Shown here: positions 1 to 20,624 of the stretch, one piece after another
Layout of the letters: each line of letters starts with the position of its first letter
How positions within the stretch are numbered: the first letter of the stretch is position 1
Source of the DNA: a virus
Taxonomy: Duplodnaviria > Heunggongvirae > Uroviricota > Caudoviricetes
IMG/VR virus record: IMGVR_UViG_2563366839_000008
Direction: 5' to 3' (one strand)
Length of the DNA: 20,624 nt
Notes under the pieces: model-generated
What the model was told of the DNA's origin: nothing
The model's input: the letters and a program-made list of their open reading frames with translations, nothing else
Databases searched by the model: none
Made by a program: the position numbers and the translations under genes

Positions 1-1131
1 TCAAATGACCAGTTTTTTCCATTCCTTACCGCGTGCGTCGTTGTAAATATCGGTCATTTTTTGATTCGAATGGCCCAGCAAAATTTTGGTATCAACCCCC
101 TGCTCTCTGAACAATCGCTCTGATAAAGATCTCTGCTCATGGAAAGAGGGTGGGGTGCCATTAGCACGCCAGTTGTAATCCACAGAATCCCGGGCTTTTT
201 TAAATGCAACGGTTAATGTTGCTGGCTTAACCATCCCGCCGCGCTTAGCTGTCCCTTTCGCGTGATGGTGGTGCAATAGCCACGGACTAAGAACGCAATC
301 GCGGCAGGATGACACTACATCATCCAGGGTGAGATTTAATTTATCGCAACGCAGAGCCAGAGGGATGGCAATCCGGGTTCCTGTTTTTTGCTGTTCGACA
401 TGAAGATAACCATCCCGGATATCCGAAAATTGCATTTTGCAAATATCTGAAAGGCGCTGGCCTGTCATCAGTGCCAGCAGCATACCGCGCTGTAAAAAGT
501 AACCATCCTTTTCCGCTGCGTTATAAATCATCATCCACTCATCAAAAGTCAGTCGCTGTCTTGATATCCGCACCTGCGGTTTTTTTGCCGATTCTGCAGG
601 GTTAAAGCCTGGCGGGACATCGCCCGTTTGCTGAGCTTCCCGGAAAACATCGATCAGTACTTTCCTGAAAATTTGTCCCATTCTGTTATGTCCTCTGGCC
701 TTGTACTCTTCCAGTACTGATACCACATCTTTTACGGTTATGGCATCTAACGGTCTGGTGCCAAAACGTTCATCAAATACCCTGAGAGGGGCCGCTTTCT
801 GTTTCAGCGTGTTGAGTTTGATCTCGCCGTTTTCATATCTTTCCTGTTGAATTTTTCTGTAATTATTCAGAAAAATGGTAACGGTTGATGAACCGCCGGT
901 ATCACTAATAATTTTCTCCTGCAGACTGAGCATTTGTTCCATTTGCTGCCGGGCAAGACGGCTGTTCGCTTCTGCTGCAATAGTTTCTGCCAGTTTCTGG
1001 TCAATACTGCCGAGACCGTGATTTTTGCCTGTTATGGGATGCCTGTAACGCCAGTAAACTTTGTTATTTCTTTTGTCAAAATACGGAGATAATCCCGGAA
1101 CATCGGTTTTATATTTTCGCGGGCGCGCCAT
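1..1131 (-). CDS. int: Lambda-family tyrosine recombinase (phage integrase), complete 376 aa; stop codon at 1-3
   Basis: Full-length ORF. C-terminus has the HxxR box (FHEQRSLSERL), LLGH and the catalytic Tyr in TDIYNDARG, as in lambda Int; box I TGQRLSDI is upstream. First gene at the left edge, so the att site should lie just outside the window. Confidence 0.9.
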   Translation of the reverse strand: MARPRKYKTDVPGLSPYFDKRNNKVYWRYRHPITGKNHGLGSIDQKLAETIAAEANSRLARQQMEQMLSLQEKIISDTGGSSTVTIFLNNYRKIQQERYENGEIKLNTLKQKAAPLRVFDERFGTRPLDAITVKDVVSVLEEYKARGHNRMGQIFRKVLIDVFREAQQTGDVPPGFNPAESAKKPQVRISRQRLTFDEWMMIYNAAEKDGYFLQRGMLLALMTGQRLSDICKMQFSDIRDGYLHVEQQKTGTRIAIPLALRCDKLNLTLDDVVSSCRDCVLSPWLLHHHHAKGTAKRGGMVKPATLTVAFKKARDSVDYNWRANGTPPSFHEQRSLSERLFREQGVDTKILLGHSNQKMTDIYNDARGKEWKKLVI

Positions 1132-1357
1132 CTTCCAGTATCCTCTTCAAAGCAGGGTGATCTGTGGCGATCACCTCCGGCTTGTTTACCATTCCGACAA
1201 AGCGAGCTTGCGGATCCACTCGCCAGCGTCTCCCAACTTTTTTGGGGAGAGGAAATATCATTCCGGCTTTAGCGTATTTACTTAACGTACTCGGAGTAGG
1301 GACCGGTTCACTGAATTCCTCTTTTGCCCACTCAGTGAGCAGAATAAGTCTTGCCAT
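1109..1357 (-). CDS. xis: Excisionase-like small DNA-binding protein (Xis)
   Basis: 82-aa ORF directly upstream of int, overlapping its start by 23 nt. Basic motif KYAKAGMIFPLPKKVGRRWRV is typical of excisionase-family HTH proteins. No clear SD. Confidence 0.65.
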   Translation of the reverse strand: MARLILLTEWAKEEFSEPVPTPSTLSKYAKAGMIFPLPKKVGRRWRVDPQARFVGMVNKPEVIATDHPALKRILEDGAPAKI

Positions 1358-1421
1358 GAGCGTCGTTCGCTAATCATGGTCGCCGCCACTATAGCTGGTG
1401 GGCAACGACCGGGGTTGAACA

Positions 1422-3893
1422 TTAAAAATCAGCCTGATTCGGGATCAGTTTTTGCCAGATAACTGAAACGTATTTTGCCTGGTAACGGGCGTCATCAAGT
1501 GCATTATGGCGCTCACCTTCGAATGGAATAGCCGTTCTGGCATCGAAGTCTATGGCTTTCCCCAGCTCAACGATTGTGCGTACATCGCGATCGTTGTAGT
1601 AACGCCACGGGCAGGGGATCCCCTGCCGTTCGTATGAACGGCGCAAAATCGTGTTGTCGAAGTTGGCTCCATTTCCCCAGACCTGAACAAAAAATTCGCC
1701 GGAGTTTTCGTCGATAAATTCCCGCAATTGCAGCAGTGCATCATCTAACGGGATTTCATCGGTCAGAATGGCAGATTGCGCCTCCCGTGATTGCTTAAGC
1801 CACCATTTAATGGTGCCACGATCAATGACTCCGCCAGCAGTATCCATATCGATGGTCTTACTAAATTCCGGCCCCATATCTCCGGTTTGCGGATCGAAAA
1901 ATATTGCACCTATTGAGATAAGCGGGGCATCGGGATTTTTTCCCATGGTTTCAAGGTTGATCATCATGTGGTGCCACATTCTGCTGGTGGATGTGATAAC
2001 GTGATGACCGTTCATCGCAATTAAGGGATCTGCCGTCTCGCCAGTTTCACTATCGCTGGCGTGATCCTGAGCGCTACCAGCATTCTCCTTGTGTGGATGT
2101 TCAGCGCCTTCCATTTCCTTCGGATCATTTTCCTGAACTTCAACCTGATTCTCTTCATCGAATGTTTCCTGGTATGTTGCGTCGCCCATTACCGCGCCAC
2201 AATCAGGGCAGTTGCCACCACCGCTTTGACCGCAGGCGGTGCAGACTTTTTCCGGTTCCTGTTGCGCTACTGGCTCAGGTTGTTTCGTTTCTGGCTCGTT
2301 TTGTAACGCATTTGGGCTGTTTTGTTCCGCTTTCTGGCCGTTCTGTTCCGTTTCTTGTTGGTTCTGATTCACTGAATCGCGGGTTTCAATCCCCTTCACC
2401 CATTTCGGATCATTCGGGTCGCTAATCCCTGCAACAAATTCACCACGTGATACAGCAAGCAACTTATTGGCGTCAGGCTGGCTGATATTGGCTGCCTGCA
2501 TAATTTTGTTTACTTCGTCAGCGGTAACTTTTACCGGCTCTGGTTGTGCGATCGTGTCAGATGCACCAGTATTTTGTTGTGAACCTGAGTATGTACTGTT
2601 TTTGCGGGCGAAATATTCTTCTTTCGTGATTTCAGTAGCCCCGGCAGCCAGCGCCTTATCCAGACCAGAAAGTTTGTTTGCGCGACCGTATTTTTCGCCA
2701 TCCTTGTCGGTGAAGAGGAAGTAGAACGGCCCTTCACGCTCTACAGATGGTTCGACTTCCACTTTGCATTCGGTTTTTTCGTTGTCCGGAATTGCCGTTT
2801 CCACTGCATCAGTTTCTGGTACTGGCGACGAGAGAGTATCAGTTGCGCTCTGATTTCTTCCTTCATCTTCAAACACGCCCTTTGTAGTCAGGTATTCAGT
2901 AATGTATTTGTTCAGTGCCACAGGGTCTTTGTGAATGTCGATCGGACGTTCACGGACAAGGCCAAAAATAGTCTGGCGGTCGTAGCGAAGGGCATCAGGC
3001 TGTTTGCGCATTGATGCCGAGATACGCTTCCAGTCTTCGCGGTCGTTGTCGATAACTTCATTTTTTGCCCAGCGATGGATGCTGCCGTCAATGTTTCCGG
3101 CATCCACATCACCAGGCCAGAGAGCGTAGGCCAGTTCGTCATCCAGTGTTTTCCATGTCTGCTTGTATTCGCGATGAATGGCAGCAATGACCGGGCTGAT
3201 TTTTCCTGTTGAATTTTCACTGTGCTGTTGATTGGTTCTGGCGCGGGCGAGATCAACAACAGACGTGTATTTTCCGGTTTCCTTGCGTTCACCTTCGCGA
3301 CGTTTTTTCCAGATGCGCATCTCTGCCTGAATTTCGGGCCATTTGGCACCAGGCTTACATTTATGCTTAACCCACCCGATGGCATGCAGCTTAAGCTCCG
3401 GATACATGGCGTTAACTTCTGGCATTTTCATCAACGCTTCAACGATATGTCCGTCGAATGTTGCCATGTCTTCCTGCAACAATTCCTGTGCGCTAATAAC
3501 CATATCAACGGTGATGTTTTCACATGTGTCGAACTTAACCATGACAGCGTTCTGTACTTCAGGGGCCAGCTTGTCAAAAGTGACGTTCATCGGATCGGAT
3601 TCAGTCTCAACCGGGACAAAAGAAGCAGACTCCTCATCCCAGCGGTTTTCCTGCATATATTCAGCATCCCATGAATCGAGGGCAGGGCGGGGTATGCCAG
3701 GTTTATCCTCGCAGACAATAAATTTATAAGCGCAGTCCTGAGCAGCCGGATAATGTTCCAGGAACTGCCAGTGAAATTTTGCTCGAGCACGGCGTTCGTC
3801 GCCAACTTCAATGGCTGTGGCTACAGCCACAGCGCCTTCTTCCCTTGTTGCCAGTTCGTCAGGAATAGCGGCGCAAATAAAGACTTTACTCAT
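1422..3893 (-). CDS. Large early-left protein (YdfE / exodeoxyribonuclease VIII-like), 823 aa, with Q/E-rich linker, CxxC..CxxC zinc ribbon and C-terminal DEDDh-like 3'-5' exonuclease domain
   Basis: Long uninterrupted ORF. C-terminal motifs WGNGANFDNTIL (Exo II-like) and HNALDDARYQAKY (Exo III-like H-x-A-x-x-D-A); internal CTACG...CPDCG zinc ribbon. Sits at the ydfE position after dicB-ydfD. Function inferred from motifs and synteny. Confidence 0.8.
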   Translation of the reverse strand: MSKVFICAAIPDELATREEGAVAVATAIEVGDERRARAKFHWQFLEHYPAAQDCAYKFIVCEDKPGIPRPALDSWDAEYMQENRWDEESASFVPVETESDPMNVTFDKLAPEVQNAVMVKFDTCENITVDMVISAQELLQEDMATFDGHIVEALMKMPEVNAMYPELKLHAIGWVKHKCKPGAKWPEIQAEMRIWKKRREGERKETGKYTSVVDLARARTNQQHSENSTGKISPVIAAIHREYKQTWKTLDDELAYALWPGDVDAGNIDGSIHRWAKNEVIDNDREDWKRISASMRKQPDALRYDRQTIFGLVRERPIDIHKDPVALNKYITEYLTTKGVFEDEGRNQSATDTLSSPVPETDAVETAIPDNEKTECKVEVEPSVEREGPFYFLFTDKDGEKYGRANKLSGLDKALAAGATEITKEEYFARKNSTYSGSQQNTGASDTIAQPEPVKVTADEVNKIMQAANISQPDANKLLAVSRGEFVAGISDPNDPKWVKGIETRDSVNQNQQETEQNGQKAEQNSPNALQNEPETKQPEPVAQQEPEKVCTACGQSGGGNCPDCGAVMGDATYQETFDEENQVEVQENDPKEMEGAEHPHKENAGSAQDHASDSETGETADPLIAMNGHHVITSTSRMWHHMMINLETMGKNPDAPLISIGAIFFDPQTGDMGPEFSKTIDMDTAGGVIDRGTIKWWLKQSREAQSAILTDEIPLDDALLQLREFIDENSGEFFVQVWGNGANFDNTILRRSYERQGIPCPWRYYNDRDVRTIVELGKAIDFDARTAIPFEGERHNALDDARYQAKYVSVIWQKLIPNQADF

Positions 3894-3986
3894 TTTGTTT
3901 TAACCTCATGACAGATTTAAGGATGAACAAATCCCTGCCATTGCTGGCATATAAGAATGAAACCGGATATTTATTACGGAACTGTT

Positions 3987-4178
3987 TTAAAGACCTGCCG
4001 GGATTTCGATATTATCCTGGTGAATAACTTTATCGACCGGGTAACAGTTACCGGGAATTTTCTGTTCGGTTGCTGCAGTCATACACTCCTGCATTGTCCT
4101 GTGAACACTGACTGCAATATCAACTGGCTCTCCGGAAACAAGAAAAACTGTCAGAACAAGTGCAAATGCTGTATTCAT
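3987..4178 (-). CDS. ydfD: YdfD-like small protein (63 aa, N-terminal hydrophobic segment; Qin-prophage lysis-associated protein family)
   Basis: Translation MNTAFALVLTVFLVSGEPVDIAVSVHRTMQECMTAATEQKIPGNCYPVDKVIHQDNIEIPAGL matches recalled YdfD. ATG overlaps the dicB stop (ATGA), indicating coupling. Confidence 0.75.
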   Translation of the reverse strand: MNTAFALVLTVFLVSGEPVDIAVSVHRTMQECMTAATEQKIPGNCYPVDKVIHQDNIEIPAGL

Positions 4179-4363
4179 TGCCAGCATCCTTTTTGTATCG
4201 GACGTAAACGGGCCAGCATTGAAAGAATGCATATTTTATTTAATAGCTCCCGTTCGTGTTTTCTCTTGTTAATGGCATCTTCAGTAAATACAGGGTTACT
4301 GATAGTGACACCAATTTCAAAACAACCTTCAGACGTATTAACGTTTGGTAATAACGTTTCCAT
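4175..4363 (-). CDS. dicB: DicB cell-division inhibitor (62 aa)
   Basis: Translation METLLPNVNTSEGCFEIGVTISNPVFTEDAINKRKHERELLNKICILSMLARLRPIQKGCWQ closely matches recalled DicB. SD GAGGA lies 7 nt upstream of the ATG at 4361-4363; directly downstream of dicF. Confidence 0.85.
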   Translation of the reverse strand: METLLPNVNTSEGCFEIGVTISNPVFTEDAINKRKHERELLNKICILSMLARLRPIQKGCWQ

Positions 4364-4537
4364 TATCGCGTCCTCAACAATGAATTTTGTGATGCGGTGC
4401 CTGGTGCCTCCAGGTGACGTTAACCAGTTAACAATTAACGCCGGATACAGAGAATCCACCCATAACACTGTTTTTGGTTTTAACTGTTCCGCGTGCGCTC
4501 AGCCGCATTCACCACATCACAAAATTCACTTTAAAAA

Positions 4538-4590
4538 GGGCGGCAGAGCAGTCACGGAGTAAAACTGATACCGCCAAACGTCACCAGAAA
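4538..4590 (-). ncRNA. dicF: DicF small RNA (53 nt; antisense regulator of ftsZ and other mRNAs)
   Basis: Minus strand reads TTTCTGGTGACGTTTGGCGGTATCAGTTTTACTCCGTGACTGCTCTGCCGCCC followed by TTTTT, matching recalled DicF including its 3' terminator hairpin (GGCGG/CCGCC). Upstream of dicB as in the Qin dicB operon. Confidence 0.85.
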
Positions 4591-4925
4591 ATTGATAACA
4601 GAGGGCGTTGCAGCGGGGTTGTCACTTAAGCGTATGGTCAACCTGACAACCCGGTGTCCTCAACGGGGGAAGGAATAACCCCGCCATACTTACCGCCGCG
4701 CCATTTCGCGGATTGCCACAACCGGAAACGCACGGTCGACGAAAATTTAACGACAGGCTATCTATGAACCAGCTACCTCGCCGGGCGCTTTCGCGTTATG
4801 GTCTGACTTTTCAGGGAAATATCCTTTCAGTAAACTGTCAGTGCCGGATGCTCACCCGTGTCCGGCGCACGCACTCCACCTCACCCGTGGAGAACTCCTT
4901 AATCACCAACCCTCAGGAGGGTGAA

Positions 4926-5201
4926 ATGTCGACTGAAAATGATGAAATCATTAACTCCCTGATACGCCAGATTAATAATTTTGATAAAGCATTGCAACAT
5001 GCTGCGGCGCGTAGTGATATAACTCTTTTAGCAATTTCATTTCTTGCATCTGTTATGGATAAAAATGAAGTCGTACGACAGAGTCTTGTTGATTATATCG
5101 ACTCGCTTCAACCCGGCACTTTCAATCATGAGAGCTTCAATCATGAGAAAGAGCATGTTAAGTCTGTAATTAATTCTCTTATTTTGAATCAAAAGAATTA
5201 A
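4926..5201 (+). CDS. Hypothetical protein, 91 aa, AT-rich, convergent with the repressor-side operon
   Basis: ATG at 4926 preceded by a strong SD (CAGGAGGGTGAA-ATG). Coding sequence is markedly AT-rich relative to its flanks. Its 3' end overlaps the 3' end of the minus-strand 110-aa gene. No recognisable domain. Confidence 0.45.
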   Translation: MSTENDEIINSLIRQINNFDKALQHAAARSDITLLAISFLASVMDKNEVVRQSLVDYIDSLQPGTFNHESFNHEKEHVKSVINSLILNQKN

Positions 5202-5511
5202 TGCTTTTTGTTGCAAAGTAATTTTCAAGGGGTTCTATTCGAATCCCTTTCTTTTTCATTAACAAGCCAAACCCCTTATCAATGATGTCCATTAGATCCA
5301 GGAAGTATTTTTCATGTAAATCCTGGTTATCAGAGAGCTGCTTCTCTTCGTACAGCCCGATAAAGGCTCGGCGTACGTTACCGGATATATTGTCGATGGT
5401 TTCTTTTTCTACGGTACTCAGGTCAAGAGTCGCCAGTTGAGAGCGAACCACATTCGATGCCATTTCCTGGAATGGTACTGGTAAATCTTTAAATTCCATC
5501 GTCAACCTCAT
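5179..5511 (-). CDS. Hypothetical protein (110 aa; 106 aa from second ATG) in the repressor-side operon
   Basis: First ATG overlaps the ydfA-like stop (TGATG coupling). Second ATG at 5497-5499 has SD GAGG 6 nt upstream. No recognisable motif; occupies the rex/sie-type position downstream of cI. Confidence 0.6.
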   Translation of the reverse strand: MRLTMEFKDLPVPFQEMASNVVRSQLATLDLSTVEKETIDNISGNVRRAFIGLYEEKQLSDNQDLHEKYFLDLMDIIDKGFGLLMKKKGIRIEPLENYFATKSINSFDSK

Positions 5512-5663
5512 CAGTCAGTGTTTCTGGTTAACCAGCGACGCGCGCCAGCTTCAGTTTTAAACGTTTTGCTTCTGGTATACGTCATCGCGGTGAACGTACC
5601 GTCCTGGTTGGGGAACACGCCACATACCAGAGATTCGCTGTTGCCAAGATCGATAGTATCCAT
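5511..5663 (-). CDS. ydfA: YdfA-like small protein (DUF1391 family), 50 aa
   Basis: Translation MDTIDLGNSESLVCGVFPNQDGTFTAMTYTRSKTFKTEAGARRWLTRNTD resembles recalled YdfA. SD GAGG 7 nt upstream of the ATG at 5661-5663. A longer in-frame start at 5744 exists, but its N-terminal extension looks non-protein-like. Confidence 0.65.
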   Translation of the reverse strand: MDTIDLGNSESLVCGVFPNQDGTFTAMTYTRSKTFKTEAGARRWLTRNTD

Positions 5664-5935
5664 GCTGACCTCATTTCCCCTTAACGCCGGGGTAGCGGAA
5701 CAAAAACCTGCTGCATAGTTATTAAAGTTGAACCCTGCCGTCATGTTCTTACGCCTCGGGCTGGCTACTTAACCCCTGACCACTGCCTGGTAACTCGAAG
5801 TATTGCCCTGCATTCTGTGGGGCGGGGTGGGTTGGTATGTTGTTAAGGTAACAAGAGTTACCTTTCGAGTCAATACAATGTTGCAAAAGGTACATTTGAG
5901 GGCATAAAAAACCCGCAATGAATGCGGGTTCTGAC

Positions 5936-6610
5936 TCAGTCTAAGTATTGATGTATTTGTGAAACTTTACCTTTAATGGTGTAACCACCATTCAGTTCGA
6001 TGGGTTTGTAAAGCGGATTCAGTGACAACAGATAGATGTTTGGTCCGTCAATCGCAACTTTTTTTAGTGTTACGTTTGGCGTTCCTTCCAATTGGATTAA
6101 GATTATTTTTCCCACCAGTTCTCTAATGTTACTTGAGCATGGTGTGATCAGCACGGTAGATCCGTCGGGGATGGTTGGGAGGCCGTTAGAGTTTGTCATC
6201 GCATCTCCCTCAACATGCAATAAAAAAGAGTTTTCAGCGGTTTTTGTCATGACATCAACCCAATTCTTAATACCAGGAATCTCGGTTACTGGACAACTCA
6301 TATCCCAATAACCAGCCTGTTCCCACGTTAAAACGGGCAACCGGGCGATGTTGTCACTAATGTAAGGGTACTGATTCAGACGCAGATCATCGGCTTTATC
6401 GTGACCGTCCTTTCCATAAAGAATCCATTCAGGAGATTTGGAAAGCAATTTTGACAGTAGATACAAATTCTCACCGTCAGGTTTTGAAGAGCCATTTTCC
6501 CATTTTGTTACGGATACACGAGATATGCCGATTGCTTTCGCAACCTGCTGTTGGGTTAATCCAACGTCTTTTCGACGATTCCGAATACGTTCGCTGATAG
6601 TGTTTTTCAT
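5936..6610 (-). CDS. CI/C2-like prophage repressor: N-terminal XRE-type HTH plus C-terminal LexA-like S24 peptidase domain with Ala in place of the catalytic Ser
   Basis: N-terminus MKNTISERIRNRRKDVGLTQQQVAKAIGISRVSVTKWENG parallels P22 C2. Ala-Gly cleavage site present (WEQAGYW). S24 motif reads EGDAMT (GCG codon) instead of GDSM; Lys retained in TLKKVAIDG. Divergent from the cro-like gene. Start chosen by alignment to C2; the ORF extends to 6709. Confidence 0.85.
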   Translation of the reverse strand: MKNTISERIRNRRKDVGLTQQQVAKAIGISRVSVTKWENGSSKPDGENLYLLSKLLSKSPEWILYGKDGHDKADDLRLNQYPYISDNIARLPVLTWEQAGYWDMSCPVTEIPGIKNWVDVMTKTAENSFLLHVEGDAMTNSNGLPTIPDGSTVLITPCSSNIRELVGKIILIQLEGTPNVTLKKVAIDGPNIYLLSLNPLYKPIELNGGYTIKGKVSQIHQYLD

Positions 6611-6701
6611 GTAACCAATGTTACTACCAAGTGATGTTGCTATGGTTGACATTGTTATGTAACTATTGTTACCCTTCTGCTCGAAATAACAGGAGAGTTT
6701 T
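6611..6701. promoter_or_regulatory. Divergent immunity promoter/operator region between the repressor and cro-like genes
   Basis: 91-bp intergenic region with repeated TGTTAC/TGTTAT half-sites, a near-palindrome GTTATGTAAC, a consensus -35 TTGACA at 6646-6651 and a candidate -35/-10 pair TTGCTA (6637-6642)/TAACTA (6660-6665) facing the cro-like gene. Exact operators not resolved. Confidence 0.4.
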
Positions 6702-6917
6702 ATGTTCAAAGATGATGTTCTGCGCTATTTCAAAAAAAAGCGACTAGTAGCTGAGGCTCTTGGAATTTCACATGTGGCTGTTGTGCGGTGGAAAGCCGTT
6801 ATTCCCAAACTTCGCGCAATGGAACTGGATGAAATTACTAACAGTGAATTGAAATACAACCCAGAACTTTACAAGAAGCAGGATAGCACCTCAAACGAAG
6901 GAAAGAATGATTCATGA
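6702..6917 (+). CDS. dicC: Cro-like small HTH regulator (DicC / YdaS family)
   Basis: 71 aa with SD CAGGAGAG upstream; divergent from the repressor. Motifs AEALGISHVAVVRW and LKYNPELY resemble DicC/YdaS-type Cro analogues. Confidence 0.7.
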   Translation: MFKDDVLRYFKKKRLVAEALGISHVAVVRWKAVIPKLRAMELDEITNSELKYNPELYKKQDSTSNEGKNDS

Positions 6918-7339
6918 AAATCAAGCATGAACACATCCGCATGGCGATGAATGTCTGGGCGCATCCGGACGGCGAAAAAGTACCGGCTGCGAAAATTACC
7001 AAAGCGTATTTCGAGCTGGGAATGACGTTCCCGGAACTGTATGACGACAGCCATCCGGAAGCCCTGGCCCGTAATACCCAGAAAATTTTCCGTTGGCTGG
7101 ATAAAGACACCCCTGATGCTGTTGAAAAAATGCAGGCTCTGTTACCGGCGATCGAAAAGGCGATGCCGCCTTTGCTGGTGGCCCGTATGCGTAGCCACAG
7201 TTCTGAATATTACCGTGATATCGTCGAACGGAGGGATCGGCTGGTGAAGGATGTCGATGATTTTGTTGCGTCAGCGGTTGTTTTGTATGACCAGATGAAT
7301 CGCGGCGGCCCGGCAGGGAATGCTGTGGTGATGCACTAA
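6914..7339 (+). CDS. YdaT-like protein (CII functional-analogue family)
   Basis: 141 aa; ATG overlaps the cro-like stop (ATGA). N-terminus MKIKHEHI... is typical of YdaT-family proteins that follow YdaS/DicC-like genes. Family assignment from recollection. Confidence 0.6.
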   Translation: MKIKHEHIRMAMNVWAHPDGEKVPAAKITKAYFELGMTFPELYDDSHPEALARNTQKIFRWLDKDTPDAVEKMQALLPAIEKAMPPLLVARMRSHSSEYYRDIVERRDRLVKDVDDFVASAVVLYDQMNRGGPAGNAVVMH

Positions 7340-7361
7340 AAGCACGGTGTTCGGGGGTTTT

Positions 7362-8324
7362 ATGAGCAGCAAGCTTCATGGTCTTGTCTGGGAAGGGTGC
7401 GCCTTCACCGGCATGATCTTATCCAGGGTGGCGGTTATGGCCCGTCTTGCAGACTACAGCAATGACGAGGGCGTGTCATGGCCTGCCATTGAAACTATCC
7501 GGCGTCAGATCGGTGCAAGAAGTGAATCCACAGTGAAATCGGCTATTGCAGAACTGGCGAAAGAGGGCTGGCTGACGAAGGAAGAGCGTAAGGTCGGTGG
7601 GCGTAATGTAAGCAATATCTATCGGCTTAATGTGGAAAAACTCGAAGCAGCTGCGGCGGCGGCGCGTGAGTCATATAAACCGAAAAGAAAAATTAGCCCG
7701 GCAAAAAATGACCCGTTAACAGTTGACCCGTCAAATATTGACCCCTCAACGGTTGACCCGTCAAATTTTGATGGATCAACTGTTGATAAAAAACTGCCGA
7801 TTAGGGGGCCGATGATTGACCCCGATCCGTCAGTATTAAAACCTGATCCGTCAGATAAAAGATCTTCTTGTCCGGACGCTTCGCAACCGGACCCGCAGAC
7901 GGCTGAACAGGATTTTTTAACCCGACACCCTGACGCGGTTGTGTTCAGTGCGAAAAAACGCCAGTGGGGAAGTCAGGAAGATTTGGTGTGCGCACAGTGG
8001 ATCTGGGGACGAATCGTGAGTCTTTACGAGCAGGCGGCCAGCTATGATGGCGAGATCACTAGACCGAAAGAACCCAACTGGACAGCATGGGCCAATGACG
8101 TTCGCACAATGCGGATGCTGGATGGCAGAACTCACAGACAAATTTGTGAAATGTTTGGGCGTCTCCAGCGGGATTCGTTCTGGGTAAAAAACATCATGAG
8201 TCCGGCAAAACTCCGGGAAAAATGGGATGAACTGGTTATCCGCCTGGGGCGTTCGCCTGCGCAGCGTTGCGTGAATCACATTTCTGAACCGGACACTGAA
8301 ATTCCGCCGGGCTTCAGGGGGTAA
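7362..8324 (+). CDS. Replication initiator, lambda O-like N-terminal DNA-binding domain, with iterons inside the gene
   Basis: ATG at 7362 with a G-rich SD (the ORF also opens at GTG 7347). N-terminal winged-helix segment GVSWPAIETIRRQIGARSESTVKSAIAELAKEGWLTKEE resembles the O-protein N-domain. Directly repeated sequences are embedded right after this domain. Confidence 0.6.
   Translation: MSSKLHGLVWEGCAFTGMILSRVAVMARLADYSNDEGVSWPAIETIRRQIGARSESTVKSAIAELAKEGWLTKEERKVGGRNVSNIYRLNVEKLEAAAAAARESYKPKRKISPAKNDPLTVDPSNIDPSTVDPSNFDGSTVDKKLPIRGPMIDPDPSVLKPDPSDKRSSCPDASQPDPQTAEQDFLTRHPDAVVFSAKKRQWGSQEDLVCAQWIWGRIVSLYEQAASYDGEITRPKEPNWTAWANDVRTMRMLDGRTHRQICEMFGRLQRDSFWVKNIMSPAKLREKWDELVIRLGRSPAQRCVNHISEPDTEIPPGFRG
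7705..7860. repeat. Iteron array (putative prophage origin of replication) embedded in the O-like gene
   Basis: Direct repeats of TTGACCCGTCAAAT / TTGACCCCTCAACGG / TTGACCCGTCAAAT, then TTGATGGATCAACTG, TTGACCCCGATCCGTCAG and CTGATCCGTCAGAT; encoded as DPLTVDPSNIDPSTVDPSNFDGSTVD in the protein. Confidence 0.6.
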
Positions 8325-8364
8325 GTGTTAATTTCTGGTCATGAGGTAATTTTCAGGAGGGCTT

Positions 8365-8787
8365 GTGGCAAAAGTTTTTACACAAGAAGAGCGGGAAAAA
8401 ATTAAAGGGCAGGTTGTTGAACTCGTACGCCAGAGTGGGCGCGAGACGTTACGACAACTGGAAACTAAAACTGGGGCAACAAGATATCTGATGAGCGTTC
8501 TGGCCAGAGAGCTGGTTGCCAGTGGCGATGTATACAACTCTGGTTACGGGTTATTCCCGTCTGAACAGGCGCGTAAGGACTGGCAAAATGCCCGTAAAAA
8601 GCTCTCAAGGGCAAAGCTGAAGAAACCATCTGCGGTTGATCCGGACCTTATCTGGTCATTACCTGACGGAGAAATACGTCGCTACGACAGGCGCCTAAAC
8701 ATAATCTGTCGCGAGTGCCGGAAGAGTGAAGCTATGCAGCGTGTACTGGCGTTTTATCAGGGGAATTTTGAGGAGGTGGTGCGGTGA
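8365..8787 (+). CDS. Hypothetical phage protein, 140 aa
   Basis: GTG start with strong SD AGGAGG 4 nt upstream; contains CRECRK motif. No confident domain assignment. Confidence 0.55.
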   Translation: MAKVFTQEEREKIKGQVVELVRQSGRETLRQLETKTGATRYLMSVLARELVASGDVYNSGYGLFPSEQARKDWQNARKKLSRAKLKKPSAVDPDLIWSLPDGEIRRYDRRLNIICRECRKSEAMQRVLAFYQGNFEEVVR

Positions 8788-9038
8788 GTGAATCAAAATG
8801 CCAGGTTAATGGCAACAAGATAGAACCATGTGCAGCACTGGCAAAGTCCCTTGAGCGTGATGCTGAATACACGATGCGAAAAGGTCTGCTGATATACAAA
8901 ATCTGGAATGAGAGTTTAACTCGCGGTCCTGATTTTGTGATGTTGCGTTCCGGTGAATTTTCTAAATTACCAGTTCGGGTTTCATTTTGTCCGTTCTGTG
9001 GTGAAAGTCTGAAAACGTGGGAGAACAGAAATGAATGA
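8784..9038 (+). CDS. Hypothetical small Cys-containing protein, 84 aa (possible zinc-ribbon)
   Basis: GTG start overlapping the previous stop, SD GAGGAGG upstream; C-terminal CPFCGE motif plus upstream Cys residues. Confidence 0.5.
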   Translation: MSESKCQVNGNKIEPCAALAKSLERDAEYTMRKGLLIYKIWNESLTRGPDFVMLRSGEFSKLPVRVSFCPFCGESLKTWENRNE

Positions 9039-9342
9039 AATTAAAGAAATACCAGTAGTACGTGATGAATATGGCTACTGGACGCATCCTGAATATGAAA
9101 AATTCTGTGACGGTCGGGAATATATTTCAACGGAAGAGTTTAACGCCTGGATGGAGGAAAATAATCTTCAATACGTCCTCTGCTTCAGAGATGAAGGATG
9201 TGCTGACCTTGATGCGTGTGATGCTGATATTTCTGCATGGGAACCGGAACGACCAGAGGGCAATGGATGGTTTATTGGTTCAATACATGACACCGAAGAT
9301 GGCCCGGTTTGTGTATGGCTGAGAAATAAGGCCGAAGCATAA
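9031..9342 (+). CDS. Hypothetical phage protein, 103 aa
   Basis: ATG overlaps the previous stop; protein-like composition; part of a translationally coupled early-right operon. Confidence 0.55.
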   Translation: MNEIKEIPVVRDEYGYWTHPEYEKFCDGREYISTEEFNAWMEENNLQYVLCFRDEGCADLDACDADISAWEPERPEGNGWFIGSIHDTEDGPVCVWLRNKAEA

Positions 9343-9470
9343 AGGCTATAAACCGACTAACAACTAAATACTGAAGATTTAAATCAGAAACGATTTTTAT
9401 TAAATCCTTAACCGGAGGGATTCCTGCACCCTCAGAACATCAGGAGGCCGTCCGAAAGGGCGGTAGTGAA

Positions 9471-9653
9471 ATGCGAAAATTCAAAATAATTATTGAAACG
9501 GGAATAGCCGGTGGAGATTTCGAGGATGAATTCGAAGTGGATGATGATGCAACACCAGATGAAATACAGGATGAAGCTAAAGATATTTTCTTTAACTACT
9601 GCAATTACTCATACCACGAAATAAAAGACGAAGAGGAAGAACAAAATGGCTGA
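9471..9653 (+). CDS. Highly acidic small protein, 60 aa
   Basis: Translation MRKFKIIIETGIAGGDFEDEFEVDDDATPDEIQDEAKDIFFNYCNYSYHEIKDEEEEQNG has Asp/Glu at more than a third of positions; weak SD. Confidence 0.5.
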   Translation: MRKFKIIIETGIAGGDFEDEFEVDDDATPDEIQDEAKDIFFNYCNYSYHEIKDEEEEQNG

Positions 9654-9822
9654 TTTTGGTTCAACTAAATATAACGCCAGTTTTGAAGAATGGCATGAAC
9701 TGTTAATGGATTATGCAGAGTTACGCGGTGGAAGTGCCGCTGATGCTGAAGCATGGCGTGATGATTATGAAGCAGGGAAAACACCGGTCGAAGCATATTG
9801 TGATGAGTGGGGCGATGAATGA
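9646..9822 (+). CDS. Hypothetical small protein, 58 aa (below the ORF-track length cutoff)
   Basis: Read directly from sequence: MADFGSTKYNASFEEWHELLMDYAELRGGSAADAEAWRDDYEAGKTPVEAYCDEWGDE. SD GAGGAAG 8 nt upstream; overlaps neighbours at both ends. Confidence 0.5.
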   Translation: MADFGSTKYNASFEEWHELLMDYAELRGGSAADAEAWRDDYEAGKTPVEAYCDEWGDE

Positions 9823-10178
9823 GCGAGATTAATTATCAGGAAGGGCATGAAAAGGCAGGGCAGGCAAAACCAGTGGCATGGCGATATCGCTACGTGAAAA
9901 AAGGCGTTACAGACTTTCAGGGGAAGCAGTGGGTTGGTGACTGGAAATATGTCCCGACAAAAGAGGATTGTAACGACAGACCAAACTATGAAATTCAGGC
10001 GTTATTCACGGCCCCGCCAGCTTCGGTGACATCAGAAGGACTGGTTAAAGCTGTGCGCTTTTATGAACAGGTACGGCGTGAGGATCCGCCAGTTGAAACC
10101 GGAGCATGGAAAGACGCTATTGACTGGGTACTCAAGGAGGCCTGCCTGGTTGTAAACACGGGCATCAAAGGAGGCTGA
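9819..10178 (+). CDS. Hypothetical phage protein, 119 aa
   Basis: ATG overlaps the upstream stop (ATGA); protein-like composition. Confidence 0.55.
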   Translation: MSEINYQEGHEKAGQAKPVAWRYRYVKKGVTDFQGKQWVGDWKYVPTKEDCNDRPNYEIQALFTAPPASVTSEGLVKAVRFYEQVRREDPPVETGAWKDAIDWVLKEACLVVNTGIKGG

Positions 10179-10394
10179 ATGGGTATTGCCGCAAGTTATA
10201 CCATGCATCTCTATTGTGATTGCCGCCAGTGTACGGATGGCAAATATCAGTCGCCAGATTTTGGTGAGTATATCGGTACGTCATGGGCTGGCTGTGCAAA
10301 AGAGGCACGTAAAGATGGGTGGCGAATAAGTGCCGACAAAACGCGTGCTTTTGCGCCAGGGCATAAAATTTTGAGGAGCAACAAAGGAGAGTGA
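10179..10394 (+). CDS. Hypothetical small Cys-rich protein, 71 aa
   Basis: SD AAAGGAGG upstream of the ATG; CDCRQC motif. Confidence 0.5.
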   Translation: MGIAASYTMHLYCDCRQCTDGKYQSPDFGEYIGTSWAGCAKEARKDGWRISADKTRAFAPGHKILRSNKGE

Positions 10395-10395
10395 T

Positions 10396-10614
10396 GTGCC
10401 TACATTATTCAGAAAAGAATATCCGCGAAAAAGTAGAGCGACAGAATTTTTGTTTCTCATTCTGTTTATCGTGTTGATGATACCGATATCCCCGTTAATT
10501 CTGGTATGGGGAATCGGAAAAATAATTGAGCCAGTTATTGAATTGTATAACGATGTGGTATGGGCTCCGTTCAACACACTGCACAATAAAATTAATCCGT
10601 ATAAGGAAAACTGA
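10396..10614 (+). CDS. Small membrane protein, 72 aa (one predicted transmembrane helix)
   Basis: GTG start with SD AAAGGAGAG; hydrophobic stretch FLFLILFIVLMIPISPLILVWGIG. Confidence 0.45.
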   Translation: MPTLFRKEYPRKSRATEFLFLILFIVLMIPISPLILVWGIGKIIEPVIELYNDVVWAPFNTLHNKINPYKEN

Positions 10615-10615
10615 T

Positions 10616-10879
10616 ATGGCAACTTTGACAAAAAAAGAACAGGCATGGTTGAACGAATTACAGGACGTTCTTGATCGCTGTCCATCACCGAAAAAAATTG
10701 GTTTTTACACCATTGGCGATAAAAGCATTTACCTGTATGACCTGCGCCGCATGGATGAAATCATGGAGGCTCTTGATAATCGTTCGTCAATGGATTGGTG
10801 TGTTGCTGTCCATGATATGAATGCAGGGTTTGATGAAAAGATTTTGTTCCCCTCATCAGTTGAAAGCACTGCGGGTTAA
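10616..10879 (+). CDS. Hypothetical phage protein, 87 aa
   Basis: ATG at 10616 with SD AAGGAAAA, immediately after the previous stop; the longer track ORF from 10526 has an implausible N-terminus. Confidence 0.5.
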   Translation: MATLTKKEQAWLNELQDVLDRCPSPKKIGFYTIGDKSIYLYDLRRMDEIMEALDNRSSMDWCVAVHDMNAGFDEKILFPSSVESTAG

Positions 10880-10889
10880 GGAGTAACAC

Positions 10890-11057
10890 ATGACCACTAT
10901 TACCAAAGAACGTATTGAATTGTTCATTAAAAACCCGCTTGAAAACGGGCTTACCCGTGGTGAACAAATGGAACTGGCACGGATTGCGCTGGCATCGCTG
11001 GAAGCAGAGCCGGTTGTGTTCTGGTTTGAAAAATATCAAGAAGGGGCTACGGCATGA
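10890..11057 (+). CDS. Hypothetical small protein, 55 aa; paralogue of the N-terminal part of the next gene
   Basis: Read from sequence: [63 protein letters not shown] upstream. Confidence 0.5.
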
Positions 11058-11398
11058 CGACTTTTACCAGAGAGCAGTTAATAGCTCACGCAGAGGAGAC
11101 TATTGAAGCACAGAGACTGTGCATACCGGGCACAATCGACCATGACATCATCCGCACATATAAGATGGATATTGCTGTTCTGGAAATCGCACTGGTATCG
11201 CTGGCAGCAGAGCCAGCCGGTAAATTGCATGAATACAAACCAGTGGGATATCAGCGTCTGGTCGATGAGTTAACCATGCTGGTAAAGCAGTTAACCTGGC
11301 AACTGAGGAAAGCGAAGCCAGACTGCAAATTACCGGATAAGGCGATGAGTTATCTGGAGCGGAACGGACTGATAAGCGTGGAGGATATTTTACGATGA
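11054..11398 (+). CDS. Hypothetical protein, 114 aa
   Basis: ATG overlaps the upstream stop (ATGA); shares MTTxT(K/R)E and IAL(A/V)SL(E/A)AEP motifs with the preceding ORF. Confidence 0.55.
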
Positions 11399-11478
11399 CC
11401 TGGCCTGAAGCATTAACAACGGTAGGAATTGCGATGGCGGTGGCGCTGGTGGTGTATTCGATTTGCCGCTGGGGATAA
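11395..11478 (+). CDS. Possible 27-aa hydrophobic peptide
   Basis: Read from sequence: [31 protein letters not shown] overlap with the upstream stop, GGAGGA about 10 nt upstream. Too short to be confident. Confidence 0.3.
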
Positions 11479-11689
11479 AAACGGTTTGCGGGAAAAGGAG
11501 AGTTAAGTAGAATTGCAGCGGGTGCTTGAGGCTATCTGTCTCAGGCATGAACACCAAAAGGCAGATAGAGAAAAGCCCCAGTTAACATTACGCGTCCGGC
11601 AAGACGCTTAACATTAATCTGAGGCCATATCTATGCTCTACACACGTAGGTTAGCCTCTTACGTGCCGAAAGGCAAGGAGAAGCAGGCT

Positions 11690-11845
11690 ATGAAGCAGCA
11701 AAAGGCGATGCTAATCGCCCTGATCGTCATCTGTTTAACCGTCATTGTGACGGCACTGGTAACGAGGAAAGACCTCTGCGAGGTACGAATCCGAACCGGC
11801 CAGACGGAGGTCGCTGTCTTCACAGCTTACGAACCTGAGGAGTAA
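11690..11845 (+). CDS. hokD: Hok/Gef-family type I toxin (HokD/RelF-like), 51 aa
   Basis: Translation MKQQKAMLIALIVICLTVIVTALVTRKDLCEVRIRTGQTEVAVFTAYEPEE matches recalled HokD; SD AAGGAG 8 nt upstream. Structured leader at 11480-11689 and a 3' hairpin at 11853-11877. Confidence 0.85.
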   Translation: MKQQKAMLIALIVICLTVIVTALVTRKDLCEVRIRTGQTEVAVFTAYEPEE

Positions 11846-11913
11846 GAGACCCGGCGGGGGAGTAATCTCCCGCCACCTCTGATGTGCCAGGCATCCTCAA
11901 CGCACCCGCACTT

Positions 11914-11935
11914 AACCCGCTTCGGCGGGTTTTTG
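11914..11935 (+). terminator. Rho-independent terminator (hairpin CCCGC-TTCG-GCGGG plus T-tract) after hok
   Basis: AACCCGCTTCGGCGGGTTTTTG; the same 20 nt recur at 13749-13770. Confidence 0.6.
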
Positions 11936-11946
11936 CATTAGTCTGG

Positions 11947-11976
11947 TTGACAAAAATAGAAAAATGCGAAAATATG
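11947..11976 (+). promoter_or_regulatory. Candidate promoter of the two-gene cassette
   Basis: Consensus -35 TTGACA at 11947-11952 in an AT-rich stretch; the -10 is weak (AAATAT/AATATG). Low confidence. Confidence 0.3.
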
Positions 11977-12010
11977 TGGTTTACGAATTCTAAAAAAAGC
12001 GAAACTTGAA

Positions 12011-12661
12011 ATGAATGAAAATCAGTTAGCTCCTTGTTGGGAATTTCAACCTTATCTTGCTGAAAACTATGTTCGCCACTTGTTGGCGGAGATCGCTAAC
12101 GTACTTGAGCAGCTGTACTATCATAAGCACGCATTAGACAGCAACTGGTCTGAAGGTGTAAGGGCTTATGATTGGGTCAGAAATCATCTTATTCAAAATG
12201 AAGATGCAATTCCTGGCCTTGAGATGATTTCCAAGGGGTTGGACTATGTAGTTGCTTTAAATAAAGTTCCGCTACAATTTACCAAAGATTGCATTAATAA
12301 CCCCAAAAAGAAACATCGTCTGCGTCGAAATAAAGTAGAGTATGAGCAGCTCTCATTGTTTGGTGATGTTGAGGCTGAGCAAGATATTACATGGCGAGTC
12401 ATAGCTGAGCCTTTTTTATCCGAAGAGGGCGATGGTGAATTAGAGTCCACACTGCCTCGTTGGGAGGTAGCTCTTGTTGGATTTAATACTTATGGTGCTC
12501 AGATTAGTATAGTTTCTCATCAATCTACAGCATCGATGCCGCTTATGCCTCTTGATTATAACACACTCCCTGACGAAGCGGAGATTAATAAGGTGCCTCT
12601 TCGTCGGCGTACGAAGGATAAAGATTTGGATGTGAGCAGTGATGGAACATCAGGTGAATAA
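12011..12661 (+). CDS. Unknown protein, 216 aa; upstream partner of the HTH-metallopeptidase gene (candidate effector/toxin)
   Basis: AT-rich ORF with a weak SD, overlapping the downstream gene by 20 nt. No recognisable catalytic motif. Flanked by terminators. Confidence 0.65.
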   Translation: MNENQLAPCWEFQPYLAENYVRHLLAEIANVLEQLYYHKHALDSNWSEGVRAYDWVRNHLIQNEDAIPGLEMISKGLDYVVALNKVPLQFTKDCINNPKKKHRLRRNKVEYEQLSLFGDVEAEQDITWRVIAEPFLSEEGDGELESTLPRWEVALVGFNTYGAQISIVSHQSTASMPLMPLDYNTLPDEAEINKVPLRRRTKDKDLDVSSDGTSGE

Positions 12662-13745
12662 CTTCACTGAGTATCGGGGTGATAAGCTCAAACTAGCGAG
12701 AATGGCTGTTGGGCTTTCTTGTGAAGAGTTAGCCGAAAAAATTGGCAAGACAAAGCAATTCGTTAGCAAACTGGAGAAGGGGTGCAGGCCATCGGAGCAA
12801 TGTCTTGAGTTAATATCTTCAGCGCTTATGATTAAGTCCAGTTTTCTTTTTACTGAACGAAAATACGCTCTGGAAAGTGATGTCTGCCATTTTCGGAGTA
12901 AGAAGTCCAGGACTCAAACGCTGACTAATAGTGTATTGGCCAGGGCTGAGATTCTTAATATTATAATTTCTGCTGTTGAAGGTGAAATCGAATTTCCTGA
13001 CGTTAACATACCGGAGCACCCAGGGGCTGAATTACTTACTCCGAATGATATTGAGCGAGTGGCAGAAGATTGTCGCCGTGCCTGGAATTTAGGTCTTGGC
13101 CCTATATCATCAATGGTTAAATTGGCGGAGAGTTTAGGGGTAATCGTTGCGCATGTTACGGGAGTCGATGATCGTGTTGATGCTTTTACTGTTCACAATA
13201 ACAGGCCTGTTATCATCAGGAACAATGTTAAAAAAAGCATATGTAGATTTCGCTCTGATTTAGGTCATGAATTAGGGCATTTAGTAATGCATGAGGGCAT
13301 AACGACAGGTGATAAACTTACGGAATCACAAGCCGATCACTTTTCGAGCGCCTTATTAGTTCCCAGGTTATCTTTCATTAAAGAATTTCCACGAATACGA
13401 GGTAAGCAATTCGACTGGAATGCTCTGGTTGAATTTAAACTTAGATGGAAAATCAGCCTTAAAATGTGTATTTATCGAGCCAGCGCATTAGGCTTATTGA
13501 CCCAGGAACAGGCAAGAACTGGCTATATGCATCTTAATTCCAGAGGGTATACGAGAGTTGAACCTGGTGATGAACTTTTGCGCCCTGAAGAACCCGGCAT
13601 GCTGGCCGAGGCGATTGAAATGCTGGATGATGCAACCTGGCTAAGAATTCTTATGAAAACTGGCTTGAGCCAAGATTTAATTCGTGAGTTGTTCTCCATC
13701 AACAGACCTATTACAAATCCAAGAAATATTTTCCAGATTGTTTGA
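12642..13745 (+). CDS. XRE-family HTH fused to ImmA/IrrE-family zinc metallopeptidase (COG2856-like, HEXXH motif), 368 aa
   Basis: N-terminal HTH LKLARMAVGLSCEELAEKIGKTKQFVSKLEKG; central zinc-peptidase motif DLGHELGHLVMHE. ATG at 12642 (GTG at 12639) is coupled to the upstream gene. AT-rich. Confidence 0.8.
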   Translation: MEHQVNNFTEYRGDKLKLARMAVGLSCEELAEKIGKTKQFVSKLEKGCRPSEQCLELISSALMIKSSFLFTERKYALESDVCHFRSKKSRTQTLTNSVLARAEILNIIISAVEGEIEFPDVNIPEHPGAELLTPNDIERVAEDCRRAWNLGLGPISSMVKLAESLGVIVAHVTGVDDRVDAFTVHNNRPVIIRNNVKKSICRFRSDLGHELGHLVMHEGITTGDKLTESQADHFSSALLVPRLSFIKEFPRIRGKQFDWNALVEFKLRWKISLKMCIYRASALGLLTQEQARTGYMHLNSRGYTRVEPGDELLRPEEPGMLAEAIEMLDDATWLRILMKTGLSQDLIRELFSINRPITNPRNIFQIV

Positions 13746-13748
13746 GTA

Positions 13749-13776
13749 TACCCGCTTCGGCGGGTTTTTTGTTTTT
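13749..13776 (+). terminator. Rho-independent terminator, identical core to the one at 11914-11935
   Basis: TACCCGCTTCGGCGGGTTTTTTGTTTTT immediately after the metallopeptidase-fusion stop. Confidence 0.65.
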
Positions 13777-13854
13777 ATTTTCAACGTGTTTGAAGTTTTG
13801 GACGGTGCCAGAATAGAATCAAAAATACTTAAGTAGCGCGCAGGGAGAAGAGGG

Positions 13855-14076
13855 ATGGACCCCGAACAGGGGGAGTGCTATTTATCTGGAAGGATTCTGT
13901 TGATGAAAATCGAAGAATTACGTGAAATTTTTAGTGAAGATGGCCTCTATGCTGTGCGCGTTGAGAATGGGGGTATTACCTACACAGCGTTAATTCCTGA
14001 TGATCATGTAGTGTTATCTGTTGAGGCATTCATTGAATACTTGGAAAGACTCGGTTTCAAGGTAGTTCGGGAATAA
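13855..14076 (+). CDS. Hypothetical small protein (73 aa; 57 aa if started at ATG 13903)
   Basis: Two possible starts: 13855 preceded by GGGAGAAGAGGG, and 13903 with GGAAGGA 8 nt upstream. No domain recognised. Confidence 0.45.
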   Translation: MDPEQGECYLSGRILLMKIEELREIFSEDGLYAVRVENGGITYTALIPDDHVVLSVEAFIEYLERLGFKVVRE

Positions 14077-14136
14077 GTTATAATACGTGAGCCAGCCTGA
14101 ACAACTGGCAACCTGCTGCGCCAGCAGAGAAAACAG

Positions 14137-14409
14137 ATGGCGCACAAAACCAAATTTCACAATTCTGATACCGACCTTGCCATCCGGCATGAGCGGCGTT
14201 CACACGCATTTAAAACCGACTGGTACCAACACCCACCATGTACTGAAGAACAGGCCGAATGGCTGATTCATAACTACCGCAGACGTGGATATGAGTTTAG
14301 GAAAGCCCTCACCCTCGATTATCGTCACTGGATAATCTACGTCAGACTCCCTTATTCCGAACGCCCACCGCGTCCGTCCCGCACATTCCAGCAACGCATC
14401 TGGAGGTAA
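14137..14409 (+). CDS. Hypothetical basic protein, 90 aa
   Basis: ORF ending 2 nt before the ydfU-like start; Arg/His-rich; weak SD. Confidence 0.45.
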   Translation: MAHKTKFHNSDTDLAIRHERRSHAFKTDWYQHPPCTEEQAEWLIHNYRRRGYEFRKALTLDYRHWIIYVRLPYSERPPRPSRTFQQRIWR

Positions 14410-14410
14410 C

Positions 14411-15457
14411 GTGCGGGTATTACTTCGACCTGTTCTGGTACCGGAACTCGGGCTGGTGATCGTTAAGCCGGGCCGTGAATCCATGCCGGTATTCCACAAT
14501 ACCCGGGTACTGGTGGAGCCGGAACCGAAAAGCATGCGTAATCTGCCGTCCGGGGTCGTTCCTGCCGTTCGCCAGCCGCTGGTGGAAGACAAAACATTGC
14601 TGCCGTTTTTCAGTAACGCACGGGTAATTCGTGCTGCTGGTGGTGCTGGTGCATTGTCTGACTGGCTGTTGCGCAATATTAAATCCTGCCAGTGGCCACA
14701 CGGCGATTATCATCACAGCGAAACCGTTATTCACCGTTATGGTACCGGCGCAATGGTGTTGTGCTGGCACTGCGACAACCAGCTGCGTGACCAGACATCC
14801 GAATCACTCGAGCAACTTGCTCATCAAAACCTGTCAGCATGGATGATTGACGTCATCGGTCACGCAATAAGCGGTACGCAGGAGCGTGAATTATCTCTGG
14901 CTGAATTATCCTGGTGGGCGGTCCGCAATCAGGTGGCGGACGCGCTACCGGAAGCGGTATTACGTCGTTCGCTGGGGTTGCGTGCGGAAAAAATCCGCTC
15001 AATGTACCGTGAAAGCGACATCGTACCGGGAGAGCAGACCGCCACCAGCATACTGAAGCAGCGCACAAAAAATCTTGCGCCGCTGCCTCACGCCCACCAG
15101 CAAAACCCGCCACAGGAAGAGACGGTGGTCAGCATTGCCGTTGATCCTGAGTCTCCGGAATCTTTCATGAAACGACCTAAACGTCGCCGCTGGGTTAACG
15201 AGAAATACACACGCTGGGTGAAGACACAGCCGTGTGCGTGTTGTGGTAAGCCAGCCGACGATCCCCATCACCTGATTGGTCATGGTCAGGGCGGAATGGG
15301 GACAAAATCTCACGATATTTTCACGCTACCGCTGTGTCGGGAGCATCACAACGAGCTTCATGCGGATACCGTGGCATTTGAAGAGAAGTATGGTTCCCAG
15401 CTGGAGCTGATATTTCGTTTTATCGATCGTGCGCTGGCAATAGGCGTACTGGCGTAA
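14411..15457 (+). CDS. ydfU: YdfU-like protein (DUF968) with C-terminal HNH-like Cys/His motif
   Basis: 348 aa, GTG start after GGAGG. C-terminal CACCGKPADDPHHLIGHGQGG...CREHHNELH resembles an HNH/zinc-finger nuclease fold. Sits upstream of Q as in Qin-type prophages. Confidence 0.65.
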   Translation: MRVLLRPVLVPELGLVIVKPGRESMPVFHNTRVLVEPEPKSMRNLPSGVVPAVRQPLVEDKTLLPFFSNARVIRAAGGAGALSDWLLRNIKSCQWPHGDYHHSETVIHRYGTGAMVLCWHCDNQLRDQTSESLEQLAHQNLSAWMIDVIGHAISGTQERELSLAELSWWAVRNQVADALPEAVLRRSLGLRAEKIRSMYRESDIVPGEQTATSILKQRTKNLAPLPHAHQQNPPQEETVVSIAVDPESPESFMKRPKRRRWVNEKYTRWVKTQPCACCGKPADDPHHLIGHGQGGMGTKSHDIFTLPLCREHHNELHADTVAFEEKYGSQLELIFRFIDRALAIGVLA

Positions 15458-15470
15458 GTGGAGAACGAGC

Positions 15471-16223
15471 ATGAACCTTGAAGCCTTACCGAAATATTAC
15501 TCCCCAAAATCTCCAAAATTGAGCGATGACGCACCGGCGACAGGCTCTGGTGGTTTAACAATTACGGATGTAATGGCTGCGCAGGGGATGGTGCAGTCGA
15601 AAGCACCGCTTGGGTTTGCCTTATTCCTGGCAAAAGTTGGTGTTCAGGATCCTCAGTTTGCGATTGAAGGTCTGCTCAATTACGCGATGGCACTGGATAA
15701 CCCGACATTGAACAAATTGAGTGAAGAAACCCGGTTACAGATCATCCCTTACCTTGTGAATTTTGCCTTTGCTGATTATTCCAGGTCTGCGGCAAGTAAG
15801 GCTCGCTGTGAGCATTGTGCTGGTACTGGATTTCATAATGTATTGCGCGAAGTGGTGAAACACTCCAGAAGCGGGGAATCTGTTATCAAGGAAGAGTGGG
15901 TGAAGGAACTGTGTCAGCATTGTCATGGTAAGGGAGAAGTCAGCACAGCGTGCAGAGGGTGTAAGGGTAAAGGTATTGTCCTGGATGAAAAAAGAACCCG
16001 GCTTCATGGCACGCCTGTTTATAAGGTTTGTGGGCGTTGCAATGGAAACCGGTTTAGCCGTTTACCAACCACACTGGCGCGGCTTCATGTCCAGAAGCTG
16101 GTACCAGACCTGACGGATTATCAGTGGTACAAAGGATATGCAGATGTCATTGATAAACTGGTTACAAAGTGCTGGCAGGAAGAAGCATATGCAGAGATAC
16201 AATTGAGAAAGGTGACAAGATAA
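15471..16223 (+). CDS. Late-gene antitermination protein Q (phage 21/82 QuuQ-type), 250 aa
   Basis: SD GGAGAA upstream. Cys-rich zinc-binding region (CEHCAGTG...CQHCHGKGE...CRGCKGKG...CGRCNG). Followed by a promoter, a short leader and an intrinsic terminator, the classic PR'-qut-tR' layout. Confidence 0.8.
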   Translation: MNLEALPKYYSPKSPKLSDDAPATGSGGLTITDVMAAQGMVQSKAPLGFALFLAKVGVQDPQFAIEGLLNYAMALDNPTLNKLSEETRLQIIPYLVNFAFADYSRSAASKARCEHCAGTGFHNVLREVVKHSRSGESVIKEEWVKELCQHCHGKGEVSTACRGCKGKGIVLDEKRTRLHGTPVYKVCGRCNGNRFSRLPTTLARLHVQKLVPDLTDYQWYKGYADVIDKLVTKCWQEEAYAEIQLRKVTR

Positions 16224-16253
16224 ATGGTTTTCGCCGAAGATGACGACATGATG

Positions 16254-16354
16254 CTTGCGTTTTTCAAAAAATATGGATAAGATTTTCACAACGATGGGCT
16301 TTGTATGTCTACCGTTGATAAGATTTAAGAACCCGCCACTGAGCGGGTTTTTTT
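16254..16354 (+). promoter_or_regulatory. Putative late promoter PR' with qut region and tR' intrinsic terminator
   Basis: Candidate -35 TTGCGT (16256-16261) and -10 TAAGAT (about 16278-16283); terminator hairpin ACCCGC-CACTGA-GCGGGT plus seven T's at 16331-16354, roughly 50 nt downstream. Confidence 0.5.
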
Positions 16355-16476
16355 GTACCTGTAAACTTGGTGCAGTACAGTAAACACGCTGGTGGTCGTG
16401 AATACTGACTTTTTATCTTGCTGGCTTTTTAGACAAGAGTTATTGGTATGTCATGTTAACCAGAAGGGAAAAAGAC

Positions 16477-16680
16477 ATGCTAAAACAGCAAGATATGACA
16501 GAAACCGCCGCCGCAGTCCTTCATTTCTTACCTGCTGACAAGTGGGTAACGCCACGCATGATGACGAGAACTACCGGAGTAAGCGAAGCCCGGTGCCAGT
16601 TAATACTGACTCAGTTAGTTCTGGCGGGGCTGGCGAAGGATAACGGCGGGTACGGGAATAAATTCAGACGCTGCCAGTAA
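16477..16680 (+). CDS. Hypothetical small protein, 67 aa (first ORF downstream of tR')
   Basis: ATG at 16477 with SD GAAGGGA; the track ORF begins at 16453. Possible small helical DNA-binding protein; no confident assignment. Confidence 0.45.
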   Translation: MLKQQDMTETAAAVLHFLPADKWVTPRMMTRTTGVSEARCQLILTQLVLAGLAKDNGGYGNKFRRCQ

Positions 16681-16830
16681 TGGCGGTTTCCTGCTGTGAA
16701 AATGGGCGGCTGGTGGGTGTTGGTAGCACCTGCCAGCCATTCGCTCATGCTTACTGGTCACAAGCGAACCACGGCCCACTGCTTTAGCGCAAAAGCAGAG
16801 TGAGCCTACCAGAGTTACGCTTACTGATCC

Positions 16831-17892
16831 ATGAAAAATACTGTAAAAATAAACAGTGTTGATTTAATCAACGCTGATTGCCTGCATTTTATTCAGTCCC
16901 TGCCTGATGATTCCATTGACCTGATTGTTACCGATCCGCCGTACTTCAAGGTGAAACCCAACGGCTGGGACAATCAGTGGAAAGGGGACGAAGATTACCT
17001 TAAGTGGCTGGACCACTGTCTGGCCCAGTTCTGGCGGGTGTTAAAACCTGCCGGAAGCCTTTACCTGTTCTGTGGGCATCGCCTGGCATCTGATATTGAG
17101 ATCATGATGCGTGAACGTTTCAACGTGCTTAACCATATCATCTGGGCGAAGCCGTCCGGACGTTGGAATGGGTGTAATAAAGAAAGTCTGCGCGCATATT
17201 TTCCTGCCACAGAGCGCGTTCTGTTTGCTGAACATTACCAGGGGCCATATCGCGGCAAAAGTGACGGCTATGTAGCAAAAGAAAGGGAACTCAAACAGCA
17301 CATAATGGCACCGCTGATATCGTATTTCAGGGATGCTCGTGCCGAACTGGGTATAACGGCAAAACAAATTGCCGAAGCCACAGGTAAGAAAAATATGGTT
17401 TCCCACTGGTTTGGTGCCAGTCAGTGGCAGTTGCCGAATGAGGCTGACTACCGGAAGTTACAGGCACTGTTTTCCCGTATAGCGGCAGAGAAGTTTCAGG
17501 AACAACAACTGGAACAACCACACCACCAGTTGGTGGCATCTTATGATTCACTGAATCGCAAATATTCTGAATTGCTGGATGAGTTTAAATCTCTCCGGCG
17601 CTATTTCTCCGTATCAGTCTCCGTGCCTTATACCGATGTCTGGATGCATAAACCCGTTCAGTTCTACCCGGGTAAACATCCGTGTGAGAAACCGGCGGAT
17701 ATGCTCAGGCAAATAATCAATGCCAGTAGTCGACCCGGCGATCTGGTTGCTGATTTCTTTATGGGATCCGGTTCCACAATAAAAGCAGCAATGGCGCTGG
17801 GGCGTCGGGCGTTAGGTGTTGAGCTTGAGACAGAGCGGTTTAATCAGACCATCCAGGAAATCAGTATGTTATCAGCAAATACAATTTTGTGA
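16831..17892 (+). CDS. Orphan phage DNA methyltransferase (amino-MTase, beta-class: DPPY motif IV N-terminal, FxGxG motif I C-terminal)
   Basis: Motif IV LIVTDPPY near the N-terminus and motif I DFFMGSGST near the C-terminus; internal HTH-like segment GITAKQIAEATGKK. No adjacent restriction endonuclease gene. Weak SD. Confidence 0.85.
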   Translation: MKNTVKINSVDLINADCLHFIQSLPDDSIDLIVTDPPYFKVKPNGWDNQWKGDEDYLKWLDHCLAQFWRVLKPAGSLYLFCGHRLASDIEIMMRERFNVLNHIIWAKPSGRWNGCNKESLRAYFPATERVLFAEHYQGPYRGKSDGYVAKERELKQHIMAPLISYFRDARAELGITAKQIAEATGKKNMVSHWFGASQWQLPNEADYRKLQALFSRIAAEKFQEQQLEQPHHQLVASYDSLNRKYSELLDEFKSLRRYFSVSVSVPYTDVWMHKPVQFYPGKHPCEKPADMLRQIINASSRPGDLVADFFMGSGSTIKAAMALGRRALGVELETERFNQTIQEISMLSANTIL

Positions 17893-18134
17893 ATTAATTC
17901 AATTATTGGTGGGATGTCTGTGCCGTATAATGATTACAGATACAGTGTATCCTGCAATGCAGCAGGGCTGATGTGGTGGGTTGTACATAGCCTGCAAAGG
18001 ATTGGCTTCATTAATTCATCGTTGATACAAGCGAGTCACGGTTGACCACGCCAACGGCTCATCGGTAAAAATCCGACACCGTGTCTTCTTAACTCACTTA
18101 TTGTTTCCACCCATGTTTTTGGATACCTGCTGTA

Positions 18135-18173
18135 GCTGTCAGATTAGCGCGATAATCTGACAGCTTTTTTTTT
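18135..18173 (+). terminator. Strong Rho-independent terminator
   Basis: GCTGTCAGATTAGCGCGATAATCTGACAGC followed by nine T's. Confidence 0.7.
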
Positions 18174-18464
18174 ACAACGAATCCTTCTGATCTGCTTTTG
18201 CGGGGCTTTTTTGTATCCGCTCCATGCCCGGCGTATAAGCGGAGGTTGGTCAGTTTTCTAAAAATTGAAATACCTCACAATTCAGCCAGTTAATGGTTGT
18301 TTGTCTGGCGAAGAGTTTGTAAATAAAAAAACGCATGGTGAATCCCCCTAAGCGGCGGGGCGAATCAGCAGTCAGTTCTGGGATAATCGCGGGTTCGTAT
18401 GCTGATGCCGGACTCACCGGGAGGCACCCGGCACCATGCATCATGGTCATCCCCTTGTATGATA

Positions 18465-18488
18465 CCCCTCTCCGGAGGGGTATTTTTT
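18465..18488 (+). terminator. Rho-independent terminator
   Basis: CCCCTCTCCGGAGGGG hairpin followed by TATTTTTT. Confidence 0.55.
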
Positions 18489-18920
18489 GGATAAAAAAGC
18501 CCGCGCTGGGAGGCACGGGCGGCAAGGAATAAAACGTGAAGAAATTTTCACAGGCGCATAATAATCCGATGTTGCCAGATTTTGCAACTGCATCATCTGG
18601 TTATTATGTGAGCTGGAAAATCAGATTCTGTATGGACTGAAGCCATGCTGTTATTTAGGGCCAAAGAGCTGGCTTTTTCCCGCCTTCTCTCCAGTAACGA
18701 TTAATGAGAAAAGAATGAAATGCTTTTCCTGGGGAGGAGGGCAGTAGAAAAAAGAACCCGCCAGCAAAAATATGGGGGATGAACAGCTTTTGCTACTCAG
18801 GTTGCTGGCGGGTATGGTTCTTCATGAAATAAGAATGTTACGCGGTATTTTTAATGAAAATGATAATTATTGTCAATTGGTTGTGCGTATTTTTTCATAC
18901 ATGACTGGTAAAGGTGATTC

Positions 18921-18952
18921 AGGCCATCAGAGTTTTGCTGATGGCCTTTTTT
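18921..18952 (+). terminator. Rho-independent terminator immediately upstream of the holin gene
   Basis: AGGCCATCAGAGTTTTGCTGATGGCCT followed by TTTTTT. Confidence 0.6.
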
Positions 18953-18985
18953 CTTTCCGGTAGCACAGGTCTGTTGGGGCGGGAT

Positions 18986-19201
18986 ATGTATCAGATGGAA
19001 AAAATATCAACAGGCATTGCCTACGGCACCTCCGCAGGCAGTGCTGGCTACTGGTTTTTACAATGGCTTGATCAGGTTAGTCCGTCTCAGTGGGCTGCGA
19101 TTGGTGTACTGGGAAGTCTGGTTCTGGGCTTTCTGACTTATCTGACGAATCTGTACTTCAAAATCAGAGAAGACAGAAGAAAGGCTGCGAGAGGAGAGTA
19201 A
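18986..19201 (+). CDS. Class II holin (phage 21 S21-type pinholin) with dual-start motif
   Basis: Translation [71 protein letters not shown]. Two in-frame ATGs (18986, 18995), as in the S21 holin/antiholin pair. Upstream of a SAR endolysin. Confidence 0.85.
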
Positions 19202-19205
19202 TATA

Positions 19206-19550
19206 ATGGTCCAAAACTATGAAATGATTGTGAAAGGGATCCGCAATTTTGAGAATAAAGTTACGGTAACTTTAGCATTACAGGACAAAGAACGCTTTGA
19301 CGGTGAAATTTTTGACCTGGACATCTCGCTGGACCGTGTTGAAGGTGCCGCGCTGGAGTTTTATGAGGCAGCAGCCAGAAGGAGCATCAGACAGGTCTTC
19401 CTGGATGTTGCTGCCGGGTTATGTGGAGGGGATGAGCAGTCGCCGGAAAAGCGCCCCATAATTTTAGAGGCGCAGAGTGTGTGGATAACCTACAAAGGAA
19501 AACTGCCGGGAAGAATTACTGGTTCACTGAAGACTCCGCCGAAATGGTAA
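19206..19550 (+). CDS. ydfR: YdfR-like protein (DUF1327), 114 aa, between holin and endolysin
   Basis: SD GAGGAG upstream of the ATG at 19206; same position as ydfR between essQ and rrrQ in Qin. Confidence 0.6.
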   Translation: MVQNYEMIVKGIRNFENKVTVTLALQDKERFDGEIFDLDISLDRVEGAALEFYEAAARRSIRQVFLDVAAGLCGGDEQSPEKRPIILEAQSVWITYKGKLPGRITGSLKTPPKW

Positions 19551-19788
19551 TTTCACCAGCATATTTTTCCTCCAGTAATACCGCCAGCCACTTGAAAGAA
19601 TTTTGTTGTTGCTGGGACCATTTGGGATTGATTGATTCAAGCTGGAGCGATGCCAGTGTTGGTTGCATTTGTTCCTTGGGAATTGAGAATGCCAGATATG
19701 AAAATGCGACAGTAAGGGCATTTACATCATCCCGAAGCCTGGAAATGCAGTCGAGCAACTCCTGTAGAGAAATGGTGCTATTGTCCAT
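19516..19788 (-). CDS. Possible reverse-oriented hypothetical protein, 90 aa, inside the lysis cassette
   Basis: ATG at 19786-19788 (minus) with SD GAGAGGA about 7 nt upstream; overlaps the 3' end of the ydfR-like gene by about 35 nt. No homology recognised. Confidence 0.35.
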   Translation of the reverse strand: MDNSTISLQELLDCISRLRDDVNALTVAFSYLAFSIPKEQMQPTLASLQLESINPKWSQQQQNSFKWLAVLLEEKYAGEITISAESSVNQ

Positions 19789-19893
19789 AAACAATCCTCT
19801 CTATTGTATTTAACTATTCCTTGCCTGATTCAACAGGCCGGGACAGATAAACATATCCAGGGTTCAGAAACCGATAAATCCTGATAAATATCC

Positions 19894-20427
19894 ATGAACG
19901 CAAAAATCAGATACGGCCTGTCGGCTGCCGTTCTGGCACTGATTGCCGTCGGTGCGCCTGCGCCTGATATTCTCGACCAGTTTCTGGATGAAAAAGAAGG
20001 TAACCACACAACGGCATACCGCGATGGTTCCGGCATCTGGACCATCTGTCGGGGTGCCACGGTGGTGGATGGAAAACCCGTTGTTCCCGGTATGAAACTG
20101 TCGAAGGAAAAATGCGACCAGGTTAACGCCATTGAACGGGATAAGGCGCTGGCATGGGTGGAGCGCAATATTAAAGTGCCACTGACCGAACCACAGAAAG
20201 CGGGTATCGCGTCATTTTGTCCCTATAACATTGGCCCCGGTAAGTGTTTCCCGTCGACGTTTTATAAGCGGCTGAATGCCGGTGATCGTAAAGGTGCATG
20301 CGAGGCGATTCGCTGGTGGATAAAAGATGGTGGGCGCGATTGCCGCATACGTTCAAATAACTGCTATGGACAGGTTATTCGTCGTGACCAGGAAAGCGCA
20401 TTAGCCTGTTGGGGGATAGATCAGTGA
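19894..20427 (+). CDS. SAR endolysin (T4-lysozyme-like glycoside hydrolase family 24; RrrD/RrrQ-like)
   Basis: N-terminal Gly/Ala-rich signal-anchor-release segment [15 protein letters not shown]; catalytic E...D...T triad region [22 protein letters not shown]. Follows the pinholin and precedes Rz. Confidence 0.9.
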
Positions 20428-20624
20428 GCAGAGTCGCCGCGATTATTTATGCTCTGGTTATCTGCATCATCGTCTGCCTGTCATGGGCTGTTAATCATTA
20501 CCGTGATAACGCAATCGCCTACAAAGCCCTGCGCGACAAAAATGCCAGAGAACTGAAGCTGGCGAACGCGGCAATTACTGACATGCAGATGCGTCAGCGT
20601 GATGTTGCTGCGCTCGATGCAAAA
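20424..20624 (+). CDS. Rz: Rz i-spanin, 5' portion (truncated by the window end)
   Basis: GTG overlaps the endolysin stop. Translation [67 protein letters not shown] closely matches lambda Rz. Confidence 0.85.

Follow-up and report, generated by a model that had tools for sequence, protein, structure and literature searches.

The dicBF operon of Qin and its closest relatives

The dicBF operon of the Qin prophage in Escherichia coli K-12 is transcribed from a start upstream of ydfA, with a 1,608-nt ydfABC-dicFB-ydfD transcript as the longest species (PMC10448788). RNase III and RNase E process the RNA into 190-nt and 53-nt DicF species (PMC10448788), and a review reports an alternative 72-nt DicF species with a 3' end generated by RNase III (PMC9438474, citing Faubladier et al. 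1990). DicF represses ftsZ, xylR, and pykA (PMC5069750), and a review lists manX and, in EHEC, pchA among its targets (PMC9438474). DicB prevents the formation of Z rings via MinC and blocks ManYZ-dependent entry of phage DNA (PMC6832061), while YdfD binds IspG and lyses dividing cells, which is prevented by DicB or SulA (PMC8835842). The K-12 operon is not induced by the SOS response and requires the antirepressor Rem (PMC5069750). Balasubramanian et al. (2016) showed that numerous strains and several O157 prophages contain the locus, obtained no match to DicB or DicF from about 2,000 phage genomes, and proposed that the operon persists in defective prophages only (PMC5069750).

The leader of kilR in the Rac prophages of K-12 and Rac-SA53 shows the same order, with a DicF-like terminator hairpin (39 to 41 bits), an element resembling the small RNA STnc100, and the gene of a small division inhibitor. 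The inhibitor in this case, KilR, has no relationship to DicB, and the DicF-like RNA of Rac deviates in its 5' tail and loop and remains below the Rfam threshold. In phage lambda, kil transiently blocks formation of the FtsZ ring; this small product of the early left operon resembles the dicBF system in its way of working but has neither a sequence relationship to it nor an sRNA partner. In the immI region of phage P1 (c4 antisense RNA, icd, ant), a processed regulatory RNA and, immediately behind it, a small division inhibitor are encoded on one transcript.

The DicF-dicB-ydfD cassette

The stretch of viral DNA analyzed here, called the window, comprises 20,624 nt in full length and contains a dicBF cassette at positions 3987 to 4590, all of it on the minus strand. 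This is exactly the span given in a preliminary description. The features of the operon are as follows.

3936-3949, minus strand: weak terminator-like hairpin in the gap between ydfD and the exonuclease gene (consensus scan only)
3987-4178, minus strand: ydfD, lysis protein of 63 amino acids (PF07358/DUF1482)
4175-4363, minus strand: dicB, division inhibitor of 62 amino acids (PF05358)
4379-4530, minus strand: STnc100/PasD-like structured RNA in the DicF-dicB spacer (sub-threshold RF02076 match and family structure)
4538-4590, minus strand: DicF sRNA of 53 nt with terminator hairpin and T-run (RF00039 match and identity with K-12)
4591-4911, minus strand: untranslated leader of about 320 nt 5' of DicF, with the start of the 190-nt DicF precursor inside (blastn and PMC10448788)
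5179-5744, minus strand: promoter-proximal small ORFs of the operon (PF07151, E 6.6e-27, and phrog_6937)
5179-5511, minus strand: ORF of 106 to 110 amino acids, part of the small-ORF region
5511-5663, minus strand: ydfA-like DUF1391 ORF, part of the small-ORF region

The Rfam family RF00039 matched DicF at positions 4538 to 4589/90 over its full length (model positions 1 to 52 of 52; 76.7 bits, E 1.2e-15, gathering score 48). The sRNA shows 100% identity with the K-12 copy, which extends to 10 nt upstream and to the downstream T-run (blastn), and every base in the regions pairing with ftsZ, xylR, pykA, and manX is that of K-12. The dicB product matched PF05358 from position 1 to 62 of 62 (127.4 bits, cut-off 27, E 1.7e-37) and agrees with DicB of K-12 in 55 of 62 residues (89%), with five of the seven substitutions located within the C-terminal 16 residues; a Shine-Dalgarno sequence, GAGGA, is present at 4375 to 4371. 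YdfD, for which RefSeq uses the name "lysis protein YdfD," matched PF07358 (DUF1482) with 92 bits (cut-off 25, E 2.1e-26) and is identical to its K-12 counterpart at 61 of 63 positions (97%). Each of these exact DicB and YdfD sequences occurs on at least 1000 contigs.

The identities assigned to the three genes in the preliminary description are borne out by the Rfam and Pfam matches and by the comparison with dicF, dicB, and ydfD of K-12 Qin, which it had proposed as a check and which confirmed the genes as homologues. The same applies to the translational overlap: the dicB stop codon TGA (4177-4175) and the ydfD start codon ATG (4178-4176) share the sequence ATGA, as in K-12. The cassette had also been called contiguous. 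This holds for the neighborhood of DicF, dicB, and ydfD, but 174 nt (4364 to 4537) part DicF from the dicB start, and this spacer is not empty.

Gene order, the ATGA overlap, and the position of ydfA upstream are shared with Qin, and the DNA from 3801 to 4911, which covers the leader, is 97.6% identical to K-12 (blastn). Because of this identity, the published processing sites are conserved, and the properties known from Qin in K-12, such as the targets and the RNA processing, should carry over to the cassette. The hairpin at 3936 to 3949 is compatible with the end of the 1,608-nt K-12 transcript (PMC10448788). A structured RNA in the leader at 4591 to 4911 was considered and rejected, with a fold no better than that of shuffled sequences (z −1.8) and no match in Rfam.

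Upstream of the leader, ydfB and ydfC of Qin are replaced here by the 106- to 110-amino-acid ORF on the minus strand and a convergent plus-strand ORF of 91 amino acids, and homology to K-12 picks up again at 5532 to 5701 (blastn). The 91-amino-acid ORF (4926 to 5201) is situated at the place of ydfC in K-12, has no family match, and is found on at least 1000 contigs. Oriented towards the leftward operon, it shares 23 nt with the 3' end of the 110-amino-acid ORF, and a terminator-like sequence is present at 5227 to 5249. The layout of both ORFs is similar to that of rac10/rac11 in Rac-SA53, but an assignment to these genes was rejected as no similarity was found.

Promoters, repressor, and inducibility

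The elements that may control the operon are located upstream of the small ORFs.

5845-5873, minus strand: PL-like promoter TTGACT-17-TACCTT (read from the sequence)
5848-5861 (on PL), 6611-6624, and 6659-6672: operator GTAAC-N4-GTTAC (by sequence)
5930-5906, minus strand: intrinsic terminator of the cI-like repressor gene
5936-6652, minus strand: cI-like repressor with HTH and S24 fold (Pfam HTH_3 and Peptidase_S24)

One of the three operator copies is located over PL, one over a PR-like promoter (TTGACA-17/18-TACCCT) in the divergent region of cI and cro, and one within the initial codons of the repressor gene. Because PL and PR carry the same type of operator, the dicBF operon is, as judged from this layout, the leftward early (PL) operon under the control of the resident repressor. 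This differs from Qin, which uses DicA instead of a cI-like repressor with HTH and S24 fold and has different operators.

The repressor aligns over its full length with lambda cI (PDB 3bdn). It retains the catalytic Lys and QAG as the cleavage site, and the S24 motif G-D/N-S-M is changed to G-D-A-M, which replaces the Ser by an Ala. In an alignment of 19 sequences (the window copy and 18 homologues), the nucleophile position was occupied by Ser in 14 and by Ala in 4 sequences and was part of a degenerate motif in 1; the Ala carriers include the window copy and a Salmonella protein with 68% identity. The variants S119A of LexA and S149A of cI do not cleave themselves. Of the Ser-Lys dyad of S24 and the Ala-Gly site that characterize an inducible repressor, the Ser is lacking here, so that direct SOS induction of the prophage is doubtful. 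SOS induction of the operon via the S24-fold repressor had been considered and was dropped after the alignment revealed this exchange.

A Rem-like ORF of 57 amino acids is present at 13903 to 14076 on the plus strand, the first 26 residues of which are 73% identical to Rem of K-12 Qin. Its C-terminal half differs from Rem, and RefSeq annotates it as a fragment; judged from this composition, it could be an antirepressor of another specificity. A search for LexA boxes at this ORF or elsewhere yielded matches that were not above chance and none near the ORF. No relative of the repressor with more than 44% identity was found in deposited phage genomes (50,697 records), and no N-like arginine-rich protein was found among the PL-proximal ORFs, while the DicF terminator and the hairpin behind ydfD stand between PL and the exo-xis-int genes. 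These findings on the repressor, the missing N-like protein, and the terminators do not make the prophage defective.

Flanking genes and completeness of the prophage

Downstream of ydfD, the operon is followed by three genes up to the border of the window.

1-1131, minus strand: int, lambda-type integrase of 376 amino acids, next to attL in ompW (Arm-DNA-bind_1, Phage_int_M, and Phage_integrase as Arm-binding, central, and catalytic domains)
1109-1357, minus strand: xis, excisionase (PF07825; phrog_629 over positions 1-81 of 82)
1422-3893, minus strand: exonuclease of 823 amino acids, counterpart of the K-12 ydfE remnant (phrog_2082 over positions 1-823 of 823)

The coverage of these PHROG and Pfam families agrees with the claim of the preliminary description that the flanking genes are full-length, unlike those of K-12 Qin: in the TG1 copy of that prophage, IS2 cuts the exonuclease gene to 768 nt and the integrase gene is a pseudogene. 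The only Pfam domain of the exonuclease is an Rv2179c-like 3'-5' exonuclease domain with an exoribonuclease fold in its C-terminal part (PF16473, E 1.7e-64). Several phage records label this protein exodeoxyribonuclease VIII (RecE). No RecT or Bet partner for the exonuclease is present, and the RecE label looks doubtful from the domain content.

The window starts at the stop codon of the integrase gene, abutting ompW, and represents the left half of a lambda-like prophage of about 48.3 kb in the complete E. coli genomes MY1-8 and elppa6. It matched MY1-8 and elppa6 at 100% and 2017-03-3CC at 100% or nearly so; the whole window was found at a coverage of at least 80% in only five genomes, always at ompW. 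From left to right, the order is int, xis, exonuclease, ydfD, dicB, DicF, the leader, the small ORFs, and the PL-like promoter, followed by the cI-like repressor, cro, a YdaT-family gene, an O-like replication gene, hok/sok, and RosmerTA, and finally by a DUF968 gene, Q, a DNA methylase gene, STnc100, holin, and lysozyme.

As in K-12 Qin, a sok antisense RNA (117 bits) and hokD form a type I toxin-antitoxin system (11520-11845, plus strand). Between hokD and the Rem-like ORF, a RosmerTA-type anti-phage defense pair is located (12011-13745, plus strand), consisting of RmrT (216 amino acids, E 4.6e-25) and RmrA (HTH and M78 peptidase, 368 amino acids, E 6e-105).

At each border of the prophage, a diverged copy of the 3' end of ompW is found; on one side it is supplied by the phage, and on the other it is the displaced fragment of ompW. 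In elppa6 and MY1-8, the lambda-type set Nu1-A-W-B-C-D-E-FI-FII-Z-U-V-G-T-H-M-L-K-I-J is complete, so that the search for intact structural genes elsewhere in the prophage, also proposed beforehand, was successful in genomes with an identical window. According to the ORFs of the window and the annotation of elppa6 and MY1-8, the immunity, replication, Q, and lysis functions and every essential gene for head and tail are intact. Damage is limited to a split stf gene, fragments of tfa genes, and a frameshifted lom gene in one of the strains. Between the lysis and terminase genes, past the right end of the window, iss (a bor-like serum-survival lipoprotein gene) and a TonB-family gene were found (L001 37017-38117).

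Judged by these genes, the prophage is intact at the level of gene content. The former characterization as an "apparently intact prophage" holds in this sense, with att ends, int, xis, and all essential genes present, and needs to be restricted with respect to stf, tfa, and, in one strain, lom. A second assumption, that of a functional relative of Qin, is correct for the gene identities and the left arm; function is presumed and is made doubtful by a GDAM repressor, an immunity type absent from phage records, and the lack of an N-like factor. With intact exo, xis, and int genes, a site in ompW, and a full structural module, the prophage differs from Qin. It is a mosaic with the left arm and a few more genes in common with Qin, but with another immunity region and integration site, and is not a close relative overall.

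Distribution of the cassette

An 801-bp probe over ydfD, dicB, and DicF was used to search 5426 complete E. coli genomes. Matches were found in 4660 of these (about 86%), with a probe coverage of at least 80% in 3827 genomes and with a median of 2 and a maximum of 9 copies per genome. Among deposited phage genomes, 38 records contain the cassette. One of them is the isolated phage HannyBb from bird feces, the complete genome of which (45.3 kb) displays the same int-xis-exo-ydfD-dicB-dicF arm. The isolated phages with the cassette arm are relatives with other immunity regions.

Since 4660 of 5426 genomes carry it and isolated phages do so as well, the DicF-DicB-YdfD cassette is an already known, very widespread, and ordinary module. 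The present databases close the gap in phage genomes reported previously (PMC5069750): the gene-complete prophages and HannyBb demonstrate that the cassette also rides on complete lambdoid phages, some of them viable. Its presence on complete phages fits a role in the phage life cycle.

Possible function of the operon

As the distal part of the PL operon in an ompW-integrated lambda-like prophage, the dicBF cassette very probably serves the takeover of host division and the exclusion of superinfecting phages, as an analogue of lambda kil. The grounds for this assignment are the identity, integrity, order, and overlap of the genes, the layout of promoters and operators, and the gene completeness as read from the sequence, while the targets and the RNA processing are taken from the K-12 literature.

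When the repressor leaves the GTAAC-N4-GTTAC operators, transcription from PL would proceed through the ydfA-like ORFs and the 320-nt leader into DicF, and most transcripts would end at the DicF terminator. RNase E should trim these terminated transcripts to the 53-nt DicF, which would pair with the ftsZ, xylR, pykA, and manX mRNAs. Read-through transcripts would yield the structured spacer RNA, dicB, and ydfD. DicB may then bind MinC, which would prevent a Z ring, and may also stop the ManYZ-dependent DNA entry of other phages. YdfD, with a translation coupled to that of dicB, would inhibit IspG and lyse dividing cells but should be restrained while DicB blocks division. The operon would be expressed during lytic growth of the prophage, and its role may be a transient, kil-like block of host division together with the exclusion of competing phages.

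It is unlikely, in comparison, that the prophage is complete in its genes but locked or defective and that the cassette serves the lysogen by exclusion of ManYZ-dependent phages, tuning of metabolism, or control of cell division under stress, as proposed for Qin. Roles at the level of the lysogen have been published (PMC6832061, PMC5069750). The GDAM instead of the GDSM motif in the repressor, the absence of the immunity type from the 50,697 phage records, the damage to stf and tfa, and the five ompW sites as the only occurrences of the whole window (coverage of at least 80%) would all be compatible with a locked prophage, but the genes essential in lambda, both att ends, int, xis, Q, and the lysis genes are all intact. 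The damaged genes stf, tfa, and lom are dispensable in lambda. Moreover, a non-cleavable repressor does not necessarily lock a prophage, since antirepressors can inactivate such repressors and a Rem-like ORF is present. That dicB and ydfD form a toxin/antidote-like pair mainly for abortive killing or addiction, with YdfD lysing the cells once DicB is lost, is improbable in spite of the overlap of both genes and the prevention of YdfD lysis by co-expressed DicB or SulA (PMC8835842): DicB itself is toxic by blocking division, the two genes share a transcript on which the "antidote" gene comes first, no PADLOC defense model matches either protein, and some copies keep dicB without ydfD (PPompW records, query 303-701 only). 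PADLOC has no model for the exonuclease either.

A structured RNA between DicF and dicB

The element at 4379 to 4530 in the spacer between DicF and dicB matched STnc100 (RF02076) with 38.7 bits (E 2.2e-6), below the gathering score of 47, and because of this score, it is designated a divergent relative of STnc100, as indicated by sequence and predicted fold, and is not called a member. A kinship of PasD and STnc100 has been described (bioRxiv 10.64898/2026.05.13.724894). STnc100/PasD and the spacer element have in common an architecture of five helices as well as conserved sequences at the junction and in the hairpins, whereas the spacer copy is sub-threshold and embedded into an operon and possesses a closing helix of 21 bp instead of 7 to 8 bp. 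The same spacer element is carried by K-12 Qin (34.4 bits).

The conserved motif of the element, CACCTGGAGGCACCAGGCACC, is located at 4396 to 4416. A 21-nt core, CACCNGGAGGCACCNGGCACC, exists in exactly two copies in the window, compared to 0 expected, and the two copies differ by a compensatory change from G-C to U-A. A scan of viral contigs for the core yielded at least 120 stretches, and 135 copies were examined when further loci were included. The G-C form was present in 109 and the U-A form in 26 of these; among the matches listed, 14 of the 26 U-A copies are located between DicF and dicB, 9 before kilR, and 3 near neither gene.

An alignment of 59 representatives led to a structure of five helices, in which compensatory changes occur at 15 of the 27 pairs. 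In this structure, 94.7% of the cells were paired, compared to 39 to 46% when the partners were slid, and the covariation score was 0.456, compared to at most 0.136 with slid partners and reached by 0 of 500 shuffles. In the spacer element, the closing helix encloses a core of four hairpins. It pairs 4530-4510 with 4379-4399 in the window, giving 21 contiguous pairs; it is extended to 20 to 26 bp in the dicB/kilR-type copies and was kept in 11 of 11 distinct variants, with compensatory changes in two. The Rac element, at L005 2474-2707 (minus strand) and L129 6590-6833 (minus strand) together with the DicF-like hairpin (Rac-SA53, K-12), has such a long closing helix, too, and the K-12 Rac copy contains a G-to-A change in a conserved hairpin.

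The stand-alone copies of STnc100 have a promoter, TTGAC-17-TAAATT, and a terminator. No promoter or terminator could be recognized for the spacer element, which has a GAATTT in register but no −35 element and runs into dicB. Two other assignments of the element were rejected. The likeness to immI of P1 is one of analogy only; no match to the Rfam C4 family was obtained here at E ≤ 5, which speaks against a P1-type C4 RNA. A nut- or put-like antitermination site is not compatible with the lack of a third copy in the PR operon and with stand-alone copies that precede terminators. A genuine STnc100 sRNA with terminator (114.5 bits) is located in the late region at 18304 to 18492 on the plus strand, between the DNA methylase and holin genes.

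Counted from the 5' end of DicF, the position of nucleotide 72 is 4519. Because the end of the 72-nt DicF species would then fall into the middle of the closing helix, this 21-bp helix is likely an RNase III site. Cleavage of the helix would generate three products, DicF, a structured RNA of about 110 nt, and a dicB-ydfD mRNA, the latter with a leader of about 25 nt and a freed Shine-Dalgarno sequence. The complete reading, a divergent STnc100/PasD-family RNA instead of a passive untranslated region, with a closing helix that serves as the RNase III site producing the 72-nt DicF, is put forward tentatively. Since Rac exhibits the same order of a DicF-like RNA, the element, and kilR, the arrangement suggests a conserved RNA-processing hub that gates the division inhibitors of prophages.

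In the literature, no paper was found that links STnc100 or PasD to the leaders of dicB or kilR, and neither dicF nor dicB is named in a 2026 preprint about these two RNAs (bioRxiv 10.64898/2026.05.13.724894). The spacer RNA may be the sole part of these findings that is new. It would account structurally for the RNase III processing already known for the operon, and it ties the regulation of dicB and kilR to the STnc100/PasD family of sRNAs. STnc100-like cores were also seen in the tRNA/ban operons of two other phages: in phage P7 (L004 2501-2616, minus strand), the core is located just upstream of terB and beside tRNA genes, and in phage D6, it was identified by BLAST.

Follow-up and report, generated by a model that had tools for sequence, protein, structure and literature searches.

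Why should a prophage carry a small gene that runs head-on into its own early operon, just ahead of the sRNA DicF and the cell-division inhibitor gene dicB, and what might such a gene do there? The question is raised by a 91-codon open reading frame in a window of 20,624 nucleotides (the whole stretch of DNA analysed here, IMG/VR virus record IMGVR_UViG_2563366839_000008, Caudoviricetes), which had been described in a sequence-only reading of the window. The window is a lambdoid prophage with its integration site adjoining ompW; over the region its sequence matches that of E. coli O112ab:H8 NZ_CP062910 at 100% identity, and the "PPompW" prophages are close to it.

Results

The early-left operon of this prophage lies on the minus strand and runs from the repressor region through a DUF1391 gene, a 106-aa gene and an untranslated stretch of ~330 nt to DicF, and then on to dicB, a DUF1482 gene and an exonuclease. 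The DUF1391 gene (ydfA/ydaF-like; 5511-5663, minus strand; annotation and Pfam PF07151, E=6.6e-27) is the first early gene, DicF occupies 4538-4589 on the same strand (Rfam RF00039, 76.7 bits) and dicB is annotated at 4175-4363, again on the minus strand. DicF, the ~330-nt untranslated region, dicB and the DUF1482 gene are near-identical to those of the dicBF operon of K-12 Qin (ydfABC-dicF-dicB-ydfD). Unlike Qin, which has neither of them, the window carries the 106-aa gene and the convergent 91-aa gene in place of ydfB and ydfC. The 106-aa gene directly follows the DUF1391 gene, with no ydfB or ydfC between the two. The sequence-only reading had noted that these two genes are not evident on the minus strand and had raised the possibility that ydfB/ydfC-like minus-strand frames might yet be the true genes of this interval. 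The alignment to K-12 Qin, in which nothing between ~4913 and 5510 is homologous, confirms that they are missing and speaks against that possibility. Sibling prophages that do have ydfB and ydfC carry them in addition to the two-gene cassette and upstream of it.

Between DicF and dicB lies a sub-threshold STnc100-like match (4386-4526, minus strand; 38.4 bits against a gathering score of 47, E=1.2e-6), and a full STnc100 copy is found at 18304-18492 on the plus strand. The same prophage encodes a sok antitoxin RNA, of the hok/sok type I toxin-antitoxin locus, at 11520-11695 on the plus strand (117 bits). DicF itself is a swappable cassette, in that sibling loci carry unrelated short sequences ending in the same kind of terminator and keep the upstream leader (L023, L042, L063, L066, L079, L082, L024, L081 and L087 in alignment A6; further cases are L097, 2715-2775, and L100, 2625-2680). 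A hairpin formed by GGGTTGTCA...TGACAACCC is kept in most of these DicF-replaced loci and is missing from Salmonella L097.

The convergent gene starts with an ATG at 4926 on the plus strand and stops with TAA at 5199-5201, giving 91 aa, and it is annotated in RefSeq as a hypothetical protein (WP_000102678.1). A Shine-Dalgarno sequence, AGGAGG (4915-4920, plus strand), stands 5 nt before the ATG, and the earlier description of an intact 91-codon frame with a strong Shine-Dalgarno sequence holds. The gene had also been called AT-rich, and rightly: its GC content is ~36% as against 54-59% in the leader (4600-4900), with 45-50% in the early genes. We estimate from base frequencies that a 91-codon frame would stay open by chance at this composition with a probability of ~0.001. 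The minus strand is free of genes over 4926-5178, so the frame does not stay open as the shadow of another gene.

The DNA of the frame is carried by 198 of 5426 complete E. coli genomes, and the frame is intact in all 32 sampled alleles of this type, one of which has an in-frame deletion of 15 nt. A 15-nt tandem duplication (FNHES/FNHEK; 5121-5150, plus strand) is reduced in some alleles by the in-frame loss of one copy (L004, P0004 and P0005). Two sub-alleles differ at 44 of 276 nt, and their dN/dS of 0.28 in the frame of the gene is the lowest of the six frames. Taking this sequence evidence together, we regard 4926-5201 as coding for a real protein.

Comparison of related loci leads us to read the site as a polymorphic slot, flanked by the last small early gene on one side and by the conserved DicF-type sRNA leader on the other, with its gene opposing the operon. 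Among the 5426 complete E. coli genomes, the 91-aa gene (A allele) occupies it in the 198 genomes already mentioned, a 73-aa frame (B allele, phrog_7249) in 88 and 92-aa relatives (D allele, phrog_18692) in 127, including EPEC E2348/69 and EAEC 042. A 100-aa frame (phrog_8894) is found in sibling prophages and a 77-aa frame (phrog_10348) in the isolated phage Evi. Every allele begins where it meets the conserved leader, at the sequence ...CTCAGGAGGGTGAAATG or one close to it, and this Shine-Dalgarno/ATG junction is common to all of the non-homologous alleles, those of 73, 77 and 100 aa among them. Every allele also points towards the early gene before it, and the 3' ends of the two overlap. 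Prophages with an empty slot have the early gene joined straight to the leader with nothing between. We are highly confident that the frame is a real gene in a polymorphic slot.

The partner in this overlap is the 106-aa early-operon gene (5179-5499, minus strand; phrog_6937, the "MEFKD..." family; PGAP and PHROG alignments). The convergent overlap with a minus-strand gene reported by the sequence-only reading is present and amounts to 23 nt (5179-5201), with one amendment, namely that the partner has 106 aa and not 110: the start is most likely at 5499 rather than 5511, because PGAP and all PHROG alignments begin at 5499. The partner is a mosaic. Its residues 1-55 are constant across PHROGs 6937, 1363, 2151 and 9419 and its C-terminal part is exchanged (P0076, P0110 and P0116 are such mosaic relatives). 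This C-terminal part varies with the D, E and F alleles of the slot, and does not differ between loci with the A allele, loci with the B allele and loci whose slot is empty.

We take the 91-aa protein to be a distant relative of phrog_18692, and we count its family as present in three phage backbones, on the following sequence comparisons. An hmmscan search gives a weak match to phrog_18692 (E=0.022), colinear over nearly the full length (residues 9-88 against profile positions 6-89 of 92), as compared with E=5e-62 for a D-type protein. A colinear frameshifted frame in a sibling locus reaches a Smith-Waterman score of 50-60 where shuffled sequences give 27±5 (p<=0.001). A profile search then recovered intact relatives of 92-98 aa from E. 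coli and Salmonella at ~27% identity, and as the recovering profile contained one D-type sequence it is not an independent test of the kinship between A and D. BLASTP gave no alignment of the 91-aa protein to the phrog_18692 relatives. The two share genomic position, orientation and the upstream leader with its Shine-Dalgarno junction, and the 92-aa proteins (for example WP_000358771.1, in EPEC E2348/69 and EAEC 042) resemble the window protein further in length and in predicted helical layout; unlike them, the window protein belongs to a separate sub-family restricted to E. coli.

The first of the three backbones is of the DicB type (the window, EPEC E2348/69 and EAEC 042), another is a RecE/YdaE-type Salmonella prophage, where the 92-98-aa relative is the lone opposite-strand gene in the early operon, and the last is a P2-like element (Cox, C-type repressor, integrase), where it is likewise the lone gene on the opposite strand. 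In all three there is an overlap between the 3' end of the convergent gene and the early gene before it. Salmonella phage 118970_sal3 has a distant relative of the 73-aa protein placed in the same manner. The D-type alleles are frameshifted in 8 of 58 sampled copies, to 27 aa in seven and 68 aa in one (L094, L095, L152 and others), so the family is dispensable and sometimes decaying. STMMW_26411 of Gifsy-1 was considered as a further Salmonella relative and dropped, as a tblastn search with P0147 against the phage collection, in which Gifsy-1 is perhaps not included, came back empty.

Direct searches place the A type in E. coli only: phmmer against 1.84 billion representative proteins returned close E. 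coli copies and nothing else, tblastn against 50,697 phage records gave no match, and one scan of species-representative genomes gave no confirmed relative. Nothing significant was found in Pfam, NCBIfam or PADLOC, and the weak phrog_18692 match was the only one among the PHROGs. The PADLOC models gave for the 91-aa protein only BrxA (E=0.014, 12.7 bits), which we take as chance, and no match for the other slot alleles; models of defence, toxin and DNA-binding proteins likewise gave no match to the 91-aa protein. A profile search of PDB sequences found nothing, and Foldseek with the 91-aa model gave no match with E<0.1 in the PDB or BFVD. AF2 modelled the protein poorly from the single sequence (pLDDT 61.6); with a nine-sequence alignment it gave three helices at a pLDDT of 76.3. 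By eye there is no hydrophobic stretch long enough for a membrane segment. The product is thus predicted, from this model, to be a soluble three-helix protein. Literature searches with the protein accessions came back empty. The homology and structure searches that the sequence-only reading had proposed thus yielded the phrog_18692 relatives and no significant fold, domain or defence match.

We turn to the leader between DicF and the convergent gene. Its larger, distal part (4590-4840, minus strand) is the conserved "long untranslated region" upstream of DicF that has been described for the dicBF operon (PMC5069750). It is 97-99% identical to the ydfC-dicF spacer of K-12 Qin, a prophage with no gene on the plus strand here. 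Stx2c phages, the cdtI phage and P1, where it is annotated as a "dicF-like region", also have the core of the leader, and Rac shares this core only, the proximal hairpins described below not being in Rac. As a separate observation, the core (~4599-4722) is widespread in phages without DicF (records of P1, P7, SJ46, Stx2c phages and the cdtI phage). The structured GC-rich leader attributed to the 91-aa gene therefore belongs to it in small part: the proximal ~85 nt do look like a structured plus-strand 5' UTR, and most of the remainder (4594-4840) is the dicBF untranslated region. The hairpin singled out earlier at 4617-4651, GGTTGTCA/TGACAACC, does exist, with 9 bp at 4616-4652, and is part of the same conserved dicBF region.

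Over its full length, 4590-4925 has no significant folding advantage over shuffles, whichever strand is folded (z -1.35 on the minus strand, -1.87 on the plus strand). RNAalifold gives -76.8 kcal/mol for the operon strand against -56.8 kcal/mol for the plus strand; the sequences of the whole-leader alignment vary too little to reveal covariation, and G-U variants are about as frequent as A-C ones. Searched at a permissive threshold, Rfam offers no family for 4590-4925 on either strand.

The proximal 100 nt folds significantly, and does so on the plus strand only (z -3.59, against -0.59 on the minus strand). The same holds across four Qin-type loci, the plus-strand z being -3.59, -4.05, -3.75 and -2.95, with none of 200 shuffles as good, and the minus-strand z -0.59, -1.16, -0.21 and -1.65. 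The folding of the proximal leader is strand-specific. This segment of ~100 nt accompanies the convergent gene into Salmonella L097 and the P2-like L100. Hairpin H1 of the putative 5' UTR (4841-4868, plus strand) has 11 bp including three G-U pairs, which would be A-C mismatches on the minus strand, and it shows one C-to-U change that still pairs on the plus strand only. Hairpin H2 (CUCCAC/GUGGAG; 4874-4892, plus strand), predicted by folding, gives way to another hairpin, unlike it in sequence, in the E-allele locus L096.

The last element (4895-4924, plus strand), a candidate for sequestering the Shine-Dalgarno sequence, which H3 covers, has two alternative pairings. In the first, an anti-Shine-Dalgarno CUCCU (4895-4899) pairs with AGGAG (4915-4919); in the second, the minimum-free-energy hairpin, 4903-4907 pairs with 4920-4924. 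In the first helix one pair changes from U-A to A-U in three related sequences out of 13, and none is broken; its covariation score of 0.069, against 0.030 in shuffles, rests on that one pair. These observations support the view that the ~85 nt upstream of the ATG behave like a structured plus-strand 5' UTR.

A weight-matrix scan suggests where the corresponding transcript might start. The top site in the 420 nt upstream of the gene is a candidate sigma-70 promoter, TTTTCA (4808-4813), a 17-nt spacer and TAAACT (4831-4836), at 4808-4836 on the plus strand; its score of 9.25 is not above the 90th percentile of window shuffles, and a stricter consensus scan of 4594-4925 gave no promoter. The position of the best site is the same in seven of seven loci examined: its -10 ends 88-94 nt ahead of the start codon, immediately 5' of H1. 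In the P2-like L100, where the upstream sequence is unrelated, the best site is an extended -10 (TGTTATTAT) at the same position, and Salmonella L097 is alike. From the sequence we would predict a transcription start at about 4842-4844 and a 5' UTR of about 83-85 nt, and we lean slightly towards this model of promoter and 5' UTR. K-12 Qin keeps the promoter-like element and H1/H2 in the absence of the convergent gene (L002 ~3090-3140, equivalent to window 4808-4892). Either this predicts an orphan antisense promoter facing ydfC, or it weakens the promoter argument; since the elements are kept in gene-less Qin, they may serve a minus-strand RNA or be relics.

Downstream, a terminator-like hairpin (5227-5249) with a T-run (together 5227-5259, plus strand) follows the stop codon at a distance of 26 nt, within the 106-aa gene. 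The evidence for it is weak: one such site is found where 1.7 are expected by chance, it is also there where the slot is empty, and the D-type loci have no counterpart. With a candidate start at ~4842, the transcript of the gene would be antisense to operon RNA upstream of DicF, from the 106-aa gene as far as the distal leader. The sequence-only reading had it antisense to the precursor of DicF, which would hold for that upstream part and would not for DicF itself, as the transcript would stop short of overlapping it. DicF is made in K-12 Qin, too, and its biogenesis can thus do without the 91-aa gene, which Qin lacks.

Discussion

Our analysis suggests that the 91-aa gene is an accessory ("moron") gene expressed in the lysogen from its own weak promoter, in a slot of Qin/Rac-like prophages equivalent to that of sieB. 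We give this reading a probability of roughly 60%. Three things speak for it: the gene opposes the lytic operon, its slot holds many unrelated alleles, and in Rac the same place is taken by sieB. The gene order of K-12 Rac is racR, ydaG, ydaF (DUF1391), convergent sieB (with a 4-nt overlap), the sRNA KilS and kilR. Like sieB there, the 91-aa gene is the lone gene opposing the early-left operon, its 3' end overlaps an early gene (of DUF1391 type in Rac), and next come an operon-strand sRNA (KilS; here DicF) and a cell-division inhibitor (kilR; here dicB). The likeness to SieB is positional only, there being no Pfam, NCBIfam or PHROG match that would make the 91-aa protein a SieB homologue. SieB is a membrane-associated protein of ~162 aa; the 91-aa protein, unlike it, is shorter, predicted to be soluble and helical, and without sequence similarity to it.

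In prophages, genes encoded antisense to a lytic operon are as a rule accessory loci that the lysogen expresses, an example being STMMW_20121 of ST64B, a moron encoded antisense to the lytic operon (PMC7067206). The 91-aa gene resembles morons in being inserted between genes that are adjacent in relatives, in its deviant GC content, in its opposite strand and in its candidate promoter and terminator. It differs in that the putative promoter and 5' UTR seem to belong to DNA that also serves as the sRNA leader, and not to have come in with the insert. As an element it is of an ordinary kind, a prophage accessory gene that is already annotated as hypothetical.

How might such a gene work in this place? 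We infer the promoter, the timing of expression, the interference with the operon and the function from the arrangement described above. Transcription would begin near 4842 from the gene's own weak promoter (-10 at 4831-4836), and the 5' UTR of ~83 nt would fold into three hairpins, the last of which would mask the Shine-Dalgarno sequence. Expression would take place mainly in the lysogen, where the early promoter is repressed. On induction, transcription of the early operon would collide with the gene's promoter or occlude it, and the early-operon RNA would be complementary to the 91-aa mRNA. Interference with read-through into dicF and dicB is geometrically possible, and it would be useful because DicF and DicB are both toxic when expressed (PMC5069750). 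For the 91-aa protein the likeliest class of function would be one that benefits the lysogen, such as superinfection exclusion or defence; this is put forward tentatively, by analogy of position only, and we consider it possible rather than probable.

Two arrangements known from small-RNA loci were considered and set aside. A type I toxin-antitoxin pair of the hok/sok kind would have a hydrophobic toxin of fewer than 60 aa, and the protein here has 91 aa, is predicted to be soluble and helical and has no long hydrophobic stretch; the overlap with an antisense sRNA expected of type I systems would also be absent, DicF lying clear of an mRNA with a predicted start near 4842. DicF acting as a cis-antisense (sas-like) RNA on the 91-aa mRNA is disfavoured too, as the best plus-strand promoter candidate lies 250 nt downstream of DicF.

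What if the protein were secondary, in line with the suggestion of the sequence-only reading that convergent transcription could modulate DicF/DicB expression, and the convergent promoter with its antisense transcript served in the lysogen to damp leaky read-through of the early operon into dicF/dicB? The predicted transcript (~4842-5257) would indeed be complementary to the part of the operon RNA that precedes DicF, Qin (which lacks the frame) and empty-slot variants retain the promoter-like element and H1/H2, and the toxicity of DicF and DicB (PMC5069750) would give such damping a purpose. However, at least five unrelated slot sequences all keep an intact frame at a strong Shine-Dalgarno sequence, the dN/dS is 0.22-0.28, and the frame persists across three backbones in relatives of 27% identity. 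An antisense role alone would not select for intact frames led by a Shine-Dalgarno sequence and under purifying selection, and we judge this explanation unlikely. The frame could also be a chance or decaying, unexpressed one in the spacer of the dicBF operon. This idea would agree with the want of a recognisable domain, with the narrow distribution (the A type in E. coli only) and with the frameshifts in some D-type copies. Set against the chance of ~0.001 for such an open frame, the strong Shine-Dalgarno sequence, the purifying selection, the in-frame indels and the distant homologues kept in three backbones, it seems to us very improbable.

A further explanation makes the gene and its overlapping neighbour an antagonistic pair, in which the 91-aa protein expressed in the lysogen would harm phage that enters or replicates (or the cell) and the early-operon partner would neutralise it on induction. 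There is a precedent in the sieB/esc/sas genes of P22 and lambda; in P22 Esc neutralises SieB (PMC12197685). Such a pair would account for the C-terminal part of the partner changing together with the D, E and F alleles, for the D-type gene having a homologous partner domain at its side in E. coli and in Salmonella alike, and for the 3' ends always overlapping. The linkage is not strict, however, since one partner type, phrog_6937, accompanies the A and B alleles and the empty slot alike; the similarity of the partner tails may reflect the antisense overlap alone, and no toxin, antitoxin or defence model matches. We therefore hold such a pair to be improbable as well.

More ambitiously, the ~330-nt DicF leader could be seen as a two-faced module that moves between backbones, setting interchangeable sRNAs (DicF, KilS and others) on one side and equally exchangeable, lysogen-expressed effectors on the other. 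Its operon strand would deliver trans-acting sRNAs, and the distal end of the opposite strand would provide a promoter and a 5' UTR that masks the Shine-Dalgarno sequence. Convergent transcription and an RNA duplex of ~400 bp would couple the two strands, such that in the lysogen the effectors would be on and the toxic dicF and dicB locked, with the reverse after induction. The effectors, namely the 91-aa family and the 73-, 77- and 100-aa proteins, would then be new exclusion or defence proteins. This extension is speculative, and we think it rather less likely to be right than wrong by a wide measure.

Returning to the accessory gene in a sieB-equivalent slot, we note that, as far as the searchable literature goes, a convergent slot of this kind, with many alleles that share a control region with DicF-type sRNAs, has not been described. 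If the slot is sieB-like, it would constitute a compact and recognisable hotspot that E. coli and Salmonella prophages carry, in their hundreds, beside a DicF-type sRNA, and at least five small uncharacterised protein families would become candidates for new exclusion or defence functions. If true, the untranslated region of the dicBF operon, whose conservation is puzzling, would gain a second job, as a promoter and 5' UTR for the opposite strand, and a layer of convergent transcription would be added to the control of the toxic DicF and DicB genes.

Follow-up and report, generated by a model that had tools for sequence, protein, structure and literature searches.

The question raised by this locus is whether its CI-like repressor can cut itself in response to the SOS signal. 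RecA-stimulated self-cleavage of repressors of the LexA and lambda cI type is the textbook model of prophage induction, and this model underlies predictions of which prophages answer DNA-damaging antibiotics. In RefSeq the protein is labelled 'LexA family protein' or 'S24 family peptidase', names that imply SOS-cleavability, but its sequence argues against self-cleavage. The window analysed here is a 20,624-nucleotide stretch of Caudoviricetes DNA (IMG/VR record IMGVR_UViG_2563366839_000008), identical to part of E. coli MY1-8, where it forms the left 20.6 kb of an approximately 48-kb prophage at ompW. We consider it probable that the protein is the CI/C2-type immunity repressor of a lambdoid prophage in which the Cro and CII analogues are of the YdaS/YdaT type and, at the same time, a natural non-self-cleaving ("ind-") CI, the counterpart of laboratory Ser-to-Ala repressors.

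The repressor and its catalytic site

The repressor gene lies on the minus strand at 5936-6610 and comprises 224 codons plus a stop (ATG at 6610, TGA at 5936-5938). The coordinates and start codon given for it in the first-pass annotation were correct, and the open reading frame reads on the minus strand as a protein of 224 amino acids. Pfam searches recovered the helix-turn-helix that had been claimed, as HTH_3 at residues 9-63 (E 3.5e-17, 62.6 bits), and Peptidase_S24 at residues 92-216 (E 9.5e-17, 61.2 bits), both exceeding the curated cut-offs. The layout is thus an HTH_3 N-terminal domain, a variable linker (approximately residues 68-90) and a Peptidase_S24-like C-terminal domain. Matches among PDB sequences include full-length lambda repressor (3bdn, E 4e-14), the DNA-binding domain of P22 C2 (E 1e-12) and C-terminal fragments of lambda cI. 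Identity is 35% to P22 C2 and 26% to lambda cI. An AlphaFold2 model was built from 25 homologues (mean pLDDT 77), with the linker disordered at residues 70-86. The top Foldseek matches of this model are structures of lambda repressor, LexA and the P22 C2 DNA-binding domain, and crystal structures of LexA S119A are also among the matches.

The DNA-binding domain, linker and S24 fold of the LexA/CI S24 family (PF00717, MEROPS S24) are all present. The general base is also present, as a lysine that is invariant in the 25 homologues, as is a scissile bond of the Ala-Gly or Cys-Gly kind. The nucleophile position is occupied by alanine. Judged from sequence, the protein therefore lacks the one feature that defines members of this family as peptidases, and it should be described as a LexA/CI S24 repressor by fold and architecture, as a non-peptidase homologue.

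This assignment depends on the register of the catalytic motifs, which was established with HMMER and with a MAFFT alignment of the query, its relatives, lambda cI, P22 c2 and E. coli K-12 lexA, each taken from its own record. The alanine reported earlier at the nucleophile position was confirmed by both methods. It is residue 137 (GCG, 6200-6202, minus strand) and aligns with LexA Ser119 and lambda cI Ser149. In the HMMER comparison with lambda cI (3bdn), llhVEGDAMTnsnG stands opposite fwlEVEGNSMTaptG, TLKKV opposite TFKKL and EQAGYW opposite VQAGMF. The LexA nucleophile stretch in the MAFFT alignment is VSGMSMK and P22 C2 also has Ser in this column, so that Ala137 faces Ser in LexA, cI and C2 alike and the register proposed for these three holds. 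The Ala-Gly cleavage site said to be kept is Ala99-Gly100 (GCT GGT, 6311-6316, minus strand, within EQAGYW), in the scissile-bond column of LexA Ala84-Gly85 and lambda Ala111-Gly112. Likewise, the conserved lysine is Lys183 (AAA, 6062-6064, minus strand, within TLKKV), in the MAFFT column of LexA Lys156 and lambda Lys192. No other serine falls in the nucleophile column of these alignments. A misregistered alignment or an alternative nucleophile serine was ruled out, as HMMER, MAFFT and the fold search are concordant. We also looked near residue 137 for a replacement Ser, Thr or Cys in Ala-bearing lineages relative to their Ser-bearing sisters, and found no consistent gain.

With Ala at the nucleophile position, RecA*-stimulated intramolecular self-cleavage is predicted to be impossible. 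LexA S119A, the lambda cI Ser149 mutant and lambda cI ind- are laboratory counterparts with the same residue exchanged for the same amino acid, and the phenotype to be expected is non-inducible repression. Slilaty and Little reportedly found in 1987 that neither LexA S119A nor the corresponding Ser149 mutant of lambda cI autodigests. The earlier proposal, of a non-cleavable repressor and a prophage that is SOS-uninducible or reliant on an antirepressor, follows from this established behaviour as a prediction. Ser-to-Ala repressors of the LexA/CI family bind DNA and dimerise normally. Those mutants were engineered or selected, whereas the allele described here is natural, fixed, old and widespread.

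Distribution and constraint of the alanine allele

The MY1-8 prophage appears complete and is fragmentary only at the tail-fibre end. It carries int, xis, exo, ydfD, dicB, the repressor, P22_Cro-family and YdaT-family genes, an O-like gene, a DUF977 gene and Q, together with genes for a methyltransferase, lysis, terminase, portal, capsid and tail as far as J, lom and the tail fibres. EHEC strain E2855 encodes the identical protein (WP_000103686.1) in a decayed yccA prophage, whose integrase is frameshifted and whose exonuclease is disrupted by an IS. UTI strain 2/0 carries, also at ompW, a variant with two residue changes, and the head/terminase module of that prophage is a different one. The Ala allele is thus found in at least three prophage backbones and at two attachment sites (ompW and yccA). 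In strain ST130, the same slot of a prophage at yccA holds a Ser-type allele (WP_028985609.1). Sakai Sp4, which shares the yccA site, was ruled out as a characterised carrier; the repressor there is of the PaaR type.

Of 5,426 complete E. coli genomes, 702 carry the 675-bp repressor gene, and in 678 of these the match is at least 99% identical. About 690 of the 5,426 (approximately one in eight, or 13%), including EHEC lineages, have the Ala allele. A Ser-type query was the nearest sequence for only about eight complete genomes, versus about 690 for the Ala type. Codon 137 is GCG in 80 of 80 IMG/VR loci, and the frame is open, with no stop codons. These loci comprise 20 distinct alleles, with synonymous variation at 18 codons and non-synonymous variation at seven. 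The agreement among the 80 loci, together with hundreds of complete genomes, excludes a sequencing or assembly error as the source of Ala137. GCG and TCG are interconverted by one G/T change, a transversion. A single-step TCG (Ser) revertant in the sequence context of the query lineage was sought in 683 genomes and was found in none.

Close relatives in a collection of 5.8 billion proteins form five clusters at 90% identity, referred to here as C1 to C5. C1, which contains the query, has 499 sequences from E. coli and E. albertii and encodes Ala by GCG; 40 of its members were read, and the 15 of these that could be inspected at residue 137 all have Ala. C2 (E. coli, 89% identical to the query) also has Ala encoded by GCG, and C4 (Salmonella, 70%) has Ala encoded by GCA. 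C3 (E. coli, 88%), which the ST130 allele resembles, has Ser encoded by TCA, and C5 (Enterobacter, 66%) has Ser encoded by TCG. Every inspected member matches the residue of its cluster, and all those inspected from C1, C2 and C4 have Ala. Relatives at 52% identity or less recovered from this collection all have Ser, apart from one degenerate sequence from Arsenophonus. Because the Ser lineages C3 and C5 are interleaved with the Ala lineages C1, C2 and C4, residue 137 must have changed at least twice. This minimum holds under any branching of C1, C2 and C3; neighbour-joining bootstrap values were unreliable and were disregarded. Among isolated phages (INPHARED), the closest repressor is 43% identical. 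Full-text literature searches, including by the RefSeq accession, returned no description of the Ala allele.

Comparison of C1 with C2 gives, for the C-terminal domain, dS 0.69, dN 0.036 and dN/dS 0.05, a ratio as low as that of the HTH domain (0.09). Constraint is relaxed in the linker (0.35-0.93 in comparisons among C1, C2 and C3). The S24 domain has thus long been under strong constraint in the absence of its nucleophile. Ala137 could also have arisen while a 'grounded' prophage decayed, as a neutral or recently acquired inactivating change with no functional significance of its own, and both the broken integrase and exonuclease genes of the E2855 carrier and the single G/T step between GCG and TCG fit such an origin. 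However, two Ala lineages separated by dS of approximately 0.7 show this low ratio in the C-terminal domain, Ala is likewise present, with a different codon (GCA), in the Salmonella lineage at 70% identity, the gene is intact in all 80 loci, and the allele resides in apparently complete prophages with different structural modules. We regard decay as highly improbable. By these comparisons, the Ala allele is old, fixed, widespread and subject to purifying selection, rather than a fresh decay mutation. The S24 domain is most likely retained for dimerisation or oligomerisation and for cooperative operator binding.

To place this in the wider family, the nearest representatives of 50%-identity clusters were surveyed (108 full-length relatives, 26-45% identical). 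The nucleophile column holds Ser in 92, Thr in seven and Ala in five; in the other four it is a different residue or a gap. With serine absent from approximately 15% of the surveyed clusters, loss of the nucleophile has been recurrent in the family. A broader and speculative reading, with a rather small chance of being correct, is that such 'pseudo-protease' CI repressors form a common class favoured by selection. All five Ala-bearing relatives in the survey have lost Ala-Gly and kept Lys, whereas Ala-Gly and Lys183 are both invariant across all the Ala lineages close to the query. Retention of the scissile bond despite loss of the serine is unusual. The conservation of Ala-Gly and Lys could indicate that the cleavage machinery still has some use. 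Structural constraint acting on the cleft-docking strand is a possible reason for keeping Ala-Gly; occasional reversion to Ser via one transversion and a role as a substrate for cleavage in trans are minority possibilities.

Operators, candidate promoters and the genes they are predicted to control

Three exact copies of a 14-bp palindrome, GTAAC-N4-GTTAC, are present in the window. Allowing up to two mismatches there are 14 matches, versus 5.75 expected, a number reached in none of 100 shuffles. The OR-distal copy, GTAACCAATGTTAC, abuts the repressor ATG (6611-6624). The second, GTAACTATTGTTAC (6659-6672), overlaps the spacer and -10 element of a candidate PR, and the third, GTAACAAGAGTTAC (5848-5861), is the putative OL and overlaps the spacer and -10 element of a candidate PL. 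The palindrome at 6611-6624 occurs at the identical offset in C1, C2, C3 and C5 and with one mismatch in C4. That at 6659-6672 is conserved in all five lineages (66-100% protein identity), and the DNA between the two diverges while their offsets stay the same. The segment of the recognition helix from R31 to E38 (RVSVTKWE) is invariant in the 25 homologues. From this positioning and conservation, we infer that the repressor binds GTAAC-N4-GTTAC operators, represses PR and PL, and gives immunity. Shared operators and an invariant recognition helix also predict that Ser-type and Ala-type repressors recognise the same sites and are homoimmune.

Candidate PR, on the plus strand at 6646-6675, consists of TTGACA (6646-6651), an 18-nt spacer and TACCCT (6670-6675). 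Its TTGACA is conserved in all five lineages, and it faces a divergent Cro-like gene of the P22_Cro family in the YdaS position (6702-6917, plus strand, from family matches), which has AGGAG at 6691-6695, six bases upstream of its ATG at 6702. A YdaT-family gene, the CII analogue, follows at 6914-7339 on the plus strand (from family matches; PMC8630535). Candidate PL, on the minus strand at 5845-5873, consists of TTGACT (5873-5868), a 17-nt spacer and TACCTT (5850-5845). Both promoters were recognised by eye and have the same geometry, with the palindrome lying over the 3' half of the spacer plus bases 1-3 of the -10 element. A consensus promoter scanner called no promoter between 5600 and 6800, candidate PR and PL included, so these are promoters that we infer. 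Together, a divergent cro-like gene and palindromes at OR and at a second, leftward promoter are the arrangement expected around a lambdoid immunity repressor.

The first-pass annotation had suggested that the repressor controls the DicF/dicB division-inhibitor operon, and this is supported by the exact operator within candidate PL, 75 bp beyond the repressor stop codon and upstream of ydfA, DicF and dicB. An intrinsic-terminator-like hairpin with a U-run lies directly after the stop codon (5904-5931, minus strand; -16.7 kcal/mol, z = -4.4). The leftward operon begins, after OL/PL, with a ydfA-like DUF1391 gene (5511-5663, minus strand, from annotation and family match). The DicF small RNA follows at 4538-4589 on the minus strand (Rfam, 76.7 bits versus a gathering score of 48), and the gene for the cell-division inhibitor DicB (WP_000449192.1) is at 4175-4363, also on the minus strand. 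A phrog_6937 gene is also downstream of candidate PL. By the mechanism proposed here, the repressor HTH would bind the palindrome over the spacer and -10 element of PR and shut off the cro-like gene, ydaT and the replication genes, and would also bind the palindrome that abuts its own start codon. Binding at PL would shut off the genes that this promoter faces, namely ydfA, DicF, dicB, ydfD, exo, xis and int.

The operators also bear on where translation of the repressor begins. RefSeq places the start 14 codons upstream, at ATG 6652, to give 238 aa, but ATG 6610 was preferred to this start. In the RefSeq extension, the seemingly conserved 'NIGY' and 'MST' correspond to the operator GTAACATTGGTTAC and to the complement of the TTGACA -35 element, and the codons between them are unconserved. 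The extension is thus palindrome, -35 complement and unconserved filler, which argues that 6610 is the true start; relatives at 52% identity or less begin at the MK(T/N) methionine. By analogy with lambda cI and paaR2, for which leaderless or near-leaderless repressor mRNAs are a precedent (PMC8630535), the mRNA of this repressor is possibly leaderless or near-leaderless as well.

The presence in E. coli of Ser-type relatives with the same operators raises the question of whether the repressor could still be cut at Ala99-Gly100, either by another nucleophile or in trans by a Ser-bearing S24 partner such as a homoimmune Ser-type repressor, another CI or LexA. Ala-Gly and Lys183 have stayed invariant in the Ala lineages over saturated synonymous divergence, and Kim and Little are said to have observed in 1993 that Ser-to-Ala LexA is cut intermolecularly in vitro by an active C-terminal fragment, a precedent for such a reaction. 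However, Ser-type carriers are rare (about eight complete genomes versus about 690), and a partner would therefore usually be absent. Known cases of trans-cleavage are slow, which also counts against this route, and no Ser, Thr or Cys specific to the Ala lineages is present near residue 137 that might act instead. Most relatives that lack both Ser and Ala-Gly nevertheless keep Lys, so conservation of the lysine can be structural. We judge continued cleavage to be very unlikely.

The Ser/Ala position may also act as an evolutionary toggle between SOS-inducible and SOS-deaf states within one immunity group, a speculative proposal that we think has a rather small chance of being correct. The operators are shared, Lys and Ala-Gly are kept, and one G/T transversion would switch the state. 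Selection in the host would favour the Ala form because this immunity factor is dominant and damage-proof, silencing its own DicB, DicF and lysis genes, as well as homoimmune incoming or co-resident phage, during the SOS response. A Ser-type partner might still be able to cleave it in trans.

Release from lysogeny and comparison with known systems

If the repressor is non-self-cleaving, as we favour, the SOS signal would not directly lift repression, including that of DicF and dicB, because the S24-fold C-terminal domain carries Ala. This domain would still supply dimerisation and cooperative operator binding. Exit from lysogeny would then follow a RecA-independent route, through a stochastic or physiological flip of a bistable switch between the repressor and the Cro-like protein or, alternatively, through an inactivator encoded elsewhere. 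The repressor/YdaS/YdaT region of PaaR2, a peptidase-less repressor, switches bistably and independently of SOS, changing state with growth phase, and related YdaS/YdaT regions whose repressors have no peptidase motif are bistable and unresponsive to mitomycin C (PMC8630535). In Salmonella, non-cleavable repressors are inactivated by trans-acting antirepressors, which can also act across prophages (PMC3121763).

These Salmonella systems point to a variant of the proposed mechanism in which the prophage is SOS-inducible through a LexA- or stress-controlled antirepressor, its own or that of a co-resident prophage, even though the repressor is non-cleavable. This would refine the downstream step of the non-self-cleaving reading, and the two are not mutually exclusive. 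Antirepressors have precedents in Gifsy-1/-3, P22 Ant, 186 Tum and N15 AntC. Trans-acting antirepressors are documented for non-cleavable repressors, including between prophages (PMC3121763), and the occurrence of the allele in seemingly complete but differing prophages suggests that the life cycle can be completed. However, no Ant-, KilAC-, BRO- or Tum-like gene was recognised across the 48-kb prophage by PHROGs, Pfam or RefSeq annotation. We also scanned for LexA boxes (CTGT-N8-ACAG), with the sulA and lexA boxes recovered as positive controls. All exact cores in the prophage are within coding regions. One good LexA-like box, TACTGTAAAAATAAACAGTG (16839-16858), favours this variant, but it lies within the first codons of a DNA methyltransferase gene rather than before a small ORF, and it is missing from other prophages with the same repressor. 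The only other exact core in the window is within rmrA, and the spacer of the one located elsewhere in the prophage is G+C-rich. With intragenic cores and no family match, a LexA-controlled antirepressor in this prophage is not favoured; small ORFs of no known family or trans-acting factors could still fill this role, and we consider the antirepressor variant as a whole unlikely, although not negligibly so.

P22 C2 and lambda cI are among the closest known systems and share with the query the two-domain fold, the register of Lys and Ala-Gly, a divergent cro-like gene, palindromic operators at rightward and leftward promoters, and a terminator after the repressor gene. They differ in having the nucleophile Ser where the query has Ala. 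A lambda-type OR has three adjacent sites, whereas two sites are recognisable here, 48 bp apart and each a 14-bp GTAAC-N4-GTTAC palindrome, and the partner genes are of the YdaS/YdaT type rather than lambda cro and cII.

DicA (Qin), RacR (Rac) and PaaR2 (CP-933P/Sp12/Sp4) are found in the same slot, with ydaS/ydaT-like genes divergent from them and a leftward operon of the dicB/kil type downstream. Repressors of this kind are SOS-insensitive, without self-cleavage (PMC8630535). Unlike the query, which keeps a constrained S24 domain and has lost the nucleophile alone, they are short HTH proteins without an S24 domain. The Gifsy-1/-3 repressors are likewise uncleaved, and any induction needs another factor (PMC3121763), as is predicted for the query. 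They differ in being controlled by antirepressors, whereas no LexA-controlled antirepressor gene was found in the query prophage, and they have no sequence relationship to it beyond the HTH. A survey of CI repressors of Stx phages found the serine conserved in all seven S24-bearing clades (PMC8951638). Non-cleavable repressors as such are familiar; what is new is a natural, ancient and widespread Ser-to-Ala allele, subject to purifying selection, with a Ser-bearing and probably homoimmune sister.

If the non-self-cleaving reading is correct, Ala-type prophages, and the DicF and DicB functions behind PL, are uncoupled from the SOS response, and annotation based on domains alone over-calls inducibility. 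Nature would then have repeatedly made the classical Ser-to-Ala 'ind-' mutation, with the S24 domain kept for what it does besides catalysis. As a natural experimental control there is the Ser-type sister allele, which has the same operators.

A protein with HTH and Peptidase_M78 domains encoded at 12642-13745 was considered as an ImmA/IrrE-like repressor protease and was ruled out. This RmrA-like protein is missing from other prophages with the identical repressor, and with its upstream partner it was identified as RmrA/RmrT of the Rosmer defence system (E 6e-105).

Catalytic serine loss and immunity-module exchange

Loss of the nucleophile was surveyed in 108 full-length relatives of the CI-like repressor, the nearest 50%-identity cluster representatives (P0103-P0251). 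The nucleophile column lacks serine in 16 of these proteins, where it holds threonine (seven), alanine (five) or another residue or a gap (four). The five alanine-bearing relatives have also lost the Ala-Gly cleavage site and retain the general-base lysine. The survey thus points to S24 repressors without catalytic activity as a class that has probably arisen repeatedly. A homologue from Arsenophonus nasoniae (P0015, 46% identity to the repressor) has a wholly degenerate catalytic motif (VPDDKTDN versus V.G[DE]SMTN) and a substituted Ala-Gly site (HDMKKW); here too the lysine is retained.

The E. coli O157:H7 Sakai prophage Sp4 (L013) is inserted at yccA, an attachment site shared with carriers of the CI-like gene. 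Its flanking exo-dicB and replication modules are the same as those of the carriers, and a PaaR-type repressor with a ParE toxin-antitoxin pair replaces the CI-like gene. Comparison of Sp4 with these carriers reveals a clear case of immunity-module swapping.

Start of the repressor gene

The RefSeq/PGAP model of the repressor is 238 aa long and starts at ATG 6652. Its 14 additional codons (6611-6652, minus strand) are made up of an operator palindrome together with the -35 hexamer, in complement, of the candidate rightward promoter PR, so that this start was probably misannotated. The repressor mRNA may be leaderless or almost leaderless.

Other genes and RNA elements in the window

A hypothetical 91-aa ORF (WP_000102678.1; 4926-5201, plus strand) is annotated inside the leftward ydfA-DicF-dicB operon, in antisense orientation. 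It has no match in Pfam, PHROG or PADLOC, and no gene occurs at this position in the other two annotated prophages carrying the same repressor.

The nin region includes an overlapping two-gene module matching RmrT (12011-12661, plus strand; E 5e-25) and RmrA (12642-13745, plus strand; E 6e-105; HTH_3 and Peptidase_M78 domains) of the Rosmer anti-phage defence system. This module is absent from other prophages with the same repressor.

A type II DNA methyltransferase gene (ATG 16831) lies 3' of the Q antiterminator gene, and eight bases into its ORF is a near-consensus LexA box (TACTGTAAAAATAAACAGTG; 16839-16858, plus strand), which the methyltransferase genes of the other prophages compared (L018 and L019) lack. 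Also identified on the plus strand were the antisense RNA sok with hokD (11520-11695 and 11690-11845; sok 117 bits) and, 5' of the holin gene, the sRNA STnc100 (18304-18492; 114 bits).

What the first reader, a model, noticed from the sequence alone, without database searches (positions are those of the whole stretch)
7705..7860. Iteron-type origin inside the O-like initiator gene, with no recognisable helicase-loader gene downstream
Several TTGACCCGTCAAAT-like direct repeats lie within the coding sequence just after the DNA-binding N-domain, as with lambda ori inside gene O. No P-, DnaC- or DnaB-like gene follows; the next ORFs are small unknowns of 140, 84 and 103 aa. The replication module may recruit host helicase or loader by a different route.
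Basis: partly seen in the sequence, partly recalled or inferred. Interest (0 to 1): 0.4.

Follow-up and report, generated by a model that had tools for sequence, protein, structure and literature searches.

The report
Prophage origin; initiator with DnaT-like tail
The repeats very probably mark the replication origin of an E. coli lambda-like prophage, placed inside its initiator gene as in phage lambda; the phage has no helicase-loader gene, but its initiator ends in the same 20-residue tail as the host protein DnaT, which suggests, without proving, that it borrows the host loader DnaC.

Summary
Six 12-bp palindromic sites (TTGACCCGTCAA) sit in exact 15-bp register at 7693-7779, with weaker copies out to 7856. 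They lie in the part of the initiator gene (7362-8324) that codes a disordered linker. The regularity exceeds what synonymous recoding of the same peptide gives.

[quoted passage not shown] Lambda and phi80 iterons occupy the same gene position.

The initiator is a mosaic: an HTH_36 winged helix, the linker, a lambda-O-type C-domain, and a 20-aa tail 70% identical to the tail of E. coli DnaT.

No P-, DnaC- or DnaB-like gene exists anywhere in the window. The identical initiator is followed by a DnaC homologue in about two thirds of related viral contigs. Here that cassette is absent, cut exactly at gene boundaries.

The tail type tracks the loader type. Lambda-like or WN..W tails are followed by P (16 of 16). 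GFRG tails are followed by a DnaC-like gene or by none, never by P. DnaT-DnaC and Rac YdaU-YdaV show the same pairing.

I infer that the tail recruits host DnaC-DnaB. The feature is ordinary in kind, but it yields a testable lead on how DnaT recruits DnaC.

The parts
7362..8324 (+). Replication initiator gene, 320 aa, with a lambda-O/phi80-gp15-type architecture
   Evidence: phrog_391 'replication initiation O-like', E 4e-115. Pfam HTH_36. C-domain homologous to lambda O. 100% identical in many E. coli genomes, including ST131 strains EC958 and JJ1886.
7362..7673 (+). N-terminal winged-helix DNA-binding domain (aa 1-104), the presumed iteron reader
7693..7794 (.). Iteron array: six 12-bp palindromic units (consensus TTGACCCGTCAA) in exact 15-bp register, starting at 7693, 7708, 7723, 7738, 7753 and 7768, plus a decayed seventh unit at 7783
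   Evidence: Synonymous-recoding null. Array sequence changes with N-domain class in homologues.
7816..7864 (.). Second repeat element: TTGACCCC, then two GATCCGTCAG copies 21 bp apart. Four GATC (Dam) sites lie within 7774-7864.
   Evidence: Family D3. The same GATCCGTCAG pair is present in SfIV and 689R6. GATC positions. Its role is unknown; it may be part of the origin.
7686..7898 (+). Coding region for the disordered linker (aa 109-179), which contains the origin repeats
   Evidence: AF2 pLDDT below 50 for aa 109-179. Length varies among homologues in steps of 5 aa = 15 nt.
7899..8252 (+). Globular helical C-domain (aa 180-297), lambda-O type
8262..8321 (+). DnaT-type C-terminal tail (aa 301-320, QRCVNHISEPDTEIPPGFRG), the proposed docking peptide for a DnaC-family loader
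   Evidence: 14 of 20 residues identical to E. coli DnaT 160-179. Disordered in AF2. The tail is conserved across DnaT orthologues. The same tail ends Rac YdaU.
8323..8355 (.). 33-bp junction. Relatives with the identical initiator carry a 1552-bp cassette here (DnaC homologue of 248 aa plus a protein of about 256 aa).
   Evidence: Homology to L006 stops at 8322 and resumes at 8356. Cassette content.
8365..8787 (+). DUF977 / LygF gene (140 aa), not a loader
   Evidence: Pfam DUF977, E 6e-29. It also follows the DnaC-like cassette in the long variant. It is absent after the initiator in SfIV and in Klebsiella prophages.
7631..7639 (-). Single DnaA-box-like 9-mer (TTTTCCACA), about 55 bp upstream of the array
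   Evidence: There are 4 matches in the window against 2.6 expected, so this is not significant. It is listed only as a possible accessory site.

Best explanation
Positions 7693-7860 are the replication origin of a lambdoid E. coli prophage, built into the linker-coding part of its own initiator gene, as in lambda and phi80.

The initiator has four parts: (i) an HTH_36 winged-helix N-domain, whose dimers would bind the 12-bp palindromic iterons spaced every 15 bp; (ii) a disordered linker encoded by the iterons; (iii) a lambda-O-type helical C-domain; and (iv) a flexible 20-residue tail almost identical to the tail of the host primosomal protein DnaT.

The module is the loader-less allele of a common 'initiator + DnaC homologue' module. 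The dnaC-like/DUF1627 cassette is absent, cut exactly at gene boundaries.

Proposed mechanism: initiator dimers load onto the array and form an O-some-like complex. Their DnaT-type tails capture a DnaC-family loader carrying DnaB. With no phage copy present, that loader is the host DnaB6-DnaC6 complex. DnaB is then placed on DNA opened next to the array.

Shown by sequence analysis: the repeats, the domain architecture, the absence of any loader gene, and the tail/loader co-occurrence. Inferred: initiator-iteron binding, origin firing, and the tail-DnaC contact.
For: Repeats and their statistics.

Same position in the gene as the lambda and phi80 iterons, and phi80 gp15 sites are annotated there.

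Array changes with N-domain: in 40+ homologues from 36 species genomes and several phages, an array lies at about nt 290-520 of the gene. Its period (15, 21-24 nt) and consensus change with the N-domain class. HannyBb keeps about 90% identity in the C-domain and tail but has an unrelated N-domain and a 23-nt array.

Architecture.

Tail.

Tail versus next gene. In the GTDB and phage loci, WN..W-type and lambda-like tails are followed by a lambda-P homologue in 16 of 16 cases. GFRG-type tails are followed by P in 0 of about 20 cases, by a DnaC-like gene in 2, and otherwise by unrelated genes. Lambda O and phi80 gp15 (tails LD.xNTDW.YG) are followed by P and gp14. Of 120 viral ORFs ending IPPGFRG*, 59 are followed by a DnaC-like gene, 48 by DUF977, 11 by other genes, 2 reach a contig end, and 0 are followed by P. 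These span at least 15 N-terminal classes.

E. coli dnaT-dnaC and Rac ydaU-ydaV show the same tail-then-DnaC order, although DnaT and YdaU are otherwise unrelated to this protein. YdaV is 50% identical to DnaC.

The identical initiator occurs with the cassette (about 52 contigs) and without it (about 28), with a clean junction.

Loader-less modules work. SfIV, a deposited complete phage genome, has gp41 as its only replication gene. HannyBb is also loader-less next to its initiator. The short junction is present in 1854 of 5426 complete E. coli genomes.
Against: There is no experiment on this family. Binding of the N-domain to the repeats, origin activity and the tail's partner are all inferred.

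No clear AT-rich unwinding element flanks the array: GC drops only to 0.35-0.40 over short stretches.

The 15-bp spacing leaves only 3 bp between 12-bp sites, tighter than lambda's 20-24 bp, so the true binding unit may be different.

The last three sense codons (TTC AGR GGG) together with the stop codon (TAA/TGA) are conserved at DNA level and form the Shine-Dalgarno sequence of the dnaC-type gene. Part of the tail-DnaC linkage could therefore be a translational-coupling signal.

The sampled loci are related and mosaic, so the counts are not independent events.

Brezellec et al. (PMC5509034) report a 'DnaT C-terminal motif' in DopC, which is paired with a P-like DopE. If that motif is the tail, it is a counter-example.

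The 2026 preprimosome paper favours the DnaT N-domain as the DnaB/DnaC recruiter (PMC13377028).

Some genomes carry both the short and the long module, so a co-resident prophage could supply a DnaC-like protein in trans.
Confidence: 0.6

Rival explanations
1. The DnaT-type tail does something other than bind DnaC. It could bind DnaB directly. It could help ssDNA binding or oligomerisation, as the C-terminus of DnaT does modestly. It could plug the initiator into the host PriA/PriB/DnaT restart machinery, which would then load DnaB.
For: Removing DnaT residues 154-179 roughly doubles the apparent Kd for ssDNA and lowers cooperativity (PMC4132743). The partner of the tail has never been identified (PMC5778457, PMC13377028). 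The tail is all that this protein shares with DnaT.
Against: A tail that contacts DnaB or ssDNA should be compatible with P-type loaders, which also deliver host DnaB. Yet it is never found with P: 0 of 120 and 0 of about 20. It precedes DnaC-family genes in four otherwise unrelated protein contexts. The phage C-domain is not a DnaT-like three-helix bundle, so a DnaT-style tail-to-bundle contact has no obvious partner within the phage protein.
Confidence: 0.22
2. The module is crippled. The loader cassette was lost, so this prophage cannot replicate on its own. It is either a decaying prophage or depends on a DnaC-like protein from a co-resident prophage.
For: About two thirds of contigs with the identical initiator carry the DnaC-like gene. 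The conserved AGG GGG TAA Shine-Dalgarno at the gene end now has no gene behind it, which looks like a relic. Some genomes carry both the long and the short module.
Against: The break lies exactly at the stop codon and 9 nt before the next start codon, which is typical of modular exchange and leaves no pseudogene debris. The short junction is in 34% of complete E. coli genomes, more than the long one at 23%. Deposited phage genomes have loader-less modules: SfIV across its whole genome, and HannyBb and vB_EcoM-689R6 in the region next to the initiator. The initiator ORF is intact and 100% conserved in many genomes.
Confidence: 0.12
3. One of the small downstream proteins (DUF977 of 140 aa, or the 84- or 103-aa proteins) is an unrecognised helicase loader or adaptor.
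For: They sit where lambda has P and ren. DUF977 has no known function. phrog_2391 'DNA binding protein' gives a weak hit to its N-terminus.
Against: DUF977 is also present downstream of the DnaC-like cassette, so it does not replace it. It is absent from other loader-less modules: in SfIV a PerC-like gene follows, in Klebsiella a Dam methylase follows, and elsewhere ParB-HTH or MT-A70 genes follow. There are no helicase or loader family hits in Pfam, PHROGs or NCBIfam.
Confidence: 0.04
4. The repeats are only a peptide repeat (DPSxx) in a low-complexity linker and have no function as DNA.
For: The repeats are in frame and encode a 5-residue repeat.
Against: The DNA is more regular and more palindromic than synonymous recodings of the same peptide. 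Ser codon choice is fixed at TCA. The linker is predicted disordered, so there is no evident structural reason for the peptide repeat. Unrelated N-domains carry unrelated arrays at the same spot, including 22-24-nt periods that are not multiples of 3. Lambda and phi80 origins lie at the same position.
Confidence: 0.02

Closest known systems
Lambda ori inside gene O, with O-P-DnaB loading; phi80 gene 15 / gene 14
   Same: The iteron array lies inside the initiator ORF at the same nucleotide offset and codes the inter-domain linker. Each iteron has dyad symmetry. The C-domain is homologous (35-36% identity, E about 1e-18). The gene sits in the same place, right after cII.
   Different: The N-domain is HTH_36, and Pfam reported no Phage_rep_O match for this protein. 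The sites are 12 bp at 15-bp spacing, against 18-19 bp at 20-24 bp. The tail is DnaT-type instead of ...NTDW.YG... No P gene is present. No obvious AT-rich block is present.
Rac prophage ydaU-ydaV, and the 'long' allele of this same module (initiator + DnaC homologue + DUF1627)
   Same: The C-terminal tail is the same (YdaU ends VNTVSLPDSAIPPGFRG). The cro/cII-like (YdaS/YdaT-type) genes upstream are the same. In the long allele the initiator is 99.7% identical at DNA level.
   Different: The window lacks the DnaC homologue and the DUF1627 gene. YdaU has a DUF1376 N-domain and a different body.
E. coli primosomal protein DnaT (dnaT-dnaC operon)
   Same: The last 20 residues are 70% identical. 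The tail is flexible in both. In DnaT and in the long phage alleles, the tail-bearing gene is immediately followed by a DnaC-family gene (PMC5778457).
DopC/DopE of Alteromonadales-type bacteria (Brezellec et al. 2017, PMC5509034)
   Same: The architecture is HTH_36 N-domain plus a 'DnaT C-terminal motif', and phage descent is proposed.
   Different: DopC is chromosomal, has no iterons reported, and is paired with a lambda-P-like DopE. Here iterons are present and no P-like gene exists.
Iteron plasmids whose Rep protein recruits host DnaB-DnaC (the pSC101 RepA and R6K pi type; from general knowledge, not tested here)
   Same: One element-encoded initiator binds iterons, and the host helicase and loader are used.
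   Different: The initiator fold and the origin layout differ. Those plasmids usually also need DnaA boxes, whereas only one non-significant DnaA-box-like site lies nearby here.

Membership tests
Lambda-type origin embedded in the initiator gene | Four or more direct repeats with internal dyad symmetry inside the initiator ORF | tested here: met
   Six units in 15-bp register, each a TTGAC-nn-GTCAA palindrome.
Lambda-type origin embedded in the initiator gene | Array lies between the DNA-binding N-domain and the C-domain, in linker-coding DNA | tested here: met
   Array at nt 342-431, corresponding to the disordered linker aa 109-179. Lambda nt 349-435 and phi80 nt 367-439.
Lambda-type origin embedded in the initiator gene | Iteron sequence changes together with the initiator's DNA-binding domain | tested here: met
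   Array period and consensus change with N-domain class across 40+ loci.
Lambda-type origin embedded in the initiator gene | Adjacent AT-rich DNA-unwinding element | tested here: inconclusive
   Only short stretches at GC 0.35-0.40 (7680-7740 and 7760-7800). No lambda-like 40-bp AT block.
Lambda-type origin embedded in the initiator gene | Initiator binds the repeats, and the fragment supports initiator-dependent replication | not testable with these tools
   Needs EMSA or footprinting and an ori-plasmid assay.
Lambda O protein family | Phage_rep_O-type N-terminal domain | tested here: not met
   Pfam reports HTH_36 and a weak DnaD_N match only. The N-domains do not align convincingly with lambda O.
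Lambda O protein family | O-type C-terminal domain (the P-interacting half in lambda) | tested here: met
   tblastn to lambda O, phage 21 O, phi80 gp15 and Stx-phage O: 35-39% identity over aa 153-300, E about 1e-18. Conserved W/P/R columns in alignment A4.
Lambda O protein family | Partner loader gene P immediately downstream | tested here: not met
   No PF06992 hit and no tblastn match to four P-type proteins anywhere in the window.
DnaT (primosomal protein I; PF17948, NF002770) | N-terminal oligomerisation / PriB-binding domain | tested here: not met
   BLASTP and hhalign find nothing outside the tail.
DnaT (primosomal protein I; PF17948, NF002770) | Three-helix-bundle ssDNA-binding C-domain | tested here: not met
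DnaT (primosomal protein I; PF17948, NF002770) | Conserved C-terminal tail [KR]RD[VIL]N..SEPD..IP.GFRG | tested here: met
   QRCVNHISEPDTEIPPGFRG against [20 protein letters not shown], 14 of 20 identical. Tail conservation across 107 DnaT orthologues.
Initiator + DnaC-type loader module (Rac ydaU-ydaV type) | DnaC/IstB-family AAA+ gene directly after the initiator | tested here: not met
   Absent here. Present after the identical initiator in about 52 of 80 IMG/VR contigs and in 1244 E. coli genomes.
DnaD-like / replisome-organiser C-domain | DnaD-type helical domain | tested here: inconclusive

The most novel reading that the evidence does not exclude
The approximately 20-residue tail ...R.VN..S.PD..IP.GFRG is a portable docking peptide for DnaC-family helicase loaders. 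It is shared by the host restart protein DnaT and by many unrelated prophage initiators. Lambdoid initiators would then carry a 'tail code': the last 15-25 residues, not the globular C-domain, specify which loader is used (lambda-type or WN..W tails for P; GFRG tails for DnaC). Phages with a GFRG tail can drop their own loader gene and use host DnaC. If this is right, it also answers the long-open question of how DnaT hands the DnaB-DnaC complex to the restart primosome, and it suggests that dnaT-dnaC descends from a phage initiator-loader pair.
Probability: 0.4. Interest if true: 0.75.

Novelty: new variant of a known kind. Interest (0 to 1): 0.5.

Why it matters
The origin itself is a routine member of the lambda/phi80 class. 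It can be annotated in the 1,500 or so complete E. coli genomes that hold most of this gene, where the gene is currently labelled only 'helix-turn-helix domain-containing protein'.

The useful part is the comparative pattern. The same globular O-type C-domain carries interchangeable short tails that track the loader gene next door. The tail used here is the conserved, functionally unassigned tail of DnaT.

That gives a cheap, direct experiment on an old problem. How PriA-PriB-DnaT recruits DnaB-DnaC is described as unknown in PMC4132743 and PMC13377028. The experiment is to test whether the IP.GFRG tail binds DnaC.

The pattern also explains how about a third of E. coli genomes can host lambdoid replication modules that have no loader gene.

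Tried and rejected
- **DnaT homology beyond the tail.** BLASTP and hhalign of the C-domain family against a 107-sequence DnaT alignment found nothing beyond the tail. I rejected the reading 'C-half is a DnaT domain'.
- **Sequence searches for the C-domain.** Pfam and the PDB sequence profile gave nothing for the C-domain. Homology to lambda O showed up only with tblastn against phage genomes.
- **DnaA boxes.** Not enriched: 4 matches against 2.6 expected.
- **AT-rich unwinding element.** Not evident.
- **First viral-contig scan.** It returned 80 loci with the identical initiator, which was useless for diversity. The same loci later revealed the presence/absence of the cassette.
- **Literature.** Searches for 'initiator-solo' and 'DnaT-like' found nothing. 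The 2019 DnaT C-domain crystal paper (PMID 30755302) is not held. No paper in the library assigns a partner to the DnaT tail.
- **Downstream small ORFs as loaders.** Considered and rejected (see the rival explanations).
- **Protein complexes.** The tools offered here predict only single chains, so complexes could not be predicted.
Full report
**What the window is.** ORF and family scans show the early region of a lambdoid prophage. In order it holds: integrase (1-1131, minus strand); excisionase; a RecE-like exonuclease (1422-3893, minus); a CI-type repressor (5936-6709, minus); Cro (6702-6917); a CII/YdaT-like protein (6914-7339); a 320-aa 'replication initiation O-like' protein (7362-8324; phrog_391, E 4e-115); DUF977/LygF (8365-8787); many small ORFs; a DUF968/HNH protein; antiterminator Q (15471-16223); a DNA methylase; and lysis genes. 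The initiator gene is 100% identical in many complete E. coli genomes, including ST131 strains EC958 and JJ1886. There it is annotated only as 'helix-turn-helix domain-containing protein'.

**The observation.**
- Six 12-bp units matching TTGACCCGTCAA start at 7693, 7708, 7723, 7738, 7753 and 7768, exactly 15 bp apart. They have 3, 2, 0, 1, 0 and 2 mismatches. A decayed unit lies at 7783, and partial copies lie at 7816-7832 and 7842-7854.
- Each unit is a palindrome (TTGAC-nn-GTCAA), as expected for a site read by a dimeric winged-helix protein.
- Five of the six TGACCC hexamers in the 20.6-kb window lie in 7709-7817.
- The array is in frame and encodes a DPSxx peptide repeat, so I tested the 'coding coincidence' reading directly. 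I kept the peptide and redrew synonymous codons 20,000 times. This gave 0.16 exact 5+2+5 palindromes on average, against 3 observed (fraction reaching 3 = 0.0002). Period-15 identity was 0.49 against 0.67 observed, and no recoding reached it.
- Six of seven Ser codons in the linker are TCA, against 2 of 21 elsewhere in the gene.

**Architecture of the initiator.** AlphaFold2 on a 34-sequence alignment gives four parts:
- a confident winged helix (aa 1-104);
- a disordered segment (aa 109-179), which is exactly the part encoded by the repeats;
- a helical C-domain (aa 180-297);
- a disordered tail (aa 298-320).

**Is the array an origin?** Three comparative results say yes.
1. The array occupies nt 342-431 of the gene. 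The lambda iterons occupy nt 349-435 of O. The annotated phi80 gp15 binding sites occupy nt 367-439 of gene 15.
2. In 36 loci from different species genomes, plus phages and prophages, nearly every homologue has a tandem array at about nt 290-520 of the gene. Its period and consensus follow the N-domain class. Examples:
   - MSSKLHGLVW-type: 15 nt, TTGACCC(G/C)(T/C)CAA
   - MSTKLTGYVW-type (SfIV, Klebsiella): 15 nt, TCTGACCCGTCAAAA
   - MSLLFAERPL-type (HannyBb): 23 nt, CATCAGGTCAAAATGA
   - MSMELMV-type: about 24 nt, GGTGAAGCAAATTCACC
   - other classes: 22 nt, CCGCAGAATCGCGG
   
   Several periods are not multiples of three, so peptide repetition cannot explain them. HannyBb keeps about 90% identity in the C-domain and tail but has an unrelated N-domain and an unrelated array. 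This is the classic signature of an ori-specificity module.
3. Homologue lengths differ in steps of 5 aa (320, 315, 310, 305), which corresponds to gain or loss of whole 15-nt units.

Two things are missing. There is no clear AT-rich unwinding block, and there is no experimental proof of any kind.

**No loader gene.** Pfam, PHROGs and NCBIfam find no P, DnaC/IstB or DnaB family in any ORF scanned between int and the lysis genes. tblastn with four P-type and three DnaC-type proteins finds no remnant in any frame, while positive controls score E below 1e-30. The 140-aa protein is DUF977.

**The C-terminal tail.** The last 20 residues, QRCVNHISEPDTEIPPGFRG, match the extreme C-terminus of E. coli DnaT, [20 protein letters not shown], at 14 of 20 positions. 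The matches are PDB 2ru8, 6aep and 9zbt_D, and NCBIfam NF002770 positions 159-179.
- Nothing else in the protein resembles DnaT (hhalign probability about 0.1%). The RAST/PHROG label 'primosomal protein' seen on relatives therefore rests on the tail alone.
- The tail is strongly conserved in 107 DnaT orthologues.
- In DnaT it is a flexible 20-residue segment (PMC5778457). Its removal only modestly weakens ssDNA binding (PMC4132743).
- How DnaT recruits DnaB-DnaC is described as unknown (PMC4132743, PMC13377028).

**The tail tracks the loader.** The family alignment shows one conserved globular C-domain carrying several unrelated tails. Gene context sorts them.
- ...AEWNTPEGWRDVL / ...GHWNSPEAWENTL tails, and the lambda-like ...NTDWIDG... 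tail, are followed by a lambda-P homologue in 16 of 16 loci: Salmonella, Edwardsiella, Erwinia, Serratia, Proteus, Rahnella, Xenorhabdus, Morganella and others.
- Lambda O and phi80 gp15 end ...LD(L/F)xNTDW(I/A)YG.. and are followed by P and gp14.
- GFRG-type tails (IPPGFRG, IPAGFRG, SGFRT, EGFRGY) are never followed by P. In two loci the next gene is a DnaC homologue. Otherwise it is an unrelated gene: DUF977, PerC/YfdN, Dam, MT-A70, ParB-HTH or DUF1627.
- An unbiased scan of viral contigs for ORFs ending IPPGFRG-stop gave 120 cases from at least 15 N-terminal classes. The next gene is DnaC-like in 59, DUF977 in 48, something else in 11, a contig end in 2, and P-like in 0. One of these classes starts MSNTAE, as phi80 gp15 does.
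- Rac YdaU has a DUF1376 N-domain and is unrelated elsewhere. It ends VNTVSLPDSAIPPGFRG and is followed by YdaV, which is 50% identical to DnaC.
- dnaT is followed by dnaC.

The tail-then-DnaC order therefore recurs in four otherwise unrelated protein bodies.

One caveat applies. The last codons TTC AGR GGG, together with the stop codon (TAA/TGA), are conserved at DNA level and form the ribosome-binding site of the dnaC-type gene. Upstream of them, only about half of the codons for identical residues are the same, so the peptide itself is under selection.

**This window is the loader-less allele.** Of 80 IMG/VR contigs encoding the identical 320-aa initiator, about 52 continue with a DnaC homologue (248 aa), a protein of about 256 aa (the corresponding 238-aa protein in L085 hits DUF1627) and then DUF977. 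About 28 go straight to DUF977, as this window does.
- Homology between the two forms stops at the initiator stop codon (8322) and resumes 9 nt before the DUF977 start (8356). The window has 33 bp there; the long form has 1552 bp.
- In 5,426 complete E. coli genomes, the short junction is contiguous in 1,854 and the long one in 1,244. Some genomes have both.
- Loader-less modules occur in deposited phage genomes. In SfIV, gp41 is the only replication gene annotated in the complete genome, and tblastn finds no P or DnaC there. HannyBb and vB_EcoM-689R6 have no loader among the genes that flank the initiator.

**Most likely mechanism.**
- Shown: a palindromic iteron array inside linker-coding DNA; a mosaic initiator; no phage loader; and a DnaT-type tail whose presence excludes P and accompanies DnaC-family genes.
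- Inferred: N-domain dimers fill the array. DNA next to the array opens. The tails capture a DnaC-family loader bound to DnaB. With no phage copy present, that loader is host DnaC.

I put about 0.85 on the origin reading and about 0.5 on the specific tail-DnaC step, giving 0.6 for the package. The rival explanations section covers the alternatives: another partner for the tail, a crippled module served in trans, a hidden loader among the small ORFs, and a pure peptide repeat.

**Comparison and novelty.** The origin is a new member of the lambda/phi80 class. The protein is not a DnaT family member, because two of DnaT's three defining features fail. It is only half a lambda-O family member. An HTH_36 domain combined with a DnaT C-terminal motif was noted before for DopC (PMC5509034). 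Initiator-only phage modules are not new (from my own knowledge of the phage replication literature; not verified here).

I did not find two things in the searchable literature: the tail-versus-loader correspondence, and its implication for DnaT. I therefore rate the finding a new variant of a known kind, of moderate interest, with a more interesting but unproven reading attached.

Noticed in passing
window 7774-7864: Four GATC (Dam) sites lie within about 90 bp, just right of the iterons, against 59 in the whole 20.6-kb window. Two of them sit in a repeated GATCCGTCAG motif that is also conserved in SfIV and 689R6. This could be a methylation-sensitive part of the origin.
   Followed up: partly
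window 8310-8324; L004 dnaT end; L128 ydaU end; L001 gp41 end: All four genes end TTC AGR GGG plus a stop codon. The rare Arg codon plus GGG forms the Shine-Dalgarno of the dnaC-type gene that starts a few nt later. In the window the signal persists with no gene behind it, which looks like a relic of the long allele.
   Followed up: partly
window 7693-7794 and homologues (alignment A1): Homologue lengths step by 5 aa (320/315/310/305), so iteron copy number varies between otherwise near-identical prophages. The 15-bp spacing leaves only 3 bp between 12-bp palindromes, much tighter than in lambda.
   Followed up: partly
L085 (P0071); L148: Mosaic initiators. P0071 has this window's N-domain, iterons and tail, but a different and shorter C-domain, and is followed by a DnaC-like gene. 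L148 has a phi80-like N-terminus (MSNTAE...) with a GFRG tail and a DnaC-like gene. N-domain plus iterons, C-domain, and tail plus loader behave as three exchangeable modules.
   Followed up: partly
L093, L095 (genome contigs): Contigs binned as a 'Bacillota bacterium' MAG and a 'Veillonella parvula' MAG carry this E. coli-type initiator (92% identity) and DUF977. This is most likely binning contamination.
   Followed up: no
window 12011-13745: An overlapping gene pair: a 216-aa protein of unknown function (phrog_5786), then a 368-aa protein with HTH_3 plus an IrrE/Peptidase_M78 domain. This resembles a metalloprotease-type antirepressor or regulator in the nin region.
   Followed up: no
window 11633-11845: An ORF matching the MokW-like hok/mok host-killing family (phrog_251), probably a type I toxin locus inside the prophage.
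   Followed up: no
window 3957-5201: Two plus-strand ORFs (201 and 162 aa) between the exonuclease and the repressor region have no Pfam or PHROG match.
   Followed up: no
window 7631-7639 (minus strand) and 8376-8384 (plus strand): Two perfect DnaA-box 9-mers (TTWTNCACA) flank the C-half of the initiator gene. The count is not above chance for the window as a whole (4 against 2.6 expected).
   Followed up: yes

Follow-up and report, generated by a model that had tools for sequence, protein, structure and literature searches.

The window, by which we mean the whole stretch of 20,624 nucleotides that was analyzed, is a lambdoid (Qin/Rac-like) prophage of Escherichia coli integrated beside ompW, and several complete genomes match it with 100% identity. 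The leftward genes encode an integrase, an excisionase, a large exonuclease, YdfD, DicB and a LexA-type repressor. The rightward genes start with a cro-like gene, followed by a YdaT-like gene, an O-like replication gene, a DUF977/Ren-like gene and about ten small open reading frames (ORFs), among them the acidic gene that is the subject of this analysis; further downstream are hokD, a two-gene defence system, DUF968, the Q-like antiterminator ydfT, a DNA methyltransferase and the lysis genes. The acidic gene belongs to the rightward early operon, where it is preceded by the replication genes and followed by the gene for the Q-like antiterminator, and no promoter-like or convincing terminator-like site was found between it and the genes 5' of it. 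Because it lies about 2.7 kb downstream of the cro-like gene, delayed-early expression is to be expected. Thus, the location in the early-right operon reported in the first-pass annotation holds, whereas the early timing drawn from that location has to be read as delayed-early rather than immediate.

The ORF encodes a protein of 60 amino acids (MRKFKIIIETGIAGGDFEDEFEVDDDATPDEIQDEAKDIFFNYCNYSYHEIKDEEEEQNG), with an ATG start codon, which is the first start codon 3' of an in-frame stop, and a TGA stop codon. Its coordinates are exactly those given in the first-pass annotation, and the two acidic runs singled out there map to residues 16-26 (DFEDEFEVDDD) and 53-58 (DEEEEQ). Aspartate and glutamate account for 20 of the 60 residues, that is, for exactly one third of the protein and not for more than a third as was first stated. 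With only five lysines and arginines, the net charge is -15 and the pI is 4.05. Among all six-frame ORFs of at least 50 amino acids in the window (n=72), the mean fraction of acidic residues is 0.093 (sd 0.062), and the acidic ORF has the maximum value; the acidity of this product is well above chance. The G+C content of the gene is lower than that of the window (36% vs 47%), in part because of its GAA and GAT codons. Comparison of the gene with its relatives in other prophages (dS 0.3-1.8) yielded the low dN/dS values given in Table 1, and the identical protein in RefSeq is named 'DUF7167 family protein'. This is a real gene under purifying selection.

Table 1. Features of the DUF7167 gene and its immediate surroundings, in window coordinates
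Feature	Position	Strand	Evidence or remark
AGGAGG Shine-Dalgarno-like hexamer	9442..9447	+	Read from the sequence; 23 nt 5' of the ATG
7-bp hairpin with GAAA tetraloop (GCCGUCC-GAAA-GGGCGGU)	9447..9464	+	Between the Shine-Dalgarno-like hexamer and the start codon
DUF7167 family 60-aa protein, coding sequence including stop	9471..9653	+	Pfam and PHROG match; dN/dS 0.02-0.13; same protein as WP_001224665.1 (RefSeq)
Predicted beta-hairpin, strands at residues 2-8 and 17-23, with T-G-x-x-G-G loop	9474..9539	+	AlphaFold2 model 2, pLDDT 90-93
Acidic core motif E-V-D-D-D-A-T-P-D-E-I and predicted helix, residues 29-43	9534..9599	+	Column conservation; helix in model 2
Aromatic segment C-N-Y-S-Y-H-E-I, residues 44-51	9600..9623	+	Positions 44, 46 and 48 hydrophobic or aromatic in 95-99% of sequences
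Predicted disordered acidic C-terminal tail KDEEEEQNG	9624..9650	+	Mean pLDDT 65 for residues 51-60
Co-transferred 58-aa ORF, PHROG 519 (function not assigned), net charge -12	9646..9822	+	ORF list; PHROG match

A mobile two-gene cassette and its upstream element

The DUF7167 gene travels together with the 58-aa ORF that follows it. The segment spanning positions 9440-9822, which includes both genes, recurs at about 94% identity in phage ArgO145 and other Stx2a-converting phages, and the gene pair is shared by these phages and some 1,750 E. coli genomes. In the Stx2a phages, the copies are located in the leftward early operon, among the Ead/Ea22-like genes of the exo-xis region. The recurrence of the pair in the rightward operon of the window and in the leftward operon of the Stx2a phages indicates that this is a small cassette shuffling between the two early operons of lambdoid phages. 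The cassette was detected in 1,931 of the 5,426 complete E. coli genomes (36%), at up to four sites per genome, and is carried by only a subset of otherwise similar lambdoid prophages. No homolog of the 58-aa ORF was found beside distant members of the DUF7167 family.

Within the cassette, the genes are packed tightly. The ATG of the 58-aa ORF overlaps the stop codon of the DUF7167 gene (ATGGCTGA), and the stop codon of the 58-aa ORF overlaps, in turn, the following ATG (ATGA); these overlaps on the downstream side of the DUF7167 gene represent a tightly packed operon arrangement. Both ORFs that flank the gene are themselves strongly acidic, with a net charge of -17 for the upstream one (9031..9342, 103 aa) and -12 for the downstream one. 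Because such acidity is common in this gene array, acidity alone is weak evidence for the mimic reading considered below.

The Shine-Dalgarno-like hexamer is the first conserved element of the cassette: the similarity to the Stx2a phages starts at position 9440, just 5' of it. The hairpin that separates the hexamer from the start codon has a predicted folding energy of -14.2 kcal/mol in its 39-nt context (z -3.5), and the homologous loci yielded -16.9 and -15.5 kcal/mol. The hairpin is kept in the cassette, with a U-to-C change that converts a G.U pair to a G-C pair. No Rfam family matched in the intergenic region 5' of the acidic gene. If the hairpin is looped out, the effective spacing between the Shine-Dalgarno-like hexamer and the ATG would be 6 nt; the element may have a role in translation.

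The DUF7167 family, its conserved acidity and predicted fold

The acidic protein is a full-length member of DUF7167, and both the protein and the family have already been catalogued. It matches Pfam DUF7167 (PF23768) with 54.5 bits, compared to a cut-off of 24.4 (E 1.2e-14), with residues 2-53 aligned to profile positions 1-60 of 60, and PHROG 1997 (function not assigned) with an E-value of 2.7e-30 and coverage 1-57 of 57. Apart from DUF7167, the Pfam scan at E-values up to 0.1 returned only one unrelated, sub-threshold match. The window protein carries every conserved column of a 91-sequence family alignment, including all parts of the core motif, namely, the hydrophobic strand beta1, a G-rich loop, the signature F-E-V-[DE]-D-D-A-T-x-[DE]-E-I, F-N, and aromatic-x-aromatic.

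A word-indexed search retrieved only close relatives from E. coli, all of which contain PF23768. The exhaustive profile search of 1.84 billion representatives, at E-values up to 1e-3, produced 223 clusters at 50% identity, so that the family comprises at least this number of clusters, nearly all of which are standalone proteins of 50-65 aa. The phages that encode members include temperate as well as virulent ones, and their hosts belong to the Proteobacteria, Firmicutes and Actinobacteria. Annotated carriers include temperate Klebsiella phages, Guernseyvirinae, E. coli Phapecoctavirus (phAPEC8-like, ~150 kb), a 151-kb Pseudomonas phage and Enterococcus Brockvirinae (EF24C-like, ~140 kb); the members from Lactococcus phage 949 and Streptomyces phage Paedore were found through structure search. 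A degenerate DNA pattern for E-V-E-D-D-A-T-x-E-E-I had matches in 31 contigs from viruses and 2 from bacterial MAGs, and each of these contigs encodes a family member. Departures from the standalone architecture include a few tandem two-domain proteins (P0086 and P0095) and a fusion to a YopX domain (P0113), and some loci (L026 and L038) encode two or three tandem DUF7167 paralogs. In the literature searched, which included a review that modelled exo-xis proteins, we found no mention of the family or its accessions.

The acidity of DUF7167 is a family trait that is selected at fixed positions and is not incidental. Averaged over 106 divergent standalone representatives, aspartate and glutamate account for 27.3% of the residues (sd 3.6), and the net charge is -10.6. 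In the 91-sequence alignment, numbered here as in the window protein, about 13 columns are acidic in 60-95% of the sequences. The most conserved of these are E22 (95%) and D25 (91%), followed by position 38 (87%), positions 29-31 (70-88%), D26 (78%, plus 15% N), positions 33-34 (73-74%), D24 (73%), E50 (63%) and E9 (60%); the acidic fraction is 44-66% at E18-E20 and 40-62% at positions 52-58 of the tail. The column of T28, located within the same stretch, contains threonine in 90% of the sequences.

Two AlphaFold2 models were built, one from 8 sequences (pLDDT 75.8), with a beta-beta-alpha-beta layout, and the other one from 91 sequences (overall pLDDT 88.3). The alternating hydrophobic pattern of the predicted beta-hairpin is conserved across the family. 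In the predicted helix that follows, the entire exposed face would be acidic. Residues A27, T28, E31 and I32 resemble the combination of a capping box and a hydrophobic staple by which helices commonly begin. Given that T28, E31 and the acidic residues of the first turn can be explained by helix capping and stabilization of the helix dipole, not all conserved carboxylates need to be functional; some are probably structural, but most are not accounted for in this manner. The aromatic segment at residues 44-51 forms a strand (residues 46-51) in the first model and is an extended, unpaired coil in the second one. Being paired in one model and unpaired in the other, it is a candidate dimerization strand. 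The tail differs in length across the family. Judging from the positions of the acidic residues, these would cover the exposed face of the helix, the loop between beta2 and the helix, one face of the sheet and the tail, rather than forming a single strip. A homodimer is hinted at by the combination of the aromatic strand left unpaired in the second model, the relatives with tandem domains or tandem paralogs, and Foldseek matches, not significant ones, to domain-swapped dimers. An EF-hand-like calcium site spanning D24-E35 was considered and rejected: positions 6 and 8 of the segment do not fit the canonical EF-hand loop, and only 27% of the family members have an acidic residue at position 12.

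Genomic neighborhoods and the candidate functions

Clustering of the four genes on each side of the DUF7167 gene in about 40 loci showed that the neighbors are retained only among closely related phages, and neither this clustering nor the Pfam annotation of 139 flanking ORFs from 24 non-redundant loci revealed a recurring partner or an enriched function. The Pfam families most common among the 139 ORFs are DUF551 (four occurrences) and Ead/Ea22 (three), with nucleases, methylases and others found once or twice; methylases, nucleases and known anti-defence genes are not enriched. With no neighbor family that recurs between lineages, DUF7167 behaves as a standalone gene. Two loci are pertinent to the readings considered below. 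In Klebsiella phage VLCpiS11a, the DUF7167 gene is followed by a gene for a PD-(D/E)XK exonuclease, the start of which it overlaps, and then by genes for a Gp2.5-like annealing protein and a polymerase; this adjacency to an exonuclease is limited to one lineage. In one metagenomic locus, the gene lies near those encoding NrdD/NrdG and a metallophosphatase.

The reading of the ORF as spurious or decaying, and devoid of function, could be prompted by the frameshifted or truncated alleles that circulate among E. coli genomes (P0059, 46 aa, in 107 contigs, as well as P0048, P0050, P0057 and P0068). Against this stand the strong purifying selection, the confident AlphaFold model, the conserved core shared by the 223 family representatives across phyla, the conserved ribosome-binding-site region, and the stop codon that overlaps the start of the next gene, so that, for the intact allele in the window, this reading is effectively refuted. 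An accessory role in the phage's own replication or recombination, for example, as an acidic escort or regulator of a basic phage protein such as an annealing protein, an SSB or a nuclease, is quite unlikely: no replication or recombination family is enriched among the 139 flanking ORFs of the 24 loci, the cassette moves between both early operons independently of those modules, and its presence in only a subset of similar lambdoid prophages is typical of dispensable accessory genes. What favors such a role is the frequent location of the gene within or next to modules for replication or recombination, together with the position of the window gene after the O-like and Ren-like genes, the placement of the Stx2a copies in the exo-xis region, the VLCpiS11a arrangement directly 5' of the exonuclease and annealing protein genes, the metagenomic locus with NrdD/NrdG and the metallophosphatase, and the single YopX-fused member.

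The charge density comparable to that of Ocr, the acidic C-terminal tail and the early operon are all compatible with an anti-restriction protein of the Ocr/ArdA type that blocks type I restriction-modification enzymes, but the protein is related to Ocr and ArdA neither in sequence nor in fold; the gene lies some 2.7 kb into the operon, which makes it delayed-early, and other genes enter and are expressed before it; there is no linkage to methyltransferases or other anti-restriction genes; and the family is common in phages whose hosts differ greatly in their restriction repertoires. Furthermore, with about 50 folded residues, the stretch of DNA that the protein could mimic, even as a dimer, would be far shorter than the one mimicked by dimeric Ocr. 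We consider this function very unlikely. A specific inhibitor or modulator of another protein, acting without any mimicry of nucleic acids and engaging a single conserved protein of the host or the phage through a defined interface made up of the conserved residues, is a possible, if somewhat unlikely, alternative. Small alpha/beta 'plug' proteins provide models for such an activity: Gp2 of T7 binds the beta' jaw of RNA polymerase, and Dmd of T4 neutralizes the toxins RnlA and LsoA. Against mimicry, E22 and D25 hardly vary, as one would sooner expect of residues that make a specific contact or are required by the fold than of residues engaged in loose electrostatic mimicry. The acidic surface conserved in phages of three phyla, the lack of a fixed partner gene and the Ocr-like charge density put mimicry in the lead, and we consider competitive, DNA-mimic-like inhibition of a conserved protein that binds nucleic acids to be the single most likely mechanism, with a probability of about 0.4.

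Under this mimic reading, DUF7167 would be a delayed-early accessory protein that consists of an alpha/beta mini-domain of about 50 residues (a beta-hairpin, a helix and an aromatic C-terminal strand) and a short disordered acidic tail. The protein would act alone, probably as a homodimer, and serve as a polyanionic decoy: the conserved carboxylates in the loop that joins beta2 to the helix, on the exposed helix face and in the tail would dock onto the basic, nucleic-acid-binding surface of a broadly conserved target and block the access of that target to DNA or RNA. A target that is broadly conserved, or a ligand as generic as DNA-binding surfaces, would fit the wide host range of the family. 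We infer that the protein dimerizes and that it binds a partner with affinity for nucleic acids, and any effect on host defences is likewise putative. The idea of a DNA mimic or anti-defence factor put forward in the first-pass annotation survives insofar as it describes a polyanionic early protein, given the conserved, position-specific acidity, the Ocr-like charge and the early operon; its likening to Ocr and ArdA is kept as an analogy only, because no positive finding connects the protein with any defence system or with the alleviation of restriction.

A bolder proposal, which we regard as doubtful, is that DUF7167 represents an unrecognized, cross-phylum family of minimal DNA mimics (about 50 residues, dimeric) with which temperate and virulent phages alike inactivate a host enzyme that binds DNA and is universally conserved. 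The target could then be the end-processing nuclease RecBCD/AddAB or a nucleoid protein, for example HU, or the protein could act on several defence systems that sense DNA. About one in three E. coli genomes contains the cassette, which Stx2a-converting phages carry as well, and, if this proposal is true, DUF7167 would be among the most common anti-host factors of E. coli. Members are also found in virulent phages that infect Enterococcus, Klebsiella, Pseudomonas, Lactococcus and Streptomyces, and several of these phages are in therapeutic use or under consideration for it. As a broad-spectrum polyanionic inhibitor, DUF7167 would extend the short list of DNA mimics by a scaffold that is both very small and very widespread, and it would bear on phage host range, on prophage induction in STEC, and on mimic-sensing defence systems such as PARIS, which senses Ocr according to the EVADES preprint. 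Should the mimic reading be right, this is a new family within a known kind; should it be wrong, this is one more abundant phage protein without an assigned function. At 60 aa, the protein is easily synthesized, so that the hypothesis is cheap to test.

Comparison with known mimics and small phage inhibitors

Profiles built from 8 and 91 family sequences, when compared with all PDB chains, produced only low-complexity or chance matches (ribosomal protein L23, E 0.03, and designed repeat proteins); no Ocr, ArdA, Gam, Gp5.9, p56, Ugi or anti-CRISPR mimic was among the matches of the family profile. The Foldseek search of the PDB likewise returned nothing significant (best E 1.2). Homology to Ocr, in sequence or fold, was not detected in these profile and fold searches, and no ArdA chain was found among their matches. 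For the acidic protein and its immediate neighbors, there were no PADLOC matches at E-values up to 0.1 and no NCBIfam matches. The text and supplements of the EVADES catalogue, with 268 anti-defence proteins of which 11 are listed as DNA mimics, contain neither DUF7167, nor PF23768, nor WP_001224665.

Among the small phage inhibitors, Gp2 of T7, which inhibits the host RNA polymerase, differs from DUF7167 in its much lower charge density (-0.08 per residue) and in the functional arginines of its beta3 strand, which contact the beta' jaw and lack a counterpart in DUF7167; the hhalign probability is 0.3%, and the scores against both Gp2 and the antitoxin Dmd of T4 are within the range expected for generic folds.

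The phi29 protein p56 (gene 0.8), a dimeric DNA mimic of 56 aa that inhibits UDG, is similar in size, acidic, alpha/beta and early. It shares with DUF7167 a local motif of 14 residues (DFEVLYGNTADEII vs EFEVDDDATPDEIQ, 50% identity), and the pattern FEVxxxxTxDEI was confirmed in its sequence. However, p56 carries only -0.12 net charge per residue, and its motif is C-terminal, with no strand after the helix, so that the topology differs from that of DUF7167. Homology between the two was rejected: the hhalign probability is 0.3%, the match is confined to the 14 residues in a different topology, and p56 is absent from the PDB profile and fold matches. The shared motif most likely represents a junction of a common type, leading from a strand into a capped helix.

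Gp5.9 of T7, a small DNA mimic that inhibits RecBCD, is close to DUF7167 in length (52 vs 60 aa), and both proteins are acidic. In T7, the exonuclease gene 6 begins within gene 5.9, much as the exonuclease gene of VLCpiS11a begins within the DUF7167 gene; this positional analogy favors the mimic reading. Gp5.9 is, however, less acidic (-0.15 per residue), and adjacency to an exonuclease is not general in DUF7167. Homology was rejected here as well, with an hhalign probability of 0.1% and a single aligned column.

Of the mimics whose charge density was compared, Ocr of T7 (gene 0.3) is the one that DUF7167 matches. Ocr is an all-helical, elongated dimer that mimics about 24 bp of bent DNA. It consists of 117 aa, in contrast to the predicted alpha/beta domain of about 50 residues in DUF7167, and is the product of the first gene expressed upon T7 entry, whereas the DUF7167 gene in the window is delayed-early. 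Both proteins have an acidic C-terminal tail, are encoded by early genes and have a pI of 4.05, and the net charge per residue is -0.24 in Ocr and -0.25 in the window protein, so that the charge density that is a class feature of DNA mimics is found here at the level of Ocr.

Cassette position and a related record

The two-gene cassette, consisting of the DUF7167 gene (9471..9653) and the downstream 58-aa ORF, lies in the rightward early (post-replication) region of the window, and in Stx2a-converting phages it is found in the leftward early exo-xis region, flanked by Ead/Ea22-like genes. Its presence in both positions exemplifies how accessory genes are shuffled between the two early operons.

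A further relative, PP818812.1, shares 94% identity with the E. coli prophage of the window across 1 kb. The record, 'Actinobacillus phage vB_Apl-pPE4', is labelled as a phage of Actinobacillus pleuropneumoniae, and its gene content includes Kil, DicA, YdaT, Hok and Ead/Ea22, typical E. coli Rac/Qin-type genes. Either the assigned host seems questionable, or this is a lambdoid phage of the E. coli type.

Features of the window and of related loci
Feature	Location	Strand	Basis or remark
AGGAGG-to-start region	window 9442..9473	+	sequence
Two-gene cassette	window 9440..9822; phage ArgO145 (L002) 5001..5401		sequence similarity
Three successive small ORFs, including the DUF7167 gene	window 9031..9822	+	all strongly acidic
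hokD-type type I toxin	window 11633..11845; ~11690-11845	+	RefSeq annotation
RmrT match, 216-aa ORF	window 12011..12661	+	PADLOC model, E 4.6e-25
RmrA match, 368-aa ORF	window 12639..13745	+	PADLOC model, E 6e-105
DNA methyltransferase, between Q-like antiterminator and lysis genes	window 16831..17892	+	RefSeq annotation
Three tandem DUF7167 paralogs	L026 3477..4327	-	human-gut viral contig
Two tandem DUF7167 paralogs	L038 4537..5196	-	human-gut viral contig

Damaged, tandem and extended family members

Five alleles from E. coli genomes (P0048, P0050, P0057, P0059 and P0068) are frameshifted or truncated and close with out-of-frame tails, such as ...KIFSLTTAITHTTK or ...RKRQRSTVLTLIYW, the former corresponding to the +1 frame of window positions 9511..9624. 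One of these alleles, P0059, is carried on 107 contigs; thus, the gene is decaying in some prophages.

Other members of the family are enlarged. Two proteins, P0086 and P0095, are two-domain DUF7167 fusions, with a linker of just ~3 residues in P0095, and, together with the tandem paralogs in the human-gut contigs, these fusions are consistent with a dimeric functional unit. The metagenomic member P0156 (223 aa) contains an N-terminal zinc-ribbon-like extension (CxxC...CxxC) and ends with an extremely acidic tail of ~100 residues in proline-rich repeats (DEDPVEDDPEEP...), in which the acidic tail of the window protein recurs in exaggerated form.

Acidic neighbours and defence cargo

In order, the three successive acidic ORFs carry a net charge of -17, -15 and -12. 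The first is a member of PHROG 1372 and the third of PHROG 519, and Pfam and NCBIfam searches yielded no match for either. Downstream, in the nin-like region, the overlapping RmrT- and RmrA-matching ORFs, named in RefSeq just 'hypothetical protein' and 'helix-turn-helix domain-containing protein', constitute, by these profile matches, a Rosmer anti-phage defence system. Along with this system, the hokD-type toxin and the DNA methyltransferase give the prophage abundant cargo for defence and addiction.

Translation start region of the DUF7167 gene

The ATG of the gene is preceded, 23 nt upstream, by a strong AGGAGG, the exact point where the similarity of the window to Stx phages begins. Between the two lies a stable 7-bp GAAA-tetraloop hairpin (9447-9464), and looping it out leaves a spacing of 6 nt. 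This layout is retained in the E. coli cassette, with one G.U to G-C change. Distant DUF7167 members have ordinary Shine-Dalgarno spacing. Hairpin-bridged Shine-Dalgarno sites have been described for T4 genes 38 and 25, and the arrangement found here resembles them.

Follow-up and report, generated by a model that had tools for sequence, protein, structure and literature searches.

[quoted passage not shown] The window, that is the whole stretch of 20,624 nucleotides that was analysed, shows 100% identity to DNA of E. coli strain MY1-8 and represents a lambdoid prophage of the Qin-like kind from E. coli; the cassette, on the early-right strand, has the replication genes on one side and Q on the other. 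Its exact allele is carried by strains MY1-8, 042, ABU 83972 and NCTC86. The cassette is of an ordinary, previously described kind and its hok part is already known; what is mildly new is limited to a conserved, never-annotated 27-codon membrane-peptide gene just 5' of it. Because a 631-nt region is repeated at 100% identity across many E. coli genomes, the features of the hok locus and the 27-codon ORF cannot, at the level of the sequence, be a product of chance. All sequence features listed by the initial annotation of this DNA were found where it had placed them, and a tRNA scan gave no match. The coordinates are collected in Table 1.

Table 1. Features of the hok/mok/sok cassette and of the ORF preceding it, in window coordinates.
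Feature	Position	Strand	Basis
27-codon ORF, predicted single-span membrane peptide, unannotated	11395..11478	+	ORF list, homologues
Probable -10 hexamer TAGAAT of hok promoter	11508..11513	+	by position
Full-length hok mRNA, about 416 nt, 5' GGGUGCUUGAGG to terminator T-run	11520..11935	+	Rfam start, terminator
tac (translational activator element), mRNA 5' end, pairs with fbi	11520..11530	+	MFE, covariation
5' leader hairpin, 10-bp stem	11532..11568	+	MFE
Predicted Sok antisense RNA, about 71 nt	11571..11641	-	match to sokW misc_RNA annotated in 933W
Stem-loop, GCC of GCCCC box (ucb/anti-SD, 11575-11579) with GGC (11623-11625) overlapping mok SD	11575..11625	+	MFE
mok Shine-Dalgarno (SD) GAGG, 8 nt 5' of mok ATG	11621..11624	+	sequence
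mok frame (70 aa), same frame as hok; product is an N-terminally extended Hok	11633..11845	+	offset, stop as in mokC/mokW
sok promoter, -35 TTGCCT (11676 to 11671), 17-nt spacer, -10 TAACCT (11653 to 11648)	11648..11676	-	homology
Invariant CCUCUUAC box	11655..11662	+	invariant in 26 loci
hok Shine-Dalgarno AAGGAG, 9 nt 5' of ATG	11675..11680	+	sequence
hok toxin gene (hokD allele), 51 aa	11690..11845	+	Pfam PF01848; RefSeq hokD
TTACGAA motif around Tyr47 codon (TAC, 11828-11830)	11827..11833	+	sequence
GC-rich 3'-UTR hairpin	11853..11874	+	MFE
fbi (fold-back inhibitory element), tac complement	11896..11907	+	MFE, covariation
Intrinsic terminator of hok mRNA	11914..11935	+	7-bp stem (11914-11931), 5 GC pairs, then T-run

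The assignment of the toxin gene to the Hok family, already made in the initial annotation, is firmly supported. The product matches the Pfam family HOK_GEF (PF01848) with E=2.9e-23 and 81.6 bits (cutoff 22) as well as phrog_251 (E=7.8e-33), bears the RefSeq name hokD (WP_000813254.1) and is identical to HokD of K-12 (100% identity) and at 47 of 51 residues to HokW. The RefSeq annotation records the toxin ORF only and omits mok and Sok. Next to the Shine-Dalgarno sequence of hok, the MFE structure has bases 11681-11690, the last of them the A of the hok ATG, base-paired to 11652-11660. The upstream ATG at 11633 had been recognised before as lying in frame with hok, and this holds, the product being 70 aa long; its dismissal as not mok-like does not hold, since its position is that of annotated mok genes. 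This ATG is, by all positional indications, the mok start: the 19-codon in-frame extension is the same as in the annotated mokC of K-12 and mokW of phage 933W. The genes mokC (16751-16960) and hokC (16751-16903) of K-12 share a stop codon and are 57 nt apart in length, and mokW and hokW of 933W likewise have a common stop and a 57-nt offset. Moreover, 64 of the 70 residues of the mok product are identical to MokW, and the GAGG that precedes the frame is the SD of mok in R1 (PMC9841398). Nearly all of 45 related loci, drawn from Escherichia, Kluyvera, Photorhabdus, Pantoea and Citrobacter, have an ATG either 57 nt (in frame) or 58 nt (+1 frame) 5' of hok. An in-frame mok is thus normal for this clade. 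With regard to the 3' part of the coding region, A-to-I editing of hokD mRNA (Tyr to Cys) has been reported at a level of 6% (PMC12214031); in the present allele the TTACGAA motif would be the putative position of such editing.

The long structured leader and the 3' hairpins pointed out previously are borne out by a full-length Rfam match, by the folding energy and by the terminator that closes the transcript. RF01794 matches 11520-11695 on the + strand over model positions 1-157 of 157 (117.1 bits, gathering score 59); its end coincides with the hok AUG, so that the model describes the sense leader. The 416-nt mRNA (11520-11935) has an MFE of -167.2 kcal/mol (z = -6.9 versus shuffles). Both the hok and the sok promoter were assigned by homology and not by a general consensus promoter scan, which flagged neither of them, its only flagged site being an unrelated one on the + strand at 11608-11637. 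The -10 hexamer of hok is probable by position, as it aligns with the TATAAT 5' of K-12 hokC and lies 7 nt ahead of the conserved mRNA 5' end; the -35 element, around 11485-11491, is weak.

In the unconstrained MFE structure the two ends of the mRNA are paired: 11520-11525 pair with 11902-11907 and 11526-11530 with 11896-11900. Over 26 loci 93% of the cells in this tac/fbi pairing are paired and compensatory changes (UA/CG, AU/GC, GC/AU) occur, the exchange of UA for CG dividing the sequences 18 to 7. The covariation score for these loci was reached by none of 500 shuffles, with 85% paired as compared to 43-52% in slid controls. In the same 26 loci the 5' leader hairpin is 92.7% paired, including three pairs with both sides changed, and the stem-loop at 11575-11625 is 88% paired with four covarying pairs; its mirror on the minus strand is the terminator hairpin of Sok. 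These elements, the end-pairing and its covariation are results obtained in silico, as is the identity of the sok hexamers to a validated promoter.

For the remaining elements we use the names ucb and dcb as in PMC9841398, where ucb is the anti-SD (GCCCC box) and dcb overlaps a Sok promoter mutation in R1. Forced pairing of tac with the GCCCC box costs 11.8 kcal/mol in the full-length mRNA and 3.9 kcal/mol after removal of the 3' end; these boxes are invariant and hence yield no covariation signal. We identify the CCUCUUAC box with the published dcb on sequence grounds, because GCCUC, from 11654 onwards, is complementary to the mok SD. The stretch CUCUUAC of the CCUCUUAC box also complements GUAAGAG at 11842-11848, an unnamed pairing that is present in 98.4% of cells and is invariant, without covariation. 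The 3'-UTR hairpin is 91.5% paired in the 26 loci and, by analogy with the R1 data in PMC9841398, would serve the mRNA after processing as a protective stem at its 3' end. Alignment with hok/sok family loci, named in the initial annotation as the way to locate the regulatory elements, yields the sok promoter and fbi as well as putative ucb and dcb elements.

Whether a Sok-type antisense RNA exists had been seen as deciding if this is a regulated killer locus. As far as the sequence goes, a sok gene is present on the minus strand, as indicated by its promoter hexamers and by a hairpin that is the one of sokW. The predicted RNA starts with 15 single-stranded nucleotides as its 5' tail, followed by a long hairpin and UUUU; it spans the SD and the start codon of mok and folds with -28.6 kcal/mol (z -5.4). 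The hairpin is identical to that of 933W, and all six differences fall at 11626-11639, at or just beside the 5' tail and across the mok start; these substitutions should be harmless for a cis-antisense pair, although they may alter binding kinetics. The -35, spacer and -10 of the promoter are likewise identical to those of 933W/Sp5, from which Sok would be expected to be transcribed here as well. A pro-less sokW mutant, which carries substitutions around the -10 as judged from the primers YO-421/422, has lost antitoxin activity (PMC8621323).

How would such a cassette work? Building on homology with hok/sok of R1 and hokW/sokW of Sp5, whose canonical form is described in PMC9841398, we suggest that the weak hok promoter (-10 at 11508-11513) would give rise to a stable 416-nt mRNA kept closed by a helix between tac, at the 5' end, and fbi, close to the 3' end, with the mok SD sequestered in a hairpin. 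Slow 3' trimming would then take off fbi and let the 5' end refold onto the GCCCC box, after which the mok start would be accessible to ribosomes and to Sok alike. The unstable Sok RNA of about 71 nt, transcribed from its promoter within the mok/hok-SD region, would pair with its 5' tail across the SD and ATG of mok, block mok translation and mark the duplex for RNase III. Upon exhaustion of Sok, ribosomes would translate mok in frame with hok and open the hok SD, and the 51-aa Hok would depolarise the inner membrane. Early rightward transcription would meet the sok promoter head-on, which could contribute to release of Hok on induction. Transcription, processing and toxicity of the present allele as well as its biological role are thus deduced by analogy.

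The role that we consider most likely is release of Hok on prophage induction, as for hokW. HokW is toxic and is neutralised by sokW, which is transcribed from its own promoter, in a manner that is partly RNase III- and Hfq-dependent; in response to mitomycin C sokW disappears and HokW then appears, in a RecA-dependent fashion, and the phage yield is halved without the hokW/sokW locus (PMC8621323). Since the Sp5 locus is situated elsewhere in its own phage genome, an induction-coupled role may not carry over. It is a real, if tentative, possibility that the cassette works but mainly serves prophage stability, through the death of cells from which the prophage has been lost, or abortive infection against other phages, rather than the timing of lysis. 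The annotators of 933W indeed labelled hokW 'prophage maintenance'. However, in the sole experiment on a close homologue induction and the release of phage were affected (PMC8621323), and a survey saw no enrichment of hok genes near defence systems (bioRxiv 10.1101/2025.08.07.668861); both speak against this possibility.

The 27-codon ORF that precedes the cassette is a unit independent of it. Its ATG overlaps the stop of the preceding ORF 11054-11398 in an ATGA junction, and a GGAGG (11380-11384) lies 10 nt 5' of it. By tblastn and blastn we traced it to 91 phage records and to 1610 of 5426 E. coli genomes (about 30% of complete genomes), and E. coli copies number roughly 3000. The homologues of 933W, JLK-2012, VT1-Sakai, PhiR5_1, PhiR49_2 and the lytic phage Av-05 are all exactly 27 codons long, with the ATGA junction and the SD always present though the 5' genes differ. 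DNA homology in other phages starts at the ATG and ends at the stop codon, pN/pS ranges from 0.17 to 0.8 with the value of 0.17 reached at 60% synonymous divergence, and variable sites are distributed over the three codon positions as 12/10/20, that is with a third-position excess. Conservation of length and sequence, the invariable stop/start coupling and mobility as a unit of its own lead us to regard the ORF as probably a real gene for a small membrane protein. The previous proposal of a second small membrane protein is plausible. What modest discovery value the locus has is limited to this unannotated gene, carried by about 30% of complete E. coli genomes and by some 90 phage genomes.

That the ORF is no gene, and is an open frame in a conserved junction between phage modules or possibly the reading of something on the other strand, appears rather unlikely. 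It is true that it carries no annotation in the phage or RefSeq records inspected, 39 of 40 sampled E. coli rows being without a feature, that one antisense frame is open in all seven homologues as well, that three phage genomes have a TAG at codon 3, and that its sole family match is the weak one to phrog_4612 (E 0.011), the best in PHROGs and a family of unknown function. Yet an antisense ORF could not keep the conserved ends, as homology starts at the ATG and ends at the stop, and a mere junction would not readily explain why seven divergent copies have exactly 27 codons and a constant strong SD and ATGA behind differing 5' genes, nor the third-position excess and the low pN/pS. Structured RNA as the reason for conservation of 11385-11490 was considered and rejected, there being no excess structure (z +1.9 and +0.9).

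Among described small-protein families the 27-aa peptide has no match in NCBIfam and at best an E of 0.029, short of the cutoff, in Pfam, and its string had no match in the literature searched. Its relatives share the pattern M-x-W-P-E/D-A ... Y/F-S-x-C/F-R-W-G. We give an even chance to the broader reading that it founds an undescribed phage family of small membrane proteins, coupled, mobile, missed by annotation pipelines and with a possible link to Hok. Under that reading its translation would be coupled to that of the final gene in clusters of the Ea22/DUF551/EaA type, and it would move as its own unit among lambdoid, Stx and even lytic Vequintavirinae phages; its frequent placement beside hokD/hokW might then reflect a functional link, for instance if it modulates Hok or is its partner in the membrane.

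That the cassette itself is an inactive remnant like the K-12 hok copies, its sequence kept and killing or expression lost, is very improbable: most chromosomal hok loci of K-12 are inactivated (PMC12214031; bioRxiv 10.1101/2025.08.07.668861), those of hokA, hokB and hokC gave no post-segregational killing in earlier work cited in bioRxiv 10.1101/2025.08.07.668861, and the consensus scan revealed no strong hok or sok promoter, but the present locus contains no IS element or rearrangement and no truncation of the K-12 type, every regulatory element is intact, the sok hexamers are identical to those of a functional promoter, and many genomes share the same intact toxin ORF. Alignment had been named beforehand as a means of exposing a remnant, and with the regulatory elements found intact it does not show the locus as one.

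Compared with known systems, the cassette has the same element set and the same presumed mechanism as hok/mok/sok (parB) of plasmid R1, with which tac/fbi covaries, and differs from it in that the R1 locus is plasmid-borne and carries an extra insertion in the leader. As the alignment reads, the mok and hok frames of R1 appear to differ. At the protein level HokW, a close homologue of the present toxin, is only 44% identical to R1 Hok (PMC8621323). The hokC/mokC/sokC locus (gef) of K-12 has the same layout, with an in-frame mok that is 19 codons longer than hok and a sokC that overlaps the mokC start by 9 nt, and conserves tac, the GCCCC box and the CCUCUUAC box. Different from the present cassette, however, its toxin shows about 80% protein identity, its Sok hairpin is shorter, and IS186 interrupts its downstream side.

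A closer relative is hokW/mokW/sokW of the Stx2 phage 933W and the Sakai prophage Sp5 (AF125520; PMC8621323), with 92.5% DNA identity over 11395-11917, from the 27-codon ORF through fbi. It too resides in a lambdoid prophage, combines an in-frame 70-aa mok with a 51-aa hok and is preceded by the same 27-codon ORF, and its hok promoter is one base apart. The two differ, apart from the substitutions near the Sok 5' tail, in four C-terminal Hok residues (TA.P.E vs VD.S.K), in the terminator, which is unlike beyond 11917, and in location, the 933W locus being at the far map end beside L0139-L0141.

Finally, hokD (relF) of K-12, located in the relBE-hokD operon of the Qin prophage, encodes the identical 51-aa protein with two synonymous differences only, and shares the 3' UTR, fbi and terminator as well as the downstream neighbourhood (a DUF968 gene followed by the Q-like ydfT). 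However, homology begins only 14 nt 5' of the hok ATG, where relE abuts, and K-12 hokD is without tac, the leader hairpins, the mok start, the sok -10 and Sok. The initial annotation was correct in stating that relBE is not adjacent here: going by how RefSeq annotates the identical region of MY1-8, relB and relE are missing from the whole window, and in place of the K-12-type relBEF layout, with relE directly 5' of hokD and the relB promoter driving hokD as part of the operon, there is a full hok leader. Its view of this absence as an oddity of the present locus is not sustained, as it is the K-12 hokD that is, by sequence comparison, a rearranged, truncated and derived copy, as also put forward in PMC12214031, and the present locus that is the intact form. 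The K-12-type junction occurs in 1173 of 5426 genomes and the intact leader-hok junction, related hok types counted in, in 4288 of 5426. The value of the hok locus is thus mainly corrective, in that it sets an intact hokD cassette against the truncated reference copy of K-12.

The window (20.6 kb) is a Qin-type lambdoid prophage of E. coli; the chromosome of strain MY1-8 matches it from end to end at ~100% identity, and the matches to a few further genomes are just as good. Its gene order, taken from the RefSeq annotation of the MY1-8 region with DicF added from Rfam (see table), together with the strands of the genes, places the hok locus between the replication genes and Q and in the orientation of the early-right operon.

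Features of the prophage and its hok/sok locus in window coordinates (933W, Stx2 phage, AF125520; Sp5, Sakai prophage)
Feature	Position	Strand	Source and remarks
integrase, excisionase, exonuclease, dicB		-	RefSeq, MY1-8 region
DicF sRNA	4538-4589	-	Rfam, 76.7 bits; known prophage RNA, adjoins dicB/ydfD
LexA-family repressor	5936-6652	-	RefSeq
cro	6702-6917	+	RefSeq
replication-type HTH protein and many small genes of unknown function		+	RefSeq; between cro and hokD
27-codon ORF	11395-11478	+	upstream of the cassette
hok mRNA	11520-11935	+	416 nt
predicted Sok	~11641 down to ~11571	-	position transfer from sokW/sokC
sok -10 TAACCT	11653 to 11648	-	sequence, identical in 933W/Sp5
sok spacer	17 nt	-	identical in 933W/Sp5
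sok -35 TTGCCT	11676 to 11671	-	sequence, identical in 933W/Sp5
hokD	11690-11845	+	RefSeq
DUF968 gene		+	RefSeq; after hokD
ydfT, Q-like antiterminator	15471-16223	+	RefSeq
methyltransferase, holin, lysozyme, Rz-type genes		+	RefSeq; after ydfT
STnc100-family sRNA	18304-18492	+	114.5 bits; known prophage RNA, between methyltransferase gene and lysis cassette

The hok ORF encodes a Hok/Gef protein of 51 aa (Pfam, E=2.9e-23). The Rfam family RF01794 ('sok') matches 11520-11695 on the plus strand over its whole model length (117 bits), with the hok SD and AUG as the last part of its consensus. Because of this strand and this end, RF01794 represents the leader of hok mRNA, in the sense orientation, rather than the antisense RNA; the family is named 'sok antitoxin', yet its hits fall on the strand opposite to the actual Sok gene. 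The complete transcript folds well beyond shuffled versions (z = -6.9) and ends in a clean intrinsic terminator, which bears out the initial description of a Hok-family gene with a structured leader. The motif TTACGAA around the hok Tyr47 codon (11827-11833), kept in almost all of 26 aligned loci, is presumably the site of the published low-level A-to-I editing (Tyr to Cys) of hokD mRNA (PMC12214031). Near-identical E. coli hokD also occurs in tiny contigs from unrelated genera, Acinetobacter idrijaensis (L034, 275 bp) and Xanthomonas pisi (L039, 431 bp), and the hokD region matches a sequence labelled Actinobacillus phage vB_Apl-pPE4 (H44, 97% over 585 nt); all three probably stem from contaminated assemblies or wrong labels.

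The elements of the mRNA switch were located by folding and by alignment. In the unconstrained MFE structure of the full-length mRNA, 11520-11525 pairs with 11902-11907 and 11526-11530 with 11896-11900, and this predicted end-pairing corresponds to the tac/fbi interaction described for R1 (PMC9841398). Across 26 complete loci, including those of Photorhabdus, Pantoea and Kluyvera, K-12 hokB and an R1-type plasmid copy, 93% of the cells of the tac/fbi helix are paired, with compensatory changes such as U-A in 18 sequences versus C-G in 7. The covariation score of the five-helix set was reached by none of 500 shuffles, and sliding the partners by 1-3 columns lowered pairing from 85% to 43-52%. 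The hairpin of the GCCCC box (ucb/anti-SD, 11575-11579) with the mok SD region (GAGG, 11621-11624) covaries as well (helix 3). Thermodynamic prediction puts the cost of forced tac/GCCCC pairing at 11.8 kcal/mol in the full-length RNA but at a mere 3.9 kcal/mol for an RNA shortened at its 3' end to 11890; these values fit the published model in which trimming of the 3' end frees the switch. The CCUCUUAC box (11655-11662) is invariant and, since it holds the complement of the mok SD, can be identified with the published dcb. Within this leader box CUCUUAC (11656-11662) is complementary to GUAAGAG (11842-11848), which overlaps the hok stop codon, in 98% of the cells of the 26 loci. Both boxes are nearly invariant, and their pairing is absent from the plain MFE structure and appears in the full-length RNA when tac/ucb pairing is enforced.

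The ATG at 11633 had initially been discounted as a mok start because it lies in frame with hok. It does lie in that frame, but the annotated mokC and mokW are built in just this way: K-12 mokC (16751-16960) and hokC (16751-16903) end at a common stop codon, with mokC 57 nt longer, and the same holds for mokW and hokW of 933W. The 70-aa mok product of the window is identical to MokW at 64 of 70 positions. Among 45 related loci from Escherichia, Kluyvera, Photorhabdus, Pantoea, Citrobacter and others, most have an in-frame ATG 57 nt upstream of hok; in the remainder it lies 58 nt upstream in the +1 frame, a shift accounted for by one extra base. In-frame mok is thus normal in this clade, different from K-12 mokB/hokB and the Rac-type locus, where mok is out of frame with hok. 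As both arrangements occur, the frame of mok relative to hok can vary freely, whereas the mok start keeps its position, which fits the view that translation through the mok region matters and not the Mok peptide itself.

In 933W, sokW is annotated as a minus-strand RNA overlapping the first 9 nt of mokW, and K-12 sokC overlaps mokC in the same manner. The Sok predicted from these positions (71 nt) has a fold in which a single-stranded 5' tail of 15 nt precedes a long hairpin and a terminal UUUU (-28.6 kcal/mol, z = -5.4), which is the architecture of Sok RNAs. The sok promoter, which it had been suggested to find by alignment, was assigned by homology. A 'pro-less' sokW mutant of Sp5, made with primers YO-421/YO-422, had no antitoxin activity, and sokW in trans partly restored growth (PMC8621323); by our reading, these primers replace bases around the sok -10. 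The Sok region of the window differs from that of 933W at six positions, all within 11626-11639, a stretch that spans the mok start and lies in or next to the 5' recognition tail; the hairpin and promoter hexamers are unchanged. Since Sok is cis-encoded, it stays complementary to its own mRNA. It looks as if paralogous hok/sok loci have diverged in recognition specificity, and such divergence would limit cross-talk between them.

What might such a cassette do in a prophage? HokW is toxic and is neutralised by sokW, partly via RNase III and Hfq; upon mitomycin C treatment sokW disappears while hokW mRNA stays, HokW next shows up in the inner membrane, dependent on RecA and ~1 h ahead of endolysin, and deletion of the hokW locus halves phage yield (PMC8621323). 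The window locus has the same parts and would therefore be expected to act alike, and hokW/sokW-like behaviour on induction is our best guess for its function. The cassette is sense-oriented to transcription of the early-right operon, and the stretch from 11300 to the hok promoter yielded no terminator, so that read-through after induction would run head-on into the sok promoter; speculatively, this could be a route to the loss of Sok. Stabilisation of the prophage and exclusion of other phages are possible alternative roles beside a function on induction.

The 27-codon ORF is a unit separate from hok and looks like a real gene. DNA similarity between the window and 933W begins exactly at its ATG; other phages share only the upstream gene and the ORF, with similarity stopping at its stop codon (matches H65 and H66), further phages share only the ORF at 75-80% identity (H73-H81), and Rac-type, PPompW and P1-like hok loci lack it. 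All seven divergent copies compared (window, 933W, JLK-2012, VT1-Sakai, PhiR5_1, PhiR49_2 and the lytic Vequintavirinae phage Av-05) have exactly 27 codons, a good SD and an ATGA stop/start overlap with the preceding gene, whichever gene that is. In the window this is the ORF 11054-11398, whose C-terminal half (residues ~63-114) matches the C-termini of PHROG families 660, 924, 8171 and 30109 and appears to be a module shared by proteins with varied N-termini. The peptide follows the pattern M-x-W-P-E/D-A ... Y/F-S-x-C/F-R-W-G, synonymous divergence reaches 0.6 against 0.10-0.27 for non-synonymous, and variable sites distribute 12/10/20 over the codon positions; excess RNA structure was found on neither strand of the region. 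A caveat is that every copy leaves one antisense frame open as well. Residues 6-24 form a strongly hydrophobic stretch (mean Kyte-Doolittle 2.2) between Glu5 and Arg25, which suggests a single span with N-out, C-in topology, so that the earlier proposal of a second small membrane protein gains support as a prediction. The ORF is present in 91 phage records, always near full length (tblastn), and in 1610 of 5426 E. coli genomes (blastn), including ~100-kb plasmids; copies lie, for instance, at 1501-1584, 601-684 and 602-685 of the segments L006, L010 and L008. In the Shigella phages POCJ13 (L015 301-309) and 75/02 Stx (L009 601-609) and in phiSTEC1589-Stx1c (L017 301-309), TAG replaces the conserved Trp at codon 3 and the frame continues downstream; these copies could be pseudogenes or something else. 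No annotated feature underlies the match in 39 of 40 sampled RefSeq rows, the phage records inspected do not annotate the ORF, and NCBIfam, Pfam and PHROGs gave no significant match of the peptide to a curated family, which makes it a minor but genuine annotation gap.

But why is this hokD not next to relBE? The RefSeq annotation of the matching MY1-8 region shows neither relB nor relE anywhere in the window, in agreement with the initial observation. The 11690-11845 product and K-12 HokD are identical in sequence, yet the K-12 locus resembles the window no further upstream than AGGAGAAGCAGGCTATG, 14 nt ahead of the hok start, and has relE upstream of that point. K-12 hokD retains the hok SD, coding region, fbi and terminator, whereas tac, the leader hairpins, the mok start, the sok -10 and Sok are gone from it. 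Of 5426 complete E. coli genomes, 1173 have the relE-hokD junction and 4288 a window-like leader-to-hok junction, related hok types counted in (920 records at >=99% identity); some genomes have both. From the lost elements and these counts it follows that the arrangement is intact in the window and derived in K-12, whose hokD is a truncated copy, which answers the puzzle. This agrees with a passage of PMC12214031 which, citing Pedersen and Gerdes 1999, states that the K-12 hok copies except hokB are inactivated via insertion elements or genomic rearrangement. Taken together, the locus is the well-known hok/sok system, correctly spotted at the outset; its defining features that sequence analysis can test are present, with the alternative tac/ucb and SD/dcb pairings as putative ones, and the cassette is of an already known kind without novelty. 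Judged by its sequence, it is closely allelic to hokW/sokW, which has been characterised, and its toxin is identical to K-12 HokD.

Follow-up and report, generated by a model that had tools for sequence, protein, structure and literature searches.

A duplicated predicted terminator brackets a putative Rosmer cassette at a recurrent accessory-gene site downstream of hok in lambdoid prophages

Results

Two identical terminator-like hairpins flank an AT-rich cassette

The DNA analysed here (20,624 nt, hereafter the window) is an E. coli lambdoid prophage in which a two-gene cassette adjoining the hok toxin gene lies between two identical 20-nt predicted terminators, and relatives that have no cassette at this place carry a single copy of the same terminator. 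Based on this one-copy versus two-copy rule and on the exact positions of the joints in prophages with other cargo, we favor, with a probability of roughly 0.6, a reading in which the cassette is a moron inserted at a recurrent hotspot and the hok terminator acts both as an insulator and as a short stretch of homology through which cassettes are gained, lost and exchanged.

The repeated sequence, ACCCGCTTCGGCGGGTTTTT (hereafter T), has exactly two occurrences in the window, both on the + strand, namely 11915-11934 (T1) and 13750-13769 (T2), with a start-to-start spacing of 1835 nt. An earlier note on this DNA had reported identical 20-nt hairpins on either side of an AT-rich cassette; both positions proved exact, and the base composition agreed, with a GC content of 0.39-0.45 between the copies versus 0.50-0.58 in the flanks. 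No other match was detected in the 20.6-kb window, even when up to three mismatches were allowed, and none of 100 dinucleotide-preserving shuffles contained any match, which rules out chance as the origin of the repeat. T is also the longest direct repeat within 11500-14200 and the sole perfect one there. Identity between T1 and T2 ends abruptly at the terminator edges; homology does not continue beyond them in either direction, and T alone (20-23 nt) is repeated. In-register comparison of the left and right copies in nine loci likewise limited identity to T, ruling out a longer concealed repeat made of terminator plus promoter, such as one pairing the 'GCATT..CTGGTTKACA' motif that follows T1 with the similar B-type promoter that follows T.

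Both copies scored as terminator-like, with a stem of 6-7 bp including 5 G-C pairs, a TTCG loop (c(UUCG)g in the RNA) and a run of 5-6 T. Folding energies were -15.1 and -10.9 kcal/mol for T1 and T2, respectively (z = -3.4 and -2.9). Each copy is located downstream of a gene end, T1 beginning 69 nt past the hok stop codon and T2 only 4 nt past that of rmrA, and both are predicted to be good intrinsic (Rho-independent) terminators. T1, the sole copy in empty-site relatives, is the predicted terminator of the hok transcript, and T2, directly followed on its 3' side by TGTTTTTATTTT, is the predicted terminator of the cassette.

A predicted Rosmer system lies between hok/sok and the Q region

On the left side of T1, a Hok/Gef toxin open reading frame and an overlapping Sok antisense region define a hok/sok type I toxin-antitoxin locus. 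Its sok/hok regulatory RNA region spans 11520-11695 on the + strand (Rfam RF01794 sok, 117 bits, E = 3e-27), and a mok-like frame at 11633-11845 (+ strand; Pfam HOK_GEF, 2.9e-23) encloses hokD, which is annotated in RefSeq relatives. The 51-aa Hok toxin coding sequence was positioned at 11690-11845 by its offset from T in one cassette-free relative (L001).

The low-GC cassette itself is identified from its sequence as a predicted Rosmer toxin-antitoxin anti-phage defence system, composed of RmrT and of an RmrA protein with HTH and M78 peptidase domains. The rmrT gene (12011-12661, + strand) encodes a putative toxin of 216 aa that matched the PADLOC RmrT model PDLC03929 (E = 4.6e-25) and gave no Pfam match. 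It is followed in the same orientation, with a 20-nt overlap, by the putative antitoxin and regulator gene rmrA (12642-13745, + strand; PADLOC RmrA, 6e-105; Pfam HTH_3 and Peptidase_M78), the product of which has an XRE HTH domain at its N-terminus and then an M78 (ImmA/IrrE) peptidase domain with a HELGH (HEXXH) motif. The ORF finder placed the rmrA start at a GTG codon (12639), and the RefSeq start agrees with the ATG at 12642. RmrA is only 32% identical to the RmrA of the Rosmer-2 cargo found at the same site in phage Tritos. A tblastn search against phages returned homologues at no more than 35% identity and in other genera, and the search of genome contigs gave as its sole match one identical E. 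albertii locus, which is uninformative.

The cassette leader (11935-12010, + strand) contains a -35-like TGGTTGACA box (11944-11952) and a second box, TGGTTTACG (11977-11985), and likely carries the putative promoter/operator of the cassette. A TTGACA motif (11947-11952) is located 12 nt past T1; no good -10 element was found, and a consensus promoter scan made no call in the leader. Compared with a related cassette at a non-hok site (L231), the leader is 92.6% identical and the coding parts 79-80%, and the Rosmer-2 and Rosmer-3 cargoes begin with the same TGGTTGACA box. Since this box travels with Rosmer cassettes, the one at the non-hok site included, we consider it part of the cargo and not of a duplicated target.

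Downstream of T2, the native module of the window, termed A, covers 13790-14076 (+ strand) and consists of a promoter-like site (13790-13819) and a rem-like open reading frame (13855-14076). It is followed by conserved late-early genes (14137-16223, + strand), namely, orf90 (14137-14409), a gene for a DUF968/HNH-like protein (14411-15457; Pfam DUF968, 4.8e-78) and the gene for antiterminator Q (15471-16223; Pfam Antiterm Q, 6.7e-53).

Empty sites carry one terminator copy and occupied sites carry two

We surveyed 129 hok-anchored loci, with orf90 also serving as an anchor. In 99 of them the site is empty, a single T being joined straight to the downstream module, so that the cassette of the window lies between modules that are adjacent in these relatives. 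The cassette-free L001, for instance, runs from the hok tail through one T into 'gtttttattttcaacg...', as found after T2 in the window, and on to rem-like, orf90, DUF968 and Q. This is the arrangement that the earlier note had anticipated for relatives without the cassette. All loci with identified, untruncated cargo (24/24) carry two T copies exactly flanking that cargo, the sole exception being a cargo locus without a second T (L128). The cargo falls into six classes (Rosmer-1, Rosmer-2, Rosmer-3, Phd/Doc, an HTH+M78 pair and a lipoprotein), and no surveyed locus had more than one cassette at the site. Loci of the lipoprotein class have a degenerate, truncated T1 (GCGTTTTTTC). Two further loci (L008 and L111) have an upstream context resembling the end of the Tritos cargo but were rejected as Rosmer loci for want of an RmrA homologue. 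Hok-terminator places are frequent in E. coli: among 5,426 complete genomes, about 4,600 carry them, for a total of about 9,300.

The earlier note had read the flanking copies as the possible footprint of insertion by recombination and had named two observations that would speak against this view. One was two T copies with unrelated or no cargo between them in a pattern inconsistent with insertion; unrelated cargo is indeed present between T copies, but in a pattern that fits insertion and exchange, with six classes in free combination with several downstream modules and a switch always exactly at T. The other was a ubiquitous terminator: the exact 20-mer was indeed found in about 100 unrelated viral contexts (GC content 0.30-0.67), where it precedes genes of at least 19 unrelated families, and it is a generic terminator that many unrelated phages share, but in this prophage family it is confined to the hok junction. 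Throughout the 1.29 Mb of surveyed loci, T-like hairpins were otherwise absent, save for a hairpin with a different loop at one other site in three loci. The one-copy versus two-copy rule and the joints described below support the proposed footprint, as that of a recurrent hotspot rather than of a single insertion.

The non-hok locus L231 helps to separate the terminator from the site. Its cassette, 80% identical to that of the window, ends in its own terminator, ACCCGCTATATGCGGGTTTTTT, which has the same stem as T and another loop, and no T is present upstream, where an unrelated terminator is found instead. This suggests that a T-like 3' terminator travels with the Rosmer-1 cargo and that bracketing is specific to the hok site. 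T is not a built-in part of Rosmer systems, as a distant homologue on a Salmonella island lacks it and three other cargo types carry it.

Mosaic joints fall exactly at the terminator

The cargo classes are found with about seven downstream modules in various combinations, and it is always at T that one gives way to the other. Rosmer-1 is associated with module A in the window or with module B in another locus (L230), and Phd/Doc with modules C, D, E or F, in each case with the switch exactly at T2. Modules A, B, C and F also directly abut the single hok terminator in empty sites. T2 itself looks chimeric at the sequence level: the end of its T-run (TTTTT versus TTTTG) tracks the downstream module, and its loop variant (TTCG, TACG or CTCG) tracks the cargo. 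From these mosaic joints, we infer recombination at T.

Discussion

A proposed moron joined through a shared terminator

In the reading we favor, the segment 11935-13769 would be a moron, that is, an autonomous unit of promoter, rmrT-rmrA and terminator, placed directly after the hokD terminator, at a hotspot where hok-bearing lambdoid prophages recurrently carry accessory genes. T1 would end the hok mRNA and T2 would halt lysogenic transcription of the cassette before the same-strand rem, orf90, DUF968 and Q genes; in lytic growth, early-right transcription, being antiterminated, would nonetheless read through both copies. Such transcriptional insulation is plausible given the anatomy of the locus. 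Every cargo unit ends in T or a T-like hairpin, and T also closes the resident site; these shared 20-23 nt would therefore provide a short-homology crossover point. As to the recombination pathway and its direction, we infer that Red/RecET-type annealing or RecA could use T to add a cassette or to support exchange between prophages with different downstream modules, and that recombination between T1 and T2 would delete the cassette and leave a single-T empty site.

Red is known to recombine short or diverged homologies and to build lambdoid mosaics, with a minimal efficient pairing segment of 23-27 bp for Red-beta (PMC3945230, PMC2327257). Because T, at 20-23 nt, is at or just under this published length, crossovers at T are expected to be rare. 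A Pfam scan of ten of the larger open reading frames of the window found no Red/RecT-type annealase. Cassettes could equally move through crossovers in the far longer hok and orf90/DUF968 homologies, and it is only the module-switching joints that require an event at T. Part of the identity between T copies could also be convergent, the 20-mer being a generic terminator.

Other explanations for the two-copy bracket

Within the recombination model, one specific sub-mechanism is a Campbell-type single crossover, in contrast to exchange by double crossover: recombination between T1 and T2 would excise a circle containing the cargo and one T, which would re-integrate at the T of an empty site and restore the bracket. 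Such events would produce exactly the architecture seen, in which the cargoes are unrelated, the direct repeats do not extend past T and empty sites have one T. This route nevertheless appears unlikely, since a single reciprocal crossover would have only 20 nt to act on, which is very short, and the non-hok L231 cassette, with its own T-like terminator and no upstream T, better fits a linear promoter-genes-terminator unit than a circle. Alternatively, recombination may have had no role, the cargoes having carried or evolved their terminator independently and the identity with the hok terminator reflecting selection-driven convergence on a strong c(UUCG)g hairpin that shields Q from read-through. 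Stems of the CCCGC/GCGGG type are common in enterobacterial terminators, any cargo ahead of Q needs a terminator, and the spread of the 20-mer over unrelated viral contexts and gene families points the same way. However, all six unrelated cargoes have T at their end when essentially no other gene end in 1.29 Mb of the same prophages has a T-like hairpin, the tail of T2 tracks the downstream module, a Rosmer homologue elsewhere lacks T, and the joints are exactly at T in every combination, which together make pure convergence quite improbable.

Site-specific insertion driven by an enzyme, for example a transposase, integrase or homing nuclease that targets the hairpin or terminator, cuts T and leaves the target duplicated, would account for an insertion point that is precise and recurrent and for a repeated unit that is a hairpin. 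A candidate, the HNH-like DUF968 (HNHc_6-like) protein, is even encoded about 0.6 kb downstream, but its gene also adjoins the many empty sites. None of the six cargo classes contains a recombinase or transposase gene, no terminal inverted repeats were found in the cargo, and the 20-nt length is unusual for a target-site duplication, with an extent that varies, T1 being truncated in the lipoprotein class; we regard this scenario as extremely improbable. A transposon or insertion sequence with target-site duplication was rejected on the same grounds, namely, no recombinase genes, no inverted repeats and a repeat of 20-23 nt with a truncated left copy in one class, and RNA-mediated (retro) insertion ending at the terminator was rejected because the cargo begins with a putative promoter region and not with a transcript 5' end. 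A more speculative idea, to which we give little credence, is that the hok terminator, beyond offering passive homology, is a dedicated, integrase-free cassette-exchange site whose hairpin is actively processed, the resulting ends letting phage annealases capture any DNA that has this generic terminator at its end. Processing might then occur through stalling of replication or transcription at c(UUCG)g, or through a nearby nuclease such as the DUF968/HNH-like protein or RusA. If so, terminator-to-terminator capture could be a general route of moron acquisition in phages, since the 20-mer is widespread in unrelated ones.

Significance and comparison with known systems

The moron reading with a shared terminator offers a simple sequence rule for finding accessory and defence cargo in E. 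coli prophages of a very common class: whatever two hok-terminator copies enclose is cargo. The rule points to uncharacterised cargoes, including a 130-aa lipoprotein, a split HTH+M78 pair, a 78-aa open reading frame and three divergent Rosmer variants. It also provides a clean natural case in which to ask, as has long been asked, whether the mosaic joints of lambdoid phages stem from short-homology or illegitimate recombination, as the joint is here pinned to 20-23 nt. Moreover, the terminator of a cassette upstream of Q must stop the cassette's own transcription and yet let antiterminated polymerase pass, and a re-used resident terminator would meet both needs.

The cassette resembles the morons reported from lambdoid phages such as HK97 and HK022 (Juhala et al. 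2000; Cumby, Davidson & Maxwell 2012) in being an extra transcription unit between genes that are adjacent in relatives, with a promoter-like leader, its own terminator, an atypical GC content and a predicted function of benefit to the lysogen (defence or toxin-antitoxin). What sets it apart is its terminator, which is also that of the upstream resident gene and delimits six unrelated morons at a single site; a boundary terminator shared in this way is neither part of the moron definition nor expected from it. Interchangeable defence or toxin-antitoxin cargo at a fixed backbone position is also typical of P2/P4 hotspots (PMC9122126) and phage hyper-variability hotspots (bioRxiv 10.1101/2024.10.15.618418), and terminators divide prophage and satellite hotspot islands into small units. 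Conserved flanking genes define those hotspots, whereas the boundary here can be narrowed down to a 20-nt terminator present in two copies. The literature searched contained no account of a hotspot at the hok terminator. The joints are also reminiscent of the linker or boundary sequences of the modular theory of lambdoid evolution, in which otherwise unrelated modules share short conserved stretches at their mosaic joints, and of relaxed homologous recombination by Red (PMC2327257, PMC3945230). Unlike in the modular theory, the linker is here a predicted functional terminator, not a gene-end or RBS region, and is slightly below the minimal pairing segment.

Integrons with attC share with this system promiscuous cassettes, a hairpin-forming repeat at the end of each cassette and a single platform. 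The window cassette was nonetheless rejected as an integron cassette: no IntI or attI is present nearby, the only integrase found being a lambda-type Int at 1-1131, 11 kb off the cassette, and T is 20 nt long versus 57-141 nt for attC. In addition, integron cassettes are promoterless, whereas each cassette here has its own leader or putative promoter region. As for the cargo, it is organized like known Rosmer systems (Millman et al. 2022; PMC10440598), with a two-gene operon in which a variable toxin precedes an HTH and ImmA/IrrE-type M78 peptidase antitoxin. Compared with these, the window encodes a variant with a moderate RmrT match (E = 4.6e-25) and a predicted function in anti-phage defence.

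Identical terminators on either side of a Rosmer cassette

The 20-nt repeat T (ACCCGCTTCGGCGGGTTTTT, + strand) lies at 11915-11934 (T1) and 13750-13769 (T2), exactly where the earlier note had placed identical hairpins around an AT-rich cassette, and has no third match in the window at ≤3 mismatches. None of 100 dinucleotide-preserving shuffles contained a match; no direct repeat between 11500 and 14200 is longer than T, and no other is perfect. Both copies pass a standard intrinsic-terminator scan, with a 6-7 bp stem containing five G-C pairs, a TTCG loop, and a T-run, and their folding energies (-15.1 and -10.9 kcal/mol for T1 and T2, respectively) are well under those of shuffled controls. 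The C-G-closed TTCG loop corresponds to the very stable c(UUCG)g tetraloop. The enclosed DNA is indeed AT-rich, with a GC content of 0.39-0.45 versus 0.50-0.58 in the flanks.

T1 lies 69 nt past the stop codon of a HOK_GEF ORF (11633-11845; Pfam HOK_GEF, 2.9e-23), part of a hok/sok type I toxin-antitoxin locus that includes a sok RNA (11520-11695; Rfam sok, E 3e-27), and is thus the terminator of the hok transcript. T2 begins 4 nt beyond the stop codon of rmrA (12639/12642-13745; PADLOC RmrA, 6e-105), which encodes Pfam HTH_3 and Peptidase_M78 domains with a HELGH motif and overlaps rmrT (12011-12661; PADLOC RmrT, 4.6e-25). These profile matches identify the cassette as a Rosmer system. Such anti-phage defences are of the toxin-antitoxin type and pair variable toxins with an antitoxin that combines an HTH and an ImmA-like protease (PMC10440598). 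A rem-like ORF, a 90-aa ORF, a DUF968/HNH-like gene, and antiterminator Q follow T2 on the same strand, and a lambda-type integrase, a cI-like repressor, and replication genes are found further 5' of hok; as this gene order shows, the site belongs to the nin-like, early-right part of a lambdoid prophage. An 823-aa protein encoded next to the integrase (1422-3893, - strand) carries an Rv2179c-like 3'-5' exonuclease domain at its C terminus, and a DNA methylase gene lies between Q and the lysis genes (16831-17892, + strand).

Empty and occupied sites

The region 11400-14300, which is 100% identical in E. coli WP2-W18-CRE-03, was searched against 5,426 complete E. coli genomes. The hok flank was present in 4,948 of them and the full region in only 228; in many matches, the two flanks were joined within about 630-690 bp, indicating that the cassette is missing there. 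In the empty sites L001 and L002, a single T is directly followed by the sequence found after T2 in the window (gtttttattttcaacg...), and in loci L003-L006, which carry other inserts, the insert is enclosed by two T copies.

We then surveyed 129 loci, comprising the window, hand-picked loci, and IMG/VR loci gathered by a pattern made of the hok tail and the start of T. Cargo presence was gauged by the distance to an orf90 anchor, and loci without this anchor were examined separately. A single T without cargo was found in 99 of the 129 loci, followed by one of several alternative downstream modules: A (rem type, as in the window) in 43, B (orf90 type) in 50, C in 3, and F in 3. Two T copies enclosed cargo in 24 loci, one locus was truncated, and T was unmatched at the expected position past the hok tail in four. 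The remaining locus, L128 (IMGVR_UViG_2880350357_000008), is the sole cargo-bearing hok site without a second T in the first ~940 nt past the hok tail; its T1 has a TCCG loop, and its cargo is a 78-aa ORF without assigned function. The earlier note had proposed insertion by recombination between terminators, with a single T expected in cassette-free relatives and two around cargo. This arrangement was recovered, and we infer the recombination step itself from it.

Six cargo classes share the site

The cargoes enclosed by T copies fall into six classes: Rosmer-1 (the window's type), Rosmer-2 (phage Tritos; RmrA 32% identical to that of the window), Rosmer-3 (best PADLOC match; RmrT 5.5e-93, RmrA 4e-201), a Phd-like and Fic/Doc pair, a split HTH and M78 peptidase pair, and a 130-aa lipoprotein. 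Among complete E. coli genomes, 237 carry Rosmer-1, 120 the Doc cargo, and 23 Rosmer-3. The split pair (L135 and L226; 1348-bp cargo) consists of an HTH protein (119 aa) and an M78 peptidase (158 aa, HELGH) with a small Cys-rich 60-aa ORF; it gave no PADLOC system match and is possibly an uncharacterised relative of Rosmer or CapH/CapP regulatory logic. In the lipoprotein class (L003, L005, L148, L172, L196, L202, and L223), T1 is degenerate (ACCCGCTTCGGCGTTTTTTC) and has lost its 3' stem half; hok transcription may continue through the lipoprotein gene as far as T2. The window's cassette also occurs split by an IS5-family insertion, which presumably inactivates it, in E. coli FDAARGOS_1249 (H81; NZ_CP069459.1, 1256745-1259616). 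At 99.9% identity, it is found on two large non-mobilizable E. coli plasmids (CP088590.1, 98355-100160; NZ_AP026904.1, 200275-202080), suggesting a prophage or phage-plasmid segment riding on the plasmid.

Segments change over at T

In all classes, cargo-specific DNA begins directly past the T1 T-run and stops directly before the ACCCGC of T2, and the identity between left and right copies placed in register is limited to T (20-23 nt). When queries bearing Doc or Rosmer-3 were compared with sampled E. coli genomes, homology ended ≤2 nt from the last T1 base, as in 35 of the 38 hok-only rows of one search; a second search gave the same pattern. The same cargo can precede different modules, and T2 is exactly where the changeover falls: Rosmer-1 precedes A in the window and B in locus L230, and Phd/Doc precedes C, D, E, or F. 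Four of these modules (A, B, C, and F) are likewise found directly 3' of hok-T in empty sites. Since all these combinations switch at T, T is a mosaic segment boundary in each combination observed. The final base of the T2 T-run (TTTTT or TTTTG) tracks the downstream module, and T2 loop variants track the cargo (TACG in L230, CTCG in Rosmer-2); these few polymorphisms are only suggestive of a chimeric T2.

An 80%-identical Rosmer-1-like cassette lies at another place in another prophage without a hok gene (L231; E. coli KL53, NZ_CP030919.1, 1500-3490). Its leader is the same as the window's from TGGTTGACAAAA, its 3' end (ACCCGCTATATGCGGGTTTTTT) has the T stem with another loop, and the terminator 5' of it (AAAGCCTCTAAGTTAGAGGTTTTTT) is unrelated to T. 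A T-like 3' terminator thus moves with the Rosmer-1 genes, and bracketing by an identical pair is specific to the hok site. In L231, a DNA-methyltransferase fragment follows the cassette, then a second T-like terminator (ACCCGCTACGGCGGGTTTTC) with a TACG loop as in the T2 of L230; module joints elsewhere may likewise carry T-like hairpins. A distantly related Rosmer system on a Salmonella island lacks any T-like hairpin, so T is not a feature of Rosmer systems in general.

Leader identity between the window and L231 is 92.6%, against 80% for rmrT and 79% for rmrA, a difference suggestive of a conserved promoter/operator. Rosmer-2 and Rosmer-3 cargoes likewise open with the box TGGTTGACA, often doubled. 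Boxes of the TGGTTGACA / TGGTTTACG type are thus shared by the leaders of three Rosmer cassette types (window 11944-11952 and 11977-11985; L006 and L149 just past T1; L231 at 1394, 1501, and 1534), and are candidate operators, overlapping the -35 element, for the HTH domain of RmrA.

Convergence and recombination as sources of the shared terminator

The exact 20-mer occurs in at least 120 IMG/VR stretches. Among the 124 matches listed, 18 lie behind a hok tail, 4 are cargo-end copies, and the other roughly 100 are in unrelated contigs with a GC content of 0.30-0.67 (within L007-L126; e.g., L014, L017, L018, L031, L039, L069, and L098). T is very often followed in these matches by TATTGCCYGGAG-N5-8-ATG, a terminator and Shine-Dalgarno module 5' of unrelated genes; the proteins downstream of T with a GGAG-ATG start form 19 unrelated clusters among the matches listed, an arrangement suggestive of an intergenic module that is convergent or widely shared. 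T is thus probably a generic "ideal" terminator reached by convergence, and common descent cannot be deduced from finding T alone. The earlier note had named a ubiquitous terminator, found throughout the genome, as a sign against insertion. Among viruses T is widespread, but within 1.29 Mb of hok-anchored prophage DNA, ACCCGC-N4-GCGGGT hairpins (≤1 mismatch) are confined to the hok-T junction, the one exception being a hairpin with a TCAG loop that three loci carry at another site. Moreover, convergence alone does not explain why six unrelated cargoes end in T at the sole place already holding T.

No recombinase or transposase gene was found in the cargoes, nor were terminal inverted repeats; together with the truncated left copy of the lipoprotein class, this makes target-site duplication and integron-type capture unlikely. 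An RNA intermediate is also unlikely, as the cargoes open with promoter-like sequence. These sequence comparisons best support a model in which short-homology recombination uses T as the common joint. Any module behind a hok-T could then receive a cargo unit whose end is T or a T-like hairpin, either by double-crossover exchange or through a circle integrated by a single crossover. Recombination between T1 and T2 would remove the cargo and regenerate the empty site; empty sites could be ancestral or derived. Red and RecT-type enzymes make lambdoid mosaics out of short or diverged homology, with minimal efficient pairing segments of 23-27 bp for Red-beta and 31-34 bp for RecA (PMC3945230, PMC2327257). 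At 20-23 nt, T is at the low edge of these pairing lengths and should support only rare events, which is acceptable over evolutionary time. A scan of the ten larger window ORFs recognised no Red/RecT-type annealase.

In the lysogen, the cassette would be transcribed from a putative promoter of its own, and T2 would keep this transcription out of rem/orf90/DUF968/Q. Antiterminated early transcription would have to traverse T1 anyway during lytic growth, so that an identical second copy brings no added requirement.

Relation to known systems

The cassette resembles a moron in that its flanks are adjacent in relatives and it has its own terminator and an atypical GC content; as for its own promoter, the leader with its boxes is conserved, yet a consensus promoter scan made no call. 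The site is similar to prophage defence hotspots (PMC9122126; bioRxiv 10.1101/2024.10.15.618418), with the particularity that the conserved boundary shrinks to a duplicated 20-nt terminator, and is one instance of the "short conserved linker" idea of lambdoid modular evolution. No account of a hok-terminator hotspot was found in the literature searched, whose coverage is incomplete. With putative recombination at a terminator that is generic beyond this phage family, the hok-T site is a well-defined new example of a moron, a prophage hotspot, and linker-mediated mosaicism rather than a new type of system.

Follow-up and report, generated by a model that had tools for sequence, protein, structure and literature searches.

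The stretch of phage DNA analyzed here (the window; 20,624 nucleotides, IMG/VR record IMGVR_UViG_2563366839_000008) carries a DNA methyltransferase gene between the Q antiterminator gene and a set of lysis genes, which raises the question of what this enzyme modifies and at which stage of the phage life cycle it would do so. This DNA comes from an E. coli lambdoid prophage, of which it covers the left portion, from the integrase through the lysis genes. Its first feature is a lambda-type integrase gene (1-1131, minus strand), followed in order by the DicF RNA, a CI-like repressor, hok/sok, an HTH/IrrE-like regulator and a DUF968/HNH protein; the last of these, located upstream of the Q antiterminator gene, is a common nin-region gene of such prophages. 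No tRNA genes were found in the window by ARAGORN.

Identity and domain structure of the methyltransferase

The methyltransferase is encoded by an intact ORF (16831-17892, plus strand, stop included) that starts with ATG and comprises 353 codons (353 aa); no Shine-Dalgarno sequence precedes the start codon. Residues 29-340 match the Pfam family N6_N4_Mtase (PF01555, E = 4.6e-42). The catalytic motif IV, DPPY, was located at residues 35-38 (16933-16944, plus strand) and is invariant in 44 homologues, and the SAM-binding motif I, FMGSG (F-x-G-x-G), was located at residues 310-314 (17758-17772, plus strand), of which F310, G312, S313 and G314 are invariant in the same set. Since motif IV is N-terminal to motif I, the protein belongs to the beta class of amino-methyltransferases, as the initial annotation of this DNA had proposed. 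All catalytic motifs are invariant, and the ORF represents a genuine, intact methyltransferase gene of a phage. All NCBIfam matches of the protein are below threshold (the best one has 110 bits against a cut-off of 292, and CcrM has 67.6 bits against a cut-off of 830); thus, no curated equivalog names this methyltransferase.

A BLASTP comparison placed the protein in the M.EcoGII family of beta-class N6-adenine DNA methyltransferases. It aligns with M.EcoGII over the full length with 281 identities in 348 columns (81%, E = 0), 67 substitutions and two single-residue gaps; the M.EcoGII sequence was machine-read from Supplementary Table S1 of PMC11551740 with a few OCR errors, and this identity is approximate to about 1%. 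The protein is also 89% identical to Anc291, a reconstructed ancestor of the M.EcoGII family, and 69% identical to SUPREM/Anc284, both of which have been purified and found to be largely non-sequence-specific (PMC11551740). M.EcoGII itself is an orphan beta-class enzyme of 349 aa from a prophage of the O104:H4 strain C227-11, and it has no sequence requirement other than the target adenine (Murray et al. 2018, PMC5778455). Neither M.EcoGII nor M.EcoGI is expressed in the native host; M.EcoGII is silent in the lysogen, toxic or deleterious when expressed, and has been proposed to counter restriction (PMC5778455; PMC12707154). Judged by sequence, the window gene is an orthologue of M.EcoGII and a member of an already characterized family, not a novel one. 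Its identity to three tested enzymes reported to be non-specific suggests that it would methylate adenine in any context, and a search for its target motif would, for an M.EcoGII orthologue, most likely find none.

This gene is widespread. By megablast, 1266 of 5426 complete E. coli genomes carry it, at least 12 of them with a 100% identical copy that is annotated as 'DNA-methyltransferase'. Phages mEp460, Ayreon, cdtI and SfV (orf48) have genes that are 98-99% identical at the nucleotide level over nt 1-1019, and the gene of Stx2c-converting phages is 85% identical. The protein search yielded 3032 relatives, the best 120 of which are about 350 aa in length, at least 75% identical, and distributed among Escherichia, Citrobacter, Klebsiella, Salmonella, Enterobacter, Cronobacter, Erwinia and other genera. 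The finding is of interest mainly for annotation: the enterobacterial prophage genes that bear the label 'site-specific DNA-methyltransferase' but are orthologues of the non-specific M.EcoGII number in the thousands, and methylome studies should therefore expect no motif from them.

The target-recognition domain, with its helix-turn-helix (HTH), was defined by domain comparison at 17308-17541 (plus strand), based on the helices of an AlphaFold2 model and the published model of M.EcoGII; it is 77% identical to the M.EcoGII domain, with 18 differences in 78 residues. The AlphaFold2 model was built from 44 sequences and has a moderate mean pLDDT of 70.8 (58-85 in the target-recognition domain). 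It contains helices at residues 146-173, 177-184, 190-194, 204-223 and 231-254 in the recognition region, and this helical region of residues 146-254 fits the published layout of M.EcoGII, in which a four-helix bundle (160-237) containing the HTH is accompanied by a charged interdomain linker (PMC11551740). The charged two-helix linker is kept in the window protein as the modeled helix 231-254. The HTH would consist of helix 177-184, the turn GKKNM and helix 190-194. The peptide GITAKQIAEATGKK (residues 174-187, nt 17350-17391), which the initial annotation had singled out as an unusual and possibly inserted HTH-like segment, makes the first HTH helix and the turn in this model. Neither part of that description holds. 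The HTH is nearly invariant across Enterobacterales and has been published for M.EcoGII (PMC11551740), and residues G174, I180, T184, K186, K187, M189 and S191-F194 of its core are invariant in the 44 homologues from many genera. Moreover, it occupies, family-wide, the standard position of the beta-class recognition domain between the catalytic and SAM-binding motifs. The HTH is thus real, and it is the putative DNA-binding element of the enzyme. Divergence from M.EcoGII is greatest in the recognition domain and linker (72-77% identical, versus 89% for the N-terminal core).

A PDB sequence search found no solved structure of M.EcoGII or its recognition domain. Matches obtained by phmmer against PDB were restricted to the core, the best being M.BceJIV (4e-24, residues 9-111 and 282-334), and Foldseek matched the core fold to CcrM (8.5e-14), M.BceJIV, M.RsrI and M.MboII while leaving the recognition domain unmatched. 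CcrM, M.BceJIV, M.RsrI and M1.MboII thus share with the window protein the Rossmann core and the motif order (Foldseek 1e-13 to 1e-11; phmmer E 4e-24 to 4e-15), but the similarity is confined to residues of approximately 9-154 and 271-346, and those enzymes are site-specific. A regulatory orphan of the CcrM/Dam type was considered and rejected, since the similarity to CcrM covers the core only (best 282-339) and the gene is located in a prophage late region rather than in a chromosomal context. In summary of its novelty, the methyltransferase is an ordinary, already known finding, and its HTH recognition domain has already been described.

Late-operon position, synteny and mosaicism

The Q antiterminator gene (15471-16223, plus strand; Pfam Antiterm PF03589, E 6.7e-53) is annotated as antitermination protein in RefSeq, is nearly identical to the Q of Stx2c phages, and has the same protein encoded in L003. 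Immediately after it, reading of the sequence and alignment with lambda revealed a pR'-like late promoter (16255-16298, plus strand), composed of a -35 element TTGCGT (16255-16260), a 17-nt spacer, a -10 element TAAGAT (16278-16283) and, 6 nt further, AACGAT-GGG (16290-16298). The arrangement TTGCGT-17-TAAGAT-6-AACGATGGG is in exact register with pR' of lambda (NC_001416), TTGACT-17-TAAATT-6-AACGATGGG. Both mEp460 and an Stx2c phage have nearly the same promoter unit after Q. In lambda, Q loads onto RNA polymerase at AACGAT, a sigma70-dependent pause signal.

A tR'-like intrinsic terminator (16327-16354, plus strand), a 10-bp hairpin followed by U7, is located approximately 40-65 nt past the predicted transcription start and is also conserved in mEp460 and the Stx2c phage. 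Its folding energy is -24.7 kcal/mol (z = -3.8), and none of 200 shuffled sequences folded as well. By analogy with tR', transcripts in the lysogen would end here as a short RNA of about 65 nt, and a short terminated RNA has been described for Stx phages (PMC7547250). A generic promoter scan returned 6 sites against 6.0 expected and did not pick up the pR'-like promoter and the terminator.

Between this unit and the methyltransferase is an ORF of 67 aa (16477-16680, plus strand; phrog_331, PHROG E 4.6e-26), for which no match was found in Pfam or NCBIfam. In 78 of 79 IMG/VR loci it precedes the methyltransferase at a distance of approximately 150 nt, and its counterparts in Salmonella and Klebsiella have 49-58% amino acid identity. 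Downstream of the methyltransferase, a strong intrinsic terminator (18134-18165, plus strand; 13-bp stem followed by T9) starts a non-coding spacer module of about 1 kb that precedes the holin gene and contains the sRNA STnc100 (Rfam RF02076; 18304-18492, plus strand; 114.5 bits versus a gathering score of 47). With these terminators and the sRNA module between methyltransferase and holin, the transcript architecture is unlike that of most relatives. Lysis genes are then encoded on the same strand: a P21-type holin (18914-19201), YdfR/DUF1327 (19206-19550) and a lysozyme (19894-20427), all identified by Pfam and RefSeq annotation.

The description of the gene as an orphan was borne out by its neighbors (DUF968/HNH protein, Q, 67-aa ORF, sRNA, holin, YdfR and lysozyme), which include no partner endonuclease, and no restriction endonuclease-like gene was found within approximately 4 kb on either side. 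A component of a Type II restriction-modification system was thus rejected, given the absence of a cognate endonuclease gene beside the methyltransferase. A second methyltransferase, annotated upstream in strain AR_0086, was also sought in the window; none was found, and the window differs from that strain there.

The order of genes around the methyltransferase was examined in relatives. In mEp460, the holin gene begins 4 nt past the methyltransferase stop codon, and in the Stx2c phage, stx2cA and stx2cB come after the methyltransferase. Across 80 IMG/VR loci the arrangement is DUF968 - Q - (lipoprotein) - small ORF - methyltransferase - holin - lysozyme. In Klebsiella prophages, a lambda-type Q (PF06530) precedes the cassette, and a type-3 holin and a GH108 endolysin follow it. 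In Erwinia prophages, the preceding gene is a PF03589 Q, and the cassette is followed by a type-3 holin, a lysozyme and a terminase. The holins of both belong to a family other than that of the window, and the Klebsiella Q is likewise different. Since the position of the cassette is kept while Q and lysis genes are swapped, a late-operon gene is the best explanation. The late-operon placement proposed at the outset is consistent with the promoter, pause and terminator unit after Q and with the methyltransferase and lysis genes following on the same strand. We also considered that pR' might instead lie in the 1-kb gap before the holin, in which case the methyltransferase would be expressed early; this was rejected because the two genes directly adjoin each other in mEp460 and most relatives and because the lambda-like promoter is placed directly after Q. 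A literature search returned nothing specific on late expression of M.EcoGII-type genes.

In phages mEp460, cdtI, SfV, Ayreon and the Stx2c phages, as in the window, the gene is downstream of Q and is preceded by the small ORF and a leader; they differ from the window in that the holin (or stx2c) comes directly after the gene, whereas the window has the terminator/STnc100 module of about 1 kb inserted, and in the last 14 or so codons of the methyltransferase. Similarity to mEp460 stops at nt 1019 of the gene, leaving a private C-terminal tail in the window allele. Codons 1-134 are 99% identical to the Stx2c allele with a dS of 0.02, and the remainder has a dS of more than 1.4, which indicates intragenic recombination. 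M.EcoGII shares with the window protein the N-terminal DPPY, the C-terminal FxGxG, the central HTH recognition domain, the charged linker, a comparable length (349 versus 353 aa) and the status of an orphan prophage gene. It differs in the C-terminal tail, which in the window (…ISMLSANTIL) was made by a recombination junction, and in the N-terminal third, which in the window is of a different allelic lineage and identical to the Stx2c-phage allele. The dN/dS of the methyltransferase is 0.16 versus the Stx2c-phage allele, a comparison in which synonymous divergence is saturated, and 0.19 versus the mEp460 allele, and the frame is under purifying selection.

A conserved leader RNA upstream of the methyltransferase

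The 150 nt that separate the small ORF from the methyltransferase AUG are strikingly conserved. They contain a structured leader RNA of approximately 138 nt (16696-16833, plus strand), which abuts this AUG. By blastn, it was found in 58 of 80 genomes of different species with 72-92% nucleotide identity; the methyltransferases of the same 80 genomes are 62-92% identical, and leader identity is often above protein identity. A peptide-coding role was rejected, as the frame from a conserved ATGGGCG is 3-53 aa long and shifts between loci. An Rfam search of 16400-16900 at E <= 10 returned chance-level matches only, none of them for the leader, and no description of this RNA was found in a literature search.

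To describe its structure, 57 distinct leaders were aligned with MAFFT based on sequence only. RNAalifold gave part of the structure, and the helices were completed by hand from mutual information and then control-tested. With window position 16688 as 1, the leader contains helices P0 (16-20:87-91), P1 (21-32:40-51), P2 (53-58:76-81) and P3 (92-98:105-111), of which P0, P1 and P2 form a three-way junction with highly conserved junction nucleotides. In P0-P3, 82% of the alignment cells are paired, versus 28-53% after shifting the partners by 1-3 columns (slid controls), and 15 pairs have changes on both sides, versus 2-6 in these controls. None of 500 shuffles reached the observed value, although such shuffle statistics are inflated by the relatedness of the sequences. 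The P2 pair 55:79, for example, varies among C-G, A-U, U-A and U-G. The 3' strand and loop of P2 can instead pair with the last 15 nt ahead of the AUG, giving an alternative helix (69-73:138-142 plus 75-79:131-135) that excludes P2. This helix is 88% paired, versus 19-43% in slid controls, and has G-C to A-U exchanges at two positions.

A covariance model of the leader gave exactly one hit at each locus, and the hit invariably extended up to the ATG of the methyltransferase. The model detected 63 of 84 homologue loci at E <= 1e-11 and two more weakly, and also matched the window, mEp460 and the Stx2c phage; no confident matches were obtained elsewhere in 750 kb. Erwinia lacks the leader, which in Photorhabdus and Xenorhabdus is weak or missing. 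With its covariation across Enterobacterales and its two mutually exclusive folds, this RNA is a candidate for an undescribed translational riboswitch or protein-responsive switch, a reading that we advance tentatively, as somewhat short of probable. It could gate the toxic non-specific methyltransferase, e.g., in response to SAM/SAH, the methyltransferase itself or the 67-aa protein. The leader is the only element described here that may be new. If real, such a switch would explain control of a toxic enzyme beyond transcriptional antitermination, would represent a new class of cis-regulatory RNA in well-studied bacteria, and might aid heterologous expression of the commercially used M.EcoGII.

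Proposed role and alternative explanations

We propose that the window gene is an M.EcoGII orthologue whose Q-dependent late expression leads to context-independent N6-adenine methylation of progeny DNA as an anti-restriction measure, and we assign this reading a probability of roughly three in four. In the lysogen, constitutive transcripts from pR' would end at tR' about 60 nt downstream, leaving the methyltransferase off; from the position of pR' and tR' and from the M.EcoGII prototype, the gene is probably silent in this state. Upon induction, Q would render RNA polymerase terminator-resistant, and readthrough past tR' would place the lysis genes on one transcript with the small ORF, the leader and the methyltransferase that precede them. 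The HTH recognition domain and the charged linker are expected to bind nucleic acid without reading sequence, such that adenines in any context would be modified in replicating and packaging phage DNA, and progeny would be partly shielded in the next host from the many restriction systems of Types I, II and III that m6A blocks. We infer the non-specificity, lysogen silence, toxicity and anti-restriction role of the window enzyme from the characterized prototype. As for the protection of progeny DNA that the initial annotation had suggested, the same role has been proposed for M.EcoGII, and for the window allele it would apply by analogy; our literature search found no demonstration of an anti-restriction role for any member of the M.EcoGII family. 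The extent of methylation is a further consideration, as a plasmid heavily methylated by M.EcoGII transforms E. coli 10^4-10^5-fold worse (PMC5778455). Full hypermethylation would thus harm the phage, and the level in vivo is presumably limited.

Other readings were also considered. If the divergence from M.EcoGII, concentrated in the recognition domain and linker, had given the enzyme a defined target, the gene would encode a sequence-specific orphan, serving the phage as a Dam- or CcrM-type anti-restriction enzyme or regulator. The recognition domain and linker are indeed the parts that have changed most, and 19% overall divergence, including 18 residues in the recognition domain, makes some sequence preference possible. 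In addition, M.PflMI, which by published description belongs to the same sequence cluster and has a similar predicted fold and HTH recognition domain, is site-specific (PMC11551740), and databases label homologues 'site-specific DNA-methyltransferase', although this label is automatic only. However, M.EcoGII, Anc291 and SUPREM are all reported to be non-specific, the HTH residues are invariant throughout the family, and the charged two-helix linker that M.PflMI is described as lacking (PMC11551740) is kept in the window protein, so that we regard a sequence-specific enzyme as unlikely. A main substrate other than double-stranded DNA, namely RNA or ssDNA/hybrids, with the enzyme marking phage or host transcripts late in infection, appears more doubtful still. 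M.EcoGII does act on ssDNA, RNA and RNA:DNA hybrids in vitro (PMC5778455), but its initial rate is about 100-fold lower on RNA (0.12 versus 11.12 on DNA; PMC11551740). Furthermore, residue 179 of the window allele is Q, as in M.EcoGII; the substitution E179Q lowers the RNA activity of SUPREM 3.4-fold, and a DNA-preferring enzyme is accordingly to be expected. The conserved site just before the lysis and packaging genes also suits DNA modification.

The least probable of the readings that we considered, and a very improbable one, is that the gene serves no function at present, being an inactive or decaying passenger in a cryptic prophage. M.EcoGII and M.EcoGI are unexpressed natively, M.EcoGII being located on a cryptic prophage (PMC5778455), and the missing Shine-Dalgarno sequence in the window points in the same direction. 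Against this, the ORF is intact with invariant catalytic motifs, its dN/dS is low even with saturated synonymous divergence, the upstream leader is conserved and covarying, and the gene is carried by the viable phages mEp460, SfV, cdtI and Ayreon.

Late, context-independent methylation by an M.EcoGII orthologue would resemble the working of Mom of phage Mu and of other late-expressed DNA modification functions by which phages counter restriction; Mom represents a late anti-restriction modification that is likewise silent in the lysogen, toxic if mis-expressed, under tight late control and broadly protective against restriction. The protein and its chemistry are unrelated; Mom is not known to carry out SAM-dependent N6-methylation. 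In the Stx2c phage examined here, the methyltransferase is located between Q and stx2c, and it would thus belong to the same Q-dependent unit as the toxin genes.

Leader RNA and small ORF upstream of the methyltransferase gene

The methyltransferase AUG in this window has no Shine-Dalgarno sequence and is adjoined by a structured leader RNA of approximately 138 nt (16696-16833, plus strand), which we consider a candidate cis-regulatory switch RNA, so far undescribed. Nucleotide identity of the leader is 72-92% across Enterobacterales, and covariation was observed in its helices P0-P3. An alternative helix is also possible, whose pairing would sequester the start region. Each locus contains a single copy, which ends at its 3' side with the ATG every time, and a search of Rfam gave zero matches for the leader.

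In addition, a 67-aa ORF assigned to phrog_331 by PHROG (16477-16680, plus strand), for which Pfam gave no match, was found about 150 nt upstream of the methyltransferase gene in 78 of 79 IMG/VR loci. The ORF likewise occurs in Salmonella, Klebsiella and many further genera, where its amino acid identity to a query from E. coli, Klebsiella or Salmonella (three variants were used) is 44-100%, and it is absent from some leader-bearing loci. Its product may act together with the methyltransferase as a partner, or may regulate it.

Mosaic structure and occurrence in Stx2c phages

Comparison with the alleles of Stx2c phage PV98-693 and phage mEp460 indicates that the methyltransferase gene (16831-17892) is an intragenic mosaic. 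Codons 1-134 share 99% identity with the Stx2c-phage allele (dS 0.02), and dS exceeds 1.4 after codon 134. Identity to the mEp460 gene stops at nt 1019, leaving the window allele with a C-terminal tail private to it. In Stx2c-converting phages, the M.EcoGII-type methyltransferase shares a transcription unit with the toxin genes: as in PV98-693 (locus L003, 4001-6665), it is situated between Q and stx2cA/stx2cB. It is unannotated in the GenBank records of those phages.

Late promoter and the module preceding the holin gene

A late promoter unit and, after it, a terminator were recognized at 16255-16354 (plus strand); the -35, -10 and AACGAT pause signal of the unit all align in register with lambda pR'. 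Despite this alignment, Q of the window belongs to PF03589, whereas Klebsiella Q is annotated as PF06530 (Phage_antitermQ). The terminator downstream of the promoter would release an RNA of approximately 65 nt in a lysogen, and the StxS-type RNA of Stx phages is an analog of this predicted product.

Between the methyltransferase and holin genes lies a non-coding module of about 1 kb (17893-18913), absent from most relatives. Strong terminators are located in it at 18134-18165 (with T9) and at 18191-18204. It also contains the sRNA STnc100 (18304-18492, 114.5 bits), which has a separate terminator of its own, and one more terminator lies on the minus strand (18520-18499). Expression of the lysis genes must require Q-dependent read-through past every plus-strand terminator of the module.

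Other methyltransferases and RNAs

The Klebsiella prophages with the M.EcoGII-type gene (L087 and L088) have an additional methyltransferase, belonging to the MT-A70 family, shortly before Q (2441-3085), and a 'phage N-6-adenine-methyltransferase' is annotated in the nin region of E. coli AR_0086 (L001, 1-92). The window contains neither of these. Rfam matches above the gathering score were obtained in the window for the sok antitoxin RNA (11520-11695, plus strand, 117 bits) and the DicF sRNA (4538-4589, minus strand, 76.7 bits).

Follow-up and report, generated by a model that had tools for sequence, protein, structure and literature searches.

Convergent pairs of small RNAs (sRNAs) located between a moron coding sequence and the next phage open reading frame (ORF), downstream of the late promoter pR', have been described in eight Sakai prophages (Tree et al. 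2014). STnc100 is the same RNA as EcOnc27 and sRNA103 of Stx2 phages and is related to PasD1 and PasD2 of EPEC. Its EHEC homologues (EcOnc27/sRNA103) are transcribed and bound by Hfq, EcOnc27 having come from Hfq-CRAC, and in EDL933 a Northern blot confirms 1 of 11 STnc100 copies (STnc100_4), with RNA-seq signal as well. PasD has been validated by Northern blot, and its stability is Hfq dependent. The EPEC prophage PP6 contributes the sRNA E2348C_1409.E2348C_1408.IGR (Pearl Mizrahi et al. 2021), whose RIL-seq partners include the cfa 5'UTR and LEE transcripts, among others. PasA is an 85-nt minus-strand RNA (743499-743415) encoded between an esterase and a holin, and the PP4 RNA listed under 'E2348C_1013' is Hfq dependent (log2FC -2.9).

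The methylase-holin interval and its setting

We analyzed an interval of ~1.1 kb (17893-18985) in a window of 20,624 nucleotides, the whole stretch of viral DNA under study. The interval lies between the DNA methylase gene and the holin-led lysis genes of a prophage common to extraintestinal pathogenic strains (IHE3034, APEC O78, and PMV-1, where it is 100% identical; 123 complete genomes). Along the late strand the order is Q, a candidate pR'/tR' pair, the methylase (PF01555), the interval, and a P21-type holin; among the neighbors, the lysozyme belongs to PF00959. We consider it likely that the interval is an accessory ("moron") slot of a lambdoid late operon in which small-RNA genes, and no protein genes, fill the slot. 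Its contents are STnc100, a back-to-back member of the EcOnc08/21/42 family (sRNA B), a self-contained unit of promoter, hairpin, and U tract (sRNA C), and a terminator before the holin (Table 1). Because prophages of EHEC and EPEC are already known to have such a layout, the interval is mostly ordinary; sRNA C is its only element absent from the literature searched. The sRNA model covers the interval except for ~450 nt, comprising the T1 element and the spacer at 18590-18740.

Table 1. Features of the late region from Q to the holin, in window coordinates
Feature	Position	Strand	Evidence or description
Q antiterminator gene	15471-16223	+	PF03589, E 7e-53
Candidate pR' late promoter	16255-16283	+	TTGCGT, 17 nt, TAAGAT; directly 3' of Q; read from sequence
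Candidate tR' terminator	16321-16352	+	AACCCGC-CACTGA-GCGGGTT and T run; would end a ~60-nt pR' leader RNA
T1 element	17893-18190	+	Perfect TATAAT -10 at 17926-17931; region's strongest hairpin, 18134-18165, and T9
Weak terminator-like site	18191-18240	+	TCTGCTTTTGCGGG and T run; left edge of block homologous to other prophages
Candidate STnc100 promoter	18297-18325	+	TTGTTT, 17 nt, TAAATA; read from sequence
STnc100 sRNA gene	18333-18492	+	Conserved 5' scaffold 18333-18440; variant-specific 3' part 18441-18460; terminator 18461-18492
Predicted sRNA B	18493-18551	-	5' hairpin, single-stranded UUAUUCCUUGCC seed, terminator 18520-18499 and U6
Candidate sRNA B promoter	18558-18587	-	TTGCAA, 18 nt, TATTAT; scan match 9/12
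Conserved spacer	18590-18740	.	Accompanies sRNA C; 83-85% identity in plasmid, pathogenicity-island, and prophage copies
sRNA C candidate	18841-18745 (approx.)	-	Long hairpin 18756-18813 (inverted repeat) and U6
Candidate sRNA C promoter	18847-18876	-	TTGACA, 18 nt, AAAAAT; scan's best promoter match, 10/12
T3 intrinsic terminator	18921-18953	+	38 nt upstream of holin ATG
Class II (P21 S type) holin, lysis cassette gene 1	18986-19201	+	PF04971, E 1e-35; PGAP annotation

The block of sRNA genes is optional. In one related locus (L069), a 99% identical methylase is followed by a single terminator and then the holin, and in another (L027) the slot is occupied instead by tRNAs and protein morons. 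Upstream, the site that we take for pR' was not flagged by the consensus promoter scan. The tR' candidate forms a 10-bp hairpin before its U run (z of -2.9 for the fold of 16290-16356), and positions 16286-16353 are 78-80% conserved 3' of Q in many related loci, among which position 16330 is a recurrent mosaic junction.

A consensus scan of 16000-19400 turned up 13 terminator-like sites where shuffled sequence gave 3.5 ± 1.8, while promoter-like sites were not enriched as a class (6 against 5.0 ± 2.3); all promoters assigned in the interval should accordingly be read as consensus-level candidates. The earlier note had reported at least three intrinsic terminators, and these were recovered, all on the + strand, at 18134-18165 with T9, 18461-18484 with T6, and 18921-18947 with T6. 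Compared with shuffles, the folds of 18100-18176 and 18890-18956 scored z values of -5.2 and -2.8, and the hairpin at 18461-18484 belongs to the STnc100 model match. The long inverted repeat noted around 18760-18815 is also real, its arms ACCCGCCAGCAA (18756-18767) and TTGCTGGCGGGT (18802-18813) being 100% complementary. It has a T run on the minus strand only and is thus a terminator for minus-strand transcription. The note's proposal of Q read-through structures therefore holds for the + strand terminators downstream of Q but not for this repeat, which terminates a predicted minus-strand sRNA. Two features had been missed, a second minus-strand terminator (18520-18499) and a weak fourth + strand terminator-like site (18191-18204). 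Two of the five strong terminators of the interval point against the late operon.

The predicted small RNAs

The note had further suggested sRNAs or anti-sRNAs as the likely content of the region, and the results bear this out. The Rfam scan that it had proposed found a full-length match to STnc100 (RF02076) inside the interval, with 114.5 bits against a cutoff of 47 (E 9e-25) and model positions 1-206 of 206 covered. A second model, R1, built from five STnc100 variants, PasD1, and PasD2 with the window sequences left out, matched the scaffold common to STnc100 and PasD at 18333-18441 (96.8 bits, E 6e-25). Judged from its sequence, then, the late strand of the interval carries a genuine STnc100 gene. 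By likeness to the mapped 5' end of PasD2, GCAUGGUG, its transcript would begin at 18333. The candidate promoter just upstream was not flagged by the consensus scan; a block upstream of STnc100, CTCACAATTCAG...GAGTTTGT, is kept across variants.

On the opposite strand, sRNA B (fold z of -5.1) aligns with the published EcOnc08 interval of Sakai Sp4 (L088 2939-3011, genome coordinates 1179938-1180010), and window positions 18493-18569 match the E2348/69 prophage PP6 (L006 3299-3383) with 81% identity over 86 nt (E 1e-15). Its seed CCUUGCC (UUCCUUGCC) does not vary among four diverged copies (those of the window, Sp4, L025, and L010) and complements the GGCA(A/G)GG motif in the RIL-seq targets of the EPEC homologue. 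The terminators of STnc100 and sRNA B stand back to back (18461-18492 on the + strand and 18520-18493 on the minus strand), and the same convergent order, STnc100 and then B, occurs in Sp4, PP6, L010, and L025. The 3' end of sRNA B is firm and its 5' end uncertain. The only promoter-like site found for it, whose TATTAT is invariant in alignment A3, predicts an RNA of ~60 nt, whereas the published homologues measure 182-271 nt; this site may represent an alternative start or one internal to a longer RNA. The homology with the longer forms stops at ~18587, ~95 nt from the 3' end.

The hairpin of sRNA C, the third predicted RNA, has a 12-bp perfect stem and a fold z of -5.4. This candidate is conserved in 1427 of 5426 complete E. 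coli genomes (26%), and copies are found on iss-bearing ColV plasmids and in pathogenicity-island remnants as well as in prophages. Across these settings its DNA is 85-100% kept while the overlapping ORFs are broken. All 12 pairs of the main stem are invariant save the three innermost. Two copies have broken pairs, and no compensatory change was seen in the hairpin among seven variants; with these variants and representatives of 185,579 bacterial and archaeal species, the search for covariation met only invariant or broken pairs. sRNA C is without covariation support because its pairs are either invariant or broken, none being compensated. No Rfam family matched it, and its sequence, queried as exact 17-nt strings, did not occur in the literature searched. 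On ~580 ColV/IncF virulence plasmids it lies ~390 nt from iss, and it also occurs in ST131 pathogenicity-island remnants.

These observations allow a bolder reading, which we put forward tentatively and hold to be doubtful as it stands: sRNA C, with the 360-nt module at 18589-18956, may be an undescribed Hfq-type regulatory RNA family of Escherichia/Shigella that has spread beyond prophages. It would then be a riboregulator carried by virulence plasmids and not a relic of phage, acting on targets in the host via GCCAGCAAC or the highly conserved interior of the hairpin. Its retention on plasmids could reflect hitchhiking with iss and not selection.

The T1 element may be the 3'UTR of the methylase together with its terminator, or else an independent RNA of ~235 nt. 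Strain JML285 has a 72% identical copy that retains the TATAAT and two internal hairpins, and T1 is present in just 142 of 5426 genomes. Two other identities for T1 were rejected. As a diverged STnc100/PasD paralogue it scored 17.6 bits with Rfam (E 0.11-0.83) and gave no hit with R1. As a decayed cluster of the three-tRNA type seen in Sp4 and L027 it gave nothing with ARAGORN or the Rfam tRNA models, and Smith-Waterman comparison of 17893-18135 with the clusters of L088 and L027 (three tRNAs each) stayed within the shuffle range. Beyond it, 18194-18237 is homologous to L027, L029, L062, and the post-tRNA sequence of Sakai Sp4, and in other prophages the block starting at ~18191 comes after tRNAs. 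The spacer at 18590-18740 showed no conserved ORF and no fold signal (z of -0.9 on the + strand and -0.3 on the minus strand). Hairpins related to T3 are found at -37 to -40 in L004, L006, and L010.

Taken together, these elements suggest how the interval might work. In the lysogen, the sRNA genes would be transcribed from their own sigma-70 promoters, as the behavior of their homologues suggests, with B and C apparently transcribed against the late operon. Hfq would stabilize the RNAs via the 3' hairpin and U tail. Host mRNAs or sRNAs would be their targets in trans, recognized by short single-stranded seeds, namely, CCUUGCC in B, 18441-18460 in STnc100, and, in C, the GCCAGCAAC stretch within its terminator's 5' arm. 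Three + strand terminators (T1, that of STnc100, and T3) would also block transcription from reaching the lysis genes without induction. Because the interval is downstream of Q and of a promoter/terminator pair, its + strand terminators must be read through for the lysis genes to be expressed; after induction, Q-modified RNA polymerase from pR' (~16290) would pass all of them and reach the holin, lysozyme, and Rz genes.

Coding capacity and rival explanations

That the interval holds no convincing coding sequence, as first noted, agrees with its eight ORFs of 31-90 aa having no Pfam match and with the lack of a conserved reading frame in the interval. Two ORFs of the interval are annotated in RefSeq genomes as PGAP 'hypothetical proteins' (WP_000972071.1 and WP_000502162.1), and taking them as its real products finds some encouragement in the match of the former, a minus-strand ORF antisense to STnc100, to phrog_24488 (E 1e-6, the sole family match) and in ribosome footprints on some EDL933 STnc100 copies. 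However, other STnc100 variants read the same conserved DNA in different frames, or stops interrupt it; the shared DNA under the phrog_24488 ORF reads PRRLGGFTM in one variant and PPHRGIHHA in another. The 63-aa PGAP ORF (18772-18963) has lost its ATG and is frameshifted in copies 85-88% identical, and the + strand ORF that starts at the conserved AUG can be as short as 8 aa or as long as 65 aa, depending on the variant. PHROG and PGAP families raised on conserved RNA genes are an expected artifact. Small proteins as the content of the interval were rejected on the Pfam, frame-conservation, and start-loss tests, and we consider it extremely unlikely that the two annotated proteins are what the interval encodes. 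The note's finding of no tRNA genes likewise stands, as ARAGORN found none in the whole window and the Rfam tRNA models gave no match at E values up to 10.

The interval might instead be purely cis-regulatory, a series of Q-sensitive terminators insulating the lysis cassette, with the sRNA-like RNAs as by-products that have no function in trans. Three to four + strand terminators within the late operon would fit this idea, as would the single terminator retained between methylase and holin in L069 and the finding that in 55 of 82 holin-anchored related loci some terminator-like hairpin, of unrelated sequence, lies no more than 150 nt 5' of the holin; by-product RNAs of antitermination are known, StxS being an example. 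Yet the two strong terminators that face the wrong way come with candidate promoters of their own, the ~110-nt STnc100 scaffold is conserved far past the needs of termination, and Hfq-dependent RNA-RNA chimeras with host mRNAs are known for homologues of all three kinds, STnc100/PasD, B, and the PasA-slot RNAs. We judge this explanation quite improbable and put at a similarly low level the view that recombination at mosaic joints left much of the interval as debris, with no present function. Homology blocks do break at 18190, 18265, 18440, 18589, and 18995 in different relatives, and the rarity of T1, the featureless spacer, and the lack of covariation in sRNA C are all compatible with decay, but the block boundaries fall on predicted gene units running from promoter to terminator, the best-conserved columns are seeds, -10 and -35 hexamers, and terminators, and the homologues are expressed.

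A role for B and C mainly in cis, pairing with the Q-antiterminated late transcript and damping leaky or early lysis expression by transcriptional interference or RNase III, seems unlikely, although several observations are in its favor. Both RNAs lie within the late transcription unit on the opposite strand and are perfectly complementary to it, the C promoter, 110 nt 5' of the holin, would direct transcription away from it, and RIL-seq recorded a + strand RNA opposite the PasA precursor. Such a role is also compatible with action in trans. What weighs against its being the main one is the number of trans partners of PasA and of the EPEC homologue of B, together with the persistence of C beside iss on plasmids and in islands from which the holin is gone. 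Where the holin is missing, a purely cis role would be pointless, unless these copies are decaying; two copies have stem mismatches. Besides the trans role that we favor for them, B and C might also restrain the late/lysis transcript as antisense RNAs in cis.

Comparison with known systems

These results bear on both annotation and pathogen biology. The RefSeq and PHROGs "hypothetical proteins" here are ORFs called on conserved RNA genes, and STnc100, an EcOnc08-family sRNA, and a candidate sRNA would be the better annotation. They also place the convergent-sRNA moron architecture, known from EHEC and EPEC, in a prophage of extraintestinal pathogenic strains. Given its presence on virulence plasmids that carry iss and in a quarter of the complete E. 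coli genomes, sRNA C offers a cheap and potentially informative ExPEC target.

The operon logic resembles that of the pR'-tR' leaders, lambda 6S RNA and StxS, in having a late promoter that is constitutive, a terminator right behind it, and read-through that depends on Q. Unlike those leaders, the RNAs predicted within the interval have candidate promoters of their own, and the pR'-tR' candidate of the window (16255-16352) lies 1.5 kb upstream of them. The prophage sRNA svsR of strain NC101 was considered as a relative and set aside, as it is located at the cI 3' end and is unrelated to the interval. In Sakai Sp4 a late tRNA cluster (ileZ-argN-argO) sits between the moron and STnc100, a place where the window has no tRNA or remnant.

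The STnc100 copy shares with its known counterparts the closing stem GCAUGGUG/CACCAUGC, the CCGGGAGGCACCCGG hairpin, a location on the late strand after a moron and before the lysis genes, and a terminator of its own. It differs from them in its 3' 50 nt (presumed seed and terminator), which are lineage specific and unlike the Sp4, L025, L086, and PasD versions; in a promoter spacer 4 nt shorter than in known relatives; and in its 5' neighbor, which is the methylase with the T1 element where stx, tRNAs, or DUF3927 are found elsewhere. Its partner, sRNA B, has in common with EcOnc08/21/42 of EHEC Sakai Sp4 and Sp15 (Tree et al. 2014) and with the EPEC PP6 sRNA an 81% identity over the 3' 86 nt, a GC-rich terminator with U6, and a position convergent with STnc100. 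Its seed is identical to that of the EPEC sRNA, among whose pairing partners are the cfa 5'UTR and LEE transcripts. The anti-sRNAs AgvB and AsxR (RF02702 and RF02703), short RNAs with a variable 5' seed, are likewise the minus-strand partner in a convergent pair downstream of pR'. Neither model gave an Rfam match in 16200-19250 at E values up to 5, and membership of sRNA B in that group was rejected, its sequence family being a different one.

For sRNA C the nearest counterparts are PasA and PasC of EPEC (EcOnc51/52 in EHEC) and the PP4 RNA, which occupy the same slot in the same orientation: the minus strand of the last gap, from moron to class II holin, with a TTGACA -35 that is invariant in 7 of 7 sRNA C variants and in PasA, PasC, and the PP4 RNA. 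The motif GCCAGC in the terminator 5' arm is also common to all of them and invariant in alignment A1. In this arm sRNA C has GCCAGCAAC, which agrees with the PasA seed GCCAGCACC at 8 of 9 positions and may correspond to it; the four PasA-type sequences alone do not align sensibly. BLAST of 18735-18885 (word size 7, E 1e-3) against L003, L004, and L005 gave no match to PasA or PasC, and a pattern search of 82 holin-upstream regions returned known copies only and no new PasA-type sequence. The likeness thus appears to be positional and architectural, with no homology detectable by BLAST. The two also differ in form and distribution: the hairpin of sRNA C is much longer than those of PasA and PasC, its conserved interior spans 34 nt, and its inner stem carries a GAAA cap that reads AAAA in the window; moreover, sRNA C occurs at 642 plasmid places, compared with 12 plasmid hits for all Pas sRNAs in the Storz survey.

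The slot between the methylase and the holin

The interval between the methylase and the holin is found at 100% identity in 100+ complete chromosomes of E. coli, IHE3034, APEC O78, and PMV-1 among them, and lies there inside a lambdoid prophage. It occupies the "moron slot" in the terms of Juhala et al. and Tree et al.

Features of the window discussed in this section
Feature	Position (strand)	Remark
Segment matching STnc100/PasD scaffold model	4392-4515 (-)	23.4 bits, E 6e-5
DicF	4538-4589 (-)	Rfam, 77 bits
sok antitoxin RNA, full length	11520-11695 (+)	Rfam, 117 bits
DUF968 gene	14411-15457	
Q antiterminator	15471-16223	PF03589
Candidate pR', TTGCGT-17-TAAGAT	16255-16283	directly 3' of Q
Candidate tR', 10-bp hairpin, then U run	16321-16352	~40 nt after promoter-like site
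Small ORF	16453-16680	
N6/N4 DNA methylase	16831-17892	PF01555
Interval under study	17893-18985	
T1 element	17893-18190	
STnc100, Rfam match	18304-18492 (+)	114.5 bits, cut-off 47
sRNA B	~18551-18493 (-)	
360-nt module	18589-18956	
Spacer	18590-18740	
sRNA C (candidate)	~18841-18745 (-)	
Pre-holin terminator	18921-18953 (+)	
P21-type class II holin	18986-19201	PF04971
DUF1327, then lysozyme	downstream of holin	

Position and the known organization of lambdoid late operons suggest that the promoter-like site and hairpin after Q are pR' and tR', in which case everything from ~16290 to the lysis genes would form a single Q-dependent transcription unit. The candidate tR' escaped our consensus terminator scanner in both runs, probably because greedy stem extension through A-T and G-T pairs uses up the T run. 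The holin begins MYQMEK (18986-18997), with two Met codons three codons apart. The P21 S dual-start motif (MKSMDK in the related locus L069) has the same Met pair, but its lysine is absent here.

The earlier note had described the interval as terminator rich and noncoding, and our analysis confirmed this. All three plus-strand terminators that it had proposed (18135-18173, 18465-18488, and 18921-18952) were recovered; terminator-like sites are enriched (13 versus 3.5 ± 1.8 in shuffles), and the hairpins are more stable than their shuffles (z of -5.2 and -2.8). The long inverted repeat is real (perfect 12-bp pairing of 18756-18767 with 18802-18813), and, as reported, no tRNA genes were found. 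Two minus-strand terminators had been overlooked, one at 18520-18499 and the other the inverted repeat itself, whose T run (TTCTTTTTTCT) is on the minus strand only. The pre-holin terminator ends 33 nt 5' of the ATG of the holin. E2348/69 PP4 and PP6 and L010 have related hairpins at equal distance from the holin, and of 82 holin-anchored loci, 55 carry a terminator-like hairpin of unrelated sequence ≤150 nt upstream of the holin. Most economically, this terminator is read as an insulator passable only by Q-modified polymerase.

The absence of a convincing CDS was likewise borne out. None of the eight ORFs (31 to 90 amino acids) has a Pfam match, and the frames are not conserved. RefSeq annotates two as hypothetical proteins, WP_000972071.1 (18250-18444, -) and WP_000502162.1 (18772-18963, +), the latter a 63-amino-acid ORF whose ATG becomes ATT and whose frame is shifted by a 1-nt indel in copies 85 to 88% identical. 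The ORF antisense to STnc100 does have a family match, phrog_24488; however, different STnc100 variants read its conserved DNA in different frames, and others interrupt it. A plus-strand ORF from the conserved AUG of GCAUGGUG ranges from 8 to 65 amino acids and is unconserved past the first hairpin. We rejected small proteins as an explanation: WP_000972071.1, WP_000502162.1, and phrog_24488 appear to stem from ORF calling on the DNA of conserved sRNAs, not from protein genes. PasD1 and PasD2 of E2348/69 likewise have antisense "CDSs" lying over them.

STnc100 and its convergent partner

The Rfam scan that the earlier note had called for returned a full-length STnc100 (RF02076). Our own covariance model, for which PasD1, PasD2, and five diverged variants of STnc100 were used but no sequence from the window, gave 96.8 bits at 18333-18441. 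In an alignment of 17 distinct variants, a conserved scaffold of 110 nt, from GCAUGGUGAAUCCCCC to CACCGGGAGGCACCCGGCACCAUGC, precedes a 3' part that is wholly different from one lineage to the next and is closed by a terminator specific to the lineage. STnc100 is related to PasD (Zhu, Shabalina and Storz, 2026 preprint), and the mapped PasD seed, UGUGAG, lies within the corresponding 3' part, so that 18441-18460 would be the seed of the window RNA. By analogy with PasD2, its 5' end is placed at G18333, which a promoter-like TTGTTT-17-TAAATA fits. STnc100 is identical with EcOnc27 and sRNA103, located 75 nt 3' of stx2B. It is Hfq bound, has 11 copies in EDL933 (one confirmed by Northern blotting), and when overexpressed raises fimZ and espA transcripts.

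Elsewhere in the window, Rfam also matched sok and DicF. Directly downstream of DicF is a segment, GGUGAAU...CACCUGGAGGCACCAGGCACC, that our scaffold model matches as well; segment and DicF occur together in 4630 of the 5426 complete E. coli genomes searched, the segment unannotated.

Back to back with STnc100, sRNA B folds into a small 5' hairpin, single-stranded UUAUUCCUUGCC, and a GC-rich terminator followed by U6 (z of -5.1). An 86-nt alignment with E2348/69 PP6 shows 81% identity and corresponds there to an sRNA reported by Pearl Mizrahi et al., E2348C_1409.E2348C_1408.IGR; the RIL-seq partners of that RNA (the cfa 5' UTR, with 767 chimeras, dppA, emrA, tir, and others) have the motif GGCA(A/G)GG in common. 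In Sakai Sp4, sRNA B matches the interval published for EcOnc08. Among four diverged copies, the conserved columns are those of the seed, the terminator, and one hexamer, TATTAT. Membership in AgvB/AsxR was rejected, as Rfam gave no match to either family; sRNA B is a new member of the known EcOnc08/PP6 IGR family, which is present in 1108 of 5426 genomes and annotated in none. Published homologues are 182 to 271 nt long and window homology to them is lost beyond ~18587, so the TTGCAA-18-TATTAT start, giving a ~60-nt RNA, is only one possibility. A 32-nt imperfect palindrome (18544-18621, 72% complementary) is centered on the self-complementary TTGCAA, the candidate sRNA B -35, with a mirrored TATTAT on the plus strand at 18602-18607 after a spacer of only 14 nt; it may or may not be meaningful.

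The two RNAs are convergent in the window, Sp4, PP6, L010, and L025, and Tree et al. described this arrangement in eight Sakai prophages; STnc100 and the convergent-pair architecture are already known. Together they support the suggestion that the interval encodes sRNAs or anti-sRNAs, with transcription, Hfq binding, and targets of the window RNAs predicted from homologues in other strains.

An optional block and the candidate sRNA C

The 1.1 kb is a presence/absence block, as the methylase backbone also occurs with the slot empty or otherwise filled. In L069 (3330-3510), a 99% identical methylase is followed by one terminator and, ~70 nt on, the holin, with no sRNA cluster; in L027 (2330-3500), a TerB-like gene and a small membrane ORF share the slot with three tRNAs. 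In other relatives, the breaks between homology blocks fall at 18190, 18265, 18440, 18589, and 18995, the edges of predicted units. The T1 element, the first 300 nt, carries the region's strongest terminator and a perfect conserved TATAAT that lacks a -35, and is rare (142 of 5426 genomes). Our tests, including the scaffold model, ruled out an STnc100-like or tRNA-derived identity for it.

Candidate sRNA C is a ~97-nt unit ~30 nt downstream of TTGACA-18-AAAAAT, the region's best match to a sigma-70 promoter (10/12, minus strand), and ends in a 12-bp GC-rich hairpin with U6 (z of -5.4). Little or no variation is seen in the -35, the U tract, or the hairpin interior, an inner stem with a GAAA cap (AAAA in the window copy); stem mismatches in two decayed copies are uncompensated and hence give no covariation evidence. 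It has no Rfam family, and its exact 17-nt strings are absent from the literature searched. Copies at 85 to 100% identity occur in 1427 of 5426 genomes, located in prophages, at 642 plasmid places, and in IS-flanked remnants; among species-representative genomes, it is confined to Escherichia and Shigella. As a candidate it is plausible and widely distributed, and we found it in neither Rfam nor that literature.

sRNA C travels in a 360-nt module with the pre-holin terminator and the spacer, in which ORF and fold tests detected no feature. On some 580 plasmids (ColV/IncF), most of them conjugative, the module and iss are ~390 nt apart, the holin-to-Rz segment between them having been deleted. 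On pG749_1, the one plasmid inspected (IncF; L087, 4001-4362), it is near iroBC, and in ST131 EC958 it is an IS-flanked remnant adjoining pap, near papI (L091 and L090 among the copies).

Comparison with the EPEC PasA-slot RNAs

In EPEC, the minus-strand position just 5' of the class II holin is held by three RNAs: PasA (85 nt, Northern blot validated, Hfq dependent), PasC, and a PP4 RNA that is abundant and Hfq dependent. Published tables file the PP4 signal under the spurious CDS E2348C_1013 (log2FC of -2.9; RIL-seq partners entC and nlpD); this signal (1060613-1060654, minus) is the terminator of an unnamed PasA-position sRNA at 3106-3215 (-) of the PP4 locus (NC_011601 1060605-1060714). 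BLAST gave no link of sRNA C to PasA, PasC, or the PP4 RNA, and we therefore class it as an analogue at the PasA position and not as a member of their family. With all three, sRNA C shares TTGACA as its -35 and GCCAGC in the terminator arm; the stretch GCCAGCAAC of sRNA C can be compared with GCCAGCACC, the PasA seed.
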